From an uncultured Candidatus Saccharibacteria bacterium (GTDB lineage: Bacteria > Patescibacteriota > Saccharimonadia > Saccharimonadales > Saccharimonadaceae), in NCBI GenBank assembly GCA_963523995.1, contig CAURDR010000001.1, positions 238,021 to 302,020 on the forward strand: a DNA stretch of 64,000 nucleotides. Direction: 5' to 3'. This document shows positions 1-64,000 of the stretch, piece after piece. Both the position numbers and the translations under genes were made by a program. The notes beneath the pieces were generated by a model. The model was not told where the DNA came from. It was given only the letters and a program-made list of their open reading frames with translations, and ran no database searches. Within the stretch, counting starts at the first letter, position 1, and each line of letters starts with the position of its first letter.

Positions 1-178
1 TTTGGTAATATTCGTTATCTTCAGTTATCCTGGCTGATCCAAAAAAAGTTACAGTTTTATGATATTTTTGGAGAATTTCATAGCCGGCATGAATTTCGTC
101 ATCGACTTTTCCTAATCTGAACATCGCAGCCTGAAGTTGCAATTCGCGCGGAATACAAACATTTTTCGGTGTCATCAT
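1..178 (-). CDS. LOG family (TIGR00730-like) protein, 5' part only; runs off the window start
   Basis: Manual translation MMTPKNVCIPRELQ...YHKTVTFFGSARITEDNEYYQ; VTFFGSAR is the LOG N-terminal motif; AAAGGA SD upstream. Confidence 0.75.
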   Translation of the reverse strand, partial: MMTPKNVCIPRELQLQAAMFRLGKVDDEIHAGYEILQKYHKTVTFFGSARITEDNEYYQ

Positions 179-301
179 TATCCTTTTTATTTTATGATTT
201 TAACTTTATTACTATATCATAAAATGCCTATGGTTACAATACGTTGACGGCAAATAATTCATCATATACAATCAAAACACAATCTAAATGGAGGTTTTCT
301 A

Positions 302-901
302 ATGGAAAATAAATCAACAACAAACAAGTGGCTGATCGTTGTGGTGGTTATTATGGGTATAATTATCGTAGCTATGGCGACATGGATAATTGCTGGTGCT
401 ATGCATAAAAATAGTGACTCTAATTCTTCGGTAAAAACCAGTCAGGCAAAGAAAGACTCATCTGATTCACTGGAAAAAACTCGCGGTGAAGGCGAGGAGC
501 CGTCAAATGAGGCAAAGAAAGAGTATAAAGATTTCCGAACCAAAGGCGACGGCACGGGCATTCGTTTAACTTCAGCAAGTGATGTTGATAAATTGGATAT
601 TGATAGCTCTTTGAAAAAGTTCTTGAAGTCTAAGGTCGGTCAGCCAATTCCAGAGCGTGAAGGTTCTGTGTATGAGCCAATCATTGACCGTGCATACGGA
701 AAATATGCGGCAGTATATGGCTTGACAAACGCTTATACTATTATCGGACCAAAGAACGGCACTGGTGAAATTGCAATTGTTGCAGGCACACAGCAAGGTG
801 GCATGCCGTGCTCAGACTTGAAGTCGGCGTCGGTTCCGAGCCGCTTGGTTGACGGTAAATGTGAAGTTTCTGGCTCGTCTCAAACTTATAATCAAGACTA
901 G
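302..901 (+). CDS. Hypothetical membrane-anchored or exported protein
   Basis: N-terminal TM helix, Ser/Lys-rich linker, Cys pair near the C-terminus; GGAGG SD. Confidence 0.75.
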   Translation: MENKSTTNKWLIVVVVIMGIIIVAMATWIIAGAMHKNSDSNSSVKTSQAKKDSSDSLEKTRGEGEEPSNEAKKEYKDFRTKGDGTGIRLTSASDVDKLDIDSSLKKFLKSKVGQPIPEREGSVYEPIIDRAYGKYAAVYGLTNAYTIIGPKNGTGEIAIVAGTQQGGMPCSDLKSASVPSRLVDGKCEVSGSSQTYNQD

Positions 902-928
902 TTTTCGTAAATATAGTAAAATAGAGAG

Positions 929-2899
929 GTGAATAAATTTCGCCTCTCTTCTTCATATCAGCCCACTGGCGATCAGCCGCGAGCAATTGCTCAGTTGGTC
1001 GATGGTTTGGAAAAAGGTCAGCGCGAGCAAACTTTGTTGGGCGTGACTGGTTCAGGGAAGACATTCACGATGGCGAATATTATCGCTAAGCGCAATGTGC
1101 CGACGCTGGTTTTGGCTCACAATAAGACTTTGGCGGCGCAACTTTTTTCTGAGTTTAAGGAATTTTTTCCGGACAATGAAGTCCACTATTTTGTCAGCTA
1201 TTTTGACTACTACCAGCCGGAGGCGTACATCGCTTCAAGCGACACTTATATCGAGAAAGATTCGAAAATCAACGACGAGATTGACCGGCTTAGGCACGCG
1301 GCAACTTCTGCGCTGCTTACACGCCGCGACGTAATTATCGTGGCGAGTGTGAGTTGTATTTATGGCATTGGTTCGCCAGAAACTTACGCTGACATGGCTA
1401 TTAAATTGACCGTTGGTGAGCGCCGAGTTCAGGACAAGTTTATTCGCCTATTGACCGACATTCAGTATAAGCGCAACGACATCGATTTTGTGCGCGGAAC
1501 TTTTCGGGTGCGCGGCGATGTCGTGGATATTTTTCCAGCGGGTCAAGATACTGCGGTTCGTGTGGAATTCTTTGGCGATGAAATTGAGCGACTGACGAAG
1601 ATCGACCCTTTGACTGGCGAGATTTTGGATCGGCCAGACCAATTGACAATTTTTCCGTCCAGCCACTATTCGACGCCACGTGAGCGAATTGAAAAAGCGA
1701 TTGTCGGAATTGAGAATGAGTTTAATCAACGGCTGAAATGGTTTGAAGATAATGGCAAGTTTTTAGAGGCGCAAAGGCTGAGTCAGCGTACCAAATATGA
1801 TTTGGAGATGTTGAAGGAAACTGGTTTTGTGAAGGGAATTGAGAATTATTCGCGCTATTTGACCGACCGAGAACCTGGCGAGCAGCCTGCGACTTTGATT
1901 GATTATTTTCCGGACGATTGGTTGCTTTTGGTTGACGAATCGCACATGACATTGCCGCAAGTTCGGGGAATGTATAATGGCGATCGCGCCCGTAAGGAAG
2001 TTTTGGTTGAGCATGGTTTTCGTCTTCCAAGCGCATTGGACAATCGCCCACTTCGATTTGATGAGTTCAATCAGCATATTCATCAGGCAATTTATGTTTC
2101 CGCCACGCCGGGAGATTATGAACTTTCTCATTCGCCAAAGCCAGCTGAGCAGCTTATTCGACCGACTGGGTTGCTTGATCCGCCGATTGAAGTTCGACCG
2201 ACCGACGGGCAAGTCGATGATTTGATGGAGGAAATTCGCCAGACGATTACGAAAGGTCATCGCGTGTTGGTGACGACATTAACCAAGCGAATGGCGGAGG
2301 ACTTGAGCGCTTATTTGACGGAAAACGGCGTGAAGACGGCGTATTTGCATAGCGAAATTGATACGCTGGAACGTGGCGATATTCTGAAAGATTTGCGACT
2401 TGGAACGTATGACGTGCTGGTTGGAATTAATCTATTGCGTGAAGGTCTGGATCTTCCGGAGGTAAGTTTGGTGGCAATTATGGACGCCGACAAGGAAGGT
2501 TTCTTACGTAGTGAGCAGGCGCTGATTCAGACGATTGGACGGGCGGCGCGGCACGTTGATGGGCGAGTTATTATGTACGGCGACAATGTTACGGATAGTA
2601 TGCGTCGAGCAATTGACGAGACGAATAGGCGTCGGGCAATTCAGCAGAAATATAACGAAGAGCATAATATCACGCCACAAACTATTCAGAAGAAAATTGA
2701 CGACGGGTTGCGTTCGATTATCCCGCAGAAAGAATCTGATAAAAAGCCAAAGCTAAACTTGAAGAAAATTCCAAAAGATGAATATCCGGCTTTGATTAAA
2801 GATCTGACGGCGCAAATGGAATTGCATAGTGCCAATTTGGAGTTTGAAAAAGCGGCAGAACTGCGTGATTTAATTGCAGAAATCCGTCATACAATGTAG
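929..2899 (+). CDS. uvrB: Excinuclease ABC subunit B
   Basis: [13 protein letters not shown], beta-hairpin YYQPEAY, C-terminal UVR domain [11 protein letters not shown]. Confidence 0.98.
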
Positions 2900-2930
2900 A
2901 ATAAAAAATATTATTAGATTAGGAGGAATT

Positions 2931-3722
2931 ATGGCAACAAAAGAACAATCACAGCCAGCAAACATCGCGCAACCAGAAATGCCGATGCAACCAAATGCCT
3001 ACCAGGCATATCCACAATACACATACGAAGATCCGAACAAGGGCAAAGCAAAGATGTTGACTTTGGAATACGCTTTAGCAATGGGTTCAGCGATTATTTC
3101 AATCATGTTGCTGATTGACATCATAACCAAGGTGTTTGGTTTGTGGACAAACTCAACATCAATGTTATTAAGAAGTGTTGGCGGATTTTTCGCACCATCG
3201 ATGGTAACTCAGGGAACGGGAATTATTGCAGCGTCAGTATTTGCTGTGCTTTTGGCTGTATTGTCACTAGTTCTATTCTCTCGCGTATCAAAAGCTGTTC
3301 CGGAGCGTGAAGGCTACACAAAGCGAACAGCTTACAAATTGGTAACTTACGGCGGTTTGGCTGTTTTGATTATTCCAGCCGTTGACTTGGTCGCTCGATT
3401 AGTAAGCATTTTGATCAACTCATTGCTATTTATCGGTGTTGGTGACGGCGGCGAATTCTATAAGAGTTTGTACTTGGGTGAATTCTTGCCATACGCATTA
3501 GCTCTTGCAATTGTTGCTACTGGCGCTTACTTCATTTGCCAAATTGTCAAAGGACGCAACATGTCAAAGGCTTTGTCTTTGATGCTGATTGTGGCTTCTT
3601 CTGTCGTACTATTGACTGGCGCTATCACAATCGCTGTTAAAGCGCACGATACGGGTAGCTCAGTAAAGACTATTCCATCAGACTACAGTCGCTACAAGAA
3701 CTACCAAGATTACTCAATGTAA
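2931..3722 (+). CDS. Hypothetical multi-pass membrane protein with Pro/Gln-rich N-terminus
   Basis: About 5 hydrophobic segments; start moved to ATG 2931, which follows AGGAGG. Confidence 0.8.
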   Translation: MATKEQSQPANIAQPEMPMQPNAYQAYPQYTYEDPNKGKAKMLTLEYALAMGSAIISIMLLIDIITKVFGLWTNSTSMLLRSVGGFFAPSMVTQGTGIIAASVFAVLLAVLSLVLFSRVSKAVPEREGYTKRTAYKLVTYGGLAVLIIPAVDLVARLVSILINSLLFIGVGDGGEFYKSLYLGEFLPYALALAIVATGAYFICQIVKGRNMSKALSLMLIVASSVVLLTGAITIAVKAHDTGSSVKTIPSDYSRYKNYQDYSM

Positions 3723-3738
3723 TAAAACTTGGAAAAAT

Positions 3739-3770
3739 AAAGTCGCTCACTTTGGTGGGCGGCTTTTTTT
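3739..3770 (+). terminator. Intrinsic terminator
   Basis: aaagtcgctcac-tttg-gtgggcggc followed by a T run. Confidence 0.7.
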
Positions 3771-3787
3771 AGTGGTATAATATTGAT

Positions 3788-4075
3788 ATGATAACTATTT
3801 CTACCAGCGATATTCAGCACTTGGCGAGTTTGAGTAGTCTGGCATTGACTGATGACGAAACCGACGGACTGCGCCAAGATTTGGAAAATATAATTGGCTA
3901 TATTGAGCAGTTGGGCGAGCTTGATGTGTCGGGTGTTGAGCCGACTTATCAAGTTACGGGACTGAGCAATGTTTGGCGCGAGGATGAAGTTCAGGCGGGA
4001 ATTCCTGTTGAGAAATTGCTCGATTTGGCGCCAGAAAAACAGAATAACCAAGTGAAAGTTCCGCAGGTATTGTAA
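3788..4075 (+). CDS. gatC: Asp/Glu-tRNA amidotransferase subunit C
   Basis: LDVSGVEPT...VWREDEV...VKVPQVL; overlaps gatA start (TAATG). Confidence 0.93.
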   Translation: MITISTSDIQHLASLSSLALTDDETDGLRQDLENIIGYIEQLGELDVSGVEPTYQVTGLSNVWREDEVQAGIPVEKLLDLAPEKQNNQVKVPQVL

Positions 4076-5445
4076 TGAGTAAGATTAGTGATTTTATCGG
4101 CAAGAGCGCGGTCGAGAATGTAAAAGAAGCGTTGCGACGAGCGCGTGAAATTGAGGAGTATAATGCGCTGCTTAGCCTAACGGAAGAGCGTGCGCTGGAG
4201 CGTGCAGCTAAGGTTGATGCTGGCGAGATCTCTGGACGATTGGCGGGCGTGCCATTTGTTGTAAAGGACAATTTTTTGGCGTTTGGTGCGCCAACGACTG
4301 CTGCTTCAAAAATGCTAGAAAACTTTAATGCGCCACTACAGGCGACGGCTGTTGAGAAATTGGAAGCGGAAGGTGCGATTTGCATTGGTAAGGCGAATTT
4401 GGATGCTTTTGCGCACGGCGGTTCGACGGAAAACTCGGCATTTGGACCAACGAAGAACGCCGCGGATAAAACGCGAGTTGCTGGTGGATCATCTGGCGGA
4501 TCGGCGGTAGTTACGGCGCTCGACGTGGTTCCGTTTGCGCTTGGTACGGATACCGGTGGCTCTATTCGTCAGCCAGCCAGCTTTAACGGAGTGGTTGGAA
4601 TTAAGCCGACTTACGGAGCGGTTAGTCGTTATGGTGTAGTGGCGATGGCGTCAAGCACGGACACAATTGGCTGTTTTGCTACAAATGCTGAAGATGCGGA
4701 CTTGGTGATGGAAATTATGGCTGGTCGTGACGATAAAGATATGACGACTTTGCCTGATTTTTGGAATAATCAGCCAGAATTTGCAAAGAAAAAAATAGGT
4801 CTAGTCAAGCAATGTATGACCGACGACGTGGACGCGGAAGTCCGCCAAAAAACGCTTGATTATGCGGAGAAATTGAAGCAGCTTGGCTACGAAATTGAAG
4901 AAGTAGATTTGAGTATGATGCAACATTCTCTGGCAATGTATTACATAATTGTGCCGGCGGAATTGTCCTCGAATTTGGCGCGATATGACGGCGTGCGATA
5001 TGGTCATCGAGCAGCGGAAGTGAAAACTTTGGCGGAACTTTATGGTCGCAGTCGAAATGAAGGTTTCATGACTGAGAATAAGCGACGAATTATGATAGGA
5101 AGTTTCGTATTGTCAAGTGGATTCTTCGACGCTTACTACATGCAGGCTCAAAAAGCCAGGACGTTGTTGATTGACGAATTTAAGAAGTTATTTACCGAAT
5201 ATGACGCGCTATTGATGCCGGTTGCGCCGACTCCTGCGTTTAAGATTGGGGAGAATGCTAGCGATCCGATAAAAATGTATTTGGCGGACATCATGACTGT
5301 GCCAGCAAGTTTGGCTGGACTTCCTGCGGTTTCGGCGCCAGCTGGAAATAGCGATGAAGGGCTGCCAATTGGCGTACAGCTTATCAGCGATTATAAGTCG
5401 GACAAGAACTTGCTGAAGCTGGTTTCGGGAGTGGAGAAGATTTGA
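4075..5445 (+). CDS. gatA: Asp/Glu-tRNA amidotransferase subunit A
   Basis: Amidase signature GGSSGGSA, GTDTGGSIRQPA, SNLARYDGVRYG. Confidence 0.97.
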   Translation: MSKISDFIGKSAVENVKEALRRAREIEEYNALLSLTEERALERAAKVDAGEISGRLAGVPFVVKDNFLAFGAPTTAASKMLENFNAPLQATAVEKLEAEGAICIGKANLDAFAHGGSTENSAFGPTKNAADKTRVAGGSSGGSAVVTALDVVPFALGTDTGGSIRQPASFNGVVGIKPTYGAVSRYGVVAMASSTDTIGCFATNAEDADLVMEIMAGRDDKDMTTLPDFWNNQPEFAKKKIGLVKQCMTDDVDAEVRQKTLDYAEKLKQLGYEIEEVDLSMMQHSLAMYYIIVPAELSSNLARYDGVRYGHRAAEVKTLAELYGRSRNEGFMTENKRRIMIGSFVLSSGFFDAYYMQAQKARTLLIDEFKKLFTEYDALLMPVAPTPAFKIGENASDPIKMYLADIMTVPASLAGLPAVSAPAGNSDEGLPIGVQLISDYKSDKNLLKLVSGVEKI

Positions 5446-5864
5446 TGGACGGATTGATAGTCGCGATAGTTGTTGCGGCGTTGATTATCGGCGCCTTGCT
5501 GATGATTTTTATTCAATTGACTTCTCGTGGTCGTGGTCAAATTGACAAGGAAATGTATCAGAGGGTTTGGCGGCAAATTTTGCGCAATGTCGAAACCAGA
5601 AAATCGGAAAGTATGCAAATGGCGATAATGAAGGCGGACAAGTTGCTAGACAAAGCTATGCGCGATTGTGGCGTGGCTGGCGAGACGATGGGCGAACGTA
5701 TGAAATCTCGCAAGGGATATTGGAGCGATGAAAATGGGCTTTGGGCGGCGCATAAATTGCGTAATCAAATTGCCCACGAGACCAACGTAACGGTAACGGC
5801 GCAGAGTTTTCGTCGAGCTATGGCGAGTTTTGAACAGGCATTAAAAGATTTGGGAGCATTATAA
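5442..5864 (+). CDS. Hypothetical membrane-anchored protein with HEPN/DUF4145-like RNxIAH motif
   Basis: N-terminal TM; AHKLRNQIAHE; overlaps both gatA and gatB. Confidence 0.7.
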   Translation: MMDGLIVAIVVAALIIGALLMIFIQLTSRGRGQIDKEMYQRVWRQILRNVETRKSESMQMAIMKADKLLDKAMRDCGVAGETMGERMKSRKGYWSDENGLWAAHKLRNQIAHETNVTVTAQSFRRAMASFEQALKDLGAL

Positions 5865-7312
5865 TGAGTGTATATGACGATTATGAAATGACAATTGGTA
5901 TCGAATGTCACGTTCAGCTGGCGACGAAAACCAAGCTATTTAGCCCGGCCGACAATGATGCTCGTGACGCTGAGCCGAATACTAAGACGCATCAGATTGA
6001 CTTTGGTTTGCCGGGGATGTTGCCAGTTTTGAACAAGCACGCCGTTGAGTTGGCGGTTCGTGCTGGAAAAGCCTTGAATTCGCCAATTGCGCACGTTAGC
6101 CGATTTGATCGAAAGCATTATTTTTATCCAGATTTACCAAAGGGCTATCAGACTTCACAGATGTATAATCCGATTATTTTGGCTGGATATGTTGATGCGC
6201 CGCTGGAAGATGGTTCTTTGAAACGCGTGCGAATTGACCATGCTCACATGGAGGAAGATGCTGGTAAATTGACACATCACGATGGCTATTCGTTGGTCGA
6301 TCTTAACCGCGCTGGCACGCCGCTGATTGAGATTGTTTCTGAGCCAGATATGCATTCGGCTGAGGAGGCCAAAGCTTACGTTTCGGAACTGCATAAATTG
6401 ATGGTTTACGCGGGTGTGACTTACGGTAATTTATACCACGGAAATATGCGATTTGACGTTAACATTTCAGTGGCAAAGAAGGGTGCGACAGAGCTTGGAA
6501 AGCGCGCAGAAATTAAGAATCTCAACTCCTTCCGCAGTGTCGAAAGGGCTGCTGAGTATGAGTTCAAGCGCCAAGTCGATATCTTGGAGCGTGGCGAAGA
6601 GGTTGTTCAGGAAACCAGAGGTTGGAATGATGACAAGCAGATAACTACTTCTCAGAGGTCAAAAGAAGACGCGCAGGATTATCGTTATATGCCAGATCCA
6701 GATATTCCGCCAGTTGTGTTGACTGACGAGGTGATCGCTGAAATTCAGTCCAAGGTGCCGATGCTTCCAGGCGAATATAGGGAAAAATGGAGCGTGCTGA
6801 ACTTGGACAAATCTGTTATCAATTCGCTTTTGTCTAATCAGGATTATGCCCAGATTACATTGGAAGTTCAGGAAAAGTCGGGCGAGGCGTCGGCTAAGCG
6901 AGTCGCGCATTGGTTTGCGAGCGCATTGACGGCTTCTGATGAAAGTGACGCGCAAACAGACAATGAATCTACACGTGTGGCGGTTGACGATTTGATAGAA
7001 TTGGCTGAAATGACAGAGAAGTCTGAAGTTTCCAGCACAAATGCGAAGGAGTTATTTAATGAGCTTCTGGCTGGCGCGAAAAATCCGCGTAAGCTTGCTG
7101 AAGAGAAGAATTTGTTGCAGGTTTCTGATGAATCGGCGATTGCTGCAATCGTTGACGAAGTTTTGAACGATCCAGCTTCGGCGGCGTCAATTGCAGATAT
7201 CAAGGCTGGAAAAGATAAGGCTATTGGCTATTTGGTCGGGCAAGTCATGAAGAAGTCTAAGGGTCAAGCCAACCCAAGCCTTGCGCAAAAACTGATTCGA
7301 GAAAGACTTTAG
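5864..7312 (+). CDS. gatB: Asp/Glu-tRNA amidotransferase subunit B
   Basis: IGIECHVQL, RKHYFYPDLPKGYQ, DLNRAGTPLIEIVSEP, C-terminal YqeY domain. Confidence 0.97.
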   Translation: MSVYDDYEMTIGIECHVQLATKTKLFSPADNDARDAEPNTKTHQIDFGLPGMLPVLNKHAVELAVRAGKALNSPIAHVSRFDRKHYFYPDLPKGYQTSQMYNPIILAGYVDAPLEDGSLKRVRIDHAHMEEDAGKLTHHDGYSLVDLNRAGTPLIEIVSEPDMHSAEEAKAYVSELHKLMVYAGVTYGNLYHGNMRFDVNISVAKKGATELGKRAEIKNLNSFRSVERAAEYEFKRQVDILERGEEVVQETRGWNDDKQITTSQRSKEDAQDYRYMPDPDIPPVVLTDEVIAEIQSKVPMLPGEYREKWSVLNLDKSVINSLLSNQDYAQITLEVQEKSGEASAKRVAHWFASALTASDESDAQTDNESTRVAVDDLIELAEMTEKSEVSSTNAKELFNELLAGAKNPRKLAEEKNLLQVSDESAIAAIVDEVLNDPASAASIADIKAGKDKAIGYLVGQVMKKSKGQANPSLAQKLIRERL

Positions 7313-7346
7313 AATTGCTGAAATAATAGGGGATAGGAGCTGAAAT

Positions 7347-8240
7347 ATGAGAAAACCAACTAAGGCTATCATCGCTGCTGCCGGTTTTGGTACGCGATTT
7401 TTGCCGCAAACCAAAGCAATGCCAAAGGAAATGTTGCCACTGATTGATAAGCCGATTATTCAATACGTCGTCGAGGAATTAGTTGAGGCTGGCATTAAGG
7501 ATATCATCATTATTGGTAGTGCTAATAAACGGGCGGTTGAAGATCATTTTGACGAGCCGAATGAAGAGCTTTTGGCTAATTTGCGCGCTGGCGGCCCTAA
7601 AAAGCAGCTGTTCATTGACGCGGTGCAAAATTTGGCTGATATGGCGAACTTTATTTATATTCGCCAGAAAGGTCCGTACGGCAACGCGACGCCTTTGGCT
7701 TGCGCCTCGCATTTGATTCATCATGATGAGCCTGTGATTTACACATTTGCAGACGACTTTATTGCGGCTAGTCCAAGTCGTTTTAAGCAGATGATTGAGG
7801 CGTCAGAAAGCTTAGATGGAGCGGTTCTATCGTGTAAGAAAATCACCGATGATGCGGAATTTGATCGTTATGGAGTCATCAACGGTCAAGGAGTGAAAGA
7901 CGGCGTTATAAAAATGACGAACATTGTTGAAAAGCCGGGCAAGGAGAATGCGCCTTCTGATTTAGCTAGCGTTAGTAGCTATTTGCTTCCAGGTGAAATT
8001 TTCGGCTATCTAGACAAAGCCAAGGAAGAATTTGACGGCAACGGCGAATTTACAATTCAGCCAATTATGCAACAAATGATTGACGACGGATTTGATTTCT
8101 ATGGCGTAGAAATTACGAACGGCACTTATTATGACACTGGCGACAAATTGGAATATCTAAAAACAGTGATTGACTTTGGGCTGCGTGACCCTAACTTTGG
8201 TGATAAATTACGCGCTCATCTGACGGATCGCCTAAAATAA
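7347..8240 (+). CDS. galU: UTP--glucose-1-phosphate uridylyltransferase
   Basis: AAGFGTRFLPQTKAMPKEMLP, IVEKP. Confidence 0.9.
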   Translation: MRKPTKAIIAAAGFGTRFLPQTKAMPKEMLPLIDKPIIQYVVEELVEAGIKDIIIIGSANKRAVEDHFDEPNEELLANLRAGGPKKQLFIDAVQNLADMANFIYIRQKGPYGNATPLACASHLIHHDEPVIYTFADDFIAASPSRFKQMIEASESLDGAVLSCKKITDDAEFDRYGVINGQGVKDGVIKMTNIVEKPGKENAPSDLASVSSYLLPGEIFGYLDKAKEEFDGNGEFTIQPIMQQMIDDGFDFYGVEITNGTYYDTGDKLEYLKTVIDFGLRDPNFGDKLRAHLTDRLK

Positions 8241-8255
8241 TGTATAATAAATAAC

Positions 8256-8543
8256 ATGAACGGATTGCTTATTATATTAGTGATTTTGATGGTGATCTTT
8301 GTCATCATGATGATCGCTATGACAATTTCTATCATCAAATTAACGCGTCAAATTCGCCAAACTCAGCAAAACGTAGAGGCTATAAGCCAGCGAATTGCTA
8401 GTCTGAATGGAATTGTAAGTACGGTTTCAATTGGCGTGGAATTAGCCAAAAGCTTCGCTTCAAAGAGCGGATTTTTCTCGAAATTTTTCTCAAAGAAGAA
8501 GGTAAAAAAGAGTGAAAAAGTCAGCCAAAGAACAGCCAAATAA
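8256..8543 (+). CDS. Hypothetical protein, N-terminal TM plus coiled coil
   Basis: ORF track; TATAAT box just upstream. Confidence 0.65.
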   Translation: MNGLLIILVILMVIFVIMMIAMTISIIKLTRQIRQTQQNVEAISQRIASLNGIVSTVSIGVELAKSFASKSGFFSKFFSKKKVKKSEKVSQRTAK

Positions 8544-8808
8544 GCTAGCAAAAAAAGTCGTTCGTGATAACGAAAACGGTGCTCGTCGGGCAATTCTGGA
8601 GGATTTGTTCTTTGATTTTCATAAATCTCGCCGCCAAGTTTACTGGGTGAATTTTGTTCGCGGAATTTTCTTTGGCCTTGGAAGTGCTTTGGGCGCGACG
8701 CTATTGATTGCGATATTGATTTGGATTTTGGGGCAATTTGCCGACATTTTTCCGCCGTTGGCTGATTTTATCAACCACTTAATTGAGACAATGCAACGTC
8801 GTCAATAG
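8512..8808 (+). CDS. Small membrane protein (DUF5665-like)
   Basis: NFVRGIFFGLGSALGAT motif. Confidence 0.7.
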   Translation: MKKSAKEQPNKLAKKVVRDNENGARRAILEDLFFDFHKSRRQVYWVNFVRGIFFGLGSALGATLLIAILIWILGQFADIFPPLADFINHLIETMQRRQ

Positions 8809-8827
8809 CGTGCTATAATTGTTATTA

Positions 8828-11800
8828 ATGACTGAGGGGACAAGCGAACAATCATCGTCGGCGGCTTTGAAGCCGTCAGATTTCGTGCATCTTCATAATC
8901 ACACTTTCCATTCGGTGCTGGACGGATTGACTAAGATTCATGACTTGGTCGATAAGGTCAAGGAGCTCGGGATGGAGGCTGCCGCCGTAACTGATCACGG
9001 CACGATGAGCGGTATTTTGGACTATTACAAGACTGCCAAAAAAGCGGGAATTAAGCCGATTATCGGAATTGAAACTTACGTGGCGACTCGTTCGCGATTT
9101 GATCGCGATCCAGGTAAAGATAAGCAGCGTTTTCACTTGACTGTGCTGGCGATGAACAACACGGGTTTTCACAATCTGATGAAGTTGTCGACGCGCGCCA
9201 ATCTGGAAGGAATGTATTATAAGCCGCGAATTGATCATGAACTTTTGGAGGAGTTGAATGAAGGCCTTATCGTTCTGAGTGGTTGCGCGAGCGGTGAAAT
9301 TGGCGTGGCGCTGAAAGAAGATGATTATGATCGCGCTCGTGAGATTGCCAAATGGTATAAGTCAATTTTTGGCGATCGCTATTATTTGGAGCTACAGGAC
9401 CATGGTCACCCGAAGTCGAACACGCACTGGGACGTGCAGGCGAAGATCAACGAGGGTTTAATCAAGCTTTCGAAGGAGCTTGATATTGAAATGGTGGTGA
9501 CTTGTGATGGTCACTATTTGACGCACGAATATCAAGACGCGCATGAAATTTTACTTTGTGTCGGAACTGGTTCGTATCTTAGCGATGAAAAGCGAATGAG
9601 CTTGAAAGATTTTGAGCTACATTTGACGGATCCGCGCGATATTATTGACCACTGGGGAGAGGAATTTCCTGAAGTTATTCGCAACACGAAAAAAATAGCT
9701 GATCGCTGTGACGTTGAGATTGAGCTTGGGCGAATTCTTATTCCAAAATATCCATTACCAGACGGCGAGAATGAACATTCGTATCTGCTTAGATTGACAT
9801 ATCAAGGTTTGCTGCAGCGTTACAATGGAGCTTCGAAGGAGGAGGCTGAAAAGTTGGACCCTGACGAGATTATTCCGAGGTTATCTGATGAGGTTCGTGA
9901 GCGCGCTGAGATGGAGCTTGGTGTGATGGGAAATATGGGCTATGAAGGTTATTTCTTGATTGTCCAGGATTTTATCAACTGGGGAAAATCTCAAGGAATT
10001 GTTTTTGGTCCAGGGCGCGGTAGTGCGGCTGGCTCGATTGTTGCGTATGCATTGAATATTACAGACCTTGACCCTCTAAAATACGGTTTGCTATTTGAGC
10101 GATTCCTGAATCCTGATCGTATTTCTATGCCCGACATCGACGTTGATATTCAGGATACGCGTCGCGATGAAGTGATTGAATATTGTGCGAAAAAATATGG
10201 CGAGGATCATGTCAGTAATATCGCAACGTTCGGCAAGATGTTTGGTCGTATGGCAGTGCGTGACGTTGCCAGGGTTTTGGAGGTTCCGTACGCTGAGAGC
10301 GACCGCTTGGCGAAGTTAGTTCCGCCGCCAAGCCAGGGGCGTCATATTCCGTTGTCTGTGAGTATTAAAGAGGATGCGGACCTTCGGAATGAATATGAAA
10401 ATAATCCGACTGCGAAGGAAGTTTTGGATTATGCAATTCAGCTGGAAGGGACGATTCGTAGTCACGGCGTTCATGCTTGTGGTGTGGTGATCGCGCCAGA
10501 TACGTTGGCTAACTATATTCCGCTTGAAATGGCGCAAAAGGGTGTGGTGGCAACTCAGTTTCCGATGGGCGAGGTTGAAGAACTGGGCCTATTGAAGATG
10601 GACTTCTTGGGGCTTTCGAACCTCACGATTATTAATAACGCCATGAGGATTATCCGAAAAGCTTATAAGAAAGAAATTAATCTTTCGGAGCTACCGCTTG
10701 ACGACGAGAAGACCTATGAGCTATTTCAGCGTGGCGATACAACTGGCGTATTCCAGTTGGAATCGGCGGGAATGAAGCGATATTTGCGTGGACTGAAGCC
10801 GACTACGTTTGAAGATATTATTGCTATGGTGGCTCTTTATCGTCCGGGTCCAATGCAGTTTATTGACAGTTTTATTAGGCGCAAACACGGCGAAGAAGAA
10901 ATAACTTATCTGCATTCTGGAATGAAAAACTCGCTGAAAAATACCTACGGAATTTTGGTCTATCAGGAGCAGTTTATGCAGATTTCTAAGGAATGGTGTG
11001 GATTTACTGGTGGTCAGGCTGACACGTTGCGTAAAGCTGTCGGTAAGAAAAAAATTGACTTGATGAAAAAGGTCAAGCCTGAGTTTGTCGAGGGTGCGGT
11101 TAAAGTTGGTGGCGCAACTAAGGAAATTGCGGAAACTTTCTGGACTCAGCTGGAAGAATTCGCCAACTATTGTTTCAATAAGTCGCACGCCGCTTGTTAT
11201 GGTTTGATTGCCTATTGGACGGCTTATTTGAAGGCGCATTATCCCGACGCGTTTATGGCGGCGCTTATGACTAGCGACCATGACGACACTGATCGTCTGG
11301 CAATTGAAATTACTGAATGTAAACACATGGGGATTAGTGTGCTTAGCCCTGATGTAAACGAGTCGTTCGTTGAGTTTGCCGTGGTGCCGAATGAGAATAA
11401 GATTCGCTTCGGAATGTCGGCGGTGAAGGGCGTTGGTGTTGGCGCGGTTGAGGAAGTCCTGCGGGCGCGCGAAGATGGACCGTTTACGTCGGTTGAGGAT
11501 TTTGCTAGGCGCGTTTCAACTAGCAAGTTCAATAGAAAAGCCTGGGAGTCGCTTATTAAGTCTGGTGCGTTTGACGATATGGGCGATCGATCTGATTTGC
11601 TTTTCAATCTGGATTCTATTACGTCATTTGCGTCCAAGCTCCAAAAAGAAGCCGCCAGTGGGCAAACTAATTTGTTTGGAATGTTAGGTGGCGATGACGC
11701 GGCGAGCGTCCAATCGACTCTTCATCTCCAGAAGGCTCCTGTGAAACACGACGATAAAGAGCGCTTGATGTGGGAGCGAGAATTGTTGGGGTTGTATATC

Positions 11801-12568
11801 TCGGCGCATCCGCTTGATAGATATGAAACGTATTTGAGCGAGCAAACTCAACCATTGACGCAATTAGTTCCTGAGTACGATAGTCGAATGATGACGGTCG
11901 GGGGAATTATTAGCACCGTTCGTACAATTGTCACAAAAAGCGGTTCGAAAATGGCGTTCGTGGGAATTGAGGATAAATTCGGTGAGGGTGAAATAATTGT
12001 CTTTCCAAATCTGTATGAAAAAGTTGGCGCTAAGCTGGTTCAGGACGCAGTGATTCGAGTTTCTGGTAAAAATTCAGCTCGAGATCGTGACGGAAATTTG
12101 GGCAATGAAAGTAAACTAATTGCTGATGATATTATCGTGATTACGGATAACGATATCAATGGCTATGAGTCTACTGGTCGTAAAATGGATGCACCAAAAA
12201 TTAGCTCTGCTGTAAAAAAAGAGCGCCGTGAAGCTTATCGTAATCAGAAAAATGGGGCTTCTCCGAAGTCTGCCGTAAAGAATGACGCCGCCAAATCGCA
12301 GCCAAAAACTCATTCGGCGCCTGTTAATGTTGCGCCAGAAATTCCCGCTTCAAAGTTATTTGTGTATATTAAAGACCCGAATGACCATTCGCGGTTAGTG
12401 AAAATGAAGTCTGTTTGCGGCGAGAATGCTGGCACGACTGATGTGGTTTTGGTATTGGGCGAGAAAGAGAAATCAGCCATGCGCCTGCCGTTTAAGGTGG
12501 ATGCTAATGACAATTTATTAAGCCAATTAAAAAACACTCTGGGTGAAGAGTGTGTAGTTTTAAAGTGA
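8828..12568 (+). CDS. dnaE: DNA polymerase III alpha subunit
   Basis: PHP domain HLHNHT/TDHG, GPGRGSAAGS, PDIDVD, FNKSHA, OB fold; start set at ATG 8828. Confidence 0.98.
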   Translation: MTEGTSEQSSSAALKPSDFVHLHNHTFHSVLDGLTKIHDLVDKVKELGMEAAAVTDHGTMSGILDYYKTAKKAGIKPIIGIETYVATRSRFDRDPGKDKQRFHLTVLAMNNTGFHNLMKLSTRANLEGMYYKPRIDHELLEELNEGLIVLSGCASGEIGVALKEDDYDRAREIAKWYKSIFGDRYYLELQDHGHPKSNTHWDVQAKINEGLIKLSKELDIEMVVTCDGHYLTHEYQDAHEILLCVGTGSYLSDEKRMSLKDFELHLTDPRDIIDHWGEEFPEVIRNTKKIADRCDVEIELGRILIPKYPLPDGENEHSYLLRLTYQGLLQRYNGASKEEAEKLDPDEIIPRLSDEVRERAEMELGVMGNMGYEGYFLIVQDFINWGKSQGIVFGPGRGSAAGSIVAYALNITDLDPLKYGLLFERFLNPDRISMPDIDVDIQDTRRDEVIEYCAKKYGEDHVSNIATFGKMFGRMAVRDVARVLEVPYAESDRLAKLVPPPSQGRHIPLSVSIKEDADLRNEYENNPTAKEVLDYAIQLEGTIRSHGVHACGVVIAPDTLANYIPLEMAQKGVVATQFPMGEVEELGLLKMDFLGLSNLTIINNAMRIIRKAYKKEINLSELPLDDEKTYELFQRGDTTGVFQLESAGMKRYLRGLKPTTFEDIIAMVALYRPGPMQFIDSFIRRKHGEEEITYLHSGMKNSLKNTYGILVYQEQFMQISKEWCGFTGGQADTLRKAVGKKKIDLMKKVKPEFVEGAVKVGGATKEIAETFWTQLEEFANYCFNKSHAACYGLIAYWTAYLKAHYPDAFMAALMTSDHDDTDRLAIEITECKHMGISVLSPDVNESFVEFAVVPNENKIRFGMSAVKGVGVGAVEEVLRAREDGPFTSVEDFARRVSTSKFNRKAWESLIKSGAFDDMGDRSDLLFNLDSITSFASKLQKEAASGQTNLFGMLGGDDAASVQSTLHLQKAPVKHDDKERLMWERELLGLYISAHPLDRYETYLSEQTQPLTQLVPEYDSRMMTVGGIISTVRTIVTKSGSKMAFVGIEDKFGEGEIIVFPNLYEKVGAKLVQDAVIRVSGKNSARDRDGNLGNESKLIADDIIVITDNDINGYESTGRKMDAPKISSAVKKERREAYRNQKNGASPKSAVKNDAAKSQPKTHSAPVNVAPEIPASKLFVYIKDPNDHSRLVKMKSVCGENAGTTDVVLVLGEKEKSAMRLPFKVDANDNLLSQLKNTLGEECVVLK

Positions 12569-12637
12569 TAGTTAGCCCGCTGACAGAGGCCTCAGCCGGA
12601 GCTGGTTGCTCTGGCGGGCTAACTATCTGTCAGCGGG
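12567..12637. terminator. Long hairpin between convergent dnaE and small membrane ORF, with an alternative pairing
   Basis: gatagttagcccgc (12567-80) pairs with gcgggctaactatc (12614-27); cccgctgacaga (12576-87) pairs with tctgtcagcggg (12626-37). Confidence 0.7.
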
Positions 12638-12926
12638 ACTTATTGTCCCGCAGTTCATTCCTCACTTCGCTGCGACCCTTCTCATAAAGAACGATATATG
12701 TGAGGGTTGTTGTACAGTACCACATGAGTATCAGTACCGTGTGGTACTGTGGGCGTAGTGATGCTTCCGCTGCCATATAGTATGCGAAAAACGCAGTCAG
12801 CCATGTCGCTGAAGCGATGGCTAGCGTATGTATCTTCAGGCTGACGCCTGAAGGTGATACGTACCCATACCACGCGATGTACATAGTACACATGATTGTA
12901 AGAATGAGCGCAATGTCAAATGACAT
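12630..12926 (-). CDS. Small orphan 3-TM membrane protein (98 aa, MSFDIAL...)
   Basis: ATG 12926 after GGAAGGA SD; own promoter TTGACT(13017-12)-17 nt-TATATT(12994-89). Confidence 0.65.
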   Translation of the reverse strand: MSFDIALILTIMCTMYIAWYGYVSPSGVSLKIHTLAIASATWLTAFFAYYMAAEASLRPQYHTVLILMWYCTTTLTYIVLYEKGRSEVRNELRDNKSR

Positions 12927-13055
12927 CTTGTTATTCCTTCCAAGTAGGGGACTACTTTCTCCGGGGGATTCCAGAGAAAGCTCATACAAATATAACACAT
13001 ATGTTTAATAAAGTCAATAATCAGACTTGAGGGATTTATTTATTCGTTGTTGAGA

Positions 13056-13616
13056 TCATCTCATTCTCGGGAAAATCAGTCCGAACAGCGCAATTCCTGT
13101 TGCGACCGACACGTTGAATGATTCTTTTTGGCCGAACATTGGGATTTCTACAGTGAAATCGCAATTGTCTAAAAGTTCCGGCGTGATTCCGTGGACTTCT
13201 TCTCCGAGCAGCAGCGCAAATTTTTCAGGCGGCTGAAATTCTGATAGCACCACACTGTCTTTTGATTGCTCCAGCGCGATAATTGGCAAGTTTTCTGTTC
13301 GCTGATTCTCTTTAATCCAATCATTGATATCCTCGTAAAACTCAAATGGCACCAAACTTTCCGCACCTAAGGCTGTTTTATGAATTTGGCTGGTGATTTT
13401 CTCGCGAATGTGTGGCAGGCGAGGATCTTCAGATCGAATTTCTCCATCGATAAGCGCACAAGCAGGCGCCTTGCTACATAAACTCAATTCTGGATACGGC
13501 GTGTAACCACTAAGAATAATCTTCTTCACACCAAATCCTTCGGCTGTGCGAAAAATTGCCCCAACGTTATGTGTTGAGCGAATATTGTGGACTAACAGAG
13601 TAATTTCTGGATTCAT
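13056..13616 (-). CDS. TrmH/SpoU family RNA methyltransferase
   Basis: HNIRSTHNVGAIFRTA, LGEEVHG, IPMFGQKESFNVSVA. Confidence 0.92.
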   Translation of the reverse strand: MNPEITLLVHNIRSTHNVGAIFRTAEGFGVKKIILSGYTPYPELSLCSKAPACALIDGEIRSEDPRLPHIREKITSQIHKTALGAESLVPFEFYEDINDWIKENQRTENLPIIALEQSKDSVVLSEFQPPEKFALLLGEEVHGITPELLDNCDFTVEIPMFGQKESFNVSVATGIALFGLIFPRMR

Positions 13617-13667
13617 ATCACTATTATATCACTCGTAAAACCGTAAGCTTTTTGGTATAATTTTCAT

Positions 13668-15290
13668 ATGGACGAAGATAAAATTCAGGCGCGACGCCGT
13701 GAGCAAGATGAGGAAGCGACTCGTCGTCGAGCGTCAATTTTAGGACTTCAATATCTTGATGGGCGGGAATTTGAAGATACTTTACCTTTGCTTAAGGATG
13801 TTTTAACGATAGAAGAGATGTACAAAGGCAGGCTGGTCCCGTTAGTCTTTAACGAGGAAGACCAATCTTATCGATTTGGCGTTACATCGCAAACTTCTGA
13901 ATCGTTGATGAAGCGGATGCGAGATCAGTATGTTGAAAATGGCAAGCGAATCTTCTTCTTCTTAATTTCTGGTTCGGCGTTTCGGTCAATTATGCTTAGG
14001 TTTGATCCGCCAAAAAAAGTGATTTACGATAACATCGAAATTGCCAAGGAAGGTGATAGCGATACTCTGGCGCAGGTTACTCAGACTTTGGCTTCCGTGG
14101 GCACGAATGACGTGTTTAATTATTTGATTGACCAAGCGGATCTATTGGGCGCGTCGGATATTCACATCGAAAATCAGCGTGAGTCGATTCGAATTCGTAT
14201 GCGTGTTGACGGAGCTTTGCATACGGTGGCGGAACTTAGCAGAGATAGATATCGAGTGATTATGGCGACTTTGGCGTCGCGCGCGAATATTTCTACCGCT
14301 TCCAGAGAGCCCCAGTCTGGACATATGCAGCAGGAAATTCATAGAGATGGCGTATCGCACGTGCTGAATTTGCGTGTGGAAGCCGTGATGACGGTGTACG
14401 GTTTGGATCTGGTACTTCGATTGTTTAACTTTGATGAGTCAATGTTGAACTTGGATCTATTGAGCATTTCAAAGAAAGAGCGCGAGCAAATCGATGAAGT
14501 TATTTCTCATCCGCGCGGGATGTTGTTGATGGTTGGTCCTACTGGTTCAGGAAAATCCACGACGCTATATAGCATTTTGAACGCTCTTAATACTCAGGAT
14601 CGAAAGATTATCACGCTGGAAGATCCTGTAGAAAATACGATTCCTGGGATTGCTCAGATTCCAATTGATACGACAAATGGACAGAGGTTTGCTGACGGTT
14701 TGCGCAGTGTTTTGCGTCTTGACCCAGACGTGGTGATGGTCGGTGAGATTCGCGACAATGAAACCGCGAAGACTGCGATTCAGGCGTCAATTACGGGACA
14801 TTTGGTGCTGTCCAGCTTTCACGCCAATTCAACTGCGGCGGCGTTTAGCCGTATGATCGATATGATTGGACAAAACCCGATTTTTAGCTCGGCGGTTCGG
14901 CTGGTGATTGCTCAGCGGCTGGTGAGGAGATTGTGGGATGATAGTAAGGAAGAATATGAGCCAGATGAGGCGACTCGTAAATGGGTAAAAGAGGTTTTGA
15001 AAGATTTGCCAGAGAATGTTGATTGTCCAGATTTGGATACGTTTAAGCTTTGGCGTGCGGTGCCGACAGACGACGTGCCGTTCGGTTACAAGGGGCGAAT
15101 TCCAGTAATGGAGCAGTTGGTTGTGAGCGAGAACATTCAGAAATTCTTGCGCGGCGATGTCGAGGATGTTCACACGGAAGCGATTGAAAAGGCTGCAAAA
15201 GAAGACGGCATGGTGACATTGCTTCAGGCTGGCGTGTTGGCGGCTCTTCGTGGTGAAACGACATTAGAAGAAGTCAATAGAGTAATATAA
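13668..15290 (+). CDS. PilB/GspE-family type IV pilus assembly ATPase
   Basis: ASDIHIE, GPTGSGKSTT, TLEDPVE, LRLDPDVVMVGEIRD, TGHLVLSSFH. Confidence 0.92.
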   Translation: MDEDKIQARRREQDEEATRRRASILGLQYLDGREFEDTLPLLKDVLTIEEMYKGRLVPLVFNEEDQSYRFGVTSQTSESLMKRMRDQYVENGKRIFFFLISGSAFRSIMLRFDPPKKVIYDNIEIAKEGDSDTLAQVTQTLASVGTNDVFNYLIDQADLLGASDIHIENQRESIRIRMRVDGALHTVAELSRDRYRVIMATLASRANISTASREPQSGHMQQEIHRDGVSHVLNLRVEAVMTVYGLDLVLRLFNFDESMLNLDLLSISKKEREQIDEVISHPRGMLLMVGPTGSGKSTTLYSILNALNTQDRKIITLEDPVENTIPGIAQIPIDTTNGQRFADGLRSVLRLDPDVVMVGEIRDNETAKTAIQASITGHLVLSSFHANSTAAAFSRMIDMIGQNPIFSSAVRLVIAQRLVRRLWDDSKEEYEPDEATRKWVKEVLKDLPENVDCPDLDTFKLWRAVPTDDVPFGYKGRIPVMEQLVVSENIQKFLRGDVEDVHTEAIEKAAKEDGMVTLLQAGVLAALRGETTLEEVNRVI

Positions 15291-15327
15291 TTGACTTTAT
15301 AGCCATAAACTGATAAGATATTAGTTT

Positions 15328-16863
15328 ATGAGCGAAAGACAACGGGATGGTTATGTTGTTAAAGGTGAACTATCTCATACAGAGGATCTTAATAAAAACT
15401 ACATAAGTCAAATTATAGATTATGTAAAGTCTATTATTAAGCATGTACCGTTTCTTGTTGAAGGTGAGGAGTTGCGCGGTGAATATCAAGAATCTTATGG
15501 GAAGGTTCTTGGGTTGTTTCAGCAAATTGAGGAGGAGTATAACAAGCTTCCAGATTGCATAGAGATAGATTTTGATATAGAGGAAGTCAAAGAATCATTA
15601 AGAAGTATATTTAATGGAACATACGAGAAATTTATAAGGGAAAATCTTAGTGTAGTTTTTCCCGAAAATCTGGCGGAAGTGAATATTCCAGAATTTTGCA
15701 AAGCTAAAGAGTATGTGATTCCCGACGTAAGACGATGGCAGCACGCTAATAAAATAATTAGTCCTGAACTTGCAGATCGTGAATATATGAACTTTATCGC
15801 AGAGGCAAGGGAGGCTGTGACTGATAGCCTTACTAAGGATGGGGCTTTTGGTTTACCTGATGATTTTACAATTACTAGACCTGAATACATTCCAGGTAAT
15901 GATGGCAAGATGAAGTTGAGTAGTTTCTTGGAGGACTTTAAGCGTCGGAAACTTAAGGAGGTTGAAGATGAGGAATGTAATGGTATTAATCCTGAGGGTG
16001 ATTTAAAATTTGCCAACAGTGTTCTTGAGTTTATAAAATCCATAAAATTGCCAAGCGAAGAGGAACTAGCCAAGCAGTATAAAGACGCGACAATTAAGGA
16101 AAACAGTCCAGTGGTTCGTAGTCTTGCTGAATCTATGGCTAAAGAGCATCTGAGTGGGGCTTTAGACAACGCCCTGAGGGTGCTTTCGGAGAAATTGAAT
16201 AGCTATGAAGTGGCACCTAAAATCGCTACTGAATCTTTGAATAAGGCGAAGAAGAGAAAGAAGCAATCACGCCAGGATAATTGTGAGGTGAGTGATCAGA
16301 ATATTAAGGCTACTGAGGTTAACTTGAAGGTCGGGGATTATATAGAGCTTAGTCACGAAACATTTCCGTGGTTAGATGATGAAATGGCTAAGGTTTTATA
16401 TATTAAGAGAAGCGGTAATGGCGTTACGGTAGTAGTCGATGCTCGTACTGAAGCAGCCAAGAGAATTGAACACAGAATGTCTGGCTATGAGACAAAGAAA
16501 AAGCAGAAGAGTATTTTGCCCAGTCTTTATAATAAATTAAAATTAGCGGCAGAAATTGTTGCAACGTCAGATTCTGGATTACGTGATTCTTGGACGACCT
16601 TAAGATATCGAGATAAAAATAAGTATCCTTTTAGTATCTTTAGCTGGAAAGCCCAAACATCTGACGCACTAAGGATGTATGTGTCGCACATCGCTATGGA
16701 TAAGGTGGATGATGAGTCTGTGAGAAAGATACTAGAAGAGAACGGTGTAACTCATTTATTAATGCTTTTGGGTGCTTGCGACAAAAATAACCAGGAAGAA
16801 TTATTGCCAGTATTTACTGGGCGGACTAGGCGCATTGAGGCAGCTGACGGTGCTGGTGTTTAG
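15328..16863 (+). CDS. Hypothetical 511-aa protein, AT-rich; possible RelE/HigB-like C-terminal region
   Basis: Long ORF with its own TTGACT...TAAGAT promoter; C-terminal ALRMY...LLGACDKNNQE. Confidence 0.7.
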   Translation: MSERQRDGYVVKGELSHTEDLNKNYISQIIDYVKSIIKHVPFLVEGEELRGEYQESYGKVLGLFQQIEEEYNKLPDCIEIDFDIEEVKESLRSIFNGTYEKFIRENLSVVFPENLAEVNIPEFCKAKEYVIPDVRRWQHANKIISPELADREYMNFIAEAREAVTDSLTKDGAFGLPDDFTITRPEYIPGNDGKMKLSSFLEDFKRRKLKEVEDEECNGINPEGDLKFANSVLEFIKSIKLPSEEELAKQYKDATIKENSPVVRSLAESMAKEHLSGALDNALRVLSEKLNSYEVAPKIATESLNKAKKRKKQSRQDNCEVSDQNIKATEVNLKVGDYIELSHETFPWLDDEMAKVLYIKRSGNGVTVVVDARTEAAKRIEHRMSGYETKKKQKSILPSLYNKLKLAAEIVATSDSGLRDSWTTLRYRDKNKYPFSIFSWKAQTSDALRMYVSHIAMDKVDDESVRKILEENGVTHLLMLLGACDKNNQEELLPVFTGRTRRIEAADGAGV

Positions 16864-16865
16864 GC

Positions 16866-17999
16866 TTATCTAATGACATTCGCAACAGCTTCAACAACGC
16901 CTTCATCAAATGCGGTTGGGACGACTTTATCGACGGTTGGATTTTCGACTAGGTTAGCCAATGCTTCAGCAGCCGCCAATTTGTGCTGATCGGTGATTTT
17001 CTTAACTCCGTGATCTAATGCGCCGCGGAAAATTCCAGGGAAGGCCAGGGAGTTGTTGACTTGGTTTGGAAAGTCGCTACGACCCGTGCCGATGATTGCT
17101 ACGCCGGCTTCTTTGGCGACATCTGGCATAATCTCTGGAACAGGATTTGCTAGTGCGAATACGATTGGATCCCTCGCCATTTTTTTGACTAATTCTGGAG
17201 TGAGAAGTCCTGCACGCGATACACCAATGAATATGTCTGCGTCGGTGGTGGCGTCTTCAATTGAGCCAGATTGTGATGCGTCGACGTATTCCAATAGCGC
17301 GGTTTTTTCAGCGTTCAAATCTGTGCGTGATTTTCCGACAATTCCTCGGCTATCCACCGCTACGATGTTTTTTGCTCCGTAAAGATTTAACAATTTGATG
17401 ATTGCCGTGCCAGCTGCGCCTGCGCCGATGACCACGAATTTGCAATCCGCCAGGTTTCGTCCTGTCAATTTAGCGGCGTTAATTAAGCCTGCCAACACAA
17501 CGACAGCCGTGCCGTGTTGGTCATCGTGGAAGACTGGAATATCTAATTCTGCCTTCAATCGCTCTTCAATTTCAAAGCATTTTGGCGCGGCGATGTCTTC
17601 GAGGTTGATGGCGCCGAAGCTTGGCGCGATGGCTTTAACCGTGGCAATGATTTCTTCTGGCTCGTGAACGTCTAACACAATTGGCACTGCGTCGACATCG
17701 GCAAAATGCTTAAATAGCAAAGCTTTTCCTTCCATGACTGGCATGGCGGCTTTTGGTCCCAAATTACCTAAGCCCAAAATTGCTGAGCCGTCTGAGATTA
17801 CGGCGACTAGATTGTTTGTCCAAGTGTACTTTGGTAAATCGGCTGGATTTTCGGCAATTGCTTGGCTGACTGCGCCGACGCCAGGGCTGTAATAAGCGCT
17901 AAGCTTGTCGCGATTAAGCTCTTCTTTATCTCTGAGGCTAGTCGTAATTTTACCTTTGTATTTTTCGTGTAGTTCGAGTGCTAATTTATTGTAATCCAT
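16866..17999 (-). CDS. NAD(P)-dependent malic enzyme
   Basis: YSPGV, ISDGSAILGLG, INLEDIAAP, FHDDQHGTA, GAGAAG, TGRSDFPNQVNN. Confidence 0.93.
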   Translation of the reverse strand: MDYNKLALELHEKYKGKITTSLRDKEELNRDKLSAYYSPGVGAVSQAIAENPADLPKYTWTNNLVAVISDGSAILGLGNLGPKAAMPVMEGKALLFKHFADVDAVPIVLDVHEPEEIIATVKAIAPSFGAINLEDIAAPKCFEIEERLKAELDIPVFHDDQHGTAVVVLAGLINAAKLTGRNLADCKFVVIGAGAAGTAIIKLLNLYGAKNIVAVDSRGIVGKSRTDLNAEKTALLEYVDASQSGSIEDATTDADIFIGVSRAGLLTPELVKKMARDPIVFALANPVPEIMPDVAKEAGVAIIGTGRSDFPNQVNNSLAFPGIFRGALDHGVKKITDQHKLAAAEALANLVENPTVDKVVPTAFDEGVVEAVANVIR

Positions 18000-18085
18000 A
18001 ACTATATTATACTCCAATTTTATTTAATTGATATTTCTTTAGATTTGTGTTATTATCTTATGTAATTGTACGAGAGTTAAATATT

Positions 18086-18146
18086 CGAGCCTTGTTTGAC
18101 ATGGAGCCGCAGAGGTACAACTGCGTGGCCAGTCGGAGCGAGTTCG
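18086..18146 (+). promoter_or_regulatory. Structured 5' leader of rplS (candidate L19 autoregulatory element)
   Basis: Nested imperfect stems cgagccttgtttgac/gtcggagcgagttcg and cgcag/ctgcg. Confidence 0.4.
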
Positions 18147-18163
18147 GAAGATAGGAAAAAATT

Positions 18164-18685
18164 ATGAGTTTTGGGTTAATCAACAAAATCAACCAAGCAC
18201 AAAAAAAGCAAGCAGTTGTCGATGCTCGCAGCGGTGACACAGTTCGTGTTTACCAGAAAATTAAGGAAGGCAACAAAGAGCGTATTCAGATGTTCGAGGG
18301 CGTTGTTATCCGCACCGACAATAAAAAATCACACACATCACGCATTACGGTTCGAAAGATCGCTTCGGGTGTTGGTGTTGAGAAGTCATTCTTGATACAC
18401 AGTCCGCTAATTGAGAAGATTGAAATTGTTCGACGCGCTAAGGTTCGCCGCAAGTTCTTAAGCTTCCTTCGCCAGCGTAGCGGTAAGTCAGCTCGCTTGA
18501 CGGCTAAGAATTTCGATCGCGCTGCTGTTAATGATATTCATGACGCTAAGGCAGAAGCGGAAGCTGAACGCTTGAAGGAAGAAGCTGCTCAGGCTGCTGC
18601 TGCAAAACAAGCTGAAAAAGATGCCGCTCAGGCTGAACTTGACGCTAAGGCCGCTGAAGTTGCAGCTCGCCATAAAGACGCGTAA
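18164..18685 (+). CDS. rplS: 50S ribosomal protein L19 with Ala/Glu/Lys-rich C-terminal extension
   Basis: GDTVRVYQKIKEGNKERIQMFEGVVI, TVRKIASGVGVEK. Confidence 0.96.
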   Translation: MSFGLINKINQAQKKQAVVDARSGDTVRVYQKIKEGNKERIQMFEGVVIRTDNKKSHTSRITVRKIASGVGVEKSFLIHSPLIEKIEIVRRAKVRRKFLSFLRQRSGKSARLTAKNFDRAAVNDIHDAKAEAEAERLKEEAAQAAAAKQAEKDAAQAELDAKAAEVAARHKDA

Positions 18686-18705
18686 TTGTCAATTGGCTAA
18701 TCGTT

Positions 18706-18735
18706 AAAACCGTCTCTTAATTTGAGGCGGTTTTC
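18706..18735 (+). terminator. Intrinsic terminator after rplS
   Basis: aaaaccgtctc...gaggcggtttt. Confidence 0.7.
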
Positions 18736-18753
18736 TCATGTTATAATCTCAAT

Positions 18754-19251
18754 ATGGCAATATTTCATTATATATCCGTCCTTGTTCCGACGACTTTAGC
18801 TGTGGCGACGCCTTACGTTTTGAGAAGAAACGGCTTTGATAATGAGAAAAAATATCGCTGGCTACTTTACGCAGCGTGTTTGTTGTTCTTCATATCTTGG
18901 TATTTGCCATCGCCGTTAATTGACGGACAGGACACTAGTTTTACGACGCACTTTGTGGGCGGTGGGCTATTTACGGGGCTATTCTGGGCGTATTTGGTTT
19001 CGTCAATTAAATGGCGAGCGCATTGGCTGGTGATGGCGTTTTCAGTCTTCGCTTTAGTTTCGGCGTTGGGTTGTATTAACGAATTGGCGGAATTATTTAT
19101 GGTCAAGGCAGATTTGGCGAGCATAAAATTGGACGACACGAACTGGGATATTTTGGCGAATACATTAGGCGCGGCAACAATTTGGATTGGCTGGATTGTC
19201 GTGGATTTTACGATGAAAAAGGGAAGATTGTCGGGTGATTCTGGGAATTGA
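18754..19251 (+). CDS. Hypothetical membrane protein
   Basis: Several TM segments; THF...NELAE...DTNWDILANTLG pattern (VanZ/DUF2238-like). Confidence 0.7.
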   Translation: MAIFHYISVLVPTTLAVATPYVLRRNGFDNEKKYRWLLYAACLLFFISWYLPSPLIDGQDTSFTTHFVGGGLFTGLFWAYLVSSIKWRAHWLVMAFSVFALVSALGCINELAELFMVKADLASIKLDDTNWDILANTLGAATIWIGWIVVDFTMKKGRLSGDSGN

Positions 19252-20224
19252 TGAAGTCGGGCGCGGCGCGTGGGCGGGACCGTTGGTGATTGGTGCGGTG
19301 GTTTTGGGTGGCGCTGAAATTGAAGGGCTTGATGATAGTAAAAAATTGACCAAAAAACAACGTGAATTGCTCGATGAGGAAATTCGTGAGCAAGCATCGG
19401 CTTGGGCGTTGGGCTGGGTTTCTGCTGAGGAGCTGGATGAAATAGGGATGAGCGAGGCGCTTAAGCTGGCAACGCGGCGCGCAGTTAAAGAAATTCAAGC
19501 GAAATGTCGGAAAAATGGCTCGACGTTTGATGAGATTATTATCGATGGGACGGTCAATTTTTTGGCGGGTACACCGTTAGAAAAGTATGTAACAATTATA
19601 GCGAAAGCCGATGGTCTGATTCCGAGTGTTTCGGCGGCGTCGATTATCGCTAAGGTGGCTCGTGATAAATTTATGGCAGAACAGGATAATGTTTATCCGG
19701 GATATGATTTTTCTTCACACGTTGGCTATGGCGTAGCGAAGCACCGAGCGACTATTGATAATCTGGGTGTGACTCCGCTACATCGGCTAAGTTTTGCGCC
19801 GTTAGCTAAATATGCTAATACTGGGGCGAATTCGCAAAATACGTCTGACGATAGAAAATCTAAAAACCAGCAAAAAGACACGACGCATCAAATTGGCGAT
19901 AAAGGTGAGCAGGCGGCGGCGGATTGGTTGGTGGCTGATGGTCATGAGATCATAGAACGGAATTGGCGAACGCGATATTGCGAAATTGATATTGTTAGTA
20001 AAAAAGATAATGTTTTATATTTTACAGAGGTCAAATATCGTAAAAATGACAATTTCGGCGATGGCTTGGCGGCAATTACAAATAAAAAACAGCAGCAAAT
20101 GCGTTTTTCTGCAGAGATGTTCACTGCCAAAAATACGCAGTATGAAAGCTGTGATATGCAAATGCTGGCAATTTCTGTTGATGGAAATCCGCCCGTAGTC
20201 GAGGAATGCGTAGCACTAGATTAG
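19235..20224 (+). CDS. rnhB: Ribonuclease HII fused to a C-terminal YraN (UPF0102) nuclease domain
   Basis: GIDEVGRG, DDSKKL, SAASIIAKVARD; then GDKGEQAA...ERNWR...EIDIV...FTEVKYR. Confidence 0.92.
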   Translation: MILGIDEVGRGAWAGPLVIGAVVLGGAEIEGLDDSKKLTKKQRELLDEEIREQASAWALGWVSAEELDEIGMSEALKLATRRAVKEIQAKCRKNGSTFDEIIIDGTVNFLAGTPLEKYVTIIAKADGLIPSVSAASIIAKVARDKFMAEQDNVYPGYDFSSHVGYGVAKHRATIDNLGVTPLHRLSFAPLAKYANTGANSQNTSDDRKSKNQQKDTTHQIGDKGEQAAADWLVADGHEIIERNWRTRYCEIDIVSKKDNVLYFTEVKYRKNDNFGDGLAAITNKKQQQMRFSAEMFTAKNTQYESCDMQMLAISVDGNPPVVEECVALD

Positions 20225-20280
20225 GGCATAAAAAATAGCCCCAAATGAGGACTCCTTAACGTTAAGTGTATTAATTATAG

Positions 20281-20335
20281 GGAATGTACGACAAGGCAGT
20301 CGTAGTGAAGAGCAGTCTGCTTCATCGCACATTCC
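20281..20335 (-). repeat. 3' trailer hairpin of cassette C
   Basis: ggaatgtacga/tcgcacattcc stem; contains gacaaggcagtc (20290-20301), complementary to leader 20908-20919. Confidence 0.8.
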
Positions 20336-20344
20336 ATGCGCGGA

Positions 20345-20785
20345 TCAATCCGCAAGCTCAGCAAGCTTTCTGGCGATAGCCAGGTTGCTCTTCTGATACA
20401 AGGGGATCTCCGTTGCGATGAGCTCTCTCAGGTCATGCAAAAAACCACTGTACTGGCTCCAGTAGCATCCTGGCCAATCGGATACGGGCGACTCCCCTTC
20501 CGCTATGGATGAGACTGCGCCTAGTATTTTGTCAATCTTTCCTTGTACTGCCTCCAATGACCCTTCCGGGCCATTATGGCAGATAGAGTCCAGTAGATCT
20601 CGAAGGGCTTCCGAATCCTCCTGGATGTGCGTCTTCTGGAGGTTAGGGTAATCACCCATGATATCGCTGATTCCATTATTATAGGCATTCAGCGTGGATA
20701 CCTTACCCTCCAGGATGCTTGCGTACACGGAGATTGCCTCCGTGTTTTTCGCGCACATGTGACTGAGAATCTCTTTCGTGAGCAT
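20345..20785 (-). CDS. Cassette C cargo protein (146 aa, unknown function)
   Basis: ORF lies between the conserved leader and trailer; purine-rich SD GGAAGGAAAGAG. Confidence 0.8.
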   Translation of the reverse strand: MLTKEILSHMCAKNTEAISVYASILEGKVSTLNAYNNGISDIMGDYPNLQKTHIQEDSEALRDLLDSICHNGPEGSLEAVQGKIDKILGAVSSIAEGESPVSDWPGCYWSQYSGFLHDLRELIATEIPLYQKSNLAIARKLAELAD

Positions 20786-20997
20786 TTTGCTCTTTCCTTC
20801 CTCTCATCCCCACTCGGCTGCGGTGAAGCACTTTTCTTCAGTGCAGGATGAGATCCTATCTCTTTTTGATATTTTTTAAAAAAAGAAATAGAAACTCATC
20901 CTGCAATGACTGCCTTGTCAAAGTGCGCTTTCGGACAATCAACTTGTCAACAAAAGCCACTTTCATTTATATCACTAATAGAATAAAATGTCAATAG
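20786..20997 (-). promoter_or_regulatory. Cassette C promoter and structured 5' leader (diverged copy)
   Basis: TTGACA(20994-89)-17 nt-TATAAA(20971-66); shares ttgtccgaaagcgNactttgaca, tatttcttttt and gatctcat blocks with 53067-53296 and 56360-56593. Confidence 0.85.
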
Positions 20998-21024
20998 ATT
21001 TTGTCAAAAATGTGGCATAATATA

Positions 21025-23538
21025 TCACAGTGTTGTTTGCAAAGCAGAAAGCACGTCCGCCTTGTCTCGCTCAATCAACTCGACGCGTGCTGATATTTCG
21101 GTAATTCCCAGCTTAATCGTTCTGGCTAGGGCTGGAATATTTTCCATCGGTTCAGAGAATTGCTGAAAATCGTTAAGTTCGTCGGTTGTCAGTAGGGCCG
21201 TAGCTGCATAGCGAATAAAATCGTCGTAACTTTTATCCTCACCAAACGTATCTTCGACCCATACCCAGTTCTCCTTTAACCAATTCCACGCAATCTGGCG
21301 GCTTTCTCTGGTCCGAATCAAATACACAAACCAACGGCTGGCGTCTTGCGGACGGATAACATTAGAATCTTTAATGTTGGTAAGAATTTTTTCTGCGGTT
21401 TCAGGGTTTTTGGTAGAAGTTAGTCCAATTGCAATATCATTCTGCAGGTCATTTGACGGCGTGTTTTTATATGTGGCAAAGAGATTATCAATCATCTCTG
21501 GCGTCTCGAAATGCCTCACGTTTGCGCTGATAATTAAAGCTCGAATTTCTGTCGGTAAGTTTTCCAATTTATTGTTGTCAAATCGCGTTTTCGCCTCGTT
21601 CAAAACTTCTTTATCTTCGCTATACATCATCAAACTCAAAGCCGTGGTGCGCCGTTCTCGGTCGTCATCAGATTCTCCATCTTTTTCATCCCAGCCAAGC
21701 TCTTCAAATGTGGCGCGTGTAAATTCTCCAGAAATTCGCTTTAATGAATCTCTGGCGGCATCATTGTCATCGACGAATTTTCGTAGTTCTGTCAAAGCGC
21801 CAGCCGCCATCCCGAAGACTTTTTCGTTGGTCTCAGTTTTTAGCGACAATGCCAATGGAAGTAGCGACGCCGAGTTTTTAAATCCAGCGCGGGCGAGTAT
21901 TGCCGCGTCTTGTAAGATACAAATCTTATCCAAGGTCGGCAATTCTGTAATGTTTTTCAATAAATATTCGCGAGTTGATTCGTCATATTTGGTGACGAAG
22001 TGGGCGCTTAAGCCGCAGTTTAATTGCAATGGCTTTTCAATAGAAACGGTGGTTTCTTTTTGATCCAAGATTTTTACGTCAAGTGGCTGGTTTGCGAATA
22101 ATGGAATCGGCCATAACGCGTCGGATGGTTGGTGTTCGCCGATGAAGAATCGCTCCTGACTTAAAGTCGCCGCATCGTGACTGCTTGAGACTGATACGAC
22201 AGGAAGGCCAGGTTGGGAAATCCAAGCGTTCATTAAATCGACGATTGGCTGACCGCTCGCTGATTCTAATTCTTGCCATAAATCATTTCCGACGGTGTTT
22301 TTATACGCGAATTTTTCAAAATACGATTTAAGTCCAGCGCGAAATGCTTCTTCACCAATAAGTTTTCTGACCATAACAAGCAGCCGCCCGCCCTTGGCGT
22401 AAACGATTGCTGGGTCGAACAAAGTACTGATTTCGTCTGGATGATTAACGTCGGCTTGAACGGATTGAACGCCATCCAAGCTGTCGCGCCTGAGTGTGGC
22501 CGTTACTTCATTCGTGGCAAAATCTTCCCACATATGCCAATTTGGCTGGAGCGCGTCAATTGCTACATATTCCATCATATTGGCGAAGCTTTCGTTGAGC
22601 CACAAGTCGTTCCACCACTGCATGGTAACCAAATTGCCGAACCATTGATGGCTGAGCTCGTGCGCGATAACCGTAGCAATGAAGCGCCTGGATGATTCCG
22701 GGGTCAATTCTGGGTCCGCAAGCAAACAACTTTCTCGGTAAGTGATTAAACCCCAGTTTTCCATTGCGCCAGAGGAAAAATCGGGAAGAGCGACGTGGTC
22801 GGATTTTGGCAATGGATATTTGACCCCGAAATATTCGTCATAAAAATCAATTGAGCGAGTGGCGATGTCTAACGCAAAATCTAATGTATTTTCATTCTGA
22901 GCTGGTGTTGCCCAGATGTTGACCTCGACGCCAGACTTGGTGCGAGCGGATTTTTTGTGCAACTCACCGATGACGAAAGCCAGAAGGTAACTGCTCATTC
23001 GTGGTGTTTTCTCAAATGTCGTCGTGAGAGAATTGCCATTTTCTTCTTCGTATTTTACGGGCATATTTCCCAAAACCGTTATTCCTGTTCGGGTGACCAG
23101 TGTCAAATCATATTCGGCTTTGGCGGCCGGCTCATCAACGCAAGGGAAAACTTCGCGGGCGTGATGCGATTCAAATTGAGTTGCGAAAAGTTGTTTTTTA
23201 ACGCCGTCGTGAGTGAAGTAGCAAGGATATAAACCGTGCATTGCGTCGGTGACGGTTCCAGAAAAATTGATGTGAATTGTGTGGTTTCCGTTTTTAAGGT
23301 TCGGCTGGGATAGTCTCAATTCGTCAAACTCACCAAATGAAACGTCGGCGGGCTGATTGTCGATTGTGGCTGATTGAATTGTTAAGCCTTTGGAATGTAG
23401 CGAAATTGATTCGCTGGTGGAATCGCCAGAAATGATAACTGTGCCGGAAAATTCTTTTTCCTCGGCGCGCGTTAAATCGAGAGTTAGGTTGTAATGATTT
23501 GGTGTGAATGTGTCGAGTAAGCGTGGAACTTTAGTCAT
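21025..23538 (-). CDS. pepN: M1 family aminopeptidase N
   Basis: GAMEN, HELSH...LNE. Confidence 0.95.
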   Translation of the reverse strand: MTKVPRLLDTFTPNHYNLTLDLTRAEEKEFSGTVIISGDSTSESISLHSKGLTIQSATIDNQPADVSFGEFDELRLSQPNLKNGNHTIHINFSGTVTDAMHGLYPCYFTHDGVKKQLFATQFESHHAREVFPCVDEPAAKAEYDLTLVTRTGITVLGNMPVKYEEENGNSLTTTFEKTPRMSSYLLAFVIGELHKKSARTKSGVEVNIWATPAQNENTLDFALDIATRSIDFYDEYFGVKYPLPKSDHVALPDFSSGAMENWGLITYRESCLLADPELTPESSRRFIATVIAHELSHQWFGNLVTMQWWNDLWLNESFANMMEYVAIDALQPNWHMWEDFATNEVTATLRRDSLDGVQSVQADVNHPDEISTLFDPAIVYAKGGRLLVMVRKLIGEEAFRAGLKSYFEKFAYKNTVGNDLWQELESASGQPIVDLMNAWISQPGLPVVSVSSSHDAATLSQERFFIGEHQPSDALWPIPLFANQPLDVKILDQKETTVSIEKPLQLNCGLSAHFVTKYDESTREYLLKNITELPTLDKICILQDAAILARAGFKNSASLLPLALSLKTETNEKVFGMAAGALTELRKFVDDNDAARDSLKRISGEFTRATFEELGWDEKDGESDDDRERRTTALSLMMYSEDKEVLNEAKTRFDNNKLENLPTEIRALIISANVRHFETPEMIDNLFATYKNTPSNDLQNDIAIGLTSTKNPETAEKILTNIKDSNVIRPQDASRWFVYLIRTRESRQIAWNWLKENWVWVEDTFGEDKSYDDFIRYAATALLTTDELNDFQQFSEPMENIPALARTIKLGITEISARVELIERDKADVLSALQTTL

Positions 23539-23558
23539 AATTTAATTATAATACAGTC

Positions 23559-24251
23559 ATGAGGGTGAATAAAATACGACGTCGGCAAGTGGTGATTGCG
23601 CTGGTGATTCTGGTGGCTGGCGTGGCGGTTTGGGCTTCACGAATTTCACAGCCCGAGCCTCAGACAATTCAAACTTCAACGCAACGAGAATTATTTGGCA
23701 ATTCGAATGCTAAAGCGGAATTGGAAAAAATAGAAGTTAAAGGACGTGCGCCAAAAACTGGTTATTCCAGAAAGCAATTCGGCAACGGCTGGGGCAAAAT
23801 TAACGGCTGTTCCGTACGAGAAGTGATTCTGGCGCGAGATTTGACGAATGAGAAAATTGATGAAAAATGTCGAGTTTTATCGGGTGTGCTGAATGATCCG
23901 TACACTGGTCAAATAATCCAATTTCAGCGCGGCGAAAAAACTAGTTCTAAGGTTCAGATTGATCATGTAGTGGCTTTGAGCGATGCTTGGCAAAAGGGCG
24001 CGCAGCAAATTTCTCCAGAAGAGCGAGAGAAATTGGCGAATGATCCGTTAAATCTGTTGGCGGTTGACGGCCCAGCAAATCAAGCCAAAGGCGACGGCGA
24101 TGCGGCGACTTGGCTACCGAGTAATAAACCTTTTAGATGTCAATATATTGCGCGACAAGTGGCTGTGAAACGAAAATATCGCTTGTGGGTAACGGAAGCT
24201 GAAAAAAGCGCGATGTCGGGAATCCTGGAAAAGTGTACTGAAGTAAATTGA
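23559..24251 (+). CDS. Membrane-anchored HNH nuclease (DUF1524-like)
   Basis: N-terminal TM; DPYTG, IDHVVAL, ANDPLNLLAV, NQAKGD. Confidence 0.85.
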   Translation: MRVNKIRRRQVVIALVILVAGVAVWASRISQPEPQTIQTSTQRELFGNSNAKAELEKIEVKGRAPKTGYSRKQFGNGWGKINGCSVREVILARDLTNEKIDEKCRVLSGVLNDPYTGQIIQFQRGEKTSSKVQIDHVVALSDAWQKGAQQISPEEREKLANDPLNLLAVDGPANQAKGDGDAATWLPSNKPFRCQYIARQVAVKRKYRLWVTEAEKSAMSGILEKCTEVN

Positions 24252-24281
24252 CAAAACATATTTTTATAATAGAATGATAGA

Positions 24282-24740
24282 ATGAATCCTGAAATATATC
24301 TTACTAAATTGTCGGTGAATGATGATGAGGCTTTGGAACGGGCGGCTTTGGCTCATTCGGAGTCTGTTTTGGGCTGCGAGTTTACGGATGGCGCGAAAAA
24401 GGATTTAATAGAATATATAGAAGACTGGAATAATTACTATGGTAGCGATGTTTTTGCTATCGATACTTCTGGTGAAGAGTTATCATCTGGGCTTATGACT
24501 GTATGCTCTAAAGGTGACGGCGAGATTACTATAGAAGACCTTTTTGTTAGGGAAGCTGCGCGCAAGCGAGGAATTGGTCGGGCGGCTATTGAAGCTTTGG
24601 CCAGTGAATATCCAGATGCGTGTGCCGTCAAATTGTATTCCTTGAAATCCGCTGAAGGATTTTACCAAAGAATTGGCTTTGACCGAGTGTCGCCGGCTGA
24701 TAATAAGTGTTTATCTCTTTGGCGAAAAGAATTGGATTGA
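24282..24740 (+). CDS. GNAT family acetyltransferase
   Basis: LFVREAARKRGIG, AEGFYQRIGF. Confidence 0.85.
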   Translation: MNPEIYLTKLSVNDDEALERAALAHSESVLGCEFTDGAKKDLIEYIEDWNNYYGSDVFAIDTSGEELSSGLMTVCSKGDGEITIEDLFVREAARKRGIGRAAIEALASEYPDACAVKLYSLKSAEGFYQRIGFDRVSPADNKCLSLWRKELD

Positions 24741-24807
24741 CAGAATAAAATCTTTCCGCTATAATAGAAAAGTACTCATCCGGCCGGCAGGTCGGAGTTT
24801 TTCGTTT
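24737..24807 (+). promoter_or_regulatory. Consensus sigma70 promoter and leader hairpin with T tract upstream of nusA
   Basis: TTGACA(24737-42)-17 nt-TATAAT(24760-65); tccggcc-ggca-ggtcgga-gttttt. Confidence 0.7.
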
Positions 24808-24856
24808 ATGGAAGTTTGAGACGGAAAAAGATATAATTAATAAGAAGGAGAATGTA

Positions 24857-25978
24857 ATGGAAGACTTGAACATTAAGCAGTTGACGTTGGCAGTGCGTAC
24901 GATTGCTGAGGAAAAAAACTTGCCAGAAGAAACAGTTTTGAGCGTGATTGAGCAGGCGATTGCGGCGGCTTGGCGTCGTGATAATGGTACGCGAGATCAG
25001 TTGGTTCGCGCAAGCTTGAATATCAATAACGGTACGGCTGTCGTGTCGGTTGTTAAAACTGTTGTTGAAGAAGTTGAGAATGACGCCAATCAAATCGATC
25101 TAGAGGAAGCTAAGGAAATAGATCCTGCGATTGAACTTGGCGGTGAAGTTGTGATGGAAACTCATAACGTGACGACTTTTGGCCGAGTTGCGGCTCAGAC
25201 CGCTAAGCAAGTGATTTTGCAGCGTCTGCGCGAAGCTGAGCGTGAAGTTGTTTTGGCGGAATTTGAGGATAAAATCGGTACGGTTGTTATCGGTACAGTT
25301 CAGCGAGTTGAGCCACGCGTTGTGCGAATTGAGCTGGGCAAGGCTGTCGGAATTATGCCTCAGAGTGAGCAAATTCCTGGTGAATATTACGGCGTTGGTC
25401 GTCGAATTAAGGTTTATATTAAGGATATTGAGCGCGAAGGTCGCGGTCCTCAGTTGATTCTTAGCCGCGGCAATGAAGAGTTTGTGCGATTCTTGTTCAA
25501 TCAAGAAGTCCCAGAGATGGAAACTGGTGCAGTTGAGATTAAGGCAATCGCTCGCGAAGCTGGTCGCCGAACCAAATTGGCAGTTTCTTCAGCGCTACCT
25601 GGCGTTGATCCAGTTGGTACGTTTGTTGGTGGTCACGGCGCCCGCGTTCAGGCTGTGATGAATGAAATTGGCGAGCAGGAAAAAATTGACATTATTCCAT
25701 ACGAGGAAGATGCGGCTGGATTTATTGCTAATGCGATGAGCCCAGCAGAGGTTTTGAGTGTGGCTGTCAATGAAGATGAGAAGCGTGCGACGGTTTACGT
25801 TAGCGAAGATCAGCAGTCGATAGCAATTGGTCGCGCTGGACAGAATGTTCGCTTGGCAAGTCGATTGACTGGCTATGAATTAGACATCGAAGCAAAAGCT
25901 CCTGTTAAGACAGAGCCAAAACCTCGAAAGAATATTGAGGATAGCTTGATGAGCGTAGTTGAGGAGGTGGCGGAATAA
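24857..25978 (+). CDS. nusA: Transcription factor NusA
   Basis: FGRVAAQTAKQVI, S1 domain, KH domains AREAGRRTK and AIGRAGQNVRLASRLTG. Confidence 0.97.
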   Translation: MEDLNIKQLTLAVRTIAEEKNLPEETVLSVIEQAIAAAWRRDNGTRDQLVRASLNINNGTAVVSVVKTVVEEVENDANQIDLEEAKEIDPAIELGGEVVMETHNVTTFGRVAAQTAKQVILQRLREAEREVVLAEFEDKIGTVVIGTVQRVEPRVVRIELGKAVGIMPQSEQIPGEYYGVGRRIKVYIKDIEREGRGPQLILSRGNEEFVRFLFNQEVPEMETGAVEIKAIAREAGRRTKLAVSSALPGVDPVGTFVGGHGARVQAVMNEIGEQEKIDIIPYEEDAAGFIANAMSPAEVLSVAVNEDEKRATVYVSEDQQSIAIGRAGQNVRLASRLTGYELDIEAKAPVKTEPKPRKNIEDSLMSVVEEVAE

Positions 25979-26018
25979 GCTGCCTTCTGCGAATCGCCGA
26001 AAACGAAAGGAGGGCGAT

Positions 26019-28475
26019 ATGTCAGAAGATTTTTCTGAATTAGAACCTCGGCTGACGGAAACGGCTCGAGCCAGTTTGGGGCGGGCTGGTTTTCTGGCGC
26101 ATAATGAGGGTAGTGAATATGTTGGCACGGAGCATATTCTGCTTGGTGTGTTGGCGCAGAATTCGTCATTGGGCGCAAAGATTTTGGCGGAAAATGGCGT
26201 AACTTTGGATCGGGCGGAAATGGCATTGAATCTGACCGCAAAGCCGCTGGTGATTACGATTGTAAGTAAGGGTTTGAGCGCTGAAGTTGTTGAATTGATA
26301 AGAATTGCTTGGCAATTAGCGGTTGAATTTGGGCAGGAAAAAATTGGCACGGAACACATCGTTTATGGAATGCTGCAGCAGCACGAGGCGCGAGCGACTA
26401 AATTGCTGCGGGATATGAATATTGACATTGATAATCTGCGTGGAAGTTTGGAAGATGTGTTTGATAAACAGCAGTTTGAATCTCTGCAGAGTGAGCGCAG
26501 TACGGCGAGTAAAAATTCTGGCGATCTGCGAGTTTTGGAGAAATTCGGTGTCGATTTGACGCGACGCGCCAGCGAAGGATTTTTGGATCCGGTGATTGGT
26601 CGAGCGTCGGAAATTCAGCGAATGATCACGATTTTAGGCAGGCGGAGCAAGAATAATCCAGCGCTAATTGGCGAACCTGGCGTCGGTAAAACTGCGGTCG
26701 TTGAAGGTTTGGCGCAGAGGATTGCTGATAATAAAGTTCCCGAATTTTTGAAGGGCAAGCGACTTTTTCAATTGGATCTGACGGCGATGATTGCGGGGAC
26801 GAAATATCGCGGGCAATTTGAGGAGCGATTGCAAAAAGTTCTGGCGGTCGCCAAAAAACATCAAGAAGTTATTTTGTTTATTGACGAGTTGCATCTGTTG
26901 GTTGGCGCTGGTTCGGCCGAAGGTTCGATGGACGCGGCAAATGTATTGAAGCCAGCGTTGTCGCGAGGCGAGGTGCGACTAATTGGCGCGACGACGTTTG
27001 ATGAATATCGAAAACATATCGAAAAAGACGCTGCGTTGTCACGGCGCTTCCAATCTGTGACGGTCAATGAGCCGTCGCCAGAAGAGGCGGTGGAGATGAT
27101 GCGAGGCTTGAGAGGAAAATTAGCCAAACATCATCAAGTTCAAATTCCTGACGAAATGCTGACTGAGGCGGTGGATTTGAGCCAGCGTTACGTGACGGAG
27201 CGATTTTTGCCAGATAAGGCGATTGACGTGATTGACGAGGCGGCGAGTTTATTGAAGTCTAGTTCGCCAATAAAATTGTCGCGCAAGGATAAGTTGGCTC
27301 GCCAAATTAAGCGATTGGCTGGGAAAATTGACGCCGCGGTCGAGGCTGAGGATTATGAAAAAGCCGCAGAGTTTAAGATGCAAATGCGACAATTGGAATT
27401 GCAAGCCGAAGCGCTGAAAGATGAAGCCAGTGATAAACCTGTGTTGACTGATGAATATTTGCGTCGGGCGGTTTCGGCGATGACGAATATTCCGATTGAT
27501 AGATTATCGTTAAATCAGATGAAGGATTTGATTCGCCTGGAGAAGCGACTGAGTCAAAGCGTTCTTGGTCAGAATGAAGCAATTGAGCAACTGGCGCGCG
27601 CGATTCGTCGCAATAAAGCTGGGCTAAATCGTCAGAGTGGGCCGCTTGGGTCGTTTATCTTTCTGGGACCGACCGGAGTTGGTAAGACGGAATTGGCGCG
27701 AGTTCTGGCGCGGGAAGTTTTTGGCGGCGAGGATAGCTTGATTAAAATTGACATGAGCGAGTTTTCCGAGCGCCACGCGGCTAGTCGTCTTGTCGGCGCG
27801 CCGGCTGGTTATGTTGGCTATGAGGATGGCGGGAAATTAACGGATAAAGTTCGTCGTCGACCATATAGCGTGGTGCTGTTCGATGAAATTGAAAAGGCGC
27901 ATCCTGACGTTCTGAATTTGCTTTTGCAAATTCTGGAGGACGGCAAGTTAAGCGATTCTCACGGACGAACGGTGAGTTTTCGGCAGACGATTATTATCTT
28001 GACGAGCAACGTCGGCGCTGAACAAATGATTCAGGATTCGGAGCTGGGATTTGGTGCGTCTGGGCAGAAAAAGTCGGCTAGCAAAACTCGTCACGAGAAA
28101 AATTCGCGTGCCGCTCTGCGTGAGCTTGAGGAGTTTTTGCGTCCAGAATTGATTGGTAGATTTGATAACATGATTACATTTAAGCCGTTGTCTCGCTCGA
28201 TCGTGCGAAAGATTTTTGACAATCTCACGTCTGATTTGGTCGAGGCTGTCGCTCAGCATGGAATGACGCTTGATATTACTTCTTCGGCGAAGCGTTGGTT
28301 GATTGATCGGGGATTTGACGAGCAACGCGGCGTGCGAGTTTTAAGACGAACAATTCAGTCAGAGCTGGCGGATCCGCTGAGCGATGTTTTATTGTCCAAT
28401 AAAGCAAAACCTGGCGACACGCTGGAGGCTAAAATTGATAATGATAAGGTGGTGATTAATGTCAATCGTGCGTAA
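26019..28475 (+). CDS. clpC: ATP-dependent Clp protease ATP-binding subunit ClpC
   Basis: Clp-N repeats (TEHILLG), two AAA domains ([16 protein letters not shown]), UVR motif; start at ATG 26019 after GGAGG. Confidence 0.93.
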
Positions 28476-29439
28476 AATATTCAGCGTTCTCACGCCGATA
28501 ATTGTACTTTCTGTTGCAGTTTTTGTGATGGCGAATCGTCAGCAAATTATTGACGAGATTGCGCTGTGGCAATATAAGCCGAGCGCGGAAATTGTTGCTA
28601 TTGCTGATCGCGTAAAGATGTCGGATGTTGGTAGGAAAATGTTCTATGTTTCTAATCCACAAATCAAATCGGCGAATGAATTTAACGAAGATTGCCGGCG
28701 TGTGGAAAAGGGAAATGCAATTTTGGGTTGTTACAATCCGTCGTCTAGGGATATTTATATTTATAACGTGACCAATTCTGAGCTTGACGGCGTGAAGGAA
28801 GTGACGGCGGCGCATGAGATGTTGCACGCTGCCTGGGAAAGGCTGGGTACGTCGGAAAAATCTCATTTGAGCGAGCTTTTGGAGCAGGCTTATAATAATG
28901 TGAAAAATAAGAAATTGTCCGAGCGTATGGAATATTATGATCGTGCGCAACCTGGGACGAGAGCTAACGAGTTGCATTCGATTTTAGGGACGGAATTTGC
29001 CAATTTGGGCGACGAGCTGGAAGAATATTATCGACGGTATTTTACTGATAGATCCGAAGTCGTGAAATTGCACGCGCAATATCAAGAAAAATTTGAATCC
29101 AGAGAAAATGAAGCGCAGAAATTGAGCGAGTCGTTGAAGGTTCGAAAGGAAAAACTGAACAGAGAATTATCGCAATATTCAACTGATCTGGCGGATTATA
29201 ATAGTCGCGTGGCGGACTTTAATCGGCGAGCGGGCGTTAGTGGCGGATTTTTGTCGCAGAGTGATTTTTATAGTCAACGCCAAGCCTTGAAGGCGGAACT
29301 CTCGGAGTTGAACGAAAGGCGTGCCAATTTGAATTCTGATATCAATTCTTATAATTCTGATGTTTTGCGGCTTAGAGAATTAGGCGTGCAGATTGATGAA
29401 TTGAATAAAAGTTTGGATAGTTTGGAGGGGGCGAAATAA
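28459..29439 (+). CDS. Membrane-anchored putative zinc metallopeptidase with C-terminal coiled coil
   Basis: N-terminal TM, AAHEMLHAA (HExxH), downstream NELHS. Confidence 0.7.
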   Translation: MSIVRKIFSVLTPIIVLSVAVFVMANRQQIIDEIALWQYKPSAEIVAIADRVKMSDVGRKMFYVSNPQIKSANEFNEDCRRVEKGNAILGCYNPSSRDIYIYNVTNSELDGVKEVTAAHEMLHAAWERLGTSEKSHLSELLEQAYNNVKNKKLSERMEYYDRAQPGTRANELHSILGTEFANLGDELEEYYRRYFTDRSEVVKLHAQYQEKFESRENEAQKLSESLKVRKEKLNRELSQYSTDLADYNSRVADFNRRAGVSGGFLSQSDFYSQRQALKAELSELNERRANLNSDINSYNSDVLRLRELGVQIDELNKSLDSLEGAK

Positions 29440-30788
29440 TGGCGAAAGCTCGAAGTCAATTTATTTGTCAGCAGTGTGGGGCTAGCTTTTCAAAGTGGGC
29501 TGGCAGGTGTGAAAATTGCGGGGAATGGAATTCGCTAGTCGAGCAGGTCGTTTCTTCTGGCGGGTCGTCCGTTGTTGATAAATCGGCTGGACGCGGCAAG
29601 GTCTTAAAAACGTCTAGCATTCGTGAAGCTGCTTCTGAGCCTGGGCTAGAAAGATTAAGCACTGGAATTGACGATTTGGACGCTGTTTTGGGTGGCGGTT
29701 TTCTGGTTGGCGGCGTGGTGTTGGTGGCGGGTCAGCCAGGAATTGGAAAGAGTACACTTTTGGCGCAAGTTGCGGCACATATCGCCAAGACAAAATCGGT
29801 GTTATATGTAAGCGGTGAGGAATCGGTTTCTCAAGTGAAGCTTCGTGCGGAGCGTTTGGGTGCGGCTGATTCGGAAAAAATGCAGCTCGCCTCCAGTAAT
29901 AGCGCGGAAGATATTGCGGCGTCAATTCAGCAAGGCGGATATGATCTGGCAATTGTCGATTCAGTTCAAACGATTTCTCTCAGCGAGATTTCCTCGGCCC
30001 CAGGGTCGGTTAGTCAGATTACCAACTCGTCAAATGTAATTATTCGTGCCGCCAAAGCTTCGGGTACGGCGGTGATTTTGGTTGGTCACGTCACCAAAGA
30101 GGGTTCAATTGCTGGTCCGAAGATATTGGAGCATTTGGTGGATGTTGTACTGAACTTTGAGGGCGATCGATATGGTGGTTTTCGAGTCGTTCGTGCGCAG
30201 AAGAATCGATATGGTTCGACTAACGAAGCGGCGATTTTTGAGATGGACGAGCAGGGACTAAGAATCGTGAAGAATCCGTCGGCGGAACTTCTGGCGGAGC
30301 GTCAGAATCTGGATGGCTCAATTGTGTCGGCGACCATGGAAGGCGCACGCCCGCTTTTGGTGGAAATTCAGGCGCTGGTCAATCCGACGAATTTTGGCTA
30401 TCCTAAGCGCACGGCGAGTGGTTTTGATCTGAATCGATTGAATCTGTTGGTGGCGGTTTTGGAGAAGCGAACGAAGTTAAAATTGGCGGACAAAGATATT
30501 TATGTCAATGTAGTTGGCGGCCTGAAACTAAATGATCCAGCGGCCGATTTGGCTGTGGCGATGGCGATTGCTAGCGCTAGCGCTGGGCGAAGTCTGGACG
30601 AAGATGCCGTGGTGTTTGGCGAAATTGGTTTGGGTGGTGAGATTCGCTCGGCGACGAATTGGCAAGCTCGAATCAAGGAAGCGAAGAAACTAGGCTTCAC
30701 TTATGCGATTGCGCCGAAAGTTCATAAAGATAAATTTATAAAAGGCGTCAGCGATATGCGACAGGCGCTGATTGACTATTTACAATAG
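29439..30788 (+). CDS. radA: DNA repair protein RadA/Sms
   Basis: C4 zinc finger, GQPGIGKST, KNRYG, Lon-like C-terminus. Confidence 0.96.
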   Translation: MAKARSQFICQQCGASFSKWAGRCENCGEWNSLVEQVVSSGGSSVVDKSAGRGKVLKTSSIREAASEPGLERLSTGIDDLDAVLGGGFLVGGVVLVAGQPGIGKSTLLAQVAAHIAKTKSVLYVSGEESVSQVKLRAERLGAADSEKMQLASSNSAEDIAASIQQGGYDLAIVDSVQTISLSEISSAPGSVSQITNSSNVIIRAAKASGTAVILVGHVTKEGSIAGPKILEHLVDVVLNFEGDRYGGFRVVRAQKNRYGSTNEAAIFEMDEQGLRIVKNPSAELLAERQNLDGSIVSATMEGARPLLVEIQALVNPTNFGYPKRTASGFDLNRLNLLVAVLEKRTKLKLADKDIYVNVVGGLKLNDPAADLAVAMAIASASAGRSLDEDAVVFGEIGLGGEIRSATNWQARIKEAKKLGFTYAIAPKVHKDKFIKGVSDMRQALIDYLQ

Positions 30789-30798
30789 AAAGGGAAAA

Positions 30799-31605
30799 AT
30801 GAAAGATTTTTACGGATTGATAATAATTATGATGCTGCTTGGCTTGGCGGCCGAAGTTTATTTCTTGGCAAAACCGCGACGAAATTCATCTGTGGGCGCG
30901 GCGCCGATTTTGGTCGATACGTCAGTACTCATGGATGGGCGAGTGACTGAACTAGCGAAGACTGGATTTCTGCTGGGCAAAATTATTGTGCCAAGGAGCG
31001 TATTGACAGAATTGCAATTATTAGCCGACGGTGCAGACCATGACAAGCGTGAAAGGGCGCGATTCGGCATGGATGTCGTGAAGGAACTTAAGGATATTTT
31101 GAAGTCTTCATTCGAGCTTTACGATGACAATATTCGCGTCCCTGAAGGCGTGGATTCTCGCTTGCTAAAATTGGCGAAGGAGATGGACGCGGCGGTATTG
31201 ACTCTTGATTACAATTTGAATAAGGTGGCACAAGTTGACGGCGTTAAGGTTTTGAATATCAATGAGCTGGCGAAAAGTTTGAGGATGAGCTATTTGCCTG
31301 GTGACGAGCTGGATTTGGAACTGTCGCAGAAGGGGCAAGATTCTCATCAAGCGGTTGGCTATTTGAAAGATGGAACGATGGTGGTTGTCGAGAATGCCAA
31401 GCGCTACATTGGACAAACGAAGAAGATTGAGATTATCCGAAGCTTGCAGACCGACGCTGGAAAAATGATGTTTGCGAAGCTTGTGATTGAACAGAAAAAA
31501 CCTGTAAAGCAGAAGGCTAGCGTTCCTAAAAAGCGCACAAATGGTCGCTCAAAAACATCAGCTCAACACGAGGCTGAGCTGATTAATTTGGTAAATAAAC
31601 AATAG
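30799..31605 (+). CDS. PIN/TRAM domain protein (YacL-like)
   Basis: VDTSVLMDGR, TLDYNLNKVA, VGYLKDGTMVVVE. Confidence 0.88.
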   Translation: MKDFYGLIIIMMLLGLAAEVYFLAKPRRNSSVGAAPILVDTSVLMDGRVTELAKTGFLLGKIIVPRSVLTELQLLADGADHDKRERARFGMDVVKELKDILKSSFELYDDNIRVPEGVDSRLLKLAKEMDAAVLTLDYNLNKVAQVDGVKVLNINELAKSLRMSYLPGDELDLELSQKGQDSHQAVGYLKDGTMVVVENAKRYIGQTKKIEIIRSLQTDAGKMMFAKLVIEQKKPVKQKASVPKKRTNGRSKTSAQHEAELINLVNKQ

Positions 31606-31610
31606 TTTAT

Positions 31611-34271
31611 TTAGTGAACTTGAATGCTGCCAGTTGAAGTGGCGGTGTAGTATGCAGAGTCTCTTACGGTTACAGAAACTGTGTGTGCTCCTGTCGTATC
31701 AAGTTCTACTGTGGCGGTCTGCTTGCCGCTTGAAGTAATTTCTGAACTCTTAATGCTCTTTCCGTCCACGGTAATTTCGATTGCCGATAAGCCCCAAGTT
31801 CCTGCTGTAACGTCGACATTTATCGTATATTTCTTACCACTATTGGTGTATGATATCGCTCCAATTTGCGGTTTAGTGTCGTCGCACTTGTGGACGTCAT
31901 CTTCTGCGTTTGCGTCGTAGCCTGAAGGAACGGTAATTGATTCTTTCTTAGTTAAAGGATCAATAATCTTCGTTACTTCAATTTCTTCCTTTGCGCCGTC
32001 TGGAGTACAATTCGTTGCCTTTTTCTTAGAGACTTTATCGAAGGTAATTTTCTCTGTAGATTGACTTTGTCTCTTATTCCACCATGATGGGTAGAGCTCG
32101 CCGTTGACAGTCTGGATTCCGCTTGGTCGCTCATACCATTGACCTGACTTCCATTTGCCTTCTTTGGCGTAAACTTGGGTGTGGGCAAATTCCATAACGC
32201 TTCTAATTACCGGCATGCCGTAGTTGGAGGCTGATGTACCAATCACGCTAGTGTCGGAGTTTCCGAGCCACATTCCCATGACCAGAGCTGGACTGTAGTT
32301 GATAATCCAGAGGTCTTTTGGTTGCGAACCTTTGTCTGATGTACCAGTCTTTGCAGAGGTTCGAACGCCATTGACACCCATCCAGCCGTGAAGTCCAGGA
32401 GTTCGGTCAGACAAGATGTCGTTCACAATGTATGCTGATTGCGAGTCGACAACTTGCTTGCCTTCATCTTTCCATTTTTTCAGAGTTTCGCCTTGGCTGT
32501 TCTTTACTTCAATAACACTTGAAATGTCTTTTTGGACTCCCATTCGCGCCAATGTTGAGTAAGCGTTCACCAATTCTGTTTGTTTGGTTCCACATGCGCC
32601 AATTGCTGCACCGAGTCCGTAGCCGCCGGCATTTTCTTCCTGGCGGCAATAGTTAGGATCGCCCATCCTACGGATTCCCTCGACGACAGGCTTAGCGGAT
32701 CCGTCACCAACGATGTAAGCGGCTTTAATGGCTGGGACGTTTCGAGATAGAGCTAGCGCTCTTCGAATGTTGATGGCACCCATAAATTTATTGTCCCAGT
32801 TCCTTAGAGTTGCGCCGTACAGTTTATCAATGTTCTCATCAGCTAAGACTGTGCCACTACCGTATGCTTGCTTGCTGTCGTGTTTGTCGAATAATTGAGC
32901 AAAGACAAGCGACTTAATCGTGGAACCTGGCTGGATATAGGAAACTGCGGCGTTGTCCTGACCGAAGCCAGTGTAATTAAAGTCACGGCTACCAACAAGT
33001 GCTACGATTTGTCCAGTCTGAACGTCTTCGACTGTTGCGGCGCCGTTACTAATTCGCACAGAATCTGGTCGACCTGTTGCAAAGAACGATTTCATTTCAT
33101 TTTCAAGTTTCTCCTGAATTCGCCAGTCGAGGGTGGTTTTAATCGTCAATCCACCGCGTCCAACGACTGATTCGCCGAGTTCTTTACTCAACTGATTGCG
33201 AACCATCAATAGGAAGTGAGGAGCCTTAATATTCTCCAAGTGCTCAGTCTGCGGCTTAAGCGTGCTTAAAATGTCAATCTTTTTAGCTTTTTCAGCCTCG
33301 TCCTTGGTAATAACGCCTTGCTCGGCCATGTAATCCAGAACTGTATGTTGTCGGGCAATTAAAGCCTTATTTCCGGCAGTGTTATACGGATTGTAGTAAG
33401 TCGGATTCTGTGGAATACTAGCAATTAGCGCCGCTTCTGCTAGCGTCAGGTCCTTAGCGTGCTTACCAAAGTATGTCTGAGCGGCTGATTCTGCGCCGTT
33501 GCGACGACCGCCGTATGGAGATTCGTTCAGGTATAATGACAGAATTTGGTCTTTACTATACATGCGCTCAACTTCAATTGCGAGGATGATTTCCTTGATC
33601 TTTCGAGGAATACCGCTAATCGATCGGTCGCCGGCCTCATCTGCGAAGAAGACTTGCTTGACTAGCTGCTGTGTCAGAGTCGATCCACCCTGGACTTGGC
33701 GTCGTGAAGCGGTTGAGAGCATTGCGCGGAACATGCCGCTAATACTGATGCCGTGGTGATTGTAGAAGTTTCGGTCCTCAATTGCGACAGTGGCTTTTTT
33801 CAGATAATCGCTAATCTGGTCAGATTCGACAACCAATTGATAATTACCTGTACCTTTATCTTCCCAAAGCAGATTATCATTGCGGTCGTAATATTTAGTG
33901 ACGGTCGTTTGAACGCGCTTAGCAAGCTCGCCAGGGCGAATTTTATCTAGATCCTTGCGGAAGTAAGCGAACATTCCGCCGATAAGTAGCAACATCAACA
34001 AAATACTGACGCCAAGAATTTTCAGCGCCATCAGTCCGCCGCGCTTGGAGAACCAATATTTCGCTAGTCGCTTCGGATGTAATCGATAAAAGAATCGCTT
34101 TACGGGATGTTTCGGCAAAGTCGCCAAATATTCCGCTCGTTCGCGCGCGTCCTTATCTTTTTTAGTCTTATGTTTCTGCGCCAAATTGGCATATAAGTTC
34201 ATCCGTTTCGACGGAGATTTCTTATCGCTTGAGCCGTGTCCGGCGGTGCTTATCGTAGTCTTTTTCTTCAC
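31611..34271 (-). CDS. Class A penicillin-binding protein (transglycosylase plus transpeptidase)
   Basis: AIEDRNFY, GGSTLTQQLVK, RKIKE, SxxK (GSTIK), SRN, KTGT; C-terminal Ig-like domain. Confidence 0.95.
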   Translation of the reverse strand: MKKKTTISTAGHGSSDKKSPSKRMNLYANLAQKHKTKKDKDARERAEYLATLPKHPVKRFFYRLHPKRLAKYWFSKRGGLMALKILGVSILLMLLLIGGMFAYFRKDLDKIRPGELAKRVQTTVTKYYDRNDNLLWEDKGTGNYQLVVESDQISDYLKKATVAIEDRNFYNHHGISISGMFRAMLSTASRRQVQGGSTLTQQLVKQVFFADEAGDRSISGIPRKIKEIILAIEVERMYSKDQILSLYLNESPYGGRRNGAESAAQTYFGKHAKDLTLAEAALIASIPQNPTYYNPYNTAGNKALIARQHTVLDYMAEQGVITKDEAEKAKKIDILSTLKPQTEHLENIKAPHFLLMVRNQLSKELGESVVGRGGLTIKTTLDWRIQEKLENEMKSFFATGRPDSVRISNGAATVEDVQTGQIVALVGSRDFNYTGFGQDNAAVSYIQPGSTIKSLVFAQLFDKHDSKQAYGSGTVLADENIDKLYGATLRNWDNKFMGAINIRRALALSRNVPAIKAAYIVGDGSAKPVVEGIRRMGDPNYCRQEENAGGYGLGAAIGACGTKQTELVNAYSTLARMGVQKDISSVIEVKNSQGETLKKWKDEGKQVVDSQSAYIVNDILSDRTPGLHGWMGVNGVRTSAKTGTSDKGSQPKDLWIINYSPALVMGMWLGNSDTSVIGTSASNYGMPVIRSVMEFAHTQVYAKEGKWKSGQWYERPSGIQTVNGELYPSWWNKRQSQSTEKITFDKVSKKKATNCTPDGAKEEIEVTKIIDPLTKKESITVPSGYDANAEDDVHKCDDTKPQIGAISYTNSGKKYTINVDVTAGTWGLSAIEITVDGKSIKSSEITSSGKQTATVELDTTGAHTVSVTVRDSAYYTATSTGSIQVH

Positions 34272-34344
34272 AATTCTATTATATCACGCATATGTTTCGC
34301 TTCAATTGTAAAATTGCTATACTAATATGTAGAAAAGGAGTGAT

Positions 34345-35565
34345 ATGAAATTATCAGAAGAATTACAATGGCGTGGATTCTGGAATCAGACCACATTTAC
34401 TGACGACAAACTTATCGATTCGGAGAATTTCACGCTCTATTTGGGGACGGATCCTTCGGCAGACAGCTTGCATGTCGGGCATTTGGCAGTTTATATGATG
34501 GTTCGGCATTTTTTGGAGCGCGGTCACAAGGTGTTTTTGTTGGTTGGTGGCGGCACGGGAATGATTGGCGATATGCGCGACACGGAAGAGCGAAATCTGC
34601 TTCCGTATGAGGAAATTGAGTATAATAAGCAAGCCTTAAAATCCCAAGTTTCGCGAATCTTTGCTGGACGAGATTTTACTTTGGTTGATAACGCTGATTG
34701 GTTGGCTGAGCTGGAATTGCTGCCGTTTCTTCGCGATATCGGTAAGAATTTCAATATGGCAGATTTGGTGAGCCGCGAATTTTTCAAGGCGCGCATTAAC
34801 AACGGTAAAGGTTTGAGTTTTGCGGAGTTCACTTACACTTTACTTCAGGGCTATGATTTTTGGCATCTATTTAATCAATATGGCGTTAATCTGCAAATTG
34901 GTGGATCGGATCAATGGGGTAATTTATTATCTGGCGTGGATCTGATTCGTAAAAAAGAAAACACTGAAGTCTACGCAATGACTGCACCGCTTCTTATCAA
35001 TAAGTCGACTGGTCGTAAATTCGGCAAATCCGAAGGTGGCGCGGTTTGGCTTGATGAAAATAAAACCAGTGTCTATAAATTCTACCAATTCTGGCTGAAT
35101 GTCGATGATGAGAGCGCGATTGAATATATGAAGATATTTACGATGTTGGATCGCGATACAATTGAAGCTATTGCTGAAAATCATGCCGTAAATCCTGGTG
35201 CTCGTTCGGCGCAGAAGGTTTTGGCTCGTGAAATTACTGACATTGTTCACGGTAGCGCGCGTCGTGAATCTGTTGAGCGTGTGAACGAAGTTTTATTCGG
35301 TGGTGGCGATTTTAAGAAATTGTCGGATGATGATTTAGGCGCTTTGGCTGAAGAAATTCCTTGCGTTGATACTGGAATTGATGTGATTGAAGCGCTGGTA
35401 GAATCCGGTGCGGTTGGCTCTAACGGCGAAGCAAAGCGATTGTTAAAATCTGGCGCCATTAGCCTAAACGGCGAAAAACTTGCCGAAAATAAAGTCGTCA
35501 ATGACACGTCGTTATTAAAGAAGGGCAAAAACACGTTCGTATTAATTATGGAAGGGGACGAATAA
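34345..35565 (+). CDS. tyrS: Tyrosine--tRNA ligase
   Basis: HVGH, QIGGSDQWGN, KFGKS, S4 domain. Confidence 0.97.
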   Translation: MKLSEELQWRGFWNQTTFTDDKLIDSENFTLYLGTDPSADSLHVGHLAVYMMVRHFLERGHKVFLLVGGGTGMIGDMRDTEERNLLPYEEIEYNKQALKSQVSRIFAGRDFTLVDNADWLAELELLPFLRDIGKNFNMADLVSREFFKARINNGKGLSFAEFTYTLLQGYDFWHLFNQYGVNLQIGGSDQWGNLLSGVDLIRKKENTEVYAMTAPLLINKSTGRKFGKSEGGAVWLDENKTSVYKFYQFWLNVDDESAIEYMKIFTMLDRDTIEAIAENHAVNPGARSAQKVLAREITDIVHGSARRESVERVNEVLFGGGDFKKLSDDDLGALAEEIPCVDTGIDVIEALVESGAVGSNGEAKRLLKSGAISLNGEKLAENKVVNDTSLLKKGKNTFVLIMEGDE

Positions 35566-36320
35566 TGAAGAAAATTATTGGTTTTGATTTGGACGATACG
35601 CTAGCAATTACAAAATCGCCAATTAGCGATCGTATGGCGGGGATTCTTAGCCGATTGCTTGAGAATTATGACGTTTGCGTGATTACTGGCGGTACGTTTC
35701 AACAGATAAAGAAGCAAGTGATTGATAGGCTGAACGTTACTCCAGAGTTGCTTCAGAAGTTCCATGCGATGCCGACTTGTGGAACTCGATATTATCGATT
35801 TGACGCCGCTGATGATGAATGGAAAATTCAGTATGCGAACGATTTGTCTGACGAGCAAAAAACTCAGATAACTGCGGCGCTGGAAGAAGTTGCGAAGGAA
35901 ATGGGTATTTGGTGTGAGAATCCTGCGGGTGAAATAATTGAAGATCGACATAGCCAGATTACTATGTCGGCTTTGGGTCAACAGGCTACACCTGAAGATA
36001 AGTATGCGTGGGCTGAAAAATATAAGGATGTCCGTCCGATATATCGCGACAAGGTGGCGGAGAAGCTGCCTGGGCTTGAGGTGCGAATTGGTGGTACGAC
36101 CAGCACTGACATCACGCTTCCGGGAATCGATAAGGCTTATGGAATTGGGCGGCTACTCGAATTGAATGGCTGGTTGAAAGAAGAAACGCTATTCTTTGGC
36201 GATAAAATTGAAGAAGGCGGCAATGATTTTCCAGTGAAGCAAATGGGCGTAGATTCAATTGGTGTGAGGGGTTGGGAAGATACGGCCTACGCTCTGGAAG
36301 GTATCAACGCCGTTTCATAG
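35565..36320 (+). CDS. HAD-IIB hydrolase, phosphomannomutase-like
   Basis: FDLDDTL, IEDR, GGTTSTD, FFGDKIEEGGND. Confidence 0.85.
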   Translation: MKKIIGFDLDDTLAITKSPISDRMAGILSRLLENYDVCVITGGTFQQIKKQVIDRLNVTPELLQKFHAMPTCGTRYYRFDAADDEWKIQYANDLSDEQKTQITAALEEVAKEMGIWCENPAGEIIEDRHSQITMSALGQQATPEDKYAWAEKYKDVRPIYRDKVAEKLPGLEVRIGGTTSTDITLPGIDKAYGIGRLLELNGWLKEETLFFGDKIEEGGNDFPVKQMGVDSIGVRGWEDTAYALEGINAVS

Positions 36321-38363
36321 ATGAAACTAACAACTCCTCTTGAGCAAATTAAAGGCGTCGGGCCGAAAACTGCTCAGGCTCTAGCGGCAGCTGGTCTTAA
36401 AACGATTTCTGACGCTTTGGATTTTTTGCCGCGAGCATATGACGACTATTCGACCGCGGTTAATATAGCAGATCTTCAGCCGGGAAAAGTTACGGTTAAG
36501 GCGTGCTGCGAGTCGGTTTCGACACGTATTGTTCGGCGTGGACTTAGAATCACGACCGCAGTTTTGGCGGATAAATCAGGCAAGGTTAAGGCGGTTTGGT
36601 TCAATCAACCGTACCGCGAAACGCAATTAAAATCTGATGCAGAATTTATTTTTTCTGGTCAATTTGGTATGCAATATAATCGCTATCAAATCAATAATCC
36701 GTCCGTCGAGCTAGCAAAAGAAGTTGCTAAGACAACGATAGAAAGCGCATCTGGAATTCAGCCGGTTTATAAATCGATAAAAAATATCCGCCCGAAAACC
36801 GTGCAAGATTTGATGAAAAATATTCGTCCAATTATGGATTTTTTGCCCGAGACTTTGCCGGAAAATATTATTCAGCACCAAAAATTGGTTAGTCGTTCCG
36901 AGGCGGTTAAGTTTCTTCACGCGCCAAAAACTCGCGAGGAAATTTCCCGTGGTCGTGAGCGTCTGGCGTTTGAGGAGTTGTTCGAGATAATTTTGGCGGC
37001 GCAATTTAATAAGCAAGAACAGACCAGATTAACAGGCTGGAAGATTCCGTTTAATAAGTCGGTCGTGAAGAGTTTTGTTGACCAATTGCCGTTTCCTTTG
37101 ACGAACGCTCAGCGCCGAGCTGCGTGGCAAATTCTGCAAGATTTGGAATCTGATCATCCGATGAATCGATTGTTGCAAGGAGATGTTGGCTCGGGAAAAA
37201 CTGTCGTTGCGGGACTAGTGGCTACGGAAGTGGCTAAGGCTGGTTTTCAAACGGCAATTATGGCGCCGACGGAGATTTTGGCGCAGCAACACGCGAAGAC
37301 GCTTGACGAGTTATTATCGCCATTCGGCGTGTCTGTTGCACTTCTGACGGGTCACGTGAAAGGTGCGGCACGCAGTCAATTGTTGGACAATTTGGCTAGC
37401 GGTAACATTGATGTTGTGGTCGGTACGCACGCGCTAATTCAGGAAAAAGTTGCGTATCATAGACTGGGATTTGCGGTGATTGACGAACAGCACCGATTTG
37501 GCGTGAAGCAACGACAGGCTTTATTGGAAAAGTCTGATTTTATGCCGCATCTTTTAAGTATGACCGCCACGCCGATTCCGCGCAGCCTGGCGCTGACATT
37601 GTACGGAGAGTTGGACATTTCTATTCTGGACGAGTTGCCCTCTGGTCGCCAGCCGATTCAGACTAAGATTTGGTCGCCAGCATCAGCTCCGAAGCTTTAC
37701 GAATCGATTGAAAATGAGATAGCCAAAGGTCGTCAAGCTTACGTTATTTGTCCGTTGATTGATGATAATCCAGACAATGATAAGAAATCGGTGGAGGCGG
37801 AATATAATAAATTGTCCAAAACTATTTTCAGCCATCGTCGAGTTGGATTGTTGCACGGAAAGCTTCCTGCCGAAGAAAAAGCTGAAGTGATGCAGAAATT
37901 TGCGGACGGTGAGTTGGATATGCTAGTCAGTACGACCGTGGTTGAGGTTGGTGTGAATGTGCCGAATGCGACGGTGATGTTGATTGAGAATGCGGACAAT
38001 TTTGGATTGAGCCAGTTGCACCAATTGCGTGGGCGAGTTGGGCGCGGGAAACATCAGAGTTTTTGTCATTTGATGATGAGCAGCCACGACAAGCCGAGCC
38101 AAAGACTTCGGGAGATTGAGAAATCTCATGATGGATTTTATTTGGCGGAGGTTGATTTGAAATTGCGTGGACCTGGCGAGATTTACGGTAAAATGCAACA
38201 CGGGGATTTGAACTTGAAAATTGCCTCGCTGGCGGATACGGCGCTGATTACTCGCGCTCAAGTCGAAGCTGAACGCTTTGTCAAAGAGGGACAAGATTTG
38301 CTACAATATAATCATCTGGCGCACGCCGTCAGTCGCTATCAGCGATTAACTGTTTTAAATTAA
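36321..38363 (+). CDS. recG: ATP-dependent DNA helicase RecG
   Basis: QGDVGSGKT, DEQH, TATPIPR, QLRGRVGR. Confidence 0.97.
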   Translation: MKLTTPLEQIKGVGPKTAQALAAAGLKTISDALDFLPRAYDDYSTAVNIADLQPGKVTVKACCESVSTRIVRRGLRITTAVLADKSGKVKAVWFNQPYRETQLKSDAEFIFSGQFGMQYNRYQINNPSVELAKEVAKTTIESASGIQPVYKSIKNIRPKTVQDLMKNIRPIMDFLPETLPENIIQHQKLVSRSEAVKFLHAPKTREEISRGRERLAFEELFEIILAAQFNKQEQTRLTGWKIPFNKSVVKSFVDQLPFPLTNAQRRAAWQILQDLESDHPMNRLLQGDVGSGKTVVAGLVATEVAKAGFQTAIMAPTEILAQQHAKTLDELLSPFGVSVALLTGHVKGAARSQLLDNLASGNIDVVVGTHALIQEKVAYHRLGFAVIDEQHRFGVKQRQALLEKSDFMPHLLSMTATPIPRSLALTLYGELDISILDELPSGRQPIQTKIWSPASAPKLYESIENEIAKGRQAYVICPLIDDNPDNDKKSVEAEYNKLSKTIFSHRRVGLLHGKLPAEEKAEVMQKFADGELDMLVSTTVVEVGVNVPNATVMLIENADNFGLSQLHQLRGRVGRGKHQSFCHLMMSSHDKPSQRLREIEKSHDGFYLAEVDLKLRGPGEIYGKMQHGDLNLKIASLADTALITRAQVEAERFVKEGQDLLQYNHLAHAVSRYQRLTVLN

Positions 38364-38364
38364 T

Positions 38365-39189
38365 ATGTACGCAGGAACAACAATTAGGGATGGCTCTGGT
38401 CGATTTATTGGCGTCCACCAAAAAATAGATCGAGTCGCAAGGAAAAATATAGAACCAATTCTTCCTGATTGGTGTGATTTTCCTGACATTAAAAACATTC
38501 TTCATTTTGAGGGCAAGAATGGTCCTGATGGTGTCAAGCGAAAGAGTCCGGCTGTGGATGAGCCTTGGCACTTTATAAATCCGGACGATCCGAATGACAC
38601 TGCACTTTTGGAGATGATTGACGGACATATTGGCAATTTAGTTAAGGCGCTACGAACAAATAATTCCGAGCGAGCGGCGTTTGAGGCGGCTTGGATGGCA
38701 CACGCGATTACCGATGGTTTGACTCCGGCTCATCATTTTCCTCTGGAGCAAGCTATGGCGGAACTTCGCGGTGGTGAAGGACTGGAGACGCGAACCTCAA
38801 TTTTGAAGAAAAATCTCATGAAGGGCGACAATGGAATCGAGCTAATTAAGAACAACTGGAAATTCTGGGGCGCCAAAGGTATGATGACAACGCACGTGGC
38901 GTTTGAGGCTGGCGTGGCTAGTGTGGTATCGTATCCGCGTTTTAAGGACGCAATTCCGAGTGACGATGAGATATTGCAAGTAAAAAATCACAGCTATCGT
39001 GAGTATTATTTGGATCAAGTTCACGCCGTGGCATCGATGAAAATGTATGACAATTTTATCAAGAGTGGCTGGACGACGGATCTTGCTTGGCAGACAAATC
39101 ACGAACTAATGCCGATTATTATAAAGTCGGTGATGTTGGGCTGGCTGGCGTCTGTTTGGAAGCTTGAGGCAGAAAAAAGTGAGAGTTAG
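38365..39189 (+). CDS. Zinc-dependent phospholipase C / S1-P1 nuclease-like protein
   Basis: PD...WHFINP, AHAITDGLTPAH, HVAFE metal-ligand pattern. Confidence 0.55.
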   Translation: MYAGTTIRDGSGRFIGVHQKIDRVARKNIEPILPDWCDFPDIKNILHFEGKNGPDGVKRKSPAVDEPWHFINPDDPNDTALLEMIDGHIGNLVKALRTNNSERAAFEAAWMAHAITDGLTPAHHFPLEQAMAELRGGEGLETRTSILKKNLMKGDNGIELIKNNWKFWGAKGMMTTHVAFEAGVASVVSYPRFKDAIPSDDEILQVKNHSYREYYLDQVHAVASMKMYDNFIKSGWTTDLAWQTNHELMPIIIKSVMLGWLASVWKLEAEKSES

Positions 39190-39724
39190 GATTATCTCTG
39201 GCGAATTTGGCGGACGATTCATAAAAACTCCGCCCGGCTCAACGACGCATCCTATGGGCGAACGAGTGCGCTCGGCTATGTTCAATTCTTTAGGTGAATC
39301 GATACGCGGTGCTCGAGTTTTGGATGCTTTTGCGGGGTCTGGTGCTGTTGGGTTAGAGGCATTAAGTCGCGGCGCAGAGTCGGTGGTTTTCGTGGAGCGA
39401 GATCGAGTCGCTCAGCGAGTAATTGCTGAAAACATAAGCATTTTGGGTGTCGAAGAAAAATCTATTGTAATAAAAACAACGATAGTAAATTGGTTGGAAA
39501 GCCCGAGTTCAACAGGGGAGTTTGATATTATTTTTGCTGATCCGCCATACCATAATCCACAGTTTTCCACAGTTTCTAAGCTAATGAGACTACTCAAACC
39601 GGGTGGATTTATGATATTATCACATCCAGGAATAGGTGAGGTGCCGGTTCAAGACAAAACTGTTGTGGTGGACAGTCGTAGTTATGGGGAGGCGCACCTC
39701 ACCAAGTTCCTGCGATTGAAATAA
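39164..39724 (+). CDS. rsmD: RsmD family 16S rRNA methyltransferase
   Basis: RIISG, LDAFAGSGAVGLEALSRGA, FADPPY; true start may be GTG 39179. Confidence 0.88.
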   Translation: MRQKKVRVRIISGEFGGRFIKTPPGSTTHPMGERVRSAMFNSLGESIRGARVLDAFAGSGAVGLEALSRGAESVVFVERDRVAQRVIAENISILGVEEKSIVIKTTIVNWLESPSSTGEFDIIFADPPYHNPQFSTVSKLMRLLKPGGFMILSHPGIGEVPVQDKTVVVDSRSYGEAHLTKFLRLK

Positions 39725-39733
39725 GTTTCTGGT

Positions 39734-39765
39734 AAACGTCCTGATAGCTGTCAGGACGTTTTTTT
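39734..39765. terminator. Intrinsic terminator
   Basis: aaacgtcctga-tagctg-tcaggacgttttttt. Confidence 0.75.
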
Positions 39766-39796
39766 GTTGTATAGCAAAATTTCTGGGTTTTTACGG

Positions 39797-40015
39797 CTAT
39801 AGAGCCACTGTGTATTTAGATGCGCTTTCCGTACGTCGTCGCAATTCACTATTTATATCTTCAAGTATGGAAGTTGCCTCATCTACGCTTAGTTTTCTTG
39901 CTCGTAATTGCTCGACTATATCTGAATGTAGTTTTAGCAATTCTTCCATCAATAAGGCCTCCAGTAAGGCTCCTTCTCCTTTTGCGTCACAGACTTCTCT
40001 TCTATTGATTTCCAT
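39797..40015 (-). CDS. Small hypothetical helical protein
   Basis: 72-aa ORF in an AT-rich spacer. Confidence 0.5.
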   Translation of the reverse strand: MEINRREVCDAKGEGALLEALLMEELLKLHSDIVEQLRARKLSVDEATSILEDINSELRRRTESASKYTVAL

Positions 40016-40172
40016 TGTTTATATTTTATAATAATTATTCTATTAATGCAAGCGGCAAACTGATGATGGGGCTGTTTCGTTTAATGGTGTTGTGAAGTTA
40101 ACTCTACCGCTACATCTGGTGGTGTCGTATAATGGTTTATAGATAAAGTGAAAAGAGGAGGAATGTAGAGAA

Positions 40173-40484
40173 ATGCCGTGTATTGATTATGGTCCGAAAG
40201 GGACAAATACAGATGCGCAGTTGGCAGCATTGAATAATGATACGAGGAACTTCGGCTTTTGTGGGAAAGCTAGCAAGGTCGGTGACGAGAAGTTAGAGAA
40301 CGATACGATAGAATCTAGCCAAAACAGTGATCCAGGTGTTCTTGATTACTATCCAGATTTGGAAGCTCTCACCGAGGCTGCCGACGATGAGAAAACTAAA
40401 AAGAAAATGGCAGATCTGGCGGCTCGATGTGCGGGCATTTATCCTATGGGAGAATGTGATCTAAAAACGGGAACGTTGTTCTAG
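40173..40484 (+). CDS. Small acidic hypothetical protein
   Basis: GAGGAG SD upstream; 103 aa. Confidence 0.6.
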   Translation: MPCIDYGPKGTNTDAQLAALNNDTRNFGFCGKASKVGDEKLENDTIESSQNSDPGVLDYYPDLEALTEAADDEKTKKKMADLAARCAGIYPMGECDLKTGTLF

Positions 40485-40500
40485 TTGAACGTTTTTGCTG

Positions 40501-42084
40501 CTAGACAATAAGTAAAACTCCGCAATATCCTGGAATTGTCATTTGGAGATTTTTTGCGGTAATTAAATCGACAGAGTGAGTTGAGGCAATGATCTTGGCG
40601 TTTTCTGGAATGGAAAAGCTTTGTTCTGCGTCCGCGAAATTGATGAAAATATAAGCACGTTGACCGGATAACTCTCTTTTTAACCCGAGAATAAATCCGT
40701 TGCCAGTGTTTTGCACGATGCTTAAATTGCCATTTTTAAGAATCGGGAAGGTTTGGCGTAATTTTAATAATTTTCGGTGCATATTAAGCAGGGAGTCGTT
40801 TGTGGTTTTTTCGCTATCAACGTTGATTTTCGTGTGATTTTCATTAACAGGAAGCCAAGGTTTTACGCTTGAAAAGCCCGCAAATTGCAAATCATTCCAT
40901 TGCATTGGCGTGCGTTCCAAATCTCGACTATCAACAACAGAATTGGCAGGACTAAAATTATCTTGAATGTCATCAGTGGTTAATTCTCCGTTCGTCATGC
41001 CAATTTCGTCGCCGTAATACACTACGCTAATTCCTGGAGTGAGGAGATTTAAGAAGCTGAGGGCGCGGGCGCGTTCTTCGCCCAATCTGGATGTGACTCG
41101 CGGCTGATCATGATTTCCGATGCAGAAAAATGGCGTGGTTGAATTTGCTGATTGTAGGTAATTTTCGATTTTTTTCTCAATATTTTTAGCGTGCCATTCA
41201 TTATCGCGATATTCCATAAAAAACGCCGAGGCTTTCGGGTGGACTGTCAGGATTTGGCTGTATTGATGATAAATATCGCCCAGCTTATCGTCGGGATAAA
41301 ATTCAAACACCATTTGCTTGTCGTCATATTCATCACAGACTGACGCCAATTCTTGCAAATATTCCTGAAAATGCGGTCCCATTTTACAGTGGTCGTGAAT
41401 AAACGCTCCGTAATCGTTTGGGTTGCCATAAAAATCAGGATTTGGAGAATCGTCTTTAAGGTCAGGGTCTTTGGAGATTCCCCAAATTGCATCGACGCGC
41501 ATTCCATCGACGCCCATATCAAACCAAAATCGCACTATGTTTTTCATTTCAGCACGCACTGCGGGATTGTCCCAATTAAGATCTGGCTGCGTTTTCAGGA
41601 ACGAATGCAGGTAAAATTGCCCAGTGTGCTCGTCAAATTCCCACGAACTGCCGCCAGACAAACTTCGCCAATTGTTAGGCTCGCTATTATCTTTTCTGTC
41701 GCGCCAAACATAGTAATCACGCTTGGGATTGTCACGCGAAGATCTGGATTCTTGAAACCACGGATGTTGGTCTGAAGTGTGGCAGGGAACGAGGTCGATC
41801 ATAACTTTAATGTCGAGATCATGGGCTTTTTTAAGAAGCGCCTGAAAATCGTGCATTTTTCCGAAAGTCGGATCAATTGCTCGATAATTTGCGATATCAT
41901 AACCAAAGTCAGTCAGCGGTGATACGAAGAACGGGGAAATCCAAATCGAATCGATACCCAGCCATGATAAATAATCAAGCTTCTCGGTAATGCCGTTCAA
42001 ATCACCAATTCCATCGCCATTCGTATCCAGAAAACTGCGTGGATAAATTTGATAAAGAGAGGCGACATCTTGCCAGGTTTTCAT
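40501..42084 (-). CDS. GH13 alpha-glucosidase (alpha-amylase family)
   Basis: YQIYPRSF, DLVPCHTSDQH, QPDLNW, GMRVDA, NHD, YYGDEIGM, RTPMQW. Confidence 0.93.
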   Translation of the reverse strand: MKTWQDVASLYQIYPRSFLDTNGDGIGDLNGITEKLDYLSWLGIDSIWISPFFVSPLTDFGYDIANYRAIDPTFGKMHDFQALLKKAHDLDIKVMIDLVPCHTSDQHPWFQESRSSRDNPKRDYYVWRDRKDNSEPNNWRSLSGGSSWEFDEHTGQFYLHSFLKTQPDLNWDNPAVRAEMKNIVRFWFDMGVDGMRVDAIWGISKDPDLKDDSPNPDFYGNPNDYGAFIHDHCKMGPHFQEYLQELASVCDEYDDKQMVFEFYPDDKLGDIYHQYSQILTVHPKASAFFMEYRDNEWHAKNIEKKIENYLQSANSTTPFFCIGNHDQPRVTSRLGEERARALSFLNLLTPGISVVYYGDEIGMTNGELTTDDIQDNFSPANSVVDSRDLERTPMQWNDLQFAGFSSVKPWLPVNENHTKINVDSEKTTNDSLLNMHRKLLKLRQTFPILKNGNLSIVQNTGNGFILGLKRELSGQRAYIFINFADAEQSFSIPENAKIIASTHSVDLITAKNLQMTIPGYCGVLLIV

Positions 42085-42129
42085 GATTTAAGTATAAGCG
42101 AGATGATAGGGAAAATCAAAACAAACAAA

Positions 42130-42612
42130 TTACATGTGATGATAATGATGAGTCAATGCGTGACCCTTGCCTCGGCGTAACAAATATAGATTGACGGGAT
42201 ATGATACGGCAAACGCGGCGAGCATACAAATTAGCCGGCTAACCCAATAAATCGGATGAGCTAAGTTCTTATCCATGGCGCCTGGAATGATTAGCATGAT
42301 TATGTTGTCTACGACGGTCATTGACAGTATGGATAATGTGTCGGCAGCGAAAACTAACTTTAAGGATTTTATGAGCGATAATTTGGCGCGTACTAATGGT
42401 ATGATTGACGCGGTGTAGCCGGAGATGAAAGCTAAGACTGACGCTAAAATGACCGTAGTATGTGGCGCAAATCCAGCGTGCGTGCCGATGGTAACGCCAA
42501 TCATCTCACCAATCATACATCCCGCCAGGCAGTGCAAACTTGCCGCTAGCGCCATACGTTTGGCTGAATTTTTTGTATTGCAATGATTATGATTATGAGA
42601 TTCGTGATTCAT
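42130..42612 (-). CDS. DUF4396-like membrane protein with His-rich ends
   Basis: LHCLAGCMIGE, ADTLSI, YPVN...GKGH. Confidence 0.8.
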   Translation of the reverse strand: MNHESHNHNHCNTKNSAKRMALAASLHCLAGCMIGEMIGVTIGTHAGFAPHTTVILASVLAFISGYTASIIPLVRAKLSLIKSLKLVFAADTLSILSMTVVDNIIMLIIPGAMDKNLAHPIYWVSRLICMLAAFAVSYPVNLYLLRRGKGHALTHHYHHM

Positions 42613-42899
42613 TATTTTGTCCTTATATTATTTAATTCATATAAATTGAGTAATTCTTCTATCGCTTTACTTTGTTGAGCTTCGTCGCCGGACGTCATTT
42701 TATCGGCAATGTGCGTGCGGAGATGTCGCTCCAGAATAAGTTTATTAAGCGACGCTAATGACTTTTGTATTGCTAGACTTTGGGTTAAAACATCCATGCA
42801 ATACGCGTCGTCGGTAATTTGCTTCTCGAGTCCGCGCATTTGTCCTAATATGATCTTTGTGCGGTGCAGGGCTCGTCGTTTGATGTCTGCTGTATCCAT
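42612..42899 (-). CDS. CsoR/RcnR family metal-sensing repressor
   Basis: GQMRGL...YCMDVLTQ...HLRTH. Confidence 0.88.
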   Translation of the reverse strand: MDTADIKRRALHRTKIILGQMRGLEKQITDDAYCMDVLTQSLAIQKSLASLNKLILERHLRTHIADKMTSGDEAQQSKAIEELLNLYELNNIRTK

Positions 42900-42906
42900 A
42901 AAACAA

Positions 42907-42935
42907 TCATATACCCCCTGGGGGTATTATGTCAA
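42907..42935 (-). promoter_or_regulatory. Promoter with a CsoR-type operator in the spacer
   Basis: TTGACA(42935-30)-17 nt-TATGAT(42912-07); palindrome ATACCCCC-t-GGGGGTAT at 42911-42927. Confidence 0.85.
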
Positions 42936-42961
42936 ATGTAATTAGCTATCTAAGGACTAAC

Positions 42962-42996
42962 ATACGAAAAAACCACCCGCTCGGATGGCTAAATAT
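42962..42996. repeat. Direct repeat, left copy (island boundary)
   Basis: atacgaaaaaaccacccgctcggatggctaaatat, near-identical to 47362-47395. Confidence 0.85.
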
Positions 42997-43116
42997 GAAA
43001 AAGGTGTTTTCTGGGCAAGGACGAATACTGTTATGACAGTGGAGGTGTTGGTGTTTCGTTTATGTGGCAAAGCTGCCGCGTTTAAGTATCTTAACCTCGT
43101 AGGCTATTGGTAAAAC

Positions 43117-43530
43117 TTAAAGACTAAACCTAGTCAATAAGTCTTTAAACTCTTGTTTTATAATACCTCGCCAGGTAGCAGTTTCACTTGCAGATTTACC
43201 CAAATGATCCTTGTGGTAAAGCAGTAAAACACGAACGGTGCGATCATTATGATTTACATATAAAATCGCTCTGTTTCCAGAGTCTTTTGCAGATTGTTTG
43301 CGTCCTGCAACGGCAAACTCATGTTTGATAATCCATTCCTTGTTGTCGTCAGTTCGATGAATCGGAGGATTTGTTCTTCCATTAAGCACTAGCTGGTCAA
43401 TGTGTGCAAACTGCGCCACGAGTGCTCTGCGTGTTACGAGCCATTGATTGCCGTAATCCTTTTTGAACGCTTTGGCGTAGTGGCGTTCGGAGTAATCTTC
43501 AAATAGTACACGGTAGTTATCAATAAACAC
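43117..43530 (-). CDS. Putative RelE/HigB-fold toxin
   Basis: SAKDSGNRAILY...VLLLYHK resembles the HigB/RelE C-terminal motif; overlaps the upstream Panacea gene. Confidence 0.55.
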   Translation of the reverse strand: MFIDNYRVLFEDYSERHYAKAFKKDYGNQWLVTRRALVAQFAHIDQLVLNGRTNPPIHRTDDNKEWIIKHEFAVAGRKQSAKDSGNRAILYVNHNDRTVRVLLLYHKDHLGKSASETATWRGIIKQEFKDLLTRFSL

Positions 43531-44200
43531 GGCTCGGCTCTTCCTGGGTAATTAGCTCGTAGGGTATATATTCGTTTTGCCTACATACTTGCCAAGGAAG
43601 CTGCGTGTGTGTGAAGTGTACGATTTCTTTTGTATTTGAGTCTTTCCATTTTTGTGCAATTTTATCAATCAAGTCAAGTTCACTAGTCGAGAGATGCTGA
43701 GGCGGAGTATCTTGCGCAGATCGCGTGAGATTGAGCCATTGAGCCTCATCGCCAACCTTGAGTGATACTTTACCTTCATCAATAAGCTCATCAACAATAC
43801 GAAAATACTGGTCGGGTACTGGACCATACTGCAAGCGACGGTACTTCATGCCACTCATCGGTTGCAAATGCTCATAATACCATGCGAAGTCTGCAAGGTA
43901 GATAAGTTTTGCGAGTAGCGTCTTCGTTGCGCTTTTGCCTGCGTATTCCGTATAGCGACGCAGCGTTTCCACTATCATTTCGCGGTATTTCTCGTAATTT
44001 GGGATTTCTTGTGATAAAAGATCAATGATATCGACACCAAGAAAATCAGCAAGTTTGCCTAGTTCTTCACTGCTCAGTTCACGCTCGCCTTTTTCGGTGG
44101 CTACAACACTACTGCGACTCACATCAATCGCTTTCGCCACATCATCTTGTGATAGTCCGTAGATCGCCCGGAGTTCGCGTAGATTCTTTTCAAGAGTCAT
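43520..44200 (-). CDS. XRE HTH plus Panacea/SocA (DUF4065) antitoxin
   Basis: N-terminal HTH (LRELR...SQDDVAKAIDVSR); KLIYLADF...YGPVP...HTQLPW. Confidence 0.85.
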   Translation of the reverse strand: MTLEKNLRELRAIYGLSQDDVAKAIDVSRSSVVATEKGERELSSEELGKLADFLGVDIIDLLSQEIPNYEKYREMIVETLRRYTEYAGKSATKTLLAKLIYLADFAWYYEHLQPMSGMKYRRLQYGPVPDQYFRIVDELIDEGKVSLKVGDEAQWLNLTRSAQDTPPQHLSTSELDLIDKIAQKWKDSNTKEIVHFTHTQLPWQVCRQNEYIPYELITQEEPSRVY

Positions 44201-44279
44201 TTTGCTTCCTTTCTCTTATATGTACAGTATACTACATCGCGCGTAACTATGTCAATATTACGACTATTTGTTTGTATAG

Positions 44280-44509
44280 TTGACATATAAGTGTGCAGTT
44301 GTGATATAATGAGAATACGAACCTGTAAAACACAAACGGTGGAGCTGTGTGGGCGGGTCGTCAAAGCGGAGGGTACCCGTCCGTAATACAACGTTAGAAT
44401 AGTAAAAGTACTGGCTCGCGCCAGTACCAGTGTACAAGATTTGCTTCCCTCGTACACTCCTATTCTAGCACAACAACAATGTTGAGCCATATAAAAAAGG
44501 AGAAAAATC
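44280..44509 (+). promoter_or_regulatory. Promoter and ~200-nt structured leader of the HNH gene
   Basis: TTGACA 44280, TGaTATAAT 44302-10; stems 44351-82 and 44394-44468, the latter enclosing 44408-27 and 44429-58. Confidence 0.55.
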
Positions 44510-44839
44510 ATGGCATACAATCATCAATACACTCCGCTTTTGCGAGTACTAACCAAAAAACAATATACAGAACAACAAAAAATTGACGTATGGAATAAGG
44601 CACGTATAGTACAAGGCTATAACTCTGCATACGTTCGTGCCGACGTGTGTGGTGCGCTCATTGAATGGGGGAGTTACGGAGATACAACAAGTAGATGTGG
44701 CTGGGAGATTGACCATATCATACCTAAATCGCTCGGAGGTACTGATGTCATCACTAACTTGCAACCGCTACAATGGCAAAACAACCGCGCAAAGGGTGAT
44801 AGTCTTTCGCTCAACTACTGTGTAGTGAGGAGCTACTAG
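44510..44839 (+). CDS. Small HNH endonuclease
   Basis: GWEIDHIIPKSLGGTD..NLQPLQWQNNRAKGD; AGGAG SD. Confidence 0.88.
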   Translation: MAYNHQYTPLLRVLTKKQYTEQQKIDVWNKARIVQGYNSAYVRADVCGALIEWGSYGDTTSRCGWEIDHIIPKSLGGTDVITNLQPLQWQNNRAKGDSLSLNYCVVRSY

Positions 44840-44841
44840 CT

Positions 44842-45129
44842 ATGATTGACTTAACAATCACATCAGACCCAGATAAGAATGGTAACTACAGGCTCCAGTG
44901 CCCGCAGTGCCTCATATCGTTCTTTGCGCCTATTGCTAAAGATGACAAAACTGGTGAACTACAGGACATCATCTGCGAGAATTGTCATCACGCCGCCGAA
45001 CCACTGATGTTTATATATACGGCAAACAAAGAGCAGGCCGACGCAATGGTAATGAACTACGCAGAGTGCGAGATGAAGAATATGCTCAAAAAAGCGTTTC
45101 GTGGCTCAAAGTACATCAAGATAAAGTAA
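44842..45129 (+). CDS. Small zinc-ribbon protein
   Basis: CPQC and CENC. Confidence 0.7.
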   Translation: MIDLTITSDPDKNGNYRLQCPQCLISFFAPIAKDDKTGELQDIICENCHHAAEPLMFIYTANKEQADAMVMNYAECEMKNMLKKAFRGSKYIKIK

Positions 45130-45191
45130 AATCTATTTGGCAGACACTCGTCGCACTACGGCTTAATTAAACAGGCGTGATGTGGGGCGAT

Positions 45192-46073
45192 TTACAACAA
45201 TATTTTGGTGGGCGATGATTGCAGATATAGAAGTATTGAATCAGCTATTTTATGTGTAACCATTATGTTTTGTGCGCGAAAATATGGCTCAAGTATCGCA
45301 AGCGTTGCACCGGTCGGGAACAACACGGGCAGTATCTGGCTTACAATTCGCTCATCGTCAAAGAGCTTACGGAATGTGCGTAGCGGTAGATCTTTTATCT
45401 CTTCGGCAGATTCTTTGGGGCTACTGTCAAAATTCACGTTTGGTAAGTCTGGTATGTCTTGACGCCATTTTTGTAGATTATTCATGATATCAGGCCAAAT
45501 ATGAGATAGGTCGAGTTGATTGAACATGTCTTGGCCATATGATACCGATAAGTGCACACCCCATGATTCTTGCAATTTTTGCAATTCTGGCTGATAGAAA
45601 TTTCTGTTCTTGACAAGGCTTGGGTCTATGAAGTAGAAAAATCCCCACTTCACATTATCCCCATAAATATCGATAAGTGCTTCGAGTTTCTTTTCGAAGT
45701 TGCTAATCTGCCCACGTTTTTTGGTTGAATCATGGTCGTCGCGTACCTTTTGCTCAATGAATAGTACTTTGTCATCTTTGACGAGCAGCTGATCTATGTC
45801 GAGAGTGTCACCTTCTTTTGATGTAATCTTTTGCGGTAACGGCTGCCAGCCCTCGTTGATAAAGTATTGCTTGATTGCCACCTCGAACGCGTCGCCAAAA
45901 CGGATTTCATTTGACTGCAACAGGTTTTGTAACAATTTTGCCTCTGGCTTGGTCGGGCGGAATAGCCCCACGTATCTATCGGGGTACTCGGCGACTTTCT
46001 TGAGTAAATCGGGTTTTGACTTTGCGAATATTTTTTCATTAAAAATTTTCTTGAATTTTTCGTAATCAAGCAT
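45192..46073 (-). CDS. Type II restriction endonuclease, HpyAIV-like
   Basis: SNEIRFGDAFE, DIDQL...FIEQKVRDDHDSTKKRGQ PD-(D/E)xK; start MLDYEKF overlaps the MTase end. Confidence 0.78.
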   Translation of the reverse strand: MLDYEKFKKIFNEKIFAKSKPDLLKKVAEYPDRYVGLFRPTKPEAKLLQNLLQSNEIRFGDAFEVAIKQYFINEGWQPLPQKITSKEGDTLDIDQLLVKDDKVLFIEQKVRDDHDSTKKRGQISNFEKKLEALIDIYGDNVKWGFFYFIDPSLVKNRNFYQPELQKLQESWGVHLSVSYGQDMFNQLDLSHIWPDIMNNLQKWRQDIPDLPNVNFDSSPKESAEEIKDLPLRTFRKLFDDERIVSQILPVLFPTGATLAILEPYFRAQNIMVTHKIADSILLYLQSSPTKILL

Positions 46074-47133
46074 GGTTTTTCTCCAAATACTGCTGTCGAA
46101 TTTCATCAATCAACACATCATTGACATACCAAAATGTCCAGCCATTGCATGATGGCTGATTTTGTAGGGCTGCGCCAACCTTGTGAATAGAACCCTCTAC
46201 ATCGCCGCTTTTTAGCGAGCCATTTGCAGTAACAGTCGCCGAGTATTTACCGTCTTTACTTGTAAGTATCGTTCCACTCTTGATAAGTCCGACATCAACC
46301 AATAAACCGAAAGCGACGCGCGGTGCTTTGGCTTCGAGTCTGCTTGATACAAGCGTTTTCTCTAGCGGTACTGTTTCATCAAGGCGTTTTTCCGCTACTT
46401 TAATGTATTTATTGTCGCGTTCAATTCCAATGTAACTACGCCCCAGCTCTTTAGCAGCTACTGCAGTCGTTCCGCTTCCTAAAAATGGATCAAGGATGAT
46501 ATCTCCAGGATTCGATGTTGCATTAATGATTCGACGAAGTAGGGCTAGTGGTTTTTGTGTTGAATGTGCTTTTTCTCCATTGAGTTTAGCACGCTCTTTT
46601 CCGCTACAAATAGGAATTAGCCAGTCGCTGCGCATTTGTTTATCCTCATTGTGTGTCTTCATGATTTTATAATTGAATGTTGGTTTTGACTTCTCGGATT
46701 TGCTAGCCCAAATTAGTGTTTCATGTGAATTATTGAAGCGTGTGCCTTTGAAATTTGCCATAGGGTTTGTTTTAATCCATAGAATATCGTTTAAGATCCA
46801 ATAATCAAGGTCTTGGATAATTTTACCGACACGAAATATATTATGATAGCTGCCAATAACCCAAATTGCACCATTGTCTTTGAGCGCTCGACGACATTCT
46901 GTGAGCCATTTGACTGTAAAGGAGTCGTAAGCTGTAAAATTATCATACTTATCCCAGTCGTCATTGACCGCGGCTACTTTTGTGTTATTCGGTCTCCATA
47001 AATCGCCTTTGAGCTGCAGGTTATAGGGTGGGTCGGCAAAAATTAAATCTATTGATTTGTCTGGTATGGTTTTTAGTATTTCAATGCAGTCACCTTGGAT
47101 TACGACATTTGTCTCTAGTGATTCTATACTCAT
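46066..47133 (-). CDS. Beta-class N6-adenine DNA methyltransferase, CcrM/M.HinfI family (likely GANTC)
   Basis: DPPYNLQL, IWVIGSYHNIFRVG, HSTQKP, DPFLGSGT, C-terminal SIHKVGA...CNGWTFW domain. Confidence 0.9.
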   Translation of the reverse strand: MSIESLETNVVIQGDCIEILKTIPDKSIDLIFADPPYNLQLKGDLWRPNNTKVAAVNDDWDKYDNFTAYDSFTVKWLTECRRALKDNGAIWVIGSYHNIFRVGKIIQDLDYWILNDILWIKTNPMANFKGTRFNNSHETLIWASKSEKSKPTFNYKIMKTHNEDKQMRSDWLIPICSGKERAKLNGEKAHSTQKPLALLRRIINATSNPGDIILDPFLGSGTTAVAAKELGRSYIGIERDNKYIKVAEKRLDETVPLEKTLVSSRLEAKAPRVAFGLLVDVGLIKSGTILTSKDGKYSATVTANGSLKSGDVEGSIHKVGAALQNQPSCNGWTFWYVNDVLIDEIRQQYLEKNHA

Positions 47134-47335
47134 GGACGCCTTTGAGTTAGTTGCTATTATGTGAGTATTTATTGTCCGTAATAAAAAACGGACACCTACT
47201 CTAGGCGTCCAACCAACAATTGGGATTCAAACCAAATGTCTTTCGAGCAAGTGCCCGTTTTTCCTGGTTTGAATACCAAAAATATTAGGTAATCCCTAAG
47301 TGTTATATTGTTGGTTGGACTCTTTTATTATAGCA
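47134..47335 (-). promoter_or_regulatory. Extended -10 promoter and structured leader with terminator upstream of the MTase
   Basis: TGcTATAAT 47335-27; stems 47207-20/47307-20 and 47220-34/47265-79; terminator ggacgccta-gag-taggtgtcc-gtttttt. Confidence 0.65.
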
Positions 47336-47361
47336 CTTTTGTTGTATATTGGCGGGTATAA

Positions 47362-47395
47362 ATACGAAAAACCACCCGTTCGGATGGCTAAATAT
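47362..47395. repeat. Direct repeat, right copy (includes the tRNA downstream hairpin)
   Basis: atacgaaaaaccacccgttcggatggctaaatat, 5 nt from the tRNA CCA. Confidence 0.85.
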
Positions 47396-47400
47396 CTGAT

Positions 47401-47476
47401 TGGTGCGGGTAAGGAGACTCTAACTCCTGGCCTCTTCCATGGCAAGGAAGCGCTCTAACAACTGAGCTATACCCGC
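47401..47476 (-). tRNA. tRNA-Gly(GCC)
   Basis: Cloverleaf; cttcc-ttGCCat-ggaag; encoded CCA; T-loop TTAGAGT. Confidence 0.93.
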
Positions 47477-47525
47477 ATGTTGTTCACGATCTATTGTAGC
47501 AAAGTCGTGAATGAAATGCAATATT

Positions 47526-47601
47526 TGGTGGCTCCTCCCAGACTTGAACTGGGGACACAAGGCTCTTCAGGCCTCTGCTCTACCAACTGAGCTAAAGAGC
47601 C
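47526..47601 (-). tRNA. tRNA-Phe(GAA)
   Basis: gaggc-ctGAAga-gcctt; TTCAAGT; CCA. Confidence 0.95.
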
Positions 47602-47668
47602 ACAAACTTGCTATTTAATTGTACTAAAGTTGTCGCTATCTGGCAAGGGTGTTATAATTTTATCGAGC

Positions 47669-47743
47669 GCGGGTGTCGTATAGCGGCTATTATGTGACCT
47701 TCCCAAGGTTGAGATGGGAGTTCGACTCTCCCCATCCGCACCA
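47669..47743 (+). tRNA. tRNA-Gly(CCC)
   Basis: tgacc-ttCCCaa-ggttg; TTCGACT; CCA. Confidence 0.93.
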
Positions 47744-47798
47744 GAAATCATAAAGCACTCCGTAAAATTACAGAGTGCTTGTTTTATTGATAAATGTT

Positions 47799-48545
47799 CT
47801 ATTTTTTACCACCACGAATTGCGTCGATGAGCTCGATAGGGAATAACATCATCGTCTTTTGGCTTGGCTCCGTGGAGATTCGCTCTAAGGTGTTCAATGT
47901 TCGCAGATTGATGGCGCCTTGAGTTTTTGCTAGGATTTCTGCGGCCTGAGCTAATGTCTCAGCTGCAGCCTTTTCACCGTCAGCGTTGATGATGTTGGCG
48001 CGGCGCTCGCGTTCTGCCTCAGCTTGTTTGGCCATGGCGCGCTTCATATCGCCAGGAAGTTCGATATTCTGAATCTTAACGTTTTCGACATCGATGCCCC
48101 ATTTGTCGGTTTCGGCATCAACAATTTCCTTGATCTGCTGGGAAATTTCTTCGCGCTTGGCGAGCAAATCGTCCATATCAACATTACCGGTGACGTCACG
48201 CAGTGCCGCTTGGGCAAATTGACTAGTCGCGTAAATATAGTTCGTGGTTTCCAGCACGGCTTTTGGTGCGTTGATAACTCGGAAATAAACCACCGCATCA
48301 ACGCCGACCGTGACGTTGTCTTTGGTGATGACTTCTTGTTTTGGAACGTCAATTGGAGTTGAACGAATATCGACCAACATCATCGTCTGCAATCCTGGAA
48401 TAACAACTCTTAATCCTGGTTCGCGAACACCAGTAAATTTACCGAGCGTCAAAACTACGCCGCGCTGATATTGATTAACGATTTTAATGCCGCTTAGCAC
48501 ATAAAGCCCGATAAACGACAAGATTATTATTACGAATGCTTCCAT
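47799..48545 (-). CDS. SPFH/stomatin (band 7) protein
   Basis: QEVITKDNV, AMAKQAEAERERRA. Confidence 0.92.
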   Translation of the reverse strand: MEAFVIIILSFIGLYVLSGIKIVNQYQRGVVLTLGKFTGVREPGLRVVIPGLQTMMLVDIRSTPIDVPKQEVITKDNVTVGVDAVVYFRVINAPKAVLETTNYIYATSQFAQAALRDVTGNVDMDDLLAKREEISQQIKEIVDAETDKWGIDVENVKIQNIELPGDMKRAMAKQAEAERERRANIINADGEKAAAETLAQAAEILAKTQGAINLRTLNTLERISTEPSQKTMMLFPIELIDAIRGGKK

Positions 48546-48646
48546 TTTTCCTCCTATTTATATAGATCTATTGTAGCATTTTGTGCGAGGAAAGTGTAAG
48601 CGGCGGAGGCTTTTTGGCTTTACGAATTTCGCGATATAATGGGAGT

Positions 48647-49819
48647 ATGAGTGATAGTAGGCAGCCGCTGGCTGAACAGATGAGACCGCAGACGCTGGAC
48701 GAGGTGATAGGGCAGAGTCATTTGCTTGGTGAGGGCGAGTTATTGAGGCGAATCGTTAAGAATGGCGAGCCGGTCAGTTTGATATTGTGGGGTCCGCCGG
48801 GAACTGGAAAGACGACGTTGGCGCGGATTATTGCGCGCGAAGTGAAGGCGGAGTTTATTGAGCTGTCGGCAGTTACGAGCGGAAAAAAAGATGTTGAGCA
48901 AGTAATTGAGCATGCCCGTCAAAATTGGAATTTAGGACTCAGGACAATTCTATTCGTTGACGAAATTCATCGTTTCAATAAGGCGCAGCAAGACGCGTTT
49001 TTGCCGCATGTTGAGAGTGGGCTAATTACGTTAATCGGTGCGACGACCGAGAATCCGAGCTTTGAAGTCATTACGCCGCTGCTGTCGCGTTCGCGAGTTC
49101 TGGTTCTTCAGCGATTGACAAAAGATGAAATTGTGTCGGTGTTAAAAAGAGCACTGAAAGTTCTGAAAAAGTCCAAGCAAGTTTCGCCCAAAGCCCTGGA
49201 CTATTTGGCGGAATTATCGGATGGCGACGCAAGGGTGGCGCTGGGCAATTTGGAATTGGCGCTGAGTTTTAACGAAAAAGTAACGCCGGAAGTGGTTAAG
49301 GCGGCGGCTCAGAAGCGACTTCCGGGCTATGATAAAAAAGGTGATTCGCATTACGACGTAATTTCCGCTTTTATCAAGTCGCTAAGAGGCAGCGACGCGA
49401 CGGCTGCGACATATTATTTGGCGCGAATGATTGACGCGGGCGAGGATCCGAAGTTTATTGCTCGGCGAATGGTGATTTTTGCGTCGGAAGATATCGGGCT
49501 GGCGGGCAATGGTGCGCTGAGCTTGGCAATTGCGACGTTTGAAGCTGTCGAGCGCGTCGGTCTTCCGGAGGCGAAGTATAATTTATTCCATTGCGCTATT
49601 GCGTTGGCTCGTAGCCAGAAGTCGCGTGAAATTACCGATTTAATGTACAGCGCTTTTGAATTGGCGCACAAATATCCGAATTCTCCCGTGCCGTTGCATC
49701 TCAGGAACGCTCCGACCAAATTGATGAAAGATTTGGGCTATAACAAGGGTTACAAATGGCAAGCTGGCTTTAAGCATGACAAAGGATTTTTACCAGAGGA
49801 AATTAAGAATGTGGTATAA
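48647..49819 (+). CDS. rarA: Replication-associated recombination protein A
   Basis: [39 protein letters not shown]; start at ATG 48647. Confidence 0.95.
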
Positions 49820-49854
49820 TTGGCATATCAATATTCTTAAAAGGAGAAGTTAAT

Positions 49855-50424
49855 ATGTCAAAACAAGAACCTCAGCAGCCGCAATATGCGCCACAGCCTG
49901 ATCCAAACGCACAATACGGTCCCGCACCGCAACCTCAGAACACGCCATATGAGCAGCAGCCAGTCAGCCAGCAATATTTTGCACAACCTCAAGCAGCGCC
50001 AGTGCAATATGTCGTGATGGCGGAATCCCTGAAGGGTGTTAAGGGTTGGTTAATGTTCTTTGTGGTTTGTTTCGTTATCGGTAGCCTTGTCAATACAGCA
50101 GTGTTTTTCCAGGCGATAATGAATCTTAGCCAGCCAGAGAACGTCATTTCTTTGATATTTTCACCTATACTAGTAGTCTTAGCTATTTGTGCAGTTGTGT
50201 TTATAGTAATGCAGAAGCGTCTTGGTAAGTGGCTAGCTATTGCTACGATCGCCACGGCTGGATTGGGCAATGTTGCAAATGCGGTAGTTATATATGCGTC
50301 TGGAAAGTCAGAAGTGGATGCCCCAGCATTTATTACTGCAATCATTACAATGCTAATAGTAGAAGGATTGGTAATCTTGTACTTCTTTGCTTCTCGCCGA
50401 GTCAAAGAAACTCTTGTCAATTAG
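49855..50424 (+). CDS. Membrane protein with Pro/Gln-rich N-terminus (DUF2569-like)
   Basis: GVKGWL...YFFASRRVKET; 4 TM. Confidence 0.75.
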   Translation: MSKQEPQQPQYAPQPDPNAQYGPAPQPQNTPYEQQPVSQQYFAQPQAAPVQYVVMAESLKGVKGWLMFFVVCFVIGSLVNTAVFFQAIMNLSQPENVISLIFSPILVVLAICAVVFIVMQKRLGKWLAIATIATAGLGNVANAVVIYASGKSEVDAPAFITAIITMLIVEGLVILYFFASRRVKETLVN

Positions 50425-50439
50425 CTGATGCTCACATGA

Positions 50440-50475
50440 AAAATAGCCGCCTCATTACGGGGCGGTTATTTTTTG
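50440..50475. terminator. Bidirectional intrinsic terminator
   Basis: aaaatagccgcc...ggcggttatttttt between convergent genes. Confidence 0.75.
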
Positions 50476-50485
50476 GTTTACGCGA

Positions 50486-52309
50486 TTATTGTTTCGCGGC
50501 GCGTTTTCGCTCGTTTGCGTCCAGATATCGCTTGCGAAGTCGTAATGATTTTGGCGTAACTTCCAAAAGCTCGTCATCTTCGATAAAGTCGATACATTGC
50601 TCCAGGCTAAACTGCGTAAATGGCGTCAATTGCACAGTTCCATCCGACGACTTGGAACGCATGTTGGTCAAATGCTTGGCTTTACAAACGTTGATTTCGA
50701 TATCTTCTTGGCGATTGTAAATCCCGACAATCATTCCGGCGTAAACTTCCGTACCCGGCCCGACCAATAATTCACCGCGCGCCTCCGCCGCTTGCAATGC
50801 GTAAGGTGTTGTTGTGCCAGCCTCAAACGCAATCAAAACTCCATTGCGAGTCTTTGGTAATTTTCCGCCAAGCGGTTGATATCCGTGAGGCAGGGAATTC
50901 ATAATCACCGTACCTCTGGTGGCGGTCAATAAAATATTGCGCAGACCAATCAGCGCTCTCGTTGGCAAAATGTAAGTCAGGCGAGCAGCGCCAGAGGTGG
51001 TCGTTTCCTGGGATTTCATTTCGGCGTGTCGCGCACCAAGTTCTTGGCTAATCGCGCCGATGAATTCGCTTCCAACTTCAATTTGCAATTCTTCAATCGG
51101 CTCTTTTTCGACGCCATCTTCGGTAATTGTAACAACTTGCGGTCGTCCAACTTCAAACTCAAATCCCTCACGTCGCATGGTTTCAATCAAAACACTCAAG
51201 TGCAATTCGCCGCGTCCAGAAATCGTAAAGCCAATTCCGTTTTCCTCAACGCGTAGCGCCACATTGGTCTCAAGCTCTCGCTTCAACCGGTCGCCAATTT
51301 GCCTGGATGTCGTAAACTCGCCTTCGCGCCCTTTCATTGGACTGGTGTTTGGTCCGAGGTACATGCTCAAAGTTGGAGCTTCAATGTCAATTGTTGGTAA
51401 CGCTTCAGGTTGTTCTTTGTCGGCAATCGTATCGCCAATATGCGCGTCAGCCACGCCAACCAGCGCCACAATGTCGCCAGCAAAAGCTTCGTCAAGTTCC
51501 TCACGATTTAATCCGCGATAGCCAAAAACTTTCTCAATTCGTGCCGAACCCGCGACTTCGCCATTTTTCATCAAACTGACTTGCAAGCCACGCTTAACAG
51601 ATCCGCGAGCAATTCGCCCAATCGCGTATTTTCCTTGGAATGTGTCATATTGTAGGCTGGTAACAAGCAATTGAAACGCGCCATCTTCTGTCACGTCTGG
51701 CGCTGGAATGTCGTTGATGATCGCGTCAAAAATTGGCGTTAAATCCGCGTCTTCGTCGGTGTTTGTAGGAATTTCTTTCCATGATTTTCCGTCGCGTCCG
51801 ATTGCGTAATAAATTGGATATTGCAATTGAGAATCGTCGGTTGCTAGCTCCAAAAACAGATCGCTCAACTCGTCTTCAACTTCGGCAATTCGCCTGGCTG
51901 GCTTGTCAATCTTATTGATAATCACGACAGGCTTCAGTCCCAGCTCAAGCGCCTTCGCTAATACGAATTTGGTCTGAGGCATCGGACCTTCCTGTGCATC
52001 CACGATCAGCAGAACGCCGTCGGCCATATTCAGGGTTCGCTCAACTTCGCCTGAGAAATCGGCGTGTCCTGGTGTGTCGATAATGTTTATCTTATAATCG
52101 CCGTAAAAAATCGACGTTTGCTTGGCGGTGATAGTGATACCGCGCTCGTGCTCTTGATCGCCGGAATCCATAATCAATTCCTGGCTCATCTCGGCTTGGT
52201 TGTCGCGGAATGTTCGCGACTGCTTTAATAGCCCGTCAACCATGGTCGTTTTGCCGTGGTCGACGTGGGCAATAATGGCAATGTTTCGAATCTTGCTAGC
52301 GTCCTTCAT
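50486..52309 (-). CDS. typA: Translational GTPase TypA/BipA
   Basis: [40 protein letters not shown]. Confidence 0.96.
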
Positions 52310-52574
52310 AAAAATATGGCCTGATATTAGCACAGACCTTCCTTTAAGGTAATTATATCACGAAATAATAGAGGTGAAAAGTTTTTAGAAGATGGCGCTA
52401 AGAAGTGTATCTAATTATAGTTTGTGTTATTTTTTCGGTTGACATTAAATAAATAAAAAGTTAATCTGGCGGCGGCTGTGTTGATTTTTTTATGTCCATG
52501 TGATATAAATAATAAACTAATTTCATCAATGAACTTATCGATATAAGAGATGACTATTAAGGAGAGGATAATTT

Positions 52575-52856
52575 ATGTCTGGCGAGCTACAGCCTTTTGA
52601 TACTGAAAGATATGTTGAAGAATTGAGTCGTATAATTGGGGAGCTTGGAGACATCGCAACTAGAGGGTCAGGGTTAGATGCCGAAGTGAAAAAGCTTACA
52701 TCGAAGGCTGAAGGTATTCTTGGAATATTGGGGTGCGTTTTGTGGTGCGCTACTTATCCTGACCGCGAAGAAGCGTTATCTGATGAGGATGCAGAGAGCG
52801 AATGGAAAATGGAATCTTTGCTAGAAGATATGGAATATAGAGACTATTATTTATAG
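52575..52856 (+). CDS. Small acidic hypothetical protein
   Basis: GGAGAGG SD; converges on tRNA-Val. Confidence 0.6.
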   Translation: MSGELQPFDTERYVEELSRIIGELGDIATRGSGLDAEVKKLTSKAEGILGILGCVLWCATYPDREEALSDEDAESEWKMESLLEDMEYRDYYL

Positions 52857-52899
52857 CACAAGTTTCATGCTTGTTCCAATTATTAAAAATTGTCAAAAA

Positions 52900-52976
52900 T
52901 GGTGGGAAATACAGGGCTCGAACCTGTGACCTCACGAATGTGAATCGTGCGCTCTAGCCAACTGAGCTAATTTCCC
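52900..52976 (-). tRNA. tRNA-Val(CAC)
   Basis: cacga-ttCACat-tcgtg; TTCGAGC; CCA. Confidence 0.93.
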
Positions 52977-53066
52977 GTAATTACATCTGTCGTTTTATTT
53001 AACAAATTCGTGATGTGAGATAATTATAGTTCAGGTTTCAAGTCCTGACAAGTTACGCCGAGCATA

Positions 53067-53296
53067 TTCTATTGACTTTTTTACGCAAGTGTGGTATAAA
53101 TGAAAGTAGCTTTCGCTGATGAGTTGAGTAAATCCTTGTCCGAAAGTGAACTTTGACAGGCAATCGAACACAAGATGAGGTTTTATTTCTTTTTAACCCG
53201 CCATAAGAGAACTAAGATCTCATCTTGTGTTGTTAAGAGAACAATGCTTCGCTGCACACCCGCAGAGATGAGAACACCAGAAGAAAGGTGAAAACC
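53067..53296 (+). promoter_or_regulatory. Cassette A promoter and structured 5' leader
   Basis: TTGACT(53072-77)-17 nt-TATAAA(53095-100); stems 53103-15/53141-54 and 53167-79/53219-31; near-identical to the reverse complement of 56466-56593. Confidence 0.9.
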
Positions 53297-53779
53297 ATGC
53301 CTACCTATGCCGTAGAGGTGATTAGTCATCTCATCAATGACGCATATTCGAATTATCTCGAATTTAGTCGTCTCCTTCGTCAATGGGGAACTGCATCCCT
53401 GTCCCTAAAAGTTCCATCAGAGGAACAGCAGAGGTTTCGACAGATGAATCGCGATGCGATGGAGGCAATGAAGTCGATGAAGGACTACGCTGAGTCTCTG
53501 TGCCGCGAAAATTACGGCTCTTCGCTGACGCAAATCGGGGAAGAAGTTTACTCTCAGGCTCAAGTATGCATTGATGCTATTTCAGCTCGGTCTGAATGAT
53601 GCATTGAGGAACTGCCATACAGAGAGCATGCGTATAAAACTTCTGTGGACAGTCATACGAACGCACTCCTTGAGCTACTCCGAAGGGTCAAGCGTGCAGG
53701 TGACATCTTGAAGAAGTCTGATGAATTCGAGTCCGTTCGGGCTTACCAACTTTATCAGTACTACAGGTACATCTCGTAG
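53297..53779 (+). pseudogene. Cassette A cargo ORF interrupted by an in-frame TGA at 53597-99 (100 aa, or 160 aa if read through)
   Basis: The frame stays open for 59 more codons to TAG 53777-79, just before the trailer. Confidence 0.6.
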
Positions 53780-53789
53780 ACGCCCCGTC

Positions 53790-53882
53790 TCTACATGACA
53801 GGTGATTGTTCTTTTACGATTGCCTGTCATGTAGACTCTGAACTTATAACATTAAAAATCACCCTAACTACGGGTGATTTTC
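53790..53882 (+). repeat. Cassette A 3' trailer hairpin plus bidirectional terminator
   Basis: tctacatgacagg/cctgtcatgtaga; cgattgcctgtca (53817-29) complements leader 53154-66; aaaatcaccc/gggtgatttt. Confidence 0.85.
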
Positions 53883-53905
53883 TTATGGTGAAAAATTTCA
53901 GTTCT

Positions 53906-53990
53906 TGGTGCGGATGAAAGGACTTGAACCTTCACGCCGTGAGGCACATGCTCCTAAGGCATGCGTGTCTACCAATTCCACCACATCCGC
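53906..53990 (-). tRNA. tRNA-Leu(TAG)
   Basis: catgc-ctTAGga-gcatg; long variable arm; CCA. Confidence 0.95.
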
Positions 53991-54074
53991 ATAACCCGAT
54001 TATATCAAAACAAATTCTACTTATCAACTGCCCGCGCTTATGTTAAAATTGAAGTAACATACTAAGGAGGGTTG

Positions 54075-55685
54075 ATGAATAAAGTTGCGAAATATTTGAA
54101 TGAACATCTTAGTGGCGAAGTCGTGTCGCAGGATTTTGCATTGAGTCAAGTTGAAGTTGACAATGGACTTTTGGCGCGCCGACCAGAAATGATTGTTCGT
54201 GCGGCTAATATGAACGACATCAGGAAAGTGATGCGATTTTGTTCTCAATTGGCAGAGAAAGGTCATGTTTTACCTGTATTTGTTCGTGGTTGTGGCAATG
54301 ATGAAACTGGCGCAGCGACGAATAAAGGTATTGCAATTGACGAAAAAACGTATATGAATCGTGTGATTGGTATTGATCCTCGCCAGCAACTGATTCATGC
54401 TCAAGCGGGGATTTCTCTTTCGGCAATCAACGCAACTTTGTCTACTCATAAAGGCTTGGGTCTGCCGCGAACTTCATATGTGGCGGAAGAAGGCACGATT
54501 GGTGGCGCAATTAACACAGCTCCGTCCGGAGTGTTATCTGGCGCGCATGGTCGTTTTGCTGACACGATTCAGCAGCTTGAAATTGTCCTAAGTAATGGTG
54601 ACGTGATTCAGACTGGGCGCATATCTCGACGCGAATTAAGTAAGAAAAAAGGATTATCGACGTTTGAGGGCGAGATTTATCGAGAGATTGACAATTTAAT
54701 CTCAGATAGCACCGAGCTGATTTCGCAAATGGATCCAGCTTTGCCAGATACGGTTGGCTACAGCGGGATTTCTCGAGTGAAGCAAAAAGACGGGTCGTTT
54801 GACCTGACACCGCTGTTTATTGGTAGTCAGGGAAGTCTGGGCGTGATTTGCGAAGTTATTATGAAGGCGCAATTTATTCGTCCAGAATATTCAGTCGTTG
54901 CCGCATCATATAAAAAGTTGCCAGACGCGCAATCAGCCGTGGAATTAGCGATGAAAAATAAGGCGTCGGCGGTGGAAATAATCGACGGGCGATTCTTCCG
55001 TCAGGCTGCGGTCGTCGGTAAAGTGGTTGAGTGGGCGCCGAAAGAATGCTTTAAGGGTGTGGTGGTCTTGGCTATCTTTGACGACTTTTCTGATAGAGCG
55101 CGTAATAAAGCCGCGAAGAAATTGACTCGAAAATTGGAATCATCAGAAGCGATTGACATAAAAACTCTGCACTTGGAAGAGCAGGATTTGTTCAGCTTAC
55201 ACTCTGTTTTGGCTTTGGCGGAAACTCCAAGCGAGCCGCATATGATTACGCCACGCGTTTTCTCAGGGATTTTAATGGCGCCAGAAAAGATTGATAGTTT
55301 CCTTAGTGAGTTGAAGTCGTTGGAATCTAAGTACGGCGTGGATTTGCCAGTTTTTGTTGATTTTTCAAGCGATTATATTTCTCTACATCCGACGTTTGAT
55401 AGTAAAAAGGTGAGTGAACGCCAGAAGATTCTTCAGTTGTTGGCGGAAATTTCTCAGATTGTTGATAAGTATGAAGGTTCTTTTGCGGGCTTTGGTGGTG
55501 ACGGAAGATTGAAAGCTAACTTTATTTATAAGAACCTGCCAGATGATGAAAAACAATTATACGCGAAGGTGAAAAAAATCTTTGATCCAGCTGGAATTTT
55601 TAATCCAGGAATTAAAGCGGAAGCTCAGCCAAAGGAGTTGGCGGCGGAGTTAAACGCGTGGTGTAAGCTTCGTAATCAAGCTTGA
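54075..55685 (+). CDS. FAD-binding oxidoreductase (GlcD/D-lactate dehydrogenase-like)
   Basis: GTIGGAI, FIGSQGSLGVI, KKIFDPAGIFNPG. Confidence 0.85.
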   Translation: MNKVAKYLNEHLSGEVVSQDFALSQVEVDNGLLARRPEMIVRAANMNDIRKVMRFCSQLAEKGHVLPVFVRGCGNDETGAATNKGIAIDEKTYMNRVIGIDPRQQLIHAQAGISLSAINATLSTHKGLGLPRTSYVAEEGTIGGAINTAPSGVLSGAHGRFADTIQQLEIVLSNGDVIQTGRISRRELSKKKGLSTFEGEIYREIDNLISDSTELISQMDPALPDTVGYSGISRVKQKDGSFDLTPLFIGSQGSLGVICEVIMKAQFIRPEYSVVAASYKKLPDAQSAVELAMKNKASAVEIIDGRFFRQAAVVGKVVEWAPKECFKGVVVLAIFDDFSDRARNKAAKKLTRKLESSEAIDIKTLHLEEQDLFSLHSVLALAETPSEPHMITPRVFSGILMAPEKIDSFLSELKSLESKYGVDLPVFVDFSSDYISLHPTFDSKKVSERQKILQLLAEISQIVDKYEGSFAGFGGDGRLKANFIYKNLPDDEKQLYAKVKKIFDPAGIFNPGIKAEAQPKELAAELNAWCKLRNQA

Positions 55686-55725
55686 TGTTGGGCGAGAATT
55701 GGGCTATAATTGACGCGTAGCCCAT

Positions 55726-55812
55726 GCGGATGTGGCGGAATTGGTAGACGCGCTAGCTTCAGGTGCTAGTGTACGCAAGTACGTGAAGGTTCAAGTCCTT
55801 TCATCCGCACCA
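55726..55812 (+). tRNA. tRNA-Leu(CAG)
   Basis: ctagc-ttCAGgt-gctag; long variable arm; CCA. Confidence 0.95.
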
Positions 55813-55837
55813 ATATTTGACAATTTTTCACCATAAG

Positions 55838-55927
55838 AAAATCACCCATTCTCAGGGTGATTTTTAATAACATAAGTTCAGAGTCTACATGACAGGCAAT
55901 CGTAAGAACAACCGCCTGCCATGTAGA
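55838..55927 (-). repeat. Cassette B 3' trailer hairpin plus bidirectional terminator
   Basis: Inverted homolog of 53790-53882; tgacaggcaatcg (55890-902) complements leader 56494-506. Confidence 0.85.
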
Positions 55928-55939
55928 AATTGGAAATTG

Positions 55940-56359
55940 CTAGAGTTCCATGACGAAACTCTGGGAGAGTCCCATGACGTGGAACAGAGACCTACGGATC
56001 ATGATCTGGAGATCGGTCACCAAATCCGCCTCCTCTTCATCCTCCATGGGGATATTCCCCAAGGTTTTCTCGACGGTTTTGAATTCAAGTGCGGCCGAAA
56101 TGGTCACGTCGAGGACCTTTTCTGCAAACGCTTCCTTGTTAATTTCCTCCTCGTCATACTCCTCACAAATGTGTGTGAGACCCACGAGATTTTCAATATG
56201 AGTCTCGGCTGAACGGACGGAAGCTTCGAAAAGGATCCCCTTGATGGGGTCTTGAAAATGGAATTCATCATCAAGGATGGCGCGCCTGAGACTATCCCAG
56301 TATAGCCTGGTTACCATAGCAAGCATGGTAAGGTTTTCCATGTAGGTGCTGAATTTCAT
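55940..56359 (-). CDS. Cassette B cargo protein (139 aa, acidic, unknown function)
   Basis: ATG 56359 after GGAAGGTG SD; lies between leader and trailer. Confidence 0.8.
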   Translation of the reverse strand: MKFSTYMENLTMLAMVTRLYWDSLRRAILDDEFHFQDPIKGILFEASVRSAETHIENLVGLTHICEEYDEEEINKEAFAEKVLDVTISAALEFKTVEKTLGNIPMEDEEEADLVTDLQIMIRRSLFHVMGLSQSFVMEL

Positions 56360-56593
56360 GGTGGTATTCACCTTCCTGGTGTTCTCTCATCTGCTCATCT
56401 GCGGGAGTGCAGTGTATTGTTCTTTCAATACAAGATGAGATCTTATCTCTCTTATGATGGTTCTAAAAAAGAAATAAAACCTCACCTTGTATTCGATTGC
56501 CTGTCAAAGTACGCTTTCGGACAAGGATTTACTCAACTCATCAACGAAAGCTACTCTCATTTATACCACACTTGCGTAAAAAAGTCAATAGAA
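56360..56593 (-). promoter_or_regulatory. Cassette B promoter and structured 5' leader
   Basis: TTGACT(56588-83)-17 nt-TATAAA(56565-60); homolog of the cassette A leader. Confidence 0.9.
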
Positions 56594-56642
56594 GGCTCTC
56601 GATTTTTGTTATTTATTCAAGAACTTTGATAAAATAACAGAG

Positions 56643-57167
56643 ATGGAAGATAAAAGAAATGTCATTGATAAATTTAAGGGTCGGAGCGAATCGGAGATTA
56701 TAAATGAGTTGGATTCTGAGGATCACGGTTTGATGATTGCGCTGGAAAATACCGAACGAGATTTTAATATGGGGACAATTGTCAGGAGCGCTAATGCGTT
56801 TGGCGTGCGGCAGATTTATGTAATTGGGCGCAGGCAGTGGAATAAGCGCGGCGCCATGATGACGGATAAATATCTTCACATTATGTATCTGGCGACGACG
56901 GAAGAGTTTGTTGAGAAAATGCGGACTGAAGGTAGGGAAATTATTGCGATTGATAATATCGAGGGTAGCGTGAATATGTCGCAAACGTCGTTACCAAAGC
57001 ACGCGGTTTTGGTGTTTGGGCAAGAAGGTCCGGGGATTTCTGCGGAGCTGGCTGGCGCTGCGGATAAGATTGTGGCGATTGAGCAATTCGGCTCGACTCG
57101 CTCCATAAACGTCGGTGCGGCAGCGACTGTGGCGATGTATTGTTGGCTGCAGCAGAATGTGCTATAA
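56643..57167 (+). CDS. TrmH/SpoU family RNA methyltransferase
   Basis: NMGTIVRSANAF, FGQEGPG, RSINVGAA. Confidence 0.9.
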   Translation: MEDKRNVIDKFKGRSESEIINELDSEDHGLMIALENTERDFNMGTIVRSANAFGVRQIYVIGRRQWNKRGAMMTDKYLHIMYLATTEEFVEKMRTEGREIIAIDNIEGSVNMSQTSLPKHAVLVFGQEGPGISAELAGAADKIVAIEQFGSTRSINVGAAATVAMYCWLQQNVL

Positions 57168-57174
57168 TAGTATC

Positions 57175-57219
57175 ATGATTTTACCTAAATTCCATCATTC
57201 ACACGTGTTGCCGAGGTAG
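57175..57219 (+). CDS. Putative His-rich leader peptide MILPKFHHSHVLPR
   Basis: Three His codons within four; ATG 6 nt after TGcTATAAT; upstream of hisS. Confidence 0.7.
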   Translation: MILPKFHHSHVLPR

Positions 57220-57266
57220 GACTCTGATTTTTGATTGTACGCGCCGAGTTCTGCCTCGGCGTTTTT
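57210..57266 (+). promoter_or_regulatory. Attenuator (terminator and alternative stem) of hisS
   Basis: Terminator cgccgag/ctcggcg-ttttt (57242-66); alternative pairing 57210-24 with 57246-60. Confidence 0.7.
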
Positions 57267-57306
57267 GATTGCTATAAATAAGAAATAATGACATAATGGA
57301 GTTAAC

Positions 57307-58641
57307 ATGAGCAGTTTATCTACACAAAGTTACAAAGGTTCGCGAGACTATTTTCCAGAGGAAAAGCGTCTGCAGAATTATATTTTTAATGTTTGGCACA
57401 AGACGGTTGAGAGTTTTGGCTATGAAGAATATGGCGCGCCGCTGCTGGAGCCGCTAGATATTTATTTGGCGAAGTCGGGTCAGGAATTGGCGGGCGAGCA
57501 AACATACGCTTTTGAAGATCGTGGCGGTCGAATGGTGGCGATTCGTCCTGAGATGACGCCGTCGATTTCTCGAATGGTGGCGGCTAAGCGTCAGGAATTG
57601 GCGATGCCTGCGCGGCTGTATTCCATTGCTAATTTTATGCGCTATGAACGGCCGCAACGTGGGCGTGAGCGTGAGTTTTGGCAATTGAACGCGGATTTGT
57701 TTGGTGTGGACGGCGCGGCGGCGGACGCGGAGATTATTGAGCTGAGCCACGCTAGCGTGATGAATTTTGGCGCCAAGCAAGAAATGTTTACCGTCAGGGT
57801 TAATAATCGCCAATTGATCAATCGTCTAATGAGTCAATTCTTGAAGCTGGATATTGTTGGTTCGACGATGATGATGAAGTTGCTTGATAGGAAAAATAAG
57901 ATTCCTGCCGAAGAATTTAAGCGTCAGGCGATTGAGATTTTTGGCAATCAAGCGTCAGAGGGTTTGCCGAAGCTAGCAAAAATGATCAGCATTAAGTCTG
58001 TTGATGATTTGCCGAGCGAATTGATGGAAGATGAAAGTGTTAAGCAGCTTCGCGAAGTGATGAAATTGCTTAGCCAAAAAGGCATCACGAATGCGATGTT
58101 TGATGTTACTTTGATGCGCGGTCTGGACTATTACACGGGCATGGTTTTTGAGCTTTTTGACAATTCGCCAGAGAATAATCGAGCGTTATTTGGCGGCGGA
58201 CGATATGACGGATTGGTCGGTCTATTTGGCGTTGAACCGATTGCTACGGTCGGCGTTGGAATGGGCGCGACAACGATGGAGCAATTTTTGGAAGTGCACG
58301 GCCTATTGCCTAAATTGGCGTCTAAAACAGATGTATATATAATTCCGGTGTCAAAAGAATCTATGGCTGGCGCGGACGATTTGGCGCGAAAATTGCGCAG
58401 TGAAGGTGTGCGAGCAGAACTGGATATCACTGGTAGAAAGATTGACAAGCAGATAAAAGCGGCGTTAAAAAAGCAAATTCCGTTTGCTGTGTTCGTGGGT
58501 GAGGATGAAATTGCTAGCGGCGCATACACGGTTCGAAACTTGGTGGAATCTGATGAGCAGAAGGTTGGCGCTGAACGAATCGTGACAATTGTCAAAGATC
58601 GTCGATATGATGGCGATGAAGACGCTCTGTTTGAGGTATAA
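57307..58641 (+). CDS. hisS: Histidine--tRNA ligase
   Basis: RPEMTPS, RYERPQRGREREFWQ, RGLDYYTG, GGGRYDGL. Confidence 0.97.
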   Translation: MSSLSTQSYKGSRDYFPEEKRLQNYIFNVWHKTVESFGYEEYGAPLLEPLDIYLAKSGQELAGEQTYAFEDRGGRMVAIRPEMTPSISRMVAAKRQELAMPARLYSIANFMRYERPQRGREREFWQLNADLFGVDGAAADAEIIELSHASVMNFGAKQEMFTVRVNNRQLINRLMSQFLKLDIVGSTMMMKLLDRKNKIPAEEFKRQAIEIFGNQASEGLPKLAKMISIKSVDDLPSELMEDESVKQLREVMKLLSQKGITNAMFDVTLMRGLDYYTGMVFELFDNSPENNRALFGGGRYDGLVGLFGVEPIATVGVGMGATTMEQFLEVHGLLPKLASKTDVYIIPVSKESMAGADDLARKLRSEGVRAELDITGRKIDKQIKAALKKQIPFAVFVGEDEIASGAYTVRNLVESDEQKVGAERIVTIVKDRRYDGDEDALFEV

Positions 58642-58667
58642 CCTGATATCTGTTATAATTAGTCTTT

Positions 58668-59957
58668 ATGAAGACTACTGTAAAAAAACTATCAGATACT
58701 AAAGTTCAATTGACGATTTCTTTGGGCGCTAGCGAATTGGCTGACGCGGAGCAGGTTTCCTTGATGAAGTTGGCGCGTGACATCAAAGTTCCAGGTTTCC
58801 GCAAAGGAAAAGTTCCCGCAAGCATAGCCGCTAAGCACGTTGATCCGAATGCGCTTCAGGAGCAGATTTTGGAGAATGCTTTGTCAAAGGCGGTAGCTGA
58901 GGTGTTTTTGCAGGAAAAATTGCAGGCTTTGGATCGACCAAGCGTTGAGGTGAAGAAGTTTGTTCCTGGTTCTGAGTTGGAATTTACGGCTGAAGTTGAA
59001 GTTATTCCGCCAGTAAAATTGGGCGATTATAAAAAATTGACAGCGAAAAAAGAAGTAACCAAAGTCGAAGATAAAGATGTCGACGAGGTTATTGAACGAA
59101 TCCGTAAAAACTATTCTGAAAAATCAGAGGTCAAGCGTGCCGCTAAGCTCGGCGACGAGGCTGTGATTGACTTTACGGGAAAGAAAGACGGCGTGGCGTT
59201 TGACGGCGGTTCAGCTAAGGAATATGGCTTGAAGCTTGGCGAAGGTCAATTCATTCCTGGATTTGAAGAAGGTGTGATTGGTCATAAGGCCGGTGAAGAG
59301 TTCGATTTGAAGTTGAAGTTCCCAGAGGATTATCACGCTGATAATTTGGCAGGTCAAGACGTTGTATTTACTGTGAAGCTTCACAAGGTTAACGAATTGA
59401 AATTGCCAGAACTAAACGATGAATTTGCTGCAAAATGTGGTCCGTTTACAGAGATGAAAGAAGTAAAAGAAGACATCAAGCGTGAACTTACCGCACAAAA
59501 AGAGCGTGAAGCTGACGAGAAATTTAAGGACGCGTTGGTCGGTGAGCTGACGGAAAAAAGTAAGGCGGCACTGCCAGAACTTTTGGTTGAAGATCAATTG
59601 CGATCAATCGAGCGTGACTTGACTCAGAATTTGATGTATAGTGGACTGAGTTTGGACAGCTATTTGAAGACTCAGGGCTTCAAAGATAAAGAAGAATGGA
59701 CGAAGAAAGAGGCTCGTCCAGCGGCTGAAAAGCGCGTTAAGGCTGGCTTGGTATTGGCGGAATTGTCGAAGGAATTGAAGATTGATGTTTCTCGTGACGA
59801 GATTCAAGAGCAGATTAATTTCTTTAAGCAGCAATACGGCAAAGATAAGAAAATATTAGAGCAATTTGACAATCCAAACGTTCACCGCGACATTGCCAAC
59901 CGAATGATTACAGATAAAACTGTCGCTAAATTGGTTGAATTAAACACGAAGAAATAA
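58668..59957 (+). CDS. tig: Trigger factor
   Basis: [14 protein letters not shown] domain FIPGFEE, FPEDYHA. Confidence 0.96.
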
Positions 59958-59964
59958 GGTAAAT

Positions 59965-60558
59965 ATGCCAAAATCATATCTCATTCCAACTGTCGTTGAA
60001 AAGTCGGCCGACGGCGAGCGTGCTTTTGATATCTATTCGAGATTGTTGAATGAGAGAATTATTTTCCTTGGCGAAGACGTTAACGAGCATACCGCTAACA
60101 GTGTAGTGGCGCAATTACTGCATTTGGCATACGTTGACCCGCAAGCTGATATATCGCTATATATCAATAGTCCAGGCGGCAGCGTTTATGATGGAATGGC
60201 AATTTATGACACGATGAATTTTATTAAGCCTGATGTGGCGACGTATGGAATTGGTTTGCAGGCAAGCATGGGGGCGTTTTTGCTCAGCTCTGGCGCTAAG
60301 GGCAAGAGGTTTTGCTTGCCGCACGCTAAGGTGATGATTCATCAGCCATCTTCTGGAACGCACGGAAAAGTGACCGACATGGAAATTGACATGAAGGAAA
60401 CTTTGGAAGTTAAGGAGATGCTAGCGAAGATTATGGCGAAAAACACCGGTCAGAAGTTGGCTAAGGTTAAGTCTGACATGGAGCGTGATTATTGGATGAC
60501 GCCAGATGAAGCTGTAAAGTACGGTCTAATCGACAAAGTCTTGACTAAATTGTCATAA
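59965..60558 (+). CDS. clpP: ATP-dependent Clp protease proteolytic subunit
   Basis: [23 protein letters not shown]. Confidence 0.97.
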
Positions 60559-60649
60559 AAAATTGCGTGTTTGTTGTTAAAACTACTAGTGATTCTGCTT
60601 GTGGTTTTTGGAGGATATTGTCATAATTTGAGTTAGGCAAGGAGGGCTT

Positions 60650-61588
60650 ATGAGGCAATATTTAGACACATTGAAATACATTCGTGATAACGGTGTGCAA
60701 AAAGGCGACCGTACGGGAACGGGGACGACAGAAGTTTTTGGTATTCAGACGCGATATAATTTGGCGGACGGATTTCCGGCTATGACCACTAAGAAATTAT
60801 ATTTCAACAGTGTGGCGCACGAGCTGCTATGGTTTCTCAAAGGCACCGGTAATATTGAATATCTGGCTCAAAACGGCGTGCACATCTGGGATGAGTGGCC
60901 GTACAAGAATTATCTAGAGAAAACCGGTCAAAGCATTCCAGAAATCAATGGCGAGGAGTGGCGCGCTGGCATGAAGGAATTTATTGATAAGATTGCGAAC
61001 GATCACGCGTTTGCTGAAGAATGGGGAAATTTGGGACCTGTTTACGGTGTTCAATGGCGAAAATGGCCGGACGGGAAGGGCGGAACTATTGACCAGATTC
61101 AGAACGCCATTGACATGATAAAGGCAAATCCAGAGTCGCGCCGGAATATCGTGAGTGCATGGAATGTGGCGGAAATTGATGATATCGTTCAAGCTGGCGG
61201 GCTGCCTCCGTGTCATACGATGTTTCAATTTAACGTAAGACCTGGTAAAAACGGCGAGAAGGACAAGCTGGATTTGGCGCTGACTCAGAGATCGGCGGAT
61301 ATGTTCCTTGGGGTGCCGTTTAATATTGCCAGCTATGCACTGCTTTTGTCTATGGTCGCTCGAGTTACCGACAAGCAACCTGGCGAGTTTGTCCACACCT
61401 TAAATAGCGCACATATTTACAATAATCACCGCGCGCAAGTTGACGAGCAATTAGCGCGCCGTCCGCTGCCGCTACCAAAGCTGTGGTTGAATCCAGACAT
61501 CAAGAGTATCGACGATTTCACGATTGATGATATCCGTCTGGAGAATTATGAGTGCCATCCGCCGATTAAGGCACCGATTGCGGTATAA
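60650..61588 (+). CDS. thyA: Thymidylate synthase
   Basis: [25 protein letters not shown]. Confidence 0.97.
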
Positions 61589-61622
61589 GTTGATTGTGTC
61601 TGCCGACTGAAATGGTTATAAC

Positions 61623-61880
61623 TTACTTTTTGTAGGAATTTTTCTTTGACGGAAGTATATACTTTTCAACTTCCGGGTCGTACAATAAGGTAGCAATCTT
61701 TCCTGCTATATACTTCACTCGTCCATCATCGCCGGGCGCTTTATTGAACAGCATGACATCCTCTTTGAGTAGTCCGGTAGTTTTGTCAGGGTATTGTGCG
61801 CCTCTGAGTATTGCGTCCGTAGTGTATTCTGAGTTGTCTTCAGGGTTTAACATTTGTATACGCGCTTCGTTATTCATGCG
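61623..61880 (-). CDS. Small hypothetical protein
   Basis: MNNEARIQ... start follows TGgTATGAT. Confidence 0.55.
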   Translation of the reverse strand, partial: RMNNEARIQMLNPEDNSEYTTDAILRGAQYPDKTTGLLKEDVMLFNKAPGDDGRVKYIAGKIATLLYDPEVEKYILPSKKNSYKK

Positions 61881-61914
61881 CTTTATCATACCACAAACAT
61901 CAAATACTGTCAAT

Positions 61915-62418
61915 TTAAGAGCGCTTTTTTCTCTTATATATCACAAAATCAAAATCGTAATTATTTTCATTATCTGCCGAATGATGTACGCGACTTATTT
62001 CCTCCCATACGTCCATATCTATCTCTGGGAAAAAAGTGTCAGCATCGGGAAACTCGGCATTAATCTCCGTGGCGTAAATAGTATCAATCTCTGGAATATC
62101 TAGAGCGTCTTTATAAACTTGCGAGCCACCAATAATAAAAGTCGGATATCGCGATAAAGCCAGAGCGCTTCGTAAATTCATAGCCGTCAGGACTTTTTTA
62201 ACGCCAGTTGGCTTGGATGAAATGACAATATTTTCTCTGTCTGGAAGTGGTCGCGAGCCAATCGACTCAAACGTTTTTCTGCCCATGATGACATTGCTAT
62301 TTCTTGTCAAACGCTTAAAATTCACCAAGTCGGCCGGCAAACTTCGCCCCCACGGCATATCGCCATTTTGTCCGATGGCGCGGTTTTTATCGTAAGCTAC
62401 AATAATGGCTTTTTCCAT
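61915..62418 (-). CDS. folA: Dihydrofolate reductase
   Basis: AIG...MPW, IMGRKTFES, PLPDREN, IIGG, DTFFP. Confidence 0.95.
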   Translation of the reverse strand: MEKAIIVAYDKNRAIGQNGDMPWGRSLPADLVNFKRLTRNSNVIMGRKTFESIGSRPLPDRENIVISSKPTGVKKVLTAMNLRSALALSRYPTFIIGGSQVYKDALDIPEIDTIYATEINAEFPDADTFFPEIDMDVWEEISRVHHSADNENNYDFDFVIYKRKKRS

Positions 62419-62522
62419 AATTTCAGTTTAACATGCTGTAAAATTTACCGAAAGCTTGATAGGAATGCATAAACTTGCCATAATAAGATTTGGTAGAAAA
62501 ATCACGCAATGGGAGGTGTTTA

Positions 62523-63242
62523 GTGAGCGTGTACTCAAATAAAGATATATTAGCGGCGATTGAAGACGGGACAATTGTCTGTACGCCGTTCAACCCAAAA
62601 AACGTATCGGAAGCCAGCTTAGATTTTACGCTAGGCTTTAATTTTTATAAGCAGGAATATGACGATATTTCGCGAGTTTATAATCCGTTTGACGAGTCTG
62701 ATGTCAATCGATACTTCAAGGGTCCACTTAAGGCAATTCCGCACGCCGAATGGTGCGAGCGGCACGGTTTTCGGGAATTTAAGAATATTCCGCCAGATCA
62801 TCCGATTATCGTTTTGAAGCCTGGTGAGCGAATTTTGGCGCATACGCACGAATTTGTTGGAATTCGGACGCATGGCGGCGCGGCTGAGGTGAAAAGTCGT
62901 AGCTCTTGGGGGCGAAATGGCGTGGCGGTGTGTTTTGATGCTGGCTGGGTTGATCCGGGATATATCAATCGGATTACGCTTGAGATTTACAATTTGAATA
63001 AGCATGAAAGTGTGGTTTTGCCTGTCGGTGAGAGAATTGGGCAATTGATTTTTCATCACACCGGTCAGGTTGACGGCGGATATGCTAGTGGACGCGGCGG
63101 AATGAGCGGCAAATATCAGCACACTGACGATTTGGATGAATTGATAAAAACTTGGCGTCCAGAAATGATGTTGCCGCGGGCGTTTAAGGATCGTCGGCAT
63201 AAACCGATGGAAATTGCGGGACTTGGCGAGGGGATTTTGTAA
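62523..63242 (+). CDS. dcd: dCTP deaminase
   Basis: ASLDFTLG, SRSSWGR, AGWVDPGY, ITLEIYN; GTG start after GGAGG. Confidence 0.9.
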   Translation: MSVYSNKDILAAIEDGTIVCTPFNPKNVSEASLDFTLGFNFYKQEYDDISRVYNPFDESDVNRYFKGPLKAIPHAEWCERHGFREFKNIPPDHPIIVLKPGERILAHTHEFVGIRTHGGAAEVKSRSSWGRNGVAVCFDAGWVDPGYINRITLEIYNLNKHESVVLPVGERIGQLIFHHTGQVDGGYASGRGGMSGKYQHTDDLDELIKTWRPEMMLPRAFKDRRHKPMEIAGLGEGIL

Positions 63243-63685
63243 TGATGGCAGGTTCAATGTTTCGCTCGCGGACGAAAGAAAAAGAATATATCGATCACAG
63301 GGAAAAGCATAAATCTGACGGCTGCGATTTTTGTCAATTGGTAAAGCATCATACAGATCAGGTCGTTGGTGAAACTGCGCATTGCCTGATTATTAAGAAT
63401 AGGTTTGGCTATAATTTTTGGGATGGCTGCGGCGTGGATGATCATTTGATGGTGATACCGAAACGACACGTGGACTCGCTGGCAAATTTGAGAGACGAGG
63501 AAAAAATTGACTATATGAATCAGATTGCAAAGTTTGAGAGTGACGGATATTCGATTTACGCCCGAGCTCAAGGAAGTAAAACCAGGTCAATGGCACACCA
63601 ACATACGCATTTTATAAAAGTTGACGGCAAGGCGAAAAGGATGATGATTTATCTGAATAGGCCACACACTGTGATTATGAGGTAG
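63242..63685 (+). CDS. HIT family protein
   Basis: CDFC, HLMVIPKRH, HQHTH. Confidence 0.85.
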   Translation: MMAGSMFRSRTKEKEYIDHREKHKSDGCDFCQLVKHHTDQVVGETAHCLIIKNRFGYNFWDGCGVDDHLMVIPKRHVDSLANLRDEEKIDYMNQIAKFESDGYSIYARAQGSKTRSMAHQHTHFIKVDGKAKRMMIYLNRPHTVIMR

Positions 63686-63687
63686 TG

Positions 63688-64000
63688 ATGGGCGACGCGG
63701 GAAAATATATAGTTATCGAAGGTAATGACGGGACAGGAAAGTCGACGCAGGTCGCGAAATTGGCGGAATACTTTCAGTCAATTGGGCGAACGGTTTGTGT
63801 GATTGAAGAGCCGGGAAGTGACGATCCGGAAAAATCAACTCCGATAGCAAATGAGCTTCGAAAAGTGATTAAAAATGGCGATTTGGCGCGCTCTGCGGCG
63901 GTGAATGTGGCGCTATTTTCTGCAGCTCGGCGTGAATTATGGCGGGAAAAAATTCAGCCTGCGTTGGAACGTGGGGAAATTGTTTTGAGCGCGAGGAATT
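63688..64000 (+). CDS. tmk: Thymidylate kinase, 5' part; runs off the window end
   Basis: Manual translation MGDAGKYIVIEGNDGTGKSTQV...EEPG...LFSAARR; located in the thyA/folA/dcd cluster. Confidence 0.9.
   Translation, partial: MGDAGKYIVIEGNDGTGKSTQVAKLAEYFQSIGRTVCVIEEPGSDDPEKSTPIANELRKVIKNGDLARSAAVNVALFSAARRELWREKIQPALERGEIVLSARN

Follow-up and report, generated by a model that had tools for sequence, protein, structure and literature searches.

The intergenic region between an rnhB-yraN fusion gene and a pepN-like gene of a Candidatus Saccharibacteria genome raises the question, to which kind of element the hairpins found there belong and by which route it reached this site. The window, i.e., the whole analyzed stretch of 64,000 nucleotides, corresponds to 238021-302020 of contig C1 and is part of an assembly of 690 kb with a completeness of 92% (GCA_963523995.1). 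In a preliminary description the minus strand of positions 20230-21000 had been interpreted as the diverged third copy (C) of a cassette occurring twice more in the window (A and B). The quoted stem sequences were all recovered at their positions, in C as well as in A (531xx-532xx, plus strand) and B (564xx, minus strand); in C the arms of stem 2 are located at 20895-20905 and 20842-20852, and at the foot of stem 1 a G-C pair of C indeed takes the place of an A-U pair of B. The flanking genes agree as well, rnhB and yraN being a single fused ORF of 329 aa, and the nearest tRNA gene within the window begins at 47401. Both similarity and structure exceed chance: a profile of A, B and C retrieved a fourth copy (D) which had not been used as seed (E 3.5e-44), and the predicted transcript (20233-20965) folds with a z-score of -8.3 against 20 dinucleotide shuffles. 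An Rfam scan of the window at the gathering score yielded tRNAs only and no rRNA match; miRNA-type matches on stem 2 were sub-threshold and were dismissed as generic hairpin resemblance. Elsewhere in the window a terminator-like repeat of 29 nt (42968-42996 and 47367-47395, 97% identity), of which one copy adjoins the 3' end of a tRNA-Gly gene, may mark the boundaries of an island.

The stems are part of a larger unit, and positions 20230-21000 represent one cassette, in which, as in each copy, promoter, stem 1, a motif of 13 nt, stem 2, ORF, trailer and 3' module follow each other in this order (Table 1). Three elements had been overlooked at first, namely the boxA-like motif, the long-range helix between leader and trailer and the hammerhead ribozyme which ends sister cassettes. 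The promoter consensus scan picked another TTGACA, at 21007, in place of the -35 hexamer listed; a downstream TTGACA was rejected as a second -35 element, as by eye no -10 element lies at the proper spacing. Other cassette types lack stem 2 or have different hairpins in its place. One contig from RNA runs (library type uncertain; 5 pieces from four runs) spans 20281-20841 and gives no indication of the RNA ends.

Table 1. Elements of cassette C, its flanking genes and the further copies in the same genome (window positions unless a contig is named).
Feature	Position	Strand	Basis or remark
-35 hexamer TTGACA, sigma70-type promoter (predicted)	20989..20994	-	sequence; common to copies at other sites
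Extended -10 (TG-n-TATAAA), 17 nt from -35	20966..20974	-	sequence; conserved in A/B/C
Transcription start (predicted)	near 20960	-	promoter consensus
Stem 1, boxB-like hairpin immediately 5' of boxA-like motif	20927..20957	-	pairing and compensatory changes
boxA-like motif CGCACTTTGACAA	20915..20927	-	reciprocal matrix test against rRNA leaders
Predicted NusB-S10 site, motif positions 1-8	20920-20927	-	8-nt recognition (PMC3177189)
Long-range helix 1, leader strand GACAAGGCAGTC, from boxA position 9	20908..20919	-	complementary to 20290-20301; paired in full fold
Stem 2, hairpin of about 25 bp; putative RNase III substrate	20842..20905	-	pairing
Long-range helix 2, leader strand	20824..20840	-	predicted fold with 20306-20324; equivalent pairing in other types
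Shine-Dalgarno-like stretch	20795..20803	-	sequence
Cargo ORF, 146 aa, predicted four-helix bundle	20345..20785	-	51% GC vs 43.5% of contig C1
Long-range helix 2, trailer strand	20306..20324	-	predicted fold
Long-range helix 1, trailer strand GACTGCCTTGTC	20290..20301	-	complementarity to leader strand
Alternative local trailer hairpin, rival of leader for the same strand	20281..20335	-	predicted fold
Intrinsic-terminator-like hairpin and U run	20230..20253	-	consensus scan
rnhB-yraN fusion, host gene	19235..20224	+	left flank, outside cassette C
M1 aminopeptidase, pepN-like, host gene	21025..23538	-	right flank, outside cassette C
Copy A	53072..53890	+	boxA-like 53147-53159, cargo ORF 53297-53599, trailer strand 53817-53829
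Copy B	55830..56588	-	boxA-like 56501-56513, cargo ORF 55940-56359
Copy D	contig C9		matched by A+B+C profile

Covariation had been claimed for every leader stem; across the family it is found in the core of stem 1 and in stem 2, but not in the outer extension of stem 1, so that the claim was too strong. The 13 core pairs are formed to 99.1% over 70 distinct leaders, with many G-U pairs, and contain 25 compensatory cells versus 8.2 in shuffles (reached in 0 of 500), a count whose significance is overstated since the leaders are kin. The outer extension of six pairs, whose 5' strand overlaps the predicted transcription start, is paired to 58.6%, which is the level of the shuffles (274/500), and the G-C/A-U pair cited earlier, which is part of it, is broken in 42 of the 70 leaders. 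Within stem 2 compensatory changes affect seven of 24 pairs over 27 leaders. An alternative hairpin of the 3' arm of stem 1 with the motif is paired to 97.1%, without covariation (500/500 shuffles).

A further covarying element joins the two ends of the transcript. The motif's 3' half, together with the next bases, is complementary to the trailer just past the stop codon (GACAAGGCAGTC/GACTGCCTTGTC in C), and different but matching sequences are present in A and B and in D. Within 1.4 kb, 77 of the 85 leaders examined formed a duplex of at most -15 kcal/mol, the mean being -20.8 versus -12.1 (sd 2.0) for shuffled linkers; four of the eight leaders with a weak duplex are cut by contig or locus ends. 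Comparison of 74 cassettes from 19 linker classes, which had been pre-filtered for the duplex and whose classes are related, gave a mean of -19.8 for cognate versus -11.9 for non-cognate pairs, and none of 100,000 permutations was as low; the cognate duplex was the best or within 1 kcal of the best in 13 of the 19 classes. Helix 1 comprises 12-17 bp and is branched, and the strand past stem 2 pairs with the trailer in a second helix. Stem 1 core, stem 2 and leader-trailer helix hence all covary. The trailer can also fold into a local hairpin, which results in two competing folds. Equilibrium folds of C have the motif mostly paired (unpaired 0.09 at full length, 0.3-0.4 at nascent lengths), and the predicted accessibility of Shine-Dalgarno and start is alike with and without the trailer (0.49 vs 0.45).

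Judged by its sequence and position, the 13-nt motif is the counterpart of the boxA in rRNA leaders of the order. A matrix deduced from the cassettes only placed the anchored boxA first in 17 and among the top three in 23 of 27 16S leaders (at most 317 positions), one of which was wrongly anchored, with an anchor pattern that overlaps the cassette motif; with the matrix of the rRNA sites, in turn, the cassette motif came out on top in 83 of 84 cassettes. For this comparison 33 16S loci had been tried and six without start or anchor were left out. According to the accessible text of PMC3177189, NusB-NusE reads boxA positions 1-8, with roles for G2, C5, U6 and U8 (Aquifex/E. coli structure). G2, C5 and U7/U8 are kept in 82, 77 and 84 of the 84 cassette motifs, and the Watson-Crick helix of C begins at position 9, past the positions read by NusB-NusE. 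Position 9 is a G in all 84 cassette motifs and mostly an A in rRNA boxAs (25/27). The A at position 4 differs from the gamma-proteobacterial consensus GYTCTTTAANA (PMC5725501, as far as accessible) and is present in 19 of the order's 27 rRNA boxAs.

The layout corresponds as well: A 16S unit of the same genus consists of promoter, hairpin, TGAACTTTAACAA, a leader-trailer helix of about -34 kcal/mol and terminator, and in several of the order's 16S leaders boxA is preceded by a similar hairpin. The rRNA leaders scored weakly with a covariance model of stem 1 (E 0.28-0.64), so that the link to rRNA rests on motif and layout, not on homology of the hairpins. The 16S rRNA is a separate transcription unit with a terminator right past the trailer strand (L153:1290-3230, likewise L152 and L154), and the 23S match starts 2-4 kb beyond it in these three loci. 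Four of five 23S leaders have their best boxA-like site about 90 nt upstream, and no strong trailer duplex was found there, the ends being uncertain.

A search for NusB was positive in 39 of 41 genomes; the protein scores above the cut-off in the genome studied here, which carries a nusB-Nudix-rnc cluster on contig C1 (208.6-210.2 kb; L075:420-2073); from weak sequence matches, the clustered Nudix enzyme may be an RNA pyrophosphohydrolase. A search for Rho in five genomes found none, and a SuhB-like gene (Inositol_P) was detected in one of five, not in our genome at its 92% completeness. In the tethering model for rRNA, boxA-bound NusB keeps hold of the leader until the trailer emerges, and loss of boxA costs E. 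coli 2-3-fold only (PMC10250234, accessible part). As no Rho was found, control of folding or of the 3' end appears a likelier role than Rho antitermination. Since the cassette encloses an ORF and not an rRNA, it would work like an rRNA leader-trailer unit, yet is not one.

Sister cassettes end differently. Of 77 complete cassettes, 18 continue from the trailer strand directly into a type III hammerhead, which starts at the 3' foot of the local trailer hairpin; the C locus gave no match to the hammerhead family (RF00008), defined by three stems around a CUGANGA/GAAA core, and has the terminator in its place. The hammerhead pattern occurs in 97 of 131 genomes of the genus and never in the reversed control. 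Core and three stems of the type III hammerhead (RF00008) are conserved in the sister cassettes, and in a set of ten hammerheads (three of the genus, the other seven out of five genomes from other families) the core is kept and 12 of 15 pairs covary. In the predicted folds the local trailer hairpin sequesters one strand of ribozyme stem III, whose probability is 0.05 alone and 0.96 with the leader and is raised in all 26 constructs. For 12 native transcripts stem III is predicted at 0.82 versus 0.24 without the leader strand; three of the 12 are exceptions (L018 and L019 are on without leader, L077 is off with it). From these predictions, the type III hammerhead would fold mainly upon pairing of the leader. 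The genome studied here contains one type III hammerhead of its own (contig C3, L003:2427-2481, 35.1 bits, below the gathering score of 48.5), situated between der and a CobW-like GTPase gene directly past the terminator that ends a short-leader cassette, whose cargo is a glycine-zipper membrane ORF of 81 aa. As this hammerhead has no trailer, it looks like the remnant of a replaced cassette.

A profile search of the same genome detected the four copies A to D and a remnant of promoter plus hairpin. Copy A converges on tRNA-Leu(TAG) and copy B on tRNA-Leu(CAG); both are inverted around a FAD-oxidase gene (window 52900-56600), and each shares the terminator of its tRNA-Leu. At these two sites the cargo differs among strains, some of which contain tandem cassettes. 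The 100-aa ORF of A stops about 200 nt short of the trailer and is possibly a broken longer ORF. A second cassette type combines the same promoter with a short hairpin, a membrane ORF of 129 aa and a conserved terminator of another kind; it lies on contig C1 near 319700 (minus strand; L002:2150-2710), and terminators similar to its own fill the yraN-pepN site in several distant members of the genus.

The preliminary description had regarded the family as dispersed and not as a local duplication. This holds insofar as four copies occur in one genome and the C leader was found by BLAST in 30 of 36 genomes of the same genus (Nanosynbacter-related), 24 genomes from other families being without match. 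However, the copies occupy a few fixed intergenic sites at which the cargo is replaced, rather than being scattered insertions. At the yraN site 72 of 79 genomes were matched. Among the best 30 loci, our genome included, 27 contained the frame, two an unrelated gene and one was truncated; the 27 frames enclose six cargo families, 17 being hammerhead-ended and 10 terminator-ended. Comparison of 20 more distant members of the genus revealed the proposed empty site, a yraN-pepN gap of 17-90 bp, in five of them, a hammerhead cassette in two and other inserts in 13. Moreover, four cargo families each occur at two or three different sites, and promoter and upstream DNA are common to different sites.

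With a covariance model of stem 1 and motif, 18 of 151 genomes of the order (our genome included) and 13 of 146 of the family were matched. Inspection of 23 order-level loci identified hammerhead-ended ORF cassettes in five rows (four genomes), and in four loci a tRNA gene just downstream of the hairpin-boxA module; a downstream duplex of -15 or below was present at 11 of 13 sites (ten hand-picked loci, two rows duplicated). In other families the hairpin-boxA module was seen 5' of tRNA genes followed by GC-rich structured sequence (L130:1500-1730, L137, L138, L144), and some of these tRNAs are unusual, one being a tRNA-Asp with ATC anticodon and another of undetermined type. A phylum-wide search of 151 genomes gave two matches besides our genome, neither with cassette architecture.

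Inside the cassettes no recombinase or reverse transcriptase (RT) was found. Searches of viral contigs gave one and zero matches, and the one match is to a prophage-like contig (L106, IMG/VR), at whose edge a cassette lies, probably in host flank. The RT of our genome is of the AbiP2 defence type (L074:1042-2628, contig C1 near 37 kb), lies about 220 kb away and is apparently unrelated to the cassettes; a retron was rejected for the type and distance of this RT and the lack of one in the cassette. Saccharibacteria are naturally competent (PMC10633639, accessible part). From the shared promoter and upstream DNA, the lack of recombinase and RT, the few viral matches and natural competence we infer that the cargo is probably exchanged at the fixed sites by homologous DNA recombination.

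The cargos are mutually unrelated proteins of 76-300 aa. For cargo C 36 database relatives with 45-99% identity and no Pfam domain were found, and relatives occur at six loci of Candidatus Nanosynbacter, Minimicrobia or Saccharibacteria genomes. The protein is soluble-looking, and its predicted structure (pLDDT 83) is a bundle of four helices. It could be assigned to no family of Pfam, PHROG or PADLOC, Foldseek gave nothing at E 0.001 and the Atlas nothing usable; the best structural Z, 11.7, was obtained with generic bundles of this type, among them Avd and LemA. The other cargos had PHROG (phage family) matches in three of 30 and Pfam matches in none of 27 cases, and a defence-family search of the four cargos of our genome found nothing. 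A common property lies at the RNA level: compared with synonymous shuffles, the ORF of cargo C has a folding z of -3.2 and the cargo ORFs have a mean of -2.4, with 14 of 19 below -2 (two of the 19 being one family), versus -0.1 and one of 18 for native small ORFs. Selection for a compact RNA is the sole account we can offer for this over-folding.

We consider it moderately probable that C is a copy of an rRNA-style, likely NusB-assisted mRNA cassette, whose ends are clamped and whose cargo is swapped by DNA recombination. Going by its consensus, the promoter would fire near 20960, whereupon stem 1, whose covariation is observed, would fold and leave the motif exposed. NusB-S10 on boxA positions 1-8 together with NusA and NusG could then tether the leader to RNA polymerase while the ORF loops out. 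The emerging trailer would pair with the leader from position 9 and oust the local hairpin; here the covariation is observed and the timing conjectural. In C the 3' end would be formed by the terminator about 40 nt farther downstream, and in sister cassettes by the predicted leader-dependent cleavage of the type III hammerhead. Presumably this results in a compact message for an accessory protein, with protected ends and probably a long life, and recombination would take place through the flanks and through the promoter/leader and 3' module which the cassettes share.

In type I toxin mRNAs a fold-back of the ends silences translation, and the clamp or the Nus complex might accordingly keep a possibly harmful cargo silent until trimming of the 3' end. 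The two competing folds and the position of the paired strand, which adjoins the Shine-Dalgarno in short-leader types, are in keeping with such a silencer, as is the boxA in an mRNA leader which represses suhB and a ParE-like gene (PMC5725501, accessible part). The equal accessibility of Shine-Dalgarno and start in C speaks against it, and so do the distance of about 130 nt between boxA and start codon, the size and diversity of the cargos, of which the four of our genome lack any defence family match, and the fact that no conserved antisense unit was noticed. Type I systems combine an antisense RNA with a short hydrophobic toxin, and cargo C is a soluble-looking bundle of 146 aa. We regard silencing as unlikely. 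That boxA serves processive antitermination only, through hairpin-rich foreign cargo, with the end pairing as a mark for RNase III, is very improbable: the rrn complex interferes with intrinsic termination (PMC13753749, accessible part), the cargo is indeed rich in hairpins, rnc is present and hammerhead cassettes without terminator lie ahead of a convergent gene, but the transcripts are short (0.5-1.2 kb), no Rho was found in the five genomes and helix 1 is short and branched.

Two further explanations place the function outside the message. The conserved ends could mainly be handles for DNA recombination, with the rRNA-like signals as baggage from an rRNA or tRNA leader; promoter and upstream DNA common to the sites and the swapping of cargo at fixed sites speak for this, and PeSLs of T4-type phages shuffle ORFans in a like manner (PMC2839356, accessible part). 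The one-sided, G-U-rich and compensatory changes on the sense strand, the type-specific complementarity of leader and trailer, the intact hammerhead core covarying across families and the over-folded cargo point to selection on the RNA, which makes handles as the main function quite improbable. As for DNA copies of circular retrozyme- or viroid-like RNAs, in which stem 1 would be a decayed second hammerhead and the long helix its stem III, they could draw on the CTGATGAG...CGAAAG within stem 1 of copy A, the hammerhead ends of sister cassettes and the over-folded cargo RNA. Yet hammerhead position C3 is a C in two of 70 leaders, while G12 is lost in nine and A9 in 21, and the 3' half of the similarity is accounted for by the boxA match; given these varying core positions, the idea that stem 1 forms a hammerhead, whether active or bipartite, was rejected. 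Promoter DNA and the part past the cleavage site travel with the unit, which has at most one intact ribozyme and no two hammerhead-bearing terminal repeats, the single RT found in our genome is of the AbiP2 type, and viral contigs gave hardly a match. This origin is most improbable. The sparse contigs from RNA runs, uninformative in this respect, contained no joint of a circular RNA.

Among known systems the bacterial rrn leader comes closest to the end-clamped cassette, with a hairpin, a boxA and a strand pairing with a distant trailer (PMC10250234, PMC3177189, PMC13753749, in their accessible parts), and the 16S unit of the genus itself has the same order of parts through to the terminator. 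In contrast, the cassettes enclose a variable protein-coding ORF, their helix is short and branched by stem 2, a local trailer hairpin competes with it and some end in a ribozyme. On non-rRNA transcripts boxA is described for suhB, the ParE-like gene (PMC5725501) and CRISPR arrays (PMC13753749), where it represses translation or blocks Rho as far as these sources could be consulted; the cassettes have a leader-trailer helix, no Rho was found and their frame is multicopy. Hammerheads next to variable genes of prophages and bacteria (PMC3088659, accessible part) resemble the canonical type III hammerhead of the sister cassettes, which also lies beside non-constant small genes. The sisters differ in that they possess one ribozyme per promoter-bearing chromosomal unit; a terminator can take its place, and it is predicted to be dependent on the 5' leader. 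Copy C has none. The PeSL cassettes of T4-type phages share conserved promoter and hairpin modules flanking ORFans that are exchanged at hotspots (PMC2839356), and a conserved promoter module with cargo exchange at hotspots was found here too; unlike these, as far as that source is accessible, our cassettes are chromosomal and carry boxA and two different ends that pair as RNA.

In the literature covered, which left subscription papers mostly outside, no description of these cassettes, nor of boxA or hammerheads in Saccharibacteria, was found; the accessible part of a preprint (bioRxiv 10.64898/2026.10.21.760802) does not mention Patescibacteria, and its cluster database could hold this leader. 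The present contribution consists in the boxA test against rRNA leaders of the order, the series of swaps at a single site, the predicted leader-dependent fold of the ribozyme and the over-folded cargo. A bolder and rather unlikely extension would be that NusB brings leader to trailer, and that their pairing turns on the hammerhead or comes before termination, so that rRNA-grade messages become durable, end-clamped and uniformly folded parcels of a strain-specific toolkit, stored for host-free dispersal or passed to the host bacterium. If the end-clamped cassette is read correctly, signals of rRNA transcription and folding, i.e., boxA and leader-trailer helix, would serve as a general frame for protein-coding genes. 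With NusB kept and no Rho found, this bears on the roles of the Nus complex besides blocking Rho, and it gives bacterial hammerheads a testable task, to form the 3' end of an RNA in dependence on its own 5' end. For this oral epibiont genus, of which related strains are genetically tractable, the frame marks strain-variable orphan genes and would be a natural expression cassette.

Follow-up and report, generated by a model that had tools for sequence, protein, structure and literature searches.

How can non-coding flanks be far more alike than the open reading frames (ORFs) that they enclose? This question is raised by a 64,000-nt stretch of DNA (the window) from an uncultured Candidatus Saccharibacteria bacterium (GCA_963523995.1 CAURDR010000001.1:238021-302020). 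The first-pass annotation had described three loci of one layout, copies A, B and C, and this layout was recovered, with its promoter motifs, a leader of ~195 nt, a 46-nt 3' hairpin in A and the same blocks kept in C. Arms of copies A and B (53067-53194 and 56466-56593) form a 128-nt inverted repeat with differences at 6 of 128 nt, exactly the count given before. Their trailers, previously called near-identical, differ at 7 of 84 nt (A 53814-53897, B 55822-55905). The absence of nucleotide similarity between ORFs A and B was likewise confirmed, the best blastn match being 10 nt long (E 0.29).

The genome contains four full copies, A, B and C in the window and D on contig C9. The common frame is ordered as promoter, 5' hairpin, a box of 12-15 nt, long hairpin, second helix adjoining the Shine-Dalgarno sequence, cargo ORF, and a trailer with the complement of the box (the antibox). 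Copy D, the leader-trailer complementarity and the switch helices are additions to the earlier description. Judged from sequence, copies A-D probably represent Saccharibacteria-wide single-gene units, in which the frame would constitute a cis-regulatory mRNA chassis and would also supply homology arms for cargo replacement. Features of the window copies and of the neighbouring tRNA genes are as follows.

53072-53077 and 53095-53100, + strand: copy A promoter, TTGACT, 17-nt spacer and TATAAA, read from sequence
53103-53154, + strand: copy A 5'-terminal stem-loop, GCUUUCG/CGAAAGU enclosing GAUGAG/CUUGUC, in MFE and centroid folds
53154-53166, + strand: copy A box TGACAGGCAATCG, unpaired in the fold, exact complement of 53817-53829
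53167-53230, + strand: copy A long leader hairpin by folding, 5' arm ACACAAGATGAG, 3' arm CTCATCTTGTGT
53218-53273, + strand: copy A alternative domain, folded with the 5' arm blocked; TCTCATCT (53218-53225) pairs with AGATGAGA (53266-53273) and encloses two small hairpins
53297-53779, + strand: copy A cargo ORF by translation, 160 codons, in-frame TGA at 53597-53599
53790-53835, + strand: copy A trailer hairpin (46 nt) by folding, z -7.8, its 3' arm with the antibox CGATTGCCTGTCA at 53817-53829
53854-53886, + strand: copy A intrinsic terminator-like hairpin by folding, AAAAATCACCC...GGGTGATTTTT and a U-run
53906-53990, - strand: tRNA-Leu(tag), inner part of the inverted repeat around an FAD oxidase gene
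55726-55812, + strand: tRNA-Leu(cag), partner of tRNA-Leu(tag) in the inverted repeat
55838-55927, - strand: copy B trailer by folding, hairpin 55927-55884 (z -7.9) and terminator-like hairpin 55864-55838
55940-56359, - strand: copy B cargo ORF, 139 aa
56506-56494, - strand: copy B box, by sequence comparison
56360-56588, - strand: copy B promoter and leader (model R1, 88.2 bits), TTGACT 56588-56583, 17-nt spacer, TATAAA 56565-56560
20226-20335, - strand: copy C trailer, hairpin 20335-20281 with antibox GACTGCCTTGTC at 20301-20290, then a terminator-like hairpin (approximate coordinates)
20345-20785, - strand: copy C cargo ORF, 146 aa
20920-20908, - strand: copy C box TGACAAGGCAGTC, by sequence comparison
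20786-20994, - strand: copy C promoter and leader (model R1, 74.7 bits), TTGACA 20994-20989, 17 nt, TATAAA 20971-20966

The copy A promoter recurs almost unchanged in B, and also at another site of the genome as a copy of the promoter alone. A simple consensus scan listed neither the promoters nor the terminators of A, B and C; the promoters were passed over because TATAAA lacks the T demanded at position 6, and the terminator calls therefore rest on folds.

Conservation of the frame is accompanied by covariation, observed across about 20 genera. Pairs of the 5' stem-loop change in a compensatory manner between copies, with GAUGAG in A and B vs GACAAG in C and D, and also GCUUUCG vs GCUUUUG. 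In the long leader hairpin, pairing in the outer stem reaches 95% and both partners have changed in 6 of its 13 pairs, a score that 0 of 500 shuffles attained, although shuffle-based covariation measures are inflated by related sequences. RNAalifold predicts 23 pairs in this hairpin, 17 of them with compensatory changes. The stability of the leader fold exceeds that of shuffled sequences by a wide margin (z -4.3), as it does for trailers A and B (z -7.8 and -7.9). The 3' arm of the long hairpin, CUCAUCUUG, has an alternative partner, a GAUGAG(G) element adjoining the Shine-Dalgarno sequence. The alternative helix arises in the fold when the 5' arm of the long hairpin is blocked, and among 14 copies it is 92.9% paired with doubly changed bases in 3 of 8 pairs. 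The long hairpin is better than the alternative fold by 13-30 kcal/mol, apart from a gap of 3 kcal/mol in one copy, in which the 5' arm was only partly blocked.

The box, single-stranded and 12-15 nt long with a consensus that starts UUUGACARG, would link the leader to the trailer. Complementarity between 5' and 3' UTRs amounts to 12-13 perfect pairs in each of A-D; the antibox of copy B reads TGACAGGCAATCG on the + strand (55890-55902). Duplex energy is -24.0 kcal/mol in copy A and between -21 and -27 kcal/mol across cassettes. Aligned in register, the duplexes of 14 cassettes disclose compensatory changes at positions 4, 6, 7, 8, 9, 10 and 11, and G.U pairs are tolerated on the sense strand only. 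Box types vary within this genome, being alike in A and B and different in C and in D, and each box matches its own trailer best. In one cassette, box and antibox belong to different types, and their duplex has 1 mismatch and 3 wobbles.

This complementarity was also found in two independent sets of loci. Of 19 new model hits, 13 have downstream a stretch of 10 nt or more that perfectly complements the element's own box, as against no more than 5 of 300 shuffles. In ten of the 13, this stretch is located 37-80 nt behind the stop codon; the remaining three occur at +264, at +755 (within the following cassette) and 35 nt ahead of the stop called by the script. By the same measure, 19 of the 24 hits in the second set carry a complement, and a hammerhead core is situated within 95 nt in 15 of the 24. 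The strict definition left 6 of 19 and 5 of 24 loci without a complement.

Box and antibox also form an inverted repeat at the DNA level and may have a role there. In the predicted trailer fold, the antibox is paired locally, the 5' arm of the copy A hairpin being a G.U-rich imitation of the box. Differences between the 5' arms of the A and B trailers all keep G.U or G-C pairs on the sense strand. On energy alone, the 13-bp box duplex should lose to the trailer hairpin of A-D (~20 bp). Since this hairpin and the long leader hairpin are energetically favoured, both proposed switches would need a trigger.

A type III hammerhead closes the cassette in most genera, and a predicted intrinsic terminator does so in the window copies. 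Trailers of relatives, as read, consist of GUUCGCUC followed by the stem I hairpin, CUGAUGA, the stem II hairpin, GAAA and GCGAAC, and stem III varies in a compensatory manner. In trailers A, B, C and D the type III core (CUGANGA...GAAA, closed stems I and II, open stem III, cleavable NUH site) is absent, and a local hairpin and terminator are present instead; a hammerhead of this genome was read at the der locus, outside the window. All matches to the hammerhead model (RF00008) score 28.6-37.2 bits, under the Rfam gathering score of 48.5 bits, and cleavage is a prediction from sequence.

The second leader helix corresponds, in most genera, to P1 of Rfam RAGATH-10 (RF03147). Of 20 pattern-scan loci, 12 have this family immediately 3' of the leader model, and 11 of the 20 reach the gathering threshold of 41.2 bits. 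The leader L022 from the same genus scores 55.9 bits; 34.1 bits were obtained for a cassette of a strain with a 99% identical oxidase and 33.8 bits for a further cassette from these close relatives. A search with RF03147 gave no match at E <= 10 in the window or in its own genome, where the copies have a reduced domain at the P1 position, without an Rfam score. The closing helix of RAGATH-10, CCUCAUCU/GGAUGAGG, upstream of a purine-rich ribosome-binding stretch, has its counterpart in TCTCATCT/AGATGAGA of copy A. The position is shared, CCUCAUCU being paired with GGAUGAGG just 5' of AGAAAG and the start codon, whereas the Rfam model spans only about the last 80 nt of the ~190-nt leader. Of the three inner hairpins of the RAGATH-10 consensus, only two small ones form when A-D are folded with a blocked 5' arm, and the missing one is the first, with the CAUCCG loop. 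No account of an upstream competing arm, a box or a trailer complement for RAGATH-10 was found in the main text of the describing paper, where the word RAGATH does not occur. An Rfam comparison, already envisaged in the earlier note, divides the cassettes: the view that no known family can be assigned has to be modified, since relatives match RAGATH-10 in the leader and have a type III hammerhead in the trailer, and the window copies themselves reach no threshold.

In contrast to the frame, the cargo is highly variable. An ORF length of 140-160 aa was previously reported; B and C have 139 and 146 aa, while the 160 codons of A require that the in-frame TGA is read through, and under table 11 ORF A yields 103 aa from a GTG start or 100 aa from ATG. 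Tryptophan is aligned to this TGA in five homologues, four of them 85-93% identical to A and one 50%, and also in a sixth homologue with a divergent N-terminal half. No family was found for ORF A. AlphaFold2 models predict a four-helix bundle for cargo B (pLDDT 90.4), without a specific PDB match, and a helical bundle for cargo C (pLDDT 86), also without a PDB match. Among 1.84 billion representatives, cargo C has 11 matches, of which 6 are clear relatives, and cargo B shares 33% identity over 72 aa with the cargo of a same-genus cassette. Among 24 cargo proteins, just 3 pairs were detected at E <= 0.01, one of them convincing, and hhalign between the families of cargos A, B and C gave probabilities of at most 1.2%. 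Many cargo genes are G+C-rich, reaching 72% G+C overall and 94% in third positions, compared with 44-51% around them.

The leader covariance model is present in 27 of 151 genomes of the family, covering 21 of 95 genera. Of 80 loci from a pattern scan, 23 are model-positive, and 22 of these 23 are titled Saccharibacteria, Saccharimonadales or Saccharimonas. Restriction of the frame to the window copies, with cargos that are ordinary close paralogs, is contradicted by this distribution and by the mutually unrelated cargos. In five strains in which the adjacent oxidase is 95-99% identical, the cargos at the same chromosomal sites are completely different, and this set includes one cargo-less cassette and tandem cassettes. 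At the der locus, three genomes have three different cargos behind the same promoter. The proposal of a fixed chassis with variable cargo, put forward in the first-pass annotation, gains from this turnover and from the covarying frame; the toxin, effector or anti-phage roles attached to it found no backing in the cargo searches (PADLOC 0 matches, Pfam and PHROGs nothing above cut-off).

We propose that the frame acts at the RNA level as a device of post-transcriptional control. Two mutually exclusive leader helices would decide whether the ribosome-binding region is free. The box would pair with the 3' UTR, either in cis or by way of a fragment derived from it, and would couple both ends of the mRNA, which could affect stability, translation or ribozyme cleavage, and the ribozyme or terminator would set the 3' end just behind the box duplex. 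Frames could act as homology arms because selection on RNA structure holds them constant; recombination through them would replace, delete or stack cargo genes, and flanks would therefore be far more alike than ORFs.

Several other readings were weighed. A recent local inverted duplication of cassette and tRNA-Leu around the oxidase, with gene conversion, would make the likeness of A and B a by-product and leave the frame without special function. The inverted repeat indeed continues through the trailers into both tRNA-Leu genes, the same-genus genomes G129 and G063 each have a model match on one side only, and the oxidase segment is present in both orientations among strains, so recombination between the flanking repeats does occur. 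We nevertheless consider this very unlikely: the same frame is shared by 21 of 95 genera and recurs in C and D at unlinked positions, gene conversion would homogenise the ORFs too, yet these are unrelated, and compensatory changes in the helices and the leader-trailer duplex, with covariation throughout the family, largely refute it. It is improbable as well that cassettes are mobile at the DNA level, with box and antibox as terminal inverted repeats or the trailer hairpin as an attC-like site for a recombinase or transposase. The 12-15-bp inverted repeat does bracket the ORF and cargo is swapped, lost or stacked in tandem; like integron cassettes, these are single promoter-proximal ORFs without known function, each with an imperfect hairpin behind it, although each unit here has its own promoter and leader. 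The conserved frame, however, extends well beyond the inverted repeat to take in the promoter, the 5' hairpin and the ribozyme or terminator. It is only on the sense strand that G.U pairs are maintained, and no target-site duplications were seen. No IntI-type recombinase was found near the cassettes, the only tyrosine recombinase (PF00589) match of the genome being on another contig, C2. Trailers A and B contain no attC core GTTRRRY; its matches at 53123 and 56531 fall in leader hairpin loops, and copy C has a single one (20261-20267), within the terminator region and on the other strand. Many cassettes are neighbours of tRNA genes, but at 9 of 40 loci this does not clearly exceed chance.

Readings that keep the RNA level differ in how it would work. 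Pairing in trans, by a small RNA derived from the 3' UTR (antibox and terminator, or a fragment reaching to the hammerhead cut) that would join boxes of the same type into one regulon, is rather improbable; the differing box types within the genome, with the own trailer as best match, fit pairing in cis better, even though no part of the trailer is conserved better than the antibox arm, which is the same in A and B despite variation in the arm facing it, and cross-pairing could occur among A, B and a same-genus copy, whose boxes are of a single type. Messenger RNAs of the hok family are inhibited by fold-back: a 3' element pairs with the 5' end, covariations are coupled and the leader can adopt alternative hairpins. 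The covarying 5'-3' pairing and alternative leader helices of cassettes resemble these hallmarks, and some cargos of relatives are small membrane proteins. That cassettes are type I toxin-antitoxin-like loci, whose toxin mRNA stays inert by fold-back until 3' processing, is still extremely unlikely, as the cargos of the window, 139-184 aa long, are acidic and soluble bundles of helices and not small hydrophobic toxins, cargos elsewhere include an acyl-CoA dehydrogenase and a DUF6197 protein, and no antisense RNA gene is evident. Equally hard to credit is a leader that forms a free-standing small RNA gene with unrelated ORFs as neighbours, despite the Rfam type of RAGATH-10 ("Gene; sRNA"). Wherever a copy was read, the Shine-Dalgarno sequence and start codon follow the closing helix within ~10-25 nt of its 3' strand, no terminator separates leader and ORF, and the box matches sequence behind the stop codon of the ORF.

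The preferred reading, a regulatory mRNA chassis, has partial counterparts in known systems. A 14-bp interaction of 5' and 3' UTRs modulates RNase Y cleavage in B. subtilis hbs (PMC5737220), and such pairing blocks the ribosome-binding site in S. aureus icaR (PMC7821165). Common to these and to cassettes is a duplex of ~12-15 bp joining both UTRs of one mRNA. Of these, hbs and icaR are single genes, whereas the cassette pairing is portable, in a frame common to many unrelated genes, and differs in that it covaries across genera, leaves the Shine-Dalgarno sequence uncovered and abuts a ribozyme. PeSLs of T4-type phages are described as promoter and stem-loop terminator units that flank ORFans, which recombination inserts, deletes and replaces among close relatives (PMC2839356). 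Cassettes behave alike, with conserved units around ORFans and replacement among close relatives, by analogy only and with no sequence relation. PeSLs, as described, are short phage units without a long structured leader, 5'-3' complementarity or ribozyme, while cassettes reside in a reduced cellular genome, between housekeeping genes.

We tentatively extend the chassis reading, with a good deal of doubt, to an RNA-made device for gene capture and expression, in which foreign genes would enter by homologous exchange through the flanks and would be supplied with a promoter, a switchable leader, a self-pairing 5'-3' clamp and a 3' end set by ribozyme or terminator. If true, the chassis would parallel integrons in function while needing no integrase, and bacterial hammerhead and RAGATH RNAs would gain a concrete role. 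Saccharibacteria are episymbionts of high-G+C actinobacterial hosts, and the G+C-rich cargo genes could have been taken from such hosts or from their phages.

The three cassettes of the window, A, B and C, share a frame that consists of a promoter, a 5' hairpin, a 12-15-nt leader stretch (the box), a long hairpin, a second helix by the Shine-Dalgarno sequence, the enclosed ORF (the cargo) and a trailer. The layout proposed in the first-pass annotation was reproduced: segments 53067-53194 and 56466-56593 form a 128-nt inverted repeat with exactly 6 differences, the near-identical trailers of A and B (53814-53897 and 55822-55905) form a second one with 7 differences in 84 nt, the ORFs between them show no nucleotide likeness (top blastn match 10 nt, E 0.29), and copy C keeps the same blocks. 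Every unit starts with promoter-like TTGAC(T/A), 17 nt and TATAAA, followed by a leader of about 195 nt; signals of the cassette promoter and terminator were not among the output of a consensus promoter/terminator scan. Compared with shuffled sequence, folding gave z -4.3 for the leader and z -7.8 and -7.9 for the two trailers. The features needed here are as follows.

20226-20994, minus strand: copy C, all frame blocks kept
53103-53154, plus strand: terminal stem-loop of leader A (from folding)
53154-53166, plus strand: single-stranded box TGACAGGCAATCG of leader A (from folding)
53167-53230, plus strand: long hairpin of leader A (from folding)
53266-53273, plus strand: AGATGAGA, repeat of the 5' arm core of the long hairpin, shortly 5' of the Shine-Dalgarno sequence and the ATG at 53297

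Searching the 690-kb genome by BLAST and with a covariance model raised the number of full copies to four, the fourth (D) being located on contig C9. The model of box plus long hairpin (R1) likewise gives four sense copies in this genome. In the family sample it was found in 27 of 151 genomes and 21 of 95 genera, mostly one to three times per genome. A loose DNA pattern run over about 186,000 species genomes provided 80 loci; its matches as such are mostly due to chance and come from unrelated taxa, and only the 23 model-positive loci were used. All but one of these carry the titles Saccharibacteria, Saccharimonadales or Saccharimonas (22 loci). The 23rd (L115) is a typical Saccharibacteria-type leader (66 bits) on a 1,078-nt contig of a MAG titled Spirochaetia, which is probably a binning error.

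Outside the window, an A/B-type promoter with the first ~ 20 transcribed bases is present at G000:C1:319656-319704 (minus strand) of the same genome, where a short leader of another kind and the gene of a 129-aa membrane protein come after it. The promoter module is therefore reused alone. Directly upstream of cassette A, between typA and tRNA-Val, a 93-aa acidic ORF of no family (52575-52856) is preceded by an AT-rich region without a match to the leader model.

Because AGATGAGA is a second copy of the 5' arm core, the 3' arm of the long hairpin has two possible partners. When 14 copies from 10 genomes are aligned, both leader helices prove to be kept. Pairing reaches 95% in the outer stem of the long hairpin, where both partners have changed in 6 of 13 pairs; the covariation score of this stem was matched by none of 500 shuffles, and slid registers all drop to 35-59% paired. 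RNAalifold lengthened this hairpin to 23 pairs, 17 of them compensatory. The alternative helix is 92.9% paired, with double changes in three of its eight pairs. In computed folding, the long hairpin is favoured by 13-30 kcal/mol (3 kcal/mol in locus L020 of G063, where the block spanned only 5 nt of the 5' arm), and the alternative helix forms when the 5' arm is blocked. Any switch in the leader would therefore need a trigger, the long hairpin being more stable.

Two other readings of the leader were rejected. Leader A contains CTGATGAG and CGAAAG, reminiscent of a hammerhead, but the corresponding sequence is TTGATGAG in B and TTGACAAG in both C and D; hammerhead models give no score there, and the bases concerned make an ordinary hairpin. 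A leader peptide starting at the AUG within the conserved AAGAUGAGG would have a frame whose length and phase vary among copies, and it was dismissed because conservation follows base-pairing.

In each copy, the box is exactly complementary to the 3' arm of the trailer hairpin of the same cassette (the antibox).

Cassettes A and B: box TGACAGGCAATCG, antibox CGATTGCCTGTCA
Cassette C: box GACAAGGCAGTC, antibox GACTGCCTTGTC
Cassette D: box GACAAGCAGCCT, antibox AGGCTGCTTGTC

Across the duplex register of 14 cassettes, compensatory changes occur at positions 4, 6, 7, 8, 9, 10 and 11. Contiguous pairs average 12.6 in cognate combinations, 9.2 in non-cognate ones and 7.4 with shuffled trailers, a comparison limited by the relatedness of the copies. 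Complementarity was also assessed in loci that had no part in forming the idea of box-antibox pairing. Among 19 new model hits from other genera, 13 have, further downstream, a stretch of 10 nt or more that is perfectly complementary to their own box (at most 5 of 300 shuffles), and six fail. Ten of the 13 complements lie 37-80 nt past the stop codon, one at +264 and one at +755 inside the next cassette, while the remaining one lies 35 nt before a stop that the script chose in the wrong frame. In a second set, obtained by the pattern scan of public genomes, in which the pattern fixed the box core and the trailer played no part in selection, 19 of 24 loci passed the box test and five failed. 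At the oxidase site, which is described below, box and antibox types agree in eight of nine cassettes, and the ninth is a hybrid whose pairing includes one mismatch and three wobbles. The 5' arm of the trailer hairpin imitates the box imperfectly and is rich in G.U pairs, and by computed stability the local trailer hairpin exceeds the box-trailer pairing.

According to the first-pass annotation, the cassettes could not be assigned to any known family. This holds for the window copies, which have no Rfam match: a scan at gathering thresholds gave 6 tRNAs and nothing else in the window, and with permissive settings the segment 52980-53900 matched microRNAs and snoRNAs at chance level (best E 0.15). 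It does not hold for relatives, in which RAGATH-10 and a hammerhead are present. Between long hairpin and start codon, one same-genus genome gives 55.9 bits with RAGATH-10 (RF03147, threshold 41.2); the same stretch reaches 33.8 bits in a second same-genus genome, and a cassette of a strain with a 99% identical oxidase gives 34.1 bits. RAGATH-10 was detected in nine of the 151 family genomes (four over threshold). It was also detected at 12 of the 20 loci from the pattern scan (11 over threshold), at each of which it overlaps the 3' end of the leader model. The alternative leader helix corresponds to the closing helix of RAGATH-10. This motif seems to make up the final third of a longer leader; in the window copies it is reduced, and its first inner hairpin is missing.

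At the other end, the relatives' trailers continue a few bases past the antibox with GUUCGCUC, a hairpin, CUGAUGA, another hairpin, GAAA and GCGAAC. The series from GUUCGCUC to GCGAAC can be recognized as a complete type III hammerhead core, with compensatory variation in stem III, although its Rfam scores (28.6-37.2 bits) are under the threshold of 48.5. Cassettes A-D have no hammerhead, and a hairpin and terminator are found instead. Their genome has one ribozyme-like element outside the window, at the der locus.

G000:C3:49426-49480 (L048): hammerhead-like element, 35.1 bits, below threshold

It follows an 81-aa glycine-rich membrane peptide, with a C/D-type promoter in front. In the trailers of loci L050, L051, L054 and L044, a conserved GCGAACCUCUGUC was noted upstream of the antibox; read by eye and in folds, it is able to base-pair with GUUCGC, the 5' strand of stem III in the hammerhead. 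Such pairing would shut the putative ribozyme, and the box might open it.

Sequence comparison thus demonstrates a conserved covarying RNA architecture, a conserved complementarity of leader and trailer, a link to RAGATH-10 and the hammerhead in relatives, and rapid cargo replacement. In the mechanism we propose, each cassette would be a single transcript, the two leader helices would gate the ribosome-binding region, the box would pair with the 3' UTR in the cell, and a ribozyme or terminator would fix the 3' end behind the box-antibox duplex. Box and antibox also form an inverted repeat in the DNA, and a role of this repeat at the DNA level is the alternative. It is unlikely: the sole tyrosine recombinase is on another contig, the trailers have no attC-like core, and G.U pairing is preserved for just one of the strands. 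The duplex contains G.U pairs that would mismatch on the other strand or in DNA, and differences between the trailer 5' arms of A and B all keep sense-strand pairing, with the antibox arm identical.

For pairing between leader and trailer at the RNA level, the nearest precedents in the portions of the sources used here are the 5'/3'-UTR interactions of hbs and icaR (PMC5737220; PMC7821165). Both are single genes, as are the handful of known bacterial cases covered in that part of the literature (PMC7821165), whereas the pairing described here belongs to a frame around many unrelated genes. A similar replacement pattern is described, in the part of the source used, for promoter/stem-loop cassettes of T4-type phages (PMC2839356). 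The cassettes are not a wholly unknown element, because their relatives carry two catalogued RNAs. In the searchable literature, no description was found of the complete frame, of pairing between its 5' and 3' ends or of its role as a gene-replacement site. Literature searches returned no paper naming RAGATH-10, none joining the hammerhead ribozyme with Saccharibacteria, nothing relevant for TM7 and hammerhead, and nothing relevant among the matches listed for Saccharibacteria and ribozyme; the main text of the paper that introduced the motifs (PMC5737381) does not contain the word RAGATH. Bacterial hammerheads and RAGATH motifs have long been catalogued without a known role. Here one of each appears at the two ends of one mRNA frame with a covarying 5'-3' duplex between them, which offers testable hypotheses for both, and a portable 5'-3' pairing that many unrelated genes have in common would amount to a new principle of regulation.

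Cargo proteins of A-D gave nothing above cut-off in Pfam, PADLOC and PHROGs; the best sub-threshold Pfam match is DUF2935 for A (19.9 bits, cut-off 24.4). In very large libraries, B has 7 relatives and A has 9, and C has 11 matches, 6 of them clear relatives (1.84 billion representatives). Structures predicted for B and C are helical bundles (pLDDT 90 and 86), for which Foldseek against the PDB listed generic helical bundles only, none with E ≤ 0.001 and no specific neighbour. The ESM Atlas had no usable match for the D cargo; for the cargo of a relative it listed nothing beyond weak structural similarity (TM 0.36-0.51) to heavy-metal-associated domain proteins. The cargos do not behave as ordinary close paralogs, a possibility raised at the outset: among 24 proteins of related cassettes, only three pairs have E ≤ 0.01, of which just the pair of B and a same-genus cargo (33% identity over 72 aa) is convincing, and when the families of A, B and C were compared as profiles the probabilities were at most 1.2%. 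In other cassettes the gene behind the frame encodes a membrane peptide, a DUF6197 protein or an acyl-CoA dehydrogenase, so the frame is not tied to one protein family.

The ORF length initially reported stands for A only in part, as its 160 codons are open only through an in-frame TGA at 53597-53599. Five aligned homologues (four with 85-93% identity, one with 50%) have tryptophan at this position, and the frame stays open for 60 further codons. The TGA could have arisen by nonsense mutation, could truncate the product or could be an error of sequencing.

Of 18 newly found cassettes, 16 have a cargo with higher G+C than its surroundings; the difference is at least ten points in nine of them, and the extreme is 72% (94% at third positions) against 49% around it. 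Cargos with 62-72% G+C (82-94% at third positions) were noted at L079, L088, L090, L092 and other loci of 46-51%. Third-position G+C of the window cargos B and C is 61-62%, against 42-50% in four housekeeping genes. The G+C-rich cargos suggest, by composition, a recent foreign origin. Two of them had no tblastn match in 50,697 phage records. DUF6197, the one family identified, is over cut-off in 5 of 301 genomes of the phylum sample of a Propionibacteriaceae-titled genome (one, G479, flagged as unpublished), a spread too thin to name a donor.

Cargo turnover was followed in strains whose FAD oxidase, encoded between inverted tRNA-Leu genes, is 95-99% identical to that of the window, with sides assigned by flanking sequence.

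Cargo on the two sides of the oxidase site in the window's own genome and in strains G201, G202, G203 and G207
tRNA-Val side, own genome: 160-codon ORF with a stop
tRNA-Val side, G207 (L218): no cargo ORF, about 70 nt between leader hairpin and trailer hairpin
tRNA-Val side, G202 and G201: two different 69-aa ORFs
Other side, own genome: 139 aa
Other side, G207: 106 aa
Other side, G202: 135 aa
Other side, G203: two tandem cassettes, 76 and 144 aa

Leaders of these strains are 68-88% and trailers 59-90% identical, and coding parts are at the level of unrelated sequences. The notion of a fixed frame with swappable cargo is thereby upheld, as cargos differ beside the 95-99% identical oxidase and leaders and trailers are kept. 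At the der locus of three genomes (the own and two of the same genus), a common promoter and ribozyme-like element enclose three different inserts, and the site of D is occupied in another genome by a full RAGATH-10 (80 bits), a different cargo and a hammerhead. As far as the sequences tell, this pattern is the expected product of recombination through conserved flanks.

Saccharibacteria have tiny genomes and live on other bacteria. The cassettes are spots of the fastest change in gene content between near-identical strains, and a natural place to search for genes of host or phage interaction. The frame might also be usable as an expression tool in these hard-to-engineer organisms.

The orientation of the oxidase relative to the tRNAs (53906-55812 in the window; L216-L220) is flipped in G201, G202 and G203 with respect to the own genome and G207, as if the segment had been inverted through the 5' halves of the tRNA genes (inverted repeat I5). 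Head-to-tail cassette pairs, 560-770 nt apart, were observed at L075/L093 (G041), L089 (G109), L219 (G203) and L080 (G102), the acyl-CoA dehydrogenase being located behind the second leader of the G041 tandem.

Follow-up and report, generated by a model that had tools for sequence, protein, structure and literature searches.

Covarying leader-trailer pairing across a family of single-gene cassettes in Candidatus Nanosynbacter

The 5' leader and the 3' trailer of the mRNA pair across the whole ORF in a family of gene cassettes from Candidatus Nanosynbacter (TM7), an oral ultrasmall bacterium and the source of the 64,000-nt stretch of DNA analysed here (the window), and both the pairing of this helix (H1) and its covariation were confirmed across the genus. 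We put at about even chances the reading that H1 and a second helix (H2) form a two-state structure in the sense mRNA, which would license a hammerhead ribozyme in sister cassettes and clamp the 3' UTR to the leader in the copies of the window.

The elements are single-gene accessory cassettes of a Nanosynbacter-specific family, in which a conserved promoter is followed by a structured leader, a fast-diverging ORF, a trailer hairpin and a terminator. The genome has four copies, A, B and C in the window and D on contig C9, and the wider comparison set comprised 63 non-identical cassettes of the genus with 27 distinct leader/trailer combinations. In the 21 cassettes with the helix of A, the identity was 87% for the leader, 85% for the trailer and 54% for the CDS, pointing to a constraint on the UTRs that exceeds that on the gene. 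One of the 63 (L086) was dismissed as a chance match from another phylum, and the sole anchor match outside the genus (L008 in G029), which has neither promoter nor leader hairpin, was likewise treated as chance. A reverse transcriptase was considered as a mobility factor and dropped, because the only RVT_1 gene encodes a defence enzyme of the Abi-P2 type. The boundaries of the transcripts and the cargo ORFs are as follows.

53072 to 53100, plus strand: promoter of cassette A, TTGACT and TATAAA with a 17-nt spacer and TG before the -10 element
53854 to 53886, plus strand: intrinsic terminator of cassette A, A-run before and T-run after, hairpin in the MFE fold
20228 to 20253, minus strand: intrinsic terminator of cassette C, found by the terminator scan
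53297 to 53779, plus strand: cargo ORF A, a 163-codon frame with TGA as an internal in-frame stop at 53597-53599, otherwise open as far as the TAG at 53777-53779
55940 to 56359, minus strand: cargo ORF B, 139 aa
20345 to 20785, minus strand: cargo ORF C, 146 aa, no family match

The promoter is kept in all copies. The rule-based scan missed the cassette promoters and the terminators of A and B, which were read directly; the promoter of A escaped the fixed rules because its -10 element ends in A. The terminator of A faces the convergent tRNA-Leu(tag) at 53906-53990 and is located 3' of the trailer, and therefore the trailer lies inside the transcript. In A, B and C, both partners of H1 are between the conserved promoter and the terminator.

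The cargos of the family are 70-250 aa long and mostly soluble, and some resemble phage accessory and anti-defence proteins (Tad4). Searches of Pfam, PHROGs and PADLOC gave nothing for the cargos of A, B, C and D except a weak, sub-threshold DUF2935 match of ORF A, and no toxin family matched the window cargos. The ORF A orthologue in L056 has TGG at the codon of the in-frame TGA. ORF B, with seven homologues only, was modelled confidently as a four-helix bundle (pLDDT 94.4); Foldseek against the PDB returned generic four-helix bundles only (best E 0.065, no informative match), and a protein atlas search gave no usable match. Orthologues of ORF C are present in L011, L040 and L090.

The strands of H1 in the window are listed below.

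53154 to 53166, plus strand: H1 leader strand of copy A, TGACAGGCAATCG
53817 to 53829, plus strand: H1 trailer strand of copy A, CGATTGCCTGTCA, the exact complement of 53154-53166
56494 to 56506, minus strand: H1 leader strand of copy B, same sequence pair as copy A
55902-55890, minus strand: H1 trailer strand of copy B, partner of 56506-56494
20908 to 20919, minus strand: H1 leader strand of copy C, GACAAGGCAGTC, a different sequence version
20301-20290, minus strand: H1 trailer strand of copy C, GACTGCCTTGTC, pairing with 20919-20908

The initial annotation had described the exact complement in A, the same pair in B and a joint change of both partners in C, and the coordinates and sequences of all three were verified. 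Since the UTRs of A and B are near-identical, only C supplies compensatory evidence within the window. The fourth copy, on C9, carries a third version of H1, GACAAGCAGCCT with AGGCTGCTTGTC. Across the genus, an ungapped match of at least 11 of 14 positions within 130 nt after the called stop was found in 54 of the 63 cassettes, and these comprise 22 distinct versions of H1 (23 including copy A); a count over 56 instances likewise gave 22. The other nine include copy A itself, which has 13 of 13 pairs but a premature stop; three cassettes in which H1 has a 1-nt bulge by eye (L074, L100 and L016, the last from its trailer end); two that score 10 of 14; two with a miscalled ORF; and L086.

The covariation was assessed in an alignment of 53 sequences (A3), where 91.6% of the 689 cells pair versus 82.0% in shuffles and 82 cells change on both sides versus 30 expected, neither value being reached in any of 500 shuffles, a control that overstates independence because the cassette sequences are interrelated. 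Both sides have changed at 6 of the 13 pairs, and sliding the partner lowered the pairing to 25-50% of cells. The own leader segment scored at least 12 in 59% of the 27 representatives, compared with 2.9% of 612 trials for foreign leader segments and 0.4% for shuffled ones. The compensatory change noted in the window is backed both by the fourth copy and by further homologues, most of which have kept the complementarity.

A second leader segment had also been claimed to complement the trailer loop. This helix, H2, was verified at the following positions.

53238 to 53245, plus strand: H2 leader strand of copy A, AGAACAAT, within a small covarying hairpin (loop and 3' arm)
53805 to 53812, plus strand: H2 trailer strand of copy A, ATTGTTCT, within the trailer hairpin (5' arm and loop)
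56424-56417 and 55911-55904, minus strand: H2 leader and trailer strands of copy B
20840-20835 and 20311-20306, minus strand: H2 leader strand (TGAAGA) and trailer strand (TCTTCA) of copy C

A complement of at least 7 nt for H2 was present in 70% of own pairs versus 21% of permuted pairs, and H2 covaries, with at least five sequence versions at one leader position. In the proposed fold, H2 would join the leader hairpin loop to the trailer loop and flank H1, and the two helices and the long leader hairpin would meet in a three-way junction, one loop of which contains the entire ORF.

The trailer strand of H1 has a second potential partner within the trailer itself.

53790 to 53835, plus strand: trailer hairpin of copy A, a local fold of some 20 bp that includes several G·U pairs
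55884 to 55927, minus strand: trailer hairpin of copy B, holding the H2 strand 55911-55904 and the H1 strand 55902-55890
20281 to 20335, minus strand: trailer hairpin of copy C, holding the H2 strand 20311-20306 and the H1 strand 20301-20290

The base of the trailer hairpin lies a median of 6.5 nt past the stop codon (at most 13 nt in 37 of 48). Its 3' arm would pair either in this wobble-rich local hairpin or with the 13-nt leader segment; since the H1 trailer strand is also that arm, the two folds are mutually exclusive, as the initial annotation had stated. Of the 13 nt that the local hairpin of copy A has in common with H1, 10 form Watson-Crick pairs and 3 form G·U pairs. Counted over 52 x 13 cells, H1 comprises 618 Watson-Crick pairs, 18 G·U pairs and 40 mismatches, whereas the same nucleotides in the local hairpin have 477 Watson-Crick pairs, 117 G·U pairs and 82 unpaired positions; within H1, G·U exceeds A·C by 25 to 9. 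A near-pure Watson-Crick H1 competing with a G·U-rich local hairpin points to a two-state switch in the sense RNA.

These counts also bear on a feature at the DNA level, in which the repeats would serve a mobile gene cassette for recombination or transposition (attC-like or hairpin-dependent) and repeat homogenisation would account for the apparent covariation. The cassettes are insertions; in one member of the genus, 12 nt separate tRNA-Val from tRNA-Leu(tag) and the interval is free of a cassette. The leader segment and the trailer 5' arm are similar, in the manner of a direct repeat, and one version of H1 flanks six BLAST-unrelated cargo clusters. However, the leader complements the trailer 3' arm better than the trailer's own 5' arm does, the opposite strand would have C·A mismatches in place of the 117 G·U pairs, and the partners are bracketed by promoter, ribosome site and terminator. 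The cassettes of the window are placed singly among housekeeping genes (BipA, an FAD oxidase, a SpoU methylase and HisRS), with no recombinase among these flanking genes. We regard a DNA-level origin as very improbable. Cargo exchange, which the initial annotation had raised, is plausible.

The two folds of the switch are near each other in energy according to the predictions. H1 was in the MFE structure of 16 of 26 full-length transcripts, the local fold winning outright in the other 10, and the ensemble favoured H1 in 28 of 35. In A and B the local fold was predicted to be the more stable one, by 2 and 8 kcal/mol, respectively; the MFE structures of C and D contained H1, with a probability of 0.93 in the full transcript of C. 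Co-transcriptional folding would favour the local hairpin first.

A switch of this topology could silence the mRNA in the manner of hok/Sok or aapA/IsoA, as the initial annotation had suggested: the 3' end would lock the leader, the full-length mRNA would be inert, and removal of the 3' end would activate a harmful protein. The 5' and 3' ends do pair here in competition with local folds, the ribosome-binding stretch GGAGAGA of hammerhead-type cassettes and some other sisters has a complement in the trailer loop, TCTCTCC, and some sister cargos are small membrane proteins (phrog_2169 and a Gly-rich ORF in L160). In 35 full-length transcripts, however, the predicted unpaired fraction from the SD to the AUG was 0.39 when the helix was enforced and 0.40 when the leader segment was blocked, and the silencing is unsupported because the predicted accessibility of the ribosome site is equal in both states. 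H1 and H2 of the window copies do not touch the ribosome-binding site, and the switch does not appear to mask it. In addition, the window cargos are large (139-163 codons), B is modelled as a soluble protein, and none matches a PADLOC or toxin family. No minus-strand promoter-like site was picked up inside A or B by a consensus scan that also missed the cassettes' own promoters. Silencing of this kind is considered quite unlikely.

The sister cassettes suggest another role for the pairing. Directly after the trailer, 18 of the 63 cassettes carry a type III hammerhead core, with a canonical CUGAUGA and GAAA, a cleavage site after UC and three stems by eye, and the predicted cut site lies 8-9 nt past the H1 trailer strand. 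The Rfam Hammerhead_3 model matched the sister cassettes with E values of 5e-5 to 7e-3 and 28.6-36.1 bits (RF00008 cut-off, 48.5 bits). Hammerhead matches were obtained in 68 of 101 genus genomes versus 0 of 14 controls, above the gathering score in only one of the 101 and below it in all others. These hammerheads are too similar to yield covariation of their own. The predicted probability of hammerhead stem III was 0.00-0.19 for the 3' UTR alone, whereas it averaged 0.84 in 12 full transcripts and fell to 0.03 when the leader segment was blocked, all as equilibrium thermodynamic predictions. Folding of stem III is thus predicted to require a leader segment that is free to pair, and the leader pairing appears to switch on the hammerhead at the RNA end of sister cassettes.

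In the proposed mechanism, the local hairpin of the sister cassettes would hide the 5' strand of stem III. Leader pairing would free this strand, and the leader would therefore license self-cleavage and then hold the new 3' end; terminating ribosomes may be the trigger. The suggestion that the ends are brought together for processing thereby gained indirect support from the sister cassettes, where the predicted stem III depends on the leader. A bolder extension of this mechanism seems to us possible though doubtful: a natural hammerhead would be licensed by a helix with the 5' leader of the same mRNA, at a distance of 450-1000 nt, and the mRNA would mature at its 3' end only as an intact, perhaps already translated, transcript; the frame would derive from a ribozyme-bounded RNA unit with H1 as a former extended stem III, and the cassettes would be bacterial relatives of RNA circles that bear ribozymes, domesticated in an obligate epibiont to express fast-evolving accessory genes, among them anti-defence genes.

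Copies A, B and C have no ribozyme and carry an intrinsic terminator instead. No Rfam hammerhead was found in copy A at E values up to 10, and no known ribozyme was found 3' of the terminator-type trailers in six loci. The present function of the window copies is extrapolated because they carry no ribozyme; most likely, the switch clamps the 3' UTR to the leader there and would govern the mRNA ends through stability or processing. The pairing could also be a relic, with H1 selected only as a hammerhead switch and persisting without function where a terminator replaced the ribozyme. The only concrete predicted mechanism indeed concerns ribozyme-bearing cassettes, and the local fold is predicted to win in A and B. 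On the other hand, all 13 Watson-Crick pairs are kept in 19 of the 21 terminator-type cassettes with the leader segment of A, despite the divergence of the CDS and the G·U-laden local arms, and H2 is best developed in the cassettes free of ribozyme. We judge a functionless relic to be rather unlikely, and the clamp is retained as the preferred reading for the window copies.

The remaining structures of the leader of copy A were located as follows.

53109 to 53147, plus strand: leader hairpin P0, outer stem GCTTTCG/CGAAAGT and inner stem GATGAG/CTTGTC, in the MFE fold
53169 to 53229, plus strand: long leader hairpin P2, in the MFE folds, with arms that co-change among cassettes by eye
53265 to 53273, plus strand: third copy of the GATGAG motif, just 5' of the ribosome-binding site

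P0 would form the 5' end of the RNA at the putative transcription start of cassette A, and both of its stems are retained in the genus alignment with C-to-U and wobble changes. P0 resembles the 3' half of the sister-cassette hammerhead, and copy A has CTGATGAG and CGAAAG in it; Rfam scores no hammerhead at P0. A present-day hammerhead at P0 was rejected because the first motif is not retained in B, C or D, it pairs with CTTGTC as a plain stem, and no stem II could be drawn. P2 is a near-perfect hairpin of about 27 bp that adjoins H1. In sister cassettes, the first helix strand of Rfam RAGATH-10 also falls on the 3' arm of this hairpin, and the third GATGAG copy co-changes with that arm among cassettes by eye; the RAGATH-10 consensus pairs both strands. 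RAGATH-10 (RF03147) matched the sister leaders L018, L016, L101, L050, L044 and L027 with 55.9-80.2 bits (gathering score, 41.2 bits). The window had no match at the gathering score, and the own genome had none at E values up to 1. An Rfam search of the window and copy A returned tRNAs only, plus chance microRNA-like matches to the long hairpin.

H1 stacked on the long leader hairpin might instead serve as a dsRNA substrate (e.g., of RNase III) for trimming both ends, or position the ends for ligation into a circular RNA. H1 does adjoin P2, P0 and the hammerhead have in common CTGATGAG and CGAAAG..AAC, the putative transcription start coincides with the expected start of the hammerhead cleavage product, and the layout is as expected for a unit cut from a ribozyme-bounded multimer. 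However, there is no cleavage site 5' of the leader, and the primary transcript has a 5' triphosphate. The first hammerhead core motif is not intact in three of the four own-genome leaders, stem II cannot be drawn in A by eye, and the leader of A has no hammerhead in Rfam. The RtcB ligase was not found in the 92%-complete genome. Such a stalk is unlikely in our view. Circularisation of the present copies, another proposal of the initial annotation, is unlikely too, as the leader abuts the promoter and lacks a 5' cleavage site, and no RtcB turned up in this 92%-complete genome.

To our knowledge, the few bacterial mRNAs described with 5'-3' UTR pairing come from single genes. In the cassettes, a whole family of unrelated, fast-evolving genes has a conserved, covarying pairing frame in common, although each base carries a cost in a host genome of only about 0.7 Mb. 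The orphan motif RAGATH-10 and the hammerheads of Saccharibacteria gain a structural context. If the switch operates as proposed, mutating 13 bases of the leader would abolish self-cleavage hundreds of bases downstream, and compensatory changes would restore it. Since some cargos resemble anti-defence proteins such as Tad4, the frame may mark genes for conflicts of the epibiont with hosts or phages.

Several known systems resemble the cassettes in part. An attC site is an imperfect palindrome recognised as folded single-stranded DNA, beside an integron integrase and attI. Integron cassettes are promoterless, whereas each cassette here has its own conserved promoter and terminator. Type III hammerheads occur in viroids, satellites, retrozymes and bacterial or phage loci, and alternative folds gate the cleavage of viroid hammerheads. 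In the cassettes, by contrast, cleavage is predicted to be gated by a helix whose other strand belongs to the 5' leader, 450-1000 nt upstream, and the product would be the 3' end of an mRNA rather than a unit-length replicon. A literature search returned no relevant paper linking the hammerhead ribozyme with Saccharibacteria, Nanosynbacter, TM7, Patescibacteria or CPR.

RAGATH-10 is an orphan motif whose name refers to its occurrence in association with the twister and hammerhead ribozymes. The leaders of the window keep its last two hairpins and the GATGAG strand by eye, but the 82-nt model does not include the H1 leader segment, the 5' arm of the long hairpin or the trailer. Our search returned no paper text naming RAGATH-10, and the word RAGATH is absent from the main text of the NAR 2017 motif paper; the supplements of the 2015 paper that defined RAGATH may describe the motif.

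The cassettes have the 5'-3' fold-back of the full-length mRNA, as H1 and H2 with covariation, in common with the type I toxin mRNAs hok/Sok and aapA/IsoA. In those mRNAs, a tac-fbi fold-back over the ORF competes with local structures, and a 3' event is expected to change the fold. They differ in that hok/Sok encodes a small hydrophobic toxin (about 50 aa or less), far shorter than the window cargos, and in that the cassette fold-back does not close the ribosome-binding site in silico (n = 35). The 3' event in sister cassettes would be self-cleavage by a ribozyme rather than exonucleolytic trimming, and the consensus scan gave no sign of an antisense promoter inside A or B.

In the icaR mRNA of Staphylococcus aureus, the 3' UTR is reported to pair with the 5' UTR of the same molecule (PMC3868564). 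A similar pairing of the trailer TCTCTCC with the Shine-Dalgarno GGAGAGA is limited to some sister cassettes, including hammerhead-type ones, whereas the trailers of A, B and C pair with the leader 30-140 nt 5' of the SD and not with the SD itself. The cassette pairing is also common to a whole family of unrelated genes and covaries. In Bacillus subtilis, the access of ribonuclease to the hbs mRNA is reported to be controlled by an interaction between its 5' and 3' UTRs (PMC5737220). This concerns a single housekeeping gene, whereas the cassettes have a second helix and a competing local hairpin and no known nuclease site. The hbs mRNA, in which the ends pair for mRNA stability and not to block translation, is the closest functional analogue of the clamp proposed for the window copies.

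The 13-nt leader segment of cassette A (53154-53166) is perfectly complementary to 53817-53829 in the trailer, and the bases read at these positions were those given in the initial annotation. This long-range helix, H1, reaches across the whole ORF. On the minus strand, cassette B carries a pair identical to that of A (56506-56494 with 55902-55890), and cassette C a distinct 12-nt pair (20919-20908 with 20301-20290) in which both partners have been altered together; relative to the A/B pair, one base is substituted and one inserted, and in each case the partner strand carries the matching change. A fourth unit, D, on contig C9 of the same genome (690 kb, 12 contigs, 92% complete), has a third H1 version. 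The window holds three copies of the 23-nt conserved leader anchor, where none is expected. Cassettes B and C follow the plan of A, listed below; assignments of promoter, transcription start and the A and B terminators come from reading the sequence.

Features of cassette A, in 5' to 3' order
Promoter (TTGACT, 17 nt, TATAAA), plus strand, read from sequence
53109-53147, plus strand, 5' hairpin at the inferred RNA 5' end
53154-53166, plus strand, H1 leader segment, 13 nt
53169-53229, plus strand, long leader hairpin
Between the long hairpin and the further small hairpin, plus strand, small hairpin with the H2 strand in its loop
Directly 5' of the ribosome-binding site, plus strand, further small hairpin and GATGAG motif
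ORF, then trailer hairpin starting 10 nt 3' of the stop codon, plus strand
53854-53886, plus strand, intrinsic terminator facing a convergent tRNA-Leu gene, read from sequence

A third GATGAG copy lies directly 5' of the ribosome-binding site (53265-53273, 56400-56385 and 20815-20805) and, across cassettes, varies in step with the long leader hairpin's 3' arm. Since the Rfam RAGATH-10 structure pairs this copy with that arm, the leader may be two-state in its own right. Cassette A is convergent with a tRNA-Leu(tag) gene and cassette B with a tRNA-Leu(cag) gene (53854-53990 and 55726-55866); at both sites cassette and tRNA share a terminator hairpin with A-run/T-run flanks that looks bidirectional.

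A second, shorter helix (H2) joins the trailer loop to the leader stretch 3' of the long hairpin; it was seen in A, B and C, as initially annotated. In folds, the H1 trailer strand could also close a local hairpin of about 20 bp as its 3' arm, giving it two alternative partners. In cassettes ending in an intrinsic terminator (terminator-type), the H2 leader position lies about 64-73 nt 3' of the H1 leader segment and complements the trailer loop, in at least five sequence versions. Complement runs of at least 7 nt were found in 70% of 53 own pairs, compared with 21% of 2426 permuted pairs. When H1 was enforced in the fold, pairing continued into H2, forming a three-way junction with the ORF within one loop.

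Sequence versions of H2
AAGAACAA with TTGTTCTT
ACAAAACG with CGTTTTGT
GAAGAAC with GTTCTTC
TGAAGAA with TTCTTCA
AAAGAATA with TATTCTTT

From 109 non-identical anchor instances, we kept 63 with the leader hairpin partner present and at least 1200 nt downstream. Leader-trailer complementarity persisted in these further homologues, 54 of the 63 having an ungapped match of at least 11/14 within 130 nt 3' of the called stop. The other nine were copy A (13/13, with a premature stop that places the trailer 216 nt away), three with a 1-nt bulge recognized by eye (L074, L100, L016), two at 10/14, two with a miscalled ORF, and one chance locus (L086); a fuller anchor removed scattered chance matches in other phyla, and L086 escaped this filter and was scored as a miss. 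There were 27 distinct leader/trailer combinations among the 63 cassettes and 22 distinct H1 versions from 56 instances, with G-C, A-U, C-G and U-A each occurring in turn at positions 6-13. Alignment A3 contained 53 of 54 distinct elements, omitting L018, whose leader runs off the contig. Because the A3 sequences are interrelated, the shuffle figures should not be read as probabilities: 91.6% of 689 cells paired versus 82.0% in shuffles (0/500 reach) and 25-50% with slid partners; 82 cells were changed on both sides versus 30 ± 5 in shuffles (0/500 reach); both-sided change at 6 of 13 pairs was within the shuffle range (309/500 reach), and the count of pair types was not beyond shuffles (183/500 reach). 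By the count of both-sided cells, the compensatory changes proposed between copies were borne out genus-wide. A partner score of at least 12 was obtained with the own leader segment in 59% of 27 representatives, with foreign segments in 2.9% of 612 trials and with shuffled ones in 0.4%.

The 13 trailer nucleotides were compared in both possible pairings over 52 distinct instances. Paired as H1 they gave 618 Watson-Crick, 18 G·U and 40 mismatched cells; in the local hairpin, the same nucleotides gave 477 Watson-Crick, 117 G·U and 82 unpaired cells. A purely DNA-level repeat, merely homogenised, is argued against by these counts, because the G·U pairs of the local hairpin would turn into C·A mismatches in the opposite strand, and because the better-kept partner of the trailer strand is the leader rather than the trailer's own 5' arm. 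Both points argue for selection acting on the sense RNA. The 21 cassettes sharing A's helix showed 87% identity in leaders, 85% in trailers and 54% in coding regions, indicating from sequence comparison that the RNA frame is more tightly constrained than the proteins.

Of 24 sampled same-genus genomes, 20 carried the leader anchor, at 1-7 copies each; it was also hit in 1 of 16 genomes of other families, there with two mismatches and with neither promoter nor leader hairpin. Species-representative genomes, when scanned, yielded many loci with the titles Candidatus Nanosynbacter, Candidatus Saccharibacteria or TM7 oral taxon. In the window, the cassettes have housekeeping neighbors (BipA, FAD-linked oxidase, SpoU methylase, HisRS, tRNAs). 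The tRNA interval that holds the cassette A region, about 930 bp, is an empty site in another member of the genus (L161:1410-1590, G004:C9), where just 12 nt, with no insert, separate tRNA-Val(cac) from tRNA-Leu(tag), which indicates that the cassette is accessory. At A's chromosomal position, locus L023 (G007:C16) holds a degenerate cassette, with leader, then trailer after about 335 nt, and a 43-codon frame between.

The 63 ORFs fell into 22 clusters (BLASTP, E below 1e-3), six of which are flanked by A's helix version. The cargos at L009:980-1420 and L057:1734-2072, both in cassettes ending in a type III hammerhead (hammerhead-type), matched Pfam Tad4 at 45.0 and 27.7 bits (cut-off 25), an inhibitor of type I Thoeris defence, and also phrog_9822. 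This anti-defence-like gene sits in a bacterial epibiont, not a phage. Other cargos of sister cassettes, related units elsewhere in the genus, matched phrog_2169 (annotated membrane protein, moron) and phrog_301 (annotated secreted protein). Pfam, PHROGs and PADLOC searches assigned no family to cargos A, B and C. Cargo B has seven homologues only, and its model is a confident four-helix bundle (pLDDT 94.4, pTM 0.87) for which structural search gave no informative neighbor. Cargo A has an in-frame TGA (53597-53599); since the frame stays open for 59 more codons, to TAG at 53777-53779, and the orthologue L056 has TGG at that codon, it is either a recent nonsense mutant or read through.

The expected fold-back of full transcripts held in part: H1 was in the minimum free energy structure for 16 of 26, with probabilities of 0.71-0.99, and the local hairpin won in the other 10. 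The local fold was favored by about 2 kcal/mol in copy A and about 8 in B; in copies C and D, H1 was in the minimum free energy structure with probabilities of 0.93 and 0.95. Ensemble energies favored H1 in 28 of 35 transcripts. These predicted energetics look like those of a two-state element. The trailer hairpin starts a median of 6.5 nt 3' of the stop; in 37 of 48 cassettes the distance does not exceed 13 nt. Since it begins so near the stop codon, a terminating ribosome could unwind its base, which would shift the balance to leader pairing.

With regard to circularisation and retro-mobility, RtcB was not found in the 92% complete genome, and its sole reverse transcriptase belongs to the Abi-P2 type of defence enzymes. 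The latter is a stand-alone gene (L167:1403-2989, G000:C1:36902-38488; PADLOC Abi-P2 (DRT) model, E 2e-176), placing an anti-phage defence gene within a 0.7-Mb epibiont genome.

Six sister leaders matched Rfam RAGATH-10 at 55.9-80.2 bits (gathering score 41.2), from the 3' arm of the long hairpin to the ribosome-binding site; the window copies carry a shortened version that fell below the model in window and own-genome searches. A canonical type III hammerhead lies directly 3' of the trailer in 18 of the 63 cassettes. Sister hammerheads scored 28.6-36.1 bits in Rfam (E 5e-5 to 7e-3), below the 48.5-bit cut-off, and hammerhead matches were found in 68 of 101 sampled genus genomes, one above the cut-off, and in 0 of 14 control genomes. 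The own genome has one, ending a fifth cassette (L160:1000-1560; G000:C3, about 48925-49485) whose promoter is of the same type and whose leader differs and lacks the anchor; this unit has an 80-aa glycine-rich membrane ORF and the hammerhead (35.1 bits) in place of a terminator. Rfam searches, six terminator-type loci included, found no ribozyme in A, B or C, which have terminators instead. The leader hairpin of copy A has CTGATGAG and CGAAAG..AAC in common with the hammerhead; as a ribozyme it was rejected, with no Rfam hammerhead match in A and hammerhead features not conserved among copies. A ribozyme-bounded ancestry is possible.

In hammerhead-type cassettes, the 5' strand of stem III lies inside the local trailer hairpin. 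At predicted equilibrium, stem III had a probability of 0.00-0.19 with the leader absent from the fold and a mean of 0.84 in 12 full transcripts, falling to 0.03 when the 13 leader bases were barred from pairing; H1 is therefore predicted to be a licence for ribozyme folding. We found no description of this arrangement in a literature search that lay outside the original RAGATH-defining paper and its supplements. Hok-like translational masking, suggested initially, was unsupported because predicted ribosome-binding-site accessibility was equal in the two states (0.39 vs 0.40, n = 35). For the window copies, we give about an even chance to a 5'-3' clamp or switch that would control what becomes of the mRNA ends; such an element would derive from the ribozyme switch or be common to both.
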